A stretch of 4,230 nt of DNA from a virus (Duplodnaviria; Heunggongvirae; Uroviricota; Caudoviricetes). The stretch is from the IMG/VR virus record IMGVR_UViG_2713896789_000014; one strand, written 5' to 3'. Below are positions 1-4,230 of this stretch, one piece after another; position 1 is the first letter of the stretch; every line of letters begins with the position of its first letter. The notes under the pieces are model-generated. The model had not been told where the DNA came from. It saw nothing but the letters and a program-made list of their open reading frames with translations, and ran no database searches. The translations under genes and the position numbers were made by a program.

Positions 1-498
1 TCAAAAAAACACGGTGTTTTCCGGGTGCTGCCGGTAAAAGGCGCATCTGTCTATGGCAAGCCGGTGATCACCATGCCAAAAACCCGCAATCAGCGGGGCG
101 TGTATCTGTGTGAAGTGGGGACGGACACCGCAAAAGAAATTCTCTATGCCCGTATGAAAGCCGATCCCACGCCTGCGGATGAAGCCACGTCGTATGCCAT
201 CCGTTTTCCTGATGATCCGGAGATTTTTTCGCAGACAGAGGCGCAGCAACTGGTGGCGGAGGAGCTGGTGGAGAAGTGGGAAAAAGGAAAGATGCGTCTG
301 TTGTGGGATAACAAAAAGCGGCGTAACGAAGCGCTGGACTGCCTGGTGTATGCCTACGCGGCATTACGTGTGTCTGTGCAACGCTGGCAGCTTGATCTGG
401 CTGTACTGGCAAAATCCCGGGAAGAAGAGACGACCCGGCCAACCCTGAAAGAACTGGCAGCGAAGCTGTCCGGAGGAGTGAATGGTTACAGTCGCTGA
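1..498 (+). CDS. A: Terminase large subunit, C-terminal portion (lambda gpA-like); 5' end lies upstream of the window
   Basis: Frame 1 is open from position 1 (no in-frame stop) to TGA at 496-498. The translation (…RFPDDPEIFSQTEAQQLVAEELVEKWEKGKMRLLWDNKKRRNEALDCLVYAYAALRVSVQRWQLDLAVLA…) closely matches the recalled C-terminus of lambda gpA (…NEALDC.VYA.AALRISISRWQLDL…). It sits immediately upstream of W and B homologs, as in lambda. Confidence 0.85.
   Translation, partial: SKKHGVFRVLPVKGASVYGKPVITMPKTRNQRGVYLCEVGTDTAKEILYARMKADPTPADEATSYAIRFPDDPEIFSQTEAQQLVAEELVEKWEKGKMRLLWDNKKRRNEALDCLVYAYAALRVSVQRWQLDLAVLAKSREEETTRPTLKELAAKLSGGVNGYSR
472..477 (+). promoter_or_regulatory. Ribosome binding site for the gpW-like gene
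   Basis: GGAGGA 4 nt upstream of ATG at 482, located within the 3' end of the terminase gene. Confidence 0.6.
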
Positions 499-688
499 AC
501 TGCAGGCGCTGCGTCAGGCGCGCCTTGATTTATTAACCGGTAAACGGGTGGTGTCTGTCCAGAAAGATGGTCGCAGAATTGAATATACGGCGGCTTCTCT
601 GGATGAGCTTAACCGTGCGATCAATGATGCGGAGTCGGTACTGGGGACAACCCGCCGTCGCCGTCGTCCGCTGGGAGTGAGGTTATGA
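482..688 (+). CDS. W: Head completion / head-tail joining protein (lambda gpW-like), 68 aa
   Basis: ATG at 482 is preceded by GGAGGA (472-477) at 4-nt spacing. The 68-aa product has the same length as lambda gpW and shares its core motif (LLTGKRVVSVQKDGRRIEYTAASLDEL versus lambda [27 protein letters not shown]). The start overlaps the terminase 3' end by 17 nt and the stop overlaps the B start (ATGA). Confidence 0.85.
   Translation: MVTVAELQALRQARLDLLTGKRVVSVQKDGRRIEYTAASLDELNRAINDAESVLGTTRRRRRPLGVRL
673..682 (+). promoter_or_regulatory. Ribosome binding site for the portal gene, within the 3' end of W
   Basis: GGGAGTGAGG immediately upstream of ATG at 685, with the W stop overlapping the B start (ATGA). 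Confidence 0.5.
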
Positions 689-2270
689 AACGAACGCCTG
701 TCCTGATTGATGTGAACGGCGTTCCGCTTCGGGAGAGTCTCAGCTACCACGGGGGCGGTGCAGGATTTGGCGGGCAAATGGCGGAGTGGTTGCCACCGGC
801 GCAGAGTGCCGATGCGGCCCTGCTGCCCGCGTTGCGTCTGGGGAATGCCCGTGCAGATGATCTGGTACGCAATAACGGGATAGCGGCTAATGCGGTGGCC
901 CTGCATAAGGATCATATTGTCGGGCATATGTTTCTTATCAGCTACCGTCCGAACTGGCGCTGGCTGGGGATGCGGGAGACTGCGGCAAAAAGTTTTGTCG
1001 ATGAGGTGGAGGCGGCCTGGTCGGAATACGCAGAAGGGATGTTTGGCGAGATCGACGTGGAAGGGAAACGCACGTTCACGGAATTTATCCGTGAAGGTGT
1101 GGGCGTTCATGCCTTTAACGGCGAAATCTTTGTGCAGCCGGTCTGGGATACGGAAACCACGCAGTTATTCCGCACGCGTTTTAAAGCCGTGAGTCCGAAA
1201 CGGGTGGACACGCCAGGACACGGTATCGGGAATCGTTTTCTGCGGGCCGGGGTGGAGGTCGATCGATATGGCCGTGCCGTTGCGTACCATATCTGTGAGG
1301 ATGATTTTCCTCGCTCCTGGAGTGGACGATGGGAACGGATCCCGCGTGAACTTCCCACCGGGCGTCCGGCCATGCTGCATATTTTCGAGCCGGTGGAGGA
1401 CGGGCAGACCCGTGGGGCCAATCAGTTTTACAGCGTTATGGAACGGCTGAAGATGCTGGATTCCCTGCAGGCAACACAGCTTCAGTCGGCCATTGTTAAA
1501 GCCATGTATGCAGCGACGATTGAAAGTGAACTTGATACCGAAAAGGCCTTTGAATATATCGCGGGGGCACCGCAGGGTCAGCAGGATAATCCGCTTATTA
1601 ATATTCTGGAGAAGTTCTCCAGCTGGTATGACACGAATCATGTGACGCTGGGCGGTGTCAAAATTCCGCACCTTTTCCCCGGGGATGATCTGAAACTGCA
1701 GACCGCGCAGGATTCAGACAATGGATTTTCGGCGCTTGAACAGGCGCTGCTGCGGTATATCGCCGCCGGTCTTGGCGTTTCCTACGAACAGTTGTCCCGT
1801 GATTACTCGAAGGTCAGTTATTCAAGTGCCCGCGCCTCCGCCAATGAGTCGTGGCGCTATTTTATGGGACGACGAAAATTTATTGCAGCCCGGCTGGCCA
1901 CGCAGATGTTTTCCTGCTGGCTGGAAGAGGCACTTCTTCGGGGGATTATCCGTCCGCCACGGGCACGTTTTGATTTTTATCAGGCGCGATCAGCCTGGTC
2001 GCGGGCAGAGTGGATTGGTGCCGGAAGAATGGCCATTGACGGGCTCAAGGAGGTCCAGGAATCGGTGATGCGTATTGATTCCGGACTGAGCACCTATGAG
2101 AAAGAGCTGGCGCTGATGGGTGAGGATTATCAGGACATTTTCCGCCAGCAAGTCAGGGAATCCGCAGAGCGGGAAAAGGCCGGACTCTCACGTCCGGTGT
2201 GGATAGCGCAGGCGTATCAGCAGCAGATAGCGGAGAGCCGCAGGCCGGAAGAGGAGACAACACCACGTGA
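685..2270 (+). CDS. B: Portal protein (lambda gpB-like); 3' end and stop codon lost in the N gap at 2271-2320
   Basis: ATG at 685 overlaps the W stop (ATGA at 685-688) and follows GGGAGTGAGG (673-682). About 528 codons are open before the gap, against a recalled ~533 aa for lambda gpB. Extensive recalled similarity to lambda gpB includes YHGGGAGFGGQ, NARADDLVRNNG, FEPVEDGQTRGANQFYSVME, LQSAIVKAMYAATIESELDT, LRYIAAGLGVSYEQLSR and SGRMAIDGLKEVQE. The ORF-track extension to 2343 reads through Ns and is not reliable. Confidence 0.9.
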
Positions 2271-2320
2271 NNNNNNNNNNNNNNNNNNNNNNNNNNNNNN
2301 NNNNNNNNNNNNNNNNNNNN
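2271..2320. other. Run of 50 N (assembly/scaffold gap or masked sequence) at the B/C junction
   Basis: Exactly 50 consecutive N characters seen in the sequence. Comparison with lambda suggests the B stop, the C start and roughly 60 N-terminal codons of C are missing, so the true gap is probably longer than 50 nt. Confidence 0.95.
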
Positions 2321-3468
2321 GACGAGTACATGGCCGGAGGTAAACGACCGGCCCGTGTTTACCGGGTGGTGAACGGTATTGCTGTACTGCCGGTGACCGG
2401 CACGCTGGTGCACCGGCTGGGTGGCATGCGGCCATTTTCCGGAATGACAGGCTATGACGGCATTGTCGCCTGTCTTCAGCAGGCAATGGCGGATAGCCAG
2501 GTGCGGGGCGTATTGCTGGACATTGACAGTCCGGGCGGGCAGGCCGCAGGCGCGTTTGACTGCGCTGACATGATTTACCGCCTCCGGCAGCAGAAGCCGG
2601 TCTGGGCACTGTGNNNNNNNNNNNNNNNNNNNNNNNNNNNNNNNNNNNNNNNNNNNNNNNNNNGGAGTGGATATCACGCTGATTTATGCCGGGGCGCATA
2701 AGGTGGATGGCAATCAGTTTGAAGCGTTACCGTCAGAGGTGCGTCAGGACATGCAGCAGCGCATTGATGCGGCGCACCGGATGTTTGCCGAAAAAGTGGC
2801 GATGTATACCGGGCTGTCTGTGGATGCGGTCACGGGGACAGAGGCTGCCGTTTTTGAAGGTCAGTCCGGTATTGAGGCCGGACTGGCGGATGAATTAATC
2901 AATGCGTCGGATGCCATCAGTGTGATGGCTGCGGCGCTGAACACACATGATACAGGAGGCACTATGCCGCAATTAACTGCAACNNNNNNNNNNNNNNNNN
3001 NNNNNNNNNNNNNNNNNNNNNNNNNNNNNNNNNCTTGCCACGATGCTGGCAGGACAACAGGGCATGAGCGTTGAACAGGCCCGGGCGATTCTGGCCGCGG
3101 CAGCATCACAGCAGCCGGTGGCATCCGCGCAGAGTGAAGCCGATCGCATTATGGCGTGTGAAGAAGCGAAAGGTCGTGAACAACTGGCGGCAACGCTGGC
3201 GGCGATGCCGGAGATGACGGTGGAAAAAGCCCGCCCTGTCCTGGCGGCTGCACCACGGGCGGATGCCGGGCCCTCACTCCGTGATCAGATTATGGATCTG
3301 GATGAGGCAAAAGGGGCTGAGGCGCAGGCTGAAAAACTGGCGGCCTGCCCGGGAATGANNNNNNNNNNNNNNNNNNNNNNNNNNNNNNNNNNNNNNNNNN
3401 NNNNNNNNGTGCCACAGACGTCAGCAGACGGTGATGCGGACGTGAAAATGCTCATGGCCATGCCATGA
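2321..3468 (+). CDS. C: Prohead protease / minor capsid protein (lambda gpC-like, ClpP/S49-type), interrupted by three 50-N gaps; start codon lies in the gap at 2271-2320
   Basis: Three segments match the recalled lambda gpC sequence. Segment 2321-2613: RPARVYRVVNGIAVLPVTGTLV…MTGYDGIVACLQQA…LLDIDSPGGQAAGAFDCADMIYRLRQQKPVWAL. Segment 2664-2983: GVDITLIYAGAHKVDGN…QQRIDAAHRMFAEKVAMYTGLSV…TEAAVFEGQSGIEAGLADELINASDAISVM. Segment 3034-3468 is Nu3-like and ends at TGA 3466-3468. The window frame changes across the gaps at 2614-2663 and 2984-3033, consistent with gaps of unknown true size. Confidence 0.8.
2614..2663. other. Run of 50 N inside the gpC-like gene
   Basis: Exactly 50 N. In lambda about 46 codons separate the flanking motifs (KPVWAL … GVEITLIY), so roughly 140 nt are probably missing. 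The reading frame is not preserved across the 50-N placeholder. Confidence 0.95.
2954..2959 (+). promoter_or_regulatory. Internal ribosome binding site (AGGAGG) for the nested Nu3-like start
   Basis: Perfect AGGAGG 4 nt upstream of the in-frame ATG at 2964, inside the C coding sequence. Confidence 0.6.
2964..3468 (+). CDS. Nu3: Scaffolding protein (lambda Nu3-like), translated from an internal in-frame start within the C reading frame; interrupted by two 50-N gaps
   Basis: ATG at 2964-2966 is in the C frame and preceded by a strong Shine-Dalgarno AGGAGG (2954-2959) at 4-nt spacing. It lies at the position corresponding to where lambda Nu3 begins inside C (lambda …SGGRMTKETQ…). The downstream sequence (…RIMACEEAKGREQLAATLAAMPEMTVEKARPVLAAAP…) matches the recalled lambda Nu3 region (…RIMGILNCEEAHGREEQARVLAETPGMTVKTARRILAAAP…). 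Stop is TGA at 3466-3468. Confidence 0.65.
2984..3033. other. Run of 50 N inside the C/Nu3 region
   Basis: Exactly 50 N. The frame on the two sides is inconsistent with a true 50-nt distance, so the gap size is unknown. Confidence 0.95.
3061..3358 (+). repeat. Diverged in-frame tandem repeat (about 150-nt / 50-aa period, at least two copies) within the Nu3-like scaffold coding region
   Basis: Copy 1 begins GMSVEQARAILAAA (from 3061) and contains ADRIMACEEAKGREQLAA. Copy 2 begins EMTVEKARPVLAAAP (from 3211) and contains RDQIMDLDEAKGAEAQAEKLAA. A third copy appears to begin at GM (3352-3357) just before the N gap. Recalled lambda Nu3 has a single copy of this motif. Confidence 0.55.
3359..3408. 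other. Run of 50 N near the 3' end of the C/Nu3 frame
   Basis: Exactly 50 N. It begins right at the start of a putative third copy of the Nu3 repeat motif. Confidence 0.95.
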
Positions 3469-3503
3469 AGTCAGTGCTGACATCAATATGAGGTTTTAAC
3501 AAA

Positions 3504-3955
3504 ATGGTGACGAAAACCATCACTAAACAGCGTGCGGAAGTACGTATTTTTGCCGGTAATGATCCGGCTCACACCGCCACAGGCAGCAGCGGGATTTCTC
3601 AGGCAACACCGGCACTGACGCCCCTGATGCTGGANNNNNNNNNNNNNNNNNNNNNNNNNNNNNNNNNNNNNNNNNNNNNNNNNNAGGCAGCAGCGGGATT
3701 TCTCAGGCAACACCGGCACTGACGCCCCTGATGCTGGATGAAGCCACCGGGAAACTGGTGGTCTGGGACGGACAGAAAGCCGGTAGTGCGGTTGGCATAC
3801 TGGTACTGCCGCTTGAAGGCACAGAGACGGTGCTGACCTATTACAAGTCGGGGACCTTTGCGACGGAGGCAATCCGCTGGCCTGAAAGTGTGGATGAACA
3901 CAAAAAGGCCAACGCCTTTGTCGGCACAGCCCTGAGTCACGCGGCGCTGCCGTAA
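3504..3955 (+). CDS. D: Head decoration protein (lambda gpD-like); apparent disruption is an assembly artefact (50 N plus a 54-bp duplicated contig end)
   Basis: ATG at 3504 with TGAGG upstream (3489-3493); stop TAA at 3953-3955. The core …DPAHTATGSSGISQATPALTPLMLDEATGKLVVWDGQKAGSAVGILVLPLEGTETVLTYYKSGTFATEAIRWPESVDEHKKANAFVGTALS… matches recalled lambda gpD (…DPAHTAT…MTPLMLD…KLVAWDG…AAVGIL…YKSGTF…WPE…AFAGTAIS). Joining 3634 directly to 3739, which removes the Ns and one copy of the duplicate, gives a continuous 115-aa ORF. Confidence 0.85.
3581..3634 (+). repeat. 54-bp segment, copy 1 of a perfect direct duplication flanking the N gap
   Basis: aggcagcagcgggatttctcaggcaacaccggcactgacgcccctgatgctgga at 3581-3634 is identical to 3685-3738. 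Confidence 0.9.
3635..3684. other. Run of 50 N inside the gpD-like gene; probably a zero-length gap between overlapping contigs
   Basis: Exactly 50 N flanked by identical 54-bp sequences. Removing the Ns plus one repeat copy restores the D reading frame. Confidence 0.9.
3685..3738 (+). repeat. 54-bp segment, copy 2 of the perfect direct duplication flanking the N gap
   Basis: Identical to 3581-3634 and located immediately after the N run. Confidence 0.9.
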
Positions 3956-3963
3956 CACGTTAT

Positions 3964-3983
3964 CAGGCCACCGCGTTGGCCTG
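3964..3983 (+). other. Short hairpin in the D-E intergenic region (7-bp perfect stem, 6-nt loop)
   Basis: caggcca (3964-3970), loop ccgcgt, tggcctg (3977-3983) are exact reverse complements. There is no following U-tract, so it is unlikely to be a strong intrinsic terminator. It may be an RNA stability or processing element. Confidence 0.3.
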
Positions 3984-3999
3984 ACTGATTTCTGAATGA

Positions 4000-4004
4000 A
4001 AGGA
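4000..4004 (+). promoter_or_regulatory. Ribosome binding site for the major capsid gene
   Basis: AAGGA 8 nt upstream of ATG at 4013. Confidence 0.5.
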
Positions 4005-4012
4005 ACTGATTT

Positions 4013-4230
4013 ATGGGATTGTTTACGACCCGCCAGTTACTCGGTTATACCGAACAAAAAGTGAAATTTCGTGCGCTGTTTCTGGAACTGTTTTTCCGCC
4101 GTACGGTGAATTTCCACACCGAAGAGGTGATGCTGGACAAAATTACCGGAAAAACGCCGGTGGCAGCCTATGTCTCCCCGGTTGTTGAAGGAAAAGTGCT
4201 GCGTCATCGTGGTGGTGAAACCCGCGTGTT
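4013..4230 (+). CDS. E: Major capsid protein (lambda gpE-like), N-terminal portion; continues beyond the window
   Basis: ATG at 4013 is preceded by AAGGA (4000-4004) at 8-nt spacing. The translation MGLFTTRQLLGYTEQKVKFRALFLELFFRR…AAYVSPVVEGKVLRHRGGET matches recalled lambda gpE (MSMYTTAQLLAANEQKFKFDPLFLRLFFRE…ALYVSPIVSGEVIRSRGGST). It is open to the end of the window. Confidence 0.85.
   Translation, partial: MGLFTTRQLLGYTEQKVKFRALFLELFFRRTVNFHTEEVMLDKITGKTPVAAYVSPVVEGKVLRHRGGETRV

Follow-up and report, generated by a model that had tools for sequence, protein, structure and literature searches.

The triple Tri box repeat of a phage-21-type scaffold gene, read through the gaps of a draft assembly: candidate modules for attachment inside the capsid shell

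Results

Head operon and protease/scaffold gene

By its gene content and nearest matches, the window (the whole stretch of 4,230 nucleotides analysed here) is the head operon of a phage-21-type lambdoid prophage. Open reading frames (ORFs) and their nearest database matches place along it the 3' end only of a large terminase gene, then a gpW-like gene (482-688), a portal gene (685 onward), a gene for an S49 prohead protease and scaffold (2267..3468, + strand), a decoration-protein gene (3504-3955) and the start only of a major capsid gene (4013 onward), and this synteny of terminase, gpW-like, portal, protease/scaffold, decoration and major capsid genes matches the annotation of phage 21 and of E. 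coli UC4224. UC4224 is the closest complete sequence, with 98-100% identity across the six sequenced segments of the window, and cultured phage 21 is 92-96% identical to the window over the matching segments, including 93.8% DNA identity over the segment that carries the repeat (3034-3358). The region was present at >=90% identity in 1,870 of 5,426 complete E. coli genomes, and at up to 5 places in a single genome.

The protease/scaffold gene begins with a GTG codon and is the homologue of phage 21 gene 5 and lambda C. In the window it is broken by four runs of 50 N; the real gene is 1506 nt long (501 aa), and it is a 99-100% match to the annotated 'S49 family peptidase' of UC4224. A scan of the complete relative, which is 99-100% identical over the matching segments, found Pfam Peptidase_S49 (PF01343, E=5e-35) in the N-terminal part of the frame. 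The head maturation protease family phrog_53 matched with E=1e-223, and SppA in the PDB matched the S49 peptidase domain with E=2e-16.

A Shine-Dalgarno sequence, AGGAGG (2954..2959, + strand), was read from the sequence and coincides with the ribosome_binding_site annotated for gene 6 of phage 21 in GenBank M81255. It precedes ATG 2964, which is the annotated gene 6 start (MPQLTAT...) both in M81255 and in the relatives, and together these two elements mark a predicted internal start from which a separate scaffold protein would be made. This nested in-frame gene (2964..3468, + strand, stop TGA 3466-3468) is the homologue of phage 21 gene 6 and lambda Nu3, and its real product is 200 aa long. 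The original prediction had the scaffold region begin at 3043, but the ATG there is an internal methionine and not a gene start. Because the scaffold is read in frame within the 3' part of the protease gene, protease and scaffold end in the same C-terminal segment, made up of three repeat units and a tail. Relative to phage 21, the scaffold part carries 8 synonymous and 9 non-synonymous codon changes and the protease part 18 and 8, respectively, the nine amino-acid differences falling within 108 visible scaffold residues. These numbers are small, and suggest that constraint is weaker in the scaffold part than in the protease part.

Assembly gaps

The window contains five N-runs, each exactly 50 N long. 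They are conventional scaffold gaps joining short contigs, and ORFs read across them are therefore unreliable. Measured against UC4224, the runs at 2271-2320, 2614-2663, 2984-3033 and 3359-3408 replace 170, 136, 73 and 125 nt; these four conceal the stop codon of the portal gene, stretches of the protease domain and one half each of two repeat units. The fifth run (3635-3684) is of another kind: the sequences on its two sides, 3581-3634 and 3685-3738, are identical over all 54 nt, an overlap with nothing missing in between. After merging this overlap the decoration-protein gene is intact, and the ORFs running across the N-run are artefacts. The 54-nt overlap would fit a branch point in a de Bruijn graph with k=55, the value of k being read back from the overlap. 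The gaps are spaced 276-375 nt apart, and four of the five sequenced pieces between or after them measure 226-325 nt, resembling the output of an assembly into very short contigs.

The repeat itself had been proposed as a contributor to these breaks. As a cause of the gaps it was rejected: only two of the five N-runs touch the repeat, the longest exact run shared by the copies is only 8-11 nt at a DNA identity of 50-62%, and at the last N-run the contig ends overlap by 54 nt. Graph branching caused by multi-copy prophage head genes that are 90-99% identical within one genome is the more likely origin. The window is thus a clean example of how the N-runs of a draft assembly can hide parts of genes and create false ORF starts.

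Three Tri units in the nested scaffold gene

GenBank M81255 ('Bacteriophage 21 head gene operon') annotates gene 6 with three repeat_region features, the 'Tri1 box', 'Tri box' and 'Tri3 box', which carry the note 'function unknown; putative'. Translated, these boxes are exactly the Tri1, Tri2 and Tri3 units of the window, and on this match the repeat is the already known triple Tri box repeat rather than a new expansion. The paper behind the record is presumably Smith & Feiss 1993, Gene 126:1; no mention of Tri boxes was found in the papers of the literature search.

The complete relatives, UC4224 and phage 21, have three complete units in the scaffold gene, namely Tri1 (ENQRVMGILTCQEAKGREQLATMLAGQQGMSVEQARAILAAAA), Tri2 (SEADRIMACEEAKGREQLAATLAAMPEMTVEKARPVLAAAP) and Tri3 (SLRDQIMDLDEAKGAEAQAEKLAACPGMTVENARAVLAAGS). 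In the window, all on the + strand, HMM unit coordinates place the visible part of Tri1, helices 2 and 3 (LATMLAGQQGMSVEQARAILAAAAS), at 3034..3108, where the GenBank Tri1 box maps to ~3008-3111. Alignment to UC4224 and phage 21 showed that the preceding N-run (2984..3033) conceals TEAAAQENQRVMGILTCQEAKGREQ and with it the first half of Tri1 (ENQRVMGILTCQEAKGREQ). Tri2 is complete (SEADRIMACEEAKGREQLAATLAAMPEMTVEKARPVLAAAPRAD), with its HMM match at 3133..3264 and the GenBank Tri box at 3148-3258. Tri3 is visible with helices 1 and 2 (SLRDQIMDLDEAKGAEAQAEKLAACPGM) at 3274..3358, the GenBank Tri3 box mapping from 3289 to ~3402. Past 3358 the complete relatives read on as TVENARAVLAAGSGKAE, and the N-run at 3359..3408 hides, by alignment to UC4224, TVENARAVLAAGSGKAEPVSASTTALFEHFMANHSPAAVQGG, covering the third helix of Tri3 and the first part of the tail. 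The remaining C-terminal tail (VPQTSADGDADVKMLMAMP, 3409..3465, + strand) is not repeated; it is conserved in the alignment of homologues, and a short helix is predicted in it at ...VKMLMAM. With the hidden halves read from relatives that are 98-100% identical on the flanks, the window appears to carry three tandem units at the annotated positions.

The translation of 3034-3357, LATMLAGQQGMSVEQARAILAAAASQQPVASAQSEADRIMACEEAKGREQLAATLAAMPEMTVEKARPVLAAAPRADAGPSLRDQIMDLDEAKGAEAQAEKLAACPGM, was aligned with itself, and its best off-diagonal local score was 85 (BLOSUM62) against 29.5±5.5 with a maximum of 47 in 300 shuffles. In the register of the original prediction, the copies 3061-3210 and 3211-3358 share 57% protein identity (26/46) and 62% DNA identity over aligned bases, with a DNA score of 88 against 32±7.5 for shuffles. 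Both alignments bear out the proposal that a helical motif has been multiplied in tandem within the Nu3-like scaffold region, and the proposed unit is a circular permutation of the structural unit, which is legitimate for a tandem array. Several details of that proposal needed adjustment. The copies are diverged, as stated, but the estimate of about 70% DNA identity was somewhat high, and in the structural register the Tri units are only 50-59% identical in DNA. A period of about 150 nt is exact for the first spacing (150 nt), while the second is 141 nt. A third copy does start just before the gap at 3359; the real gene, however, has three complete units instead of two and a beginning. Nor does the repeat run throughout 3043-3468, as 3409-3468 is the non-repeated C-terminal tail. 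Tandem Repeats Finder reported no repeat in the window, the copies being too diverged, and DNA repeat finding returned mostly N-run artefacts and short seeds.

Predicted structure of the unit

The units share the signature I[ML]..EAKGRE.LA..LA..PGM[TS]VE.A...LAAAP. An AlphaFold2 model of the window's Tri2, built with 34 aligned units, reached a pLDDT of 91.3 and a pTM of 0.66, with helices at residues 2-8, 16-23 and 30-39, and each unit of ~40 aa is predicted to fold alone into three short helices. The model of the whole gp6-like protein was of lower confidence (pLDDT 67, pTM 0.26), with values of 74-78 in the units and 60-64 in the linkers, which are Pro/Gln/Ala-rich. In this model the protein resembles a flexible string carrying three beads, followed by a tail in which two short helices are predicted. 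The title of Medina et al. 2011 reportedly calls lambda gpNu3 intrinsically disordered. This is hard to square with a stably folded module, and the unit may fold only on binding.

No match to gp6 came from a sequence search of the PDB, and none from Foldseek with the whole gp6-like model of low pTM; neither Pfam nor NCBIfam had a model matching the unit above threshold. A helix-hairpin-helix (Pfam HHH PF00633 / HHH_5) was considered and rejected: phage 21 Tri3 scored 15.2 bits against a cutoff of 24, and weak matches occurred in only 1-2 of the 34 units.

Two features of the sequence stand apart from this general pattern. At 3304-3321, within Tri3 (EAKGAEAQ), the near-invariant Arg-Glu-x-Leu of AKGRE.L is replaced by Ala-Glu-Ala-Gln in the phage 21 lineage, while unit 3 of the Salmonella homologues keeps the motif; functional decay of Tri3 through loss of the Arg is possible. 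The helix that follows each unit is also similar from place to place (SEADRIM, SLRDQIM), as are the tails ALFEHFM of the phage 21 type and ALDRLM of lambda. The C-terminal tail may thus start with the degenerate first helix of a further unit, which hints at sites of unequal crossover.

Copy number, age and spread of the unit

The unit HMM found three units in phage 21, in UC4224 and in 80 of 80 IMG/VR relatives, and PHROG single-unit profiles likewise match gp6 in three stretches. Of the 1,875 matching E. coli records, 1,869 have one and the same length, that of three units. The homologue alignments thus speak against an expansion specific to one lineage, which had been raised as a possibility. 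The statement that lambda Nu3 has a single copy of the motif was correct, as both the unit HMM and BLASTP find one unit there. Among cultured phages the three-unit form occurs in 20 records and a single unit in ~97, including lambda, 434, HK630, N15, phi80 and mEp237.

Salmonella homologues also have three units, and phage 21 units 1, 2 and 3 each find their best match in the unit at the same position, from which it follows that the triplication is old. Single units of the lambda type are nearest to unit 1, which is the best conserved between lineages (71-79% identity, compared with 59-67% for units 2 and 3). In BLASTP, phage 21 gp5 and lambda gpC align colinearly along the protease and as far as Tri1. 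Judged from these alignments, the single unit of lambda is the positional orthologue of Tri1, and units 2 and 3 are additional copies that arose long ago.

Another type of E. coli prophage, found in 106 of 5,426 genomes, has four units, of which units 2-4 are mutually 79-87% identical; by this resemblance the four-unit form is a recent amplification. One such scaffold (GCA_032727965.1 contig, 1-6042) lies in a lambda-type head module with S49, HDPD decoration, Phage_cap_E, FI and FII-like genes, and on this contig the head module is followed by baseplate genes (GPW_gp25, Baseplate_J), that is, a lambda-like head is combined with a contractile-tail module. Rare two-unit forms exist as well: P0021 is an in-register Tri1/Tri2 hybrid and P0018 is without Tri2, and both look like in-register deletions.

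The unit profile was then searched against 1.84 billion representative proteins, and 1,809 protein clusters matched at the cut-off of E<=1e-3. Among the best 150 of these 1,809 clusters, 149 were counted on re-scanning, with one unit in 136 (~90%), two units in 10 and three units in 3. The large proteins that were checked consist of an S49 domain with the unit near the C-terminus, save for four apparent fusion artefacts, and many of the other matches are small, stand-alone proteins. The four exceptions (P0138, P0139, P0143, P0160) have lambda gpC fused to Nu1, tail protein U, tail protein L or tape-measure protein, and are almost certainly mis-assemblies or vector-derived chimeras. In two distant two-unit proteins, P0123 and P0120, the units of each protein are most alike each other, which points to independent duplications. 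A viral-contig search with the unit alignment returned near-identical phage-21-like loci only and no diversity, and a word-index search of proteins gave mainly partial ones.

Stand-alone unit proteins of 123 and 153 aa were found in Methylocystis bryophila AP027149 (4535-11511) and on a contig of Logan SRR25568644. Their genes adjoin homologues of head-decoration and small-terminase genes in an island with integrase, AlpA-like HTH and primosomal-DUF1376 replication genes. Within 6 kb of the stand-alone units no ORF could be recognised as a gene for portal, capsid or large terminase, and several ORFs there had no family match. By their gene content these islands resemble a phage satellite, whose unit protein might redirect the capsid assembly of a helper.

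Discussion

The observations above are very probably explained by the known phage-21-type triple Tri box repeat, built from three-helix modules that would serve to attach scaffold and protease inside the capsid shell. The Tri modules are putative weak protein-binding units through which the scaffold would be held to the inside of the assembling shell, and the shared tail segment would attach the protease there too. Three units per chain would give three attachment points and hence avidity, and the S49 protease would destroy the scaffold after assembly. The most likely partner of the units, I infer, is the major capsid protein. Lambda Nu3 is reported to interact with the capsid protein E, the protease C, the portal B and itself (PMC3224144), and in phi29 and P22 a short helical element of the scaffold contacts the capsid protein (PMC11922011); it is on these grounds that the units are taken as weak protein-binding modules. 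The independent duplications, the recent amplification to four units and the 1,809 clusters were counted as evidence of selection on the module.

Other roles for the units have to be weighed against attachment to the shell. They could be self-association modules that join scaffold chains and the identical tail of the protease into a scaffold core without touching the shell. I regard this as possible but doubtful: Nu3-Nu3 and C-Nu3 interactions are reported in lambda (PMC3224144), the nested genes place the module in both protease and scaffold, and small three-helix bundles often mediate protein-protein contacts, but the single unit of lambda would have to do the job alone and the sequence bears no resemblance to a coiled coil. 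Recruitment of the portal (gp4, the homologue of gpB), which would nucleate assembly at the portal vertex, is less probable. It would accord with lambda, in which B depends on Nu3 to enter the procapsid and combines with C and Nu3 in an initiator complex (PMC3224144). The stand-alone units, on the other hand, occur in island-like loci with no portal gene recognised within 6 kb. Moreover, the scaffold of tailed phages is probably far more numerous than the 12 portal subunits, which also argues against this role.

Alternatively, only unit 1 might be functional, with units 2 and 3 a tolerated spacer left over from old unequal crossovers and of little effect on assembly. The stronger conservation of unit 1, the lost Arg of Tri3, the two-unit variants P0021 and P0018 and the sufficiency of one unit in lambda would all agree with such a spacer. 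It is nevertheless improbable given that three units are uniform in the E. coli records and kept position by position in Salmonella, that other lineages independently amplified the unit to 2 or 4 copies, and that the unit HMM still gives units 2 and 3 scores of 80-87 bits. That the repeat is an assembly artefact, or a cis element acting at the DNA or RNA level instead of a protein repeat, has a negligible chance of being right and is already refuted. The window is indeed pieced together from short contigs and contains one genuinely artefactual duplication of 54 nt, and GenBank enters the Tri boxes as DNA repeat_region features. The repeats, however, lie inside one uninterrupted contig (3034-3358) and recur in complete genomes and cultured phages; the amino-acid motif is kept in distant homologues, the units are only 50-62% identical in DNA, and Rfam gave no match for the repeat.

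The original prediction further suggested that the repeat could alter scaffold length or stoichiometry and hence prohead assembly. The analysis gave no sign of an effect on stoichiometry or prohead size. Against a role in capsid size, the major capsid proteins of phage 21 and lambda are colinear and 62% identical although their scaffolds carry three units and one, so that the extra units are not needed for this capsid type. A bolder proposal, which I hold as speculative and rather unlikely in its entirety, is that the Tri unit is an unrecognised, widespread and autonomously folding scaffold module, repeatedly amplified from one to two, three or four copies to tune the valency of S49-linked scaffolds, and present on its own in satellite-like islands, where it might redirect the assembly of helper capsids.

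The triple repeat has stood in the GenBank record of phage 21 for decades and as a finding matters little. A modest interest remains in the variability of the module's copy number, its binding partner and its presence in satellite-like islands.

Among known systems, the C-terminal helix-turn-helix of P22 gp8, phi29 gp7 and the staphylococcal 80alpha scaffold and SaPI1 CpmB would resemble the Tri units in function only: in each, the capsid protein is contacted by a short helical part of an internal scaffold that is itself transient. No match of the Tri units to these motifs, by sequence or by fold, was found, and the Tri units are internal and repeated instead of forming a single C-terminal motif. 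Phage 21 gene 6 is the same gene as that in the window, nested in gene 5 and with three units at the same positions, and differs in that the window's copy is incomplete through two N-runs. Lambda gpC/gpNu3 shares with the window the operon order, the nested in-frame scaffold and a homologous protease (54% identity). It differs in having one homologous unit (NSRIMGILNCEEAHGREEQARVLAETPGMTVKTARRILAAAP, aligned with Tri1) instead of three and a longer leader ahead of it, and in lambda the tail follows the unit directly, opening with a stretch (ALDRLM) that is similar to helix 1 of another unit. Across distant phages, the only conserved part of Nu3-type scaffolds is this small, predicted three-helix module, in a copy number of 1 to 4.

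Follow-up and report, generated by a model that had tools for sequence, protein, structure and literature searches.

A 54-base direct repeat in the head decoration gene of a phage-21-like Escherichia coli prophage scaffold as a probable unmerged contig overlap

The head decoration gene in the window, by which we mean the whole 4,230-nucleotide stretch of DNA analysed, is written with the same 54 bases before and after a run of 50 Ns. This arrangement is very probably a scaffolding artefact, in which overlapping contigs were joined by a placeholder gap, and the underlying decoration gene would be intact, with a single copy of the 54-mer. The window covers the head-gene block of a phage-21-like lambdoid prophage of Escherichia coli. 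It is matched by closed E. coli chromosomes at approximately 98% identity, and in these the genes follow one another in the order terminase large subunit, head-tail joining protein, portal, S49 family peptidase, head decoration protein and major capsid protein.

The repeat and the N run between its copies

As presented, the window consists of six N-free pieces joined into a scaffold by five N runs of exactly 50 (2271-2320, 2614-2663, 2984-3033, 3359-3408, and 3635-3684), of which the original prediction mentioned only the last. Both a direct string comparison and a repeat search of the window, in which the repeat is family D1, showed that 3581-3634 and 3685-3738 are identical in 54 of 54 bases, with a start-to-start spacing of 104, which bears out the duplication around 50 Ns described in the original prediction. 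The features at this site are as follows.

3504-3634, forward strand: 5' part of the head decoration gene (phage 21 shp/lambda D family), codons 1-43 and two further bases
3581-3634, forward strand: copy 1 of the 54-mer, the terminal 54 bases of the left contig (piece 3409-3634), within the head decoration gene
3635-3684, no strand: fifth 50-N placeholder, with a true distance of -54, that is, a negative gap, in references L001, L002, L003, and L004
3685-3738, forward strand: copy 2 of the 54-mer, the redundant copy, the initial 54 bases of the right contig (piece 3685-4230)
3739-3955, forward strand: 3' part of the head decoration gene, with the stop codon at 3953-3955, in frame with 3504-3634 after removal of the Ns and copy 2

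Both edges of the N run are abutted, copy 1 ending one base before the Ns and copy 2 starting one base after them, and the suffix of the left contig is therefore the prefix of the right contig exactly at these edges; the repeat cannot be extended on either side, because positions 3684 and 3635 are themselves N. By our own arithmetic [(4230^2/2)/4^54], a perfect 54-mer direct repeat would be expected by chance about 3e-26 times in 4230 bases, and the runner-up direct repeat that the search returned from the window spans 27 nt at 70% identity. Only the last of the five 50-N runs is flanked by a repeat. It had also been claimed that the insertion of 104 nt, not being a multiple of 3, breaks the frame of the decoration gene, and this agrees with the list of open reading frames, which holds two fragments of the gene: one of 72 amino acids (3504-3722), which crosses the Ns and enters copy 2 in the wrong frame, and one of 74 amino acids (3731-3955).

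Distances between the contigs in ungapped references

The window was cut at its N runs and each of the six pieces was mapped onto four independent ungapped references, namely, the closed E. coli chromosomes L001 (CP073589) and L002 (CP104472) and the N-free IMG/VR prophage contigs L003 and L004 (the latter being IMGVR_UViG_2703718818_000003), which were the sole IMG/VR matches to an 82-base stretch specific to the left contig in an exact scan. Exact scans of the genome contig collection gave no match, either to this 82-base stretch or to the junction as written (35 bases, 50 N, and 32 bases). The true distances at the five joins were +170, +136, +73, +125, and -54 bases, and they were the same in all four references. 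Since these distances vary while every N run is 50 long, the 50 Ns are fixed placeholders that carry no size information, and the length of the runs, compared at five joins with four references, is a convention rather than a measured distance. At the fifth join, the true distance of -54 corresponds to a negative gap, with contig ends that overlap by 54 bases. Alignment of both flanks to closed related prophages had been proposed as a check together with the original prediction; when it was carried out, the distance between the flanks was -54 in the two closed chromosomes as well as in the two ungapped contigs.

The same measurements bear on a reading in which real bases were overwritten one for one by Ns, so that the repeat would be real on both sides of a 50-base masked stretch. 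The description of the genome collection does mention a few masked stretches read as N runs, but masking in place would preserve distances, and because the five 50-N runs match five different true distances in the four references, we rejected this explanation, to which we attach next to no credence.

Of the ungapped references, L004 begins at window position 1962 and is identical (100%) to the overlapped part of piece 1 and to pieces 2 to 5, the left piece of the fifth join terminating on it at the very base where the overlap ends; its identity to piece 6 (3685-4230) is 99.6%, with two adjacent mismatches only, at 3921-3922. The 54-mer occurs once in L004. When the four gaps were filled from L004 and the overlap was collapsed, a sequence of 4430 bases was obtained in which the portal gene, the peptidase/scaffold gene, encoding 501 amino acids, and the decoration gene are all open. 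The remaining placeholders and the neighboring genes are the following.

1-498, forward strand: terminal (3') portion of the terminase large subunit gene (open reading frame, and RefSeq annotation of closed genomes aligned to it)
482-688, forward strand: head-tail joining protein gene, gpW-like (open reading frame and annotation of the aligned genomes)
685-2270, forward strand: portal protein gene, truncated by gap 1, which removes the last two codons and the stop codon
2267-3468, forward strand: S49 family peptidase/scaffold gene (equivalent of lambda C/Nu3), with four placeholders inside; intact, 501 amino acids, when filled from L004
2271-2320, no strand: 50-N placeholder 1, hiding 170 real bases, the portal stop codon and approximately the first 57 codons of the S49 peptidase/scaffold gene
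2614-2663, no strand: 50-N placeholder 2, hiding 136 real bases within the S49 peptidase gene
2984-3033, no strand: 50-N placeholder 3, standing for 73 real bases of the peptidase gene, in its scaffold part
3359-3408, no strand: 50-N placeholder 4, standing for 125 real bases of the peptidase gene, in its scaffold part
4013-4230, forward strand: 5' part of the major capsid protein gene, with ATG at 4013 (coordinates transferred from the annotation of L001)

In the reconstruction based on L004, the portal open reading frame ends 7 bases into the missing stretch; gap 1 removes this stop codon, and a mechanical call therefore reads the portal gene through the Ns (685-2343, 552 amino acids). The peptidase/scaffold gene, as written in the window, lies in four fragments. 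The C-terminal scaffold region of the L004-filled 501-residue peptidase (residues ~314-470, window 2984-3468) contains three tandem units spaced ~47-50 residues apart, with EAKG at residues 326, 376, and 423, each followed by M(S/T)VExAR..LAA, and with pairwise local BLOSUM62 scores of 87-107. These internal repeats were considered as a cause of gaps 3 and 4 and rejected, as they are alike at the protein level only; the DNA-level match among them is limited to 15 nt at 93% identity (D8), which is far too little to confuse an assembler.

The relatedness of the pieces to the two closed chromosomes differs along the window. Piece 1-2270 resembles CP104472 (98.2%) more than CP073589 (96.7%); for piece 3685-4230 the ranking is reversed, with 99.5% identity to CP073589 and 98.2% to CP104472. 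This mosaic pattern can reflect either ordinary lambdoid mosaicism or a scaffold in which contigs of sibling prophages are mixed.

The decoration gene after collapse and its relatives

Removal of the Ns and of one copy of the 54-mer joins 3504-3634 to 3739-3955 and gives 348 nt, that is, 115 codons and a stop codon, just as had been anticipated from the window. The gene starts with ATG at 3504, with GAGG 9 nt upstream. Its collapsed product aligns over residues 1-115 with residues 1-115 of PDB entry 1TD3 (115 amino acids; E = 4e-68), scores 83.7 bits against Pfam family PF02924 (HDPD; gathering cut-off, 29.1), with residues 5-110 covering positions 1-114 of the 116-position profile, and is identical in 112 of 115 residues, with no gaps, to WP_053265129.1, annotated as "head decoration protein" in the closed genome CP073589. 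According to the annotations of aligned genomes and phages, the gene lies between the protease/scaffold and major capsid genes of the lambdoid head module. Judged by its sequence, the collapsed gene is an ordinary, intact, full-length head decoration gene of the gpD/SHP family.

The original prediction had called the gene gpD-like and the alignment with lambda gpD end to end. The family assignment holds; the nearest relative, however, is the SHP of phage 21, and it is with SHP that the alignment runs from end to end (1-115). We take PDB entries 1TD0, 1TD3, and 1TD4 to be this protein (M81255 likewise carries the annotation "shp"), from which the collapsed product differs by approximately 8 substitutions (e.g., E8K, SP33-34QA, A75V, and H90R), corresponding to ~93% identity. 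At the DNA level, the phage 21 records M81255 and OL657228 are 96.8% identical over the collapsed 718 nt, and they have the same neighbors, a protease/scaffold gene upstream and a major capsid gene downstream, whereas the copy in the window, as written, is split by the probable artefact. Lambda gpD (1C5E, 7VII, and 1VD0) belongs to the same Pfam family and occupies the same place in the head gene order, but only residues ~18-110 of the collapsed product align with residues 15-108 of the 110 in gpD (E ~1e-29 to 3e-29), leaving the N-terminal ~17 residues unaligned, and the overall similarity is much below that to SHP. On the strength of the ~93% identity to crystallised SHP, the protein would act as a capsid-binding trimer that stabilises the expanded capsid.

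The number of copies of the 54-mer was assessed in relatives by using the collapsed sequence of 718 nt (3409-3634 joined to 3739-4230), which matches closed chromosomes as one ungapped piece over 718 bases at up to 99.3% identity. From the ranked list of 1917 matching records, 60 were drawn at regular intervals, and 58 of these showed single near-full-length pieces spanning 715-719 bases, the remainder being one partial single-piece match at 74% identity and one match to the first 100 bases only; the duplication was found in none of the 60 records sampled across the 1917. An exact scan found the 54-mer exactly once in each of 27 IMG/VR contigs, and it is present once in L001. In the collapsed sequence, the 54-mer starts with AGGCAGCAGC and ends with ...GATGCTGGA, followed by TGAAGCC. 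The same context, with ...ACCGCCAC before the 54-mer and TGA(A/G) directly after it, is found in all 27 IMG/VR contigs, and TGA(A/G) also directly follows the 54-mer in L001. Closely related complete sequences (L004, the 27 IMG/VR contigs, L001, and the closed genomes) consequently carry one copy with contiguous flanks, and no relative examined shows a duplication. By extension from these relatives, the source genome itself would be expected to carry a single copy.

These counts weigh against a real tandem duplication within the decoration gene, which would require a unit P longer than 54 bases, with the left contig ending in copy 1, the right contig starting in copy 2, and a true gap of P-54. 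By our own reasoning, identical sequence at both edges of an unsized gap looks the same locally in this case as in the case of an overlap, and 54 is a multiple of 3, which makes an in-frame event conceivable. If true, it would imply either an internally repeated decoration protein or a pseudogene in a prophage with otherwise intact-looking head genes. We nevertheless regard it as very improbable for several reasons: (i) the 54-mer is single-copy in every one of the 27 IMG/VR contigs and in L001, with no duplication in the 60 sampled records; (ii) the virtually identical L004 is single-copy; (iii) the other four 50-N runs show that the spacer is without size information; (iv) the product is a compact, presumably trimeric decoration protein of 115 residues that matches crystallised SHP over its full length.

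The only two-piece match (H85) was examined as a possible case of real gene disruption and rejected as such: an IS200C insertion lies in the spacer 3' of the decoration gene, the gene is intact (348 nt), and there is no duplication. In closed E. coli B1.H1.18 (L030, CP146564), IS200C is located at 745-1512, a site that corresponds approximately to window positions 3956-4012, in the spacer between the decoration and major capsid genes, both of which are intact despite the insertion. A terminator-like scan of the window also identified, in this same spacer, a perfect hairpin with an 8-bp stem at 3963-3984, TCAGGCCA-CCGCGT-TGGCCTGA, followed by a T-rich tail. A further observation concerns L008 and L026 (IMGVR_UViG_2617271340_000001 and IMGVR_UViG_2617271340_000013), separate viral contigs from a single IMG genome, in both of which the identical 54-mer has the same flanks; they are a direct example of sibling prophages with a common head module in one genome.

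Origin of the unmerged overlap and consequences for the record

The distance of -54 in four references and the single-copy relatives support the view, put forward in the original prediction, that overlapping contig ends were joined with a placeholder gap and that neither a real insertion nor a pseudogene is involved. A draft assembly would have yielded short contigs of the phage-21-like head module, which were then ordered and joined by a fixed 50-N spacer whatever the real distance. At four joins, real sequence is missing; at the fifth, true neighbors with a 54-base end overlap would have been left unmerged with the spacer put between them, and the common 54 bases would thereby have been written a second time beyond the Ns. 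Both negative gap sizes between overlapping contigs and the insertion of gaps between such contigs have been described for ALLPATHS-LG and SOAPdenovo2 (PMC5368935). The present case resembles such negative-gap joins in draft scaffolds, where contigs with a common end sequence are separated by Ns instead of being merged and a perfect direct repeat arises around the gap, and it is distinguished by a spacer that is constant, with 50 N at each of the five joins, and that suggests plain concatenation or ordering of contigs instead of a scaffolder that estimates sizes.

The length of the overlap may itself be informative, as 54 would equal k-1 at k = 55 in a de Bruijn assembler. In de Bruijn graphs of the Velvet or ABySS type, contigs overlap by k-1, which leaves 54 bases at k = 55. 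The bases directly flanking the 54-mer are invariant among 28 relatives, in which the nearest variable sites lie 9 bases upstream (3572) and 4 and 9 bases downstream (3742 and 3747). A contig break at a de Bruijn branch produced by known prophage variants was therefore rejected, as the boundaries of the overlap do not coincide with variable sites. The k-1 reading is plausible but unproven, no branch point being visible among the 28 relatives, and it is just as possible that the assembler was overlap-based and applied a minimum-overlap rule.

The fragmentation of the assembly can be explained by the multiplicity of the module, which occupies as many as 5-6 places in a closed E. coli genome and, as described above, is present in two viral contigs from a single IMG genome; contigs as short as those seen here (226-325 bases) are consistent with several sibling prophages of the same genome having been collapsed. 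The same circumstances lend some support to a chimeric join, in which 3409-3634 and 3685-4230 would stem from different sibling prophages that share the 54-mer and would have been placed together by reference-guided ordering: contigs of this size commonly result from collapsed or branched repeats, every piece overlapped by L004 matches it at 100% except the last, with its two mismatches, and the piece-wise identities to L001 and L002 are mosaic. We consider such a join unlikely, since the mismatches are only two and adjacent, and the variant at 3921-3922 is also present in L001, which matches the left piece at 99.1%, so that ordinary strain variation suffices to account for it; moreover, both parents would in either case have an intact single-copy gene. 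If the join were chimeric, the duplication would still be an artefact and the conclusion drawn on it would be unchanged, while the collapsed gene of 115 codons would be a composite that is absent as such from the genome.

To conclude, the 54-base duplication is very probably not a biological feature, and its importance is one of data and annotation quality only. Annotators of the record would see a split or frameshifted decoration gene, a portal open reading frame that runs through Ns, and a fragmented protease/scaffold gene, and such damaged models could lead to the prophage being wrongly scored as defective. The other four placeholders harm the models of the portal and peptidase/scaffold genes just as the fifth harms that of the decoration gene. 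The expectation in the original prediction that annotation pipelines would call the decoration gene disrupted or split is a reasonable one. For the screening of draft scaffolds, a simple rule follows, namely, that a perfect repeat touching both edges of an N run of fixed length indicates an unmerged contig overlap. Once the overlap is collapsed, an ordinary, intact decoration gene of the phage 21 type is restored.
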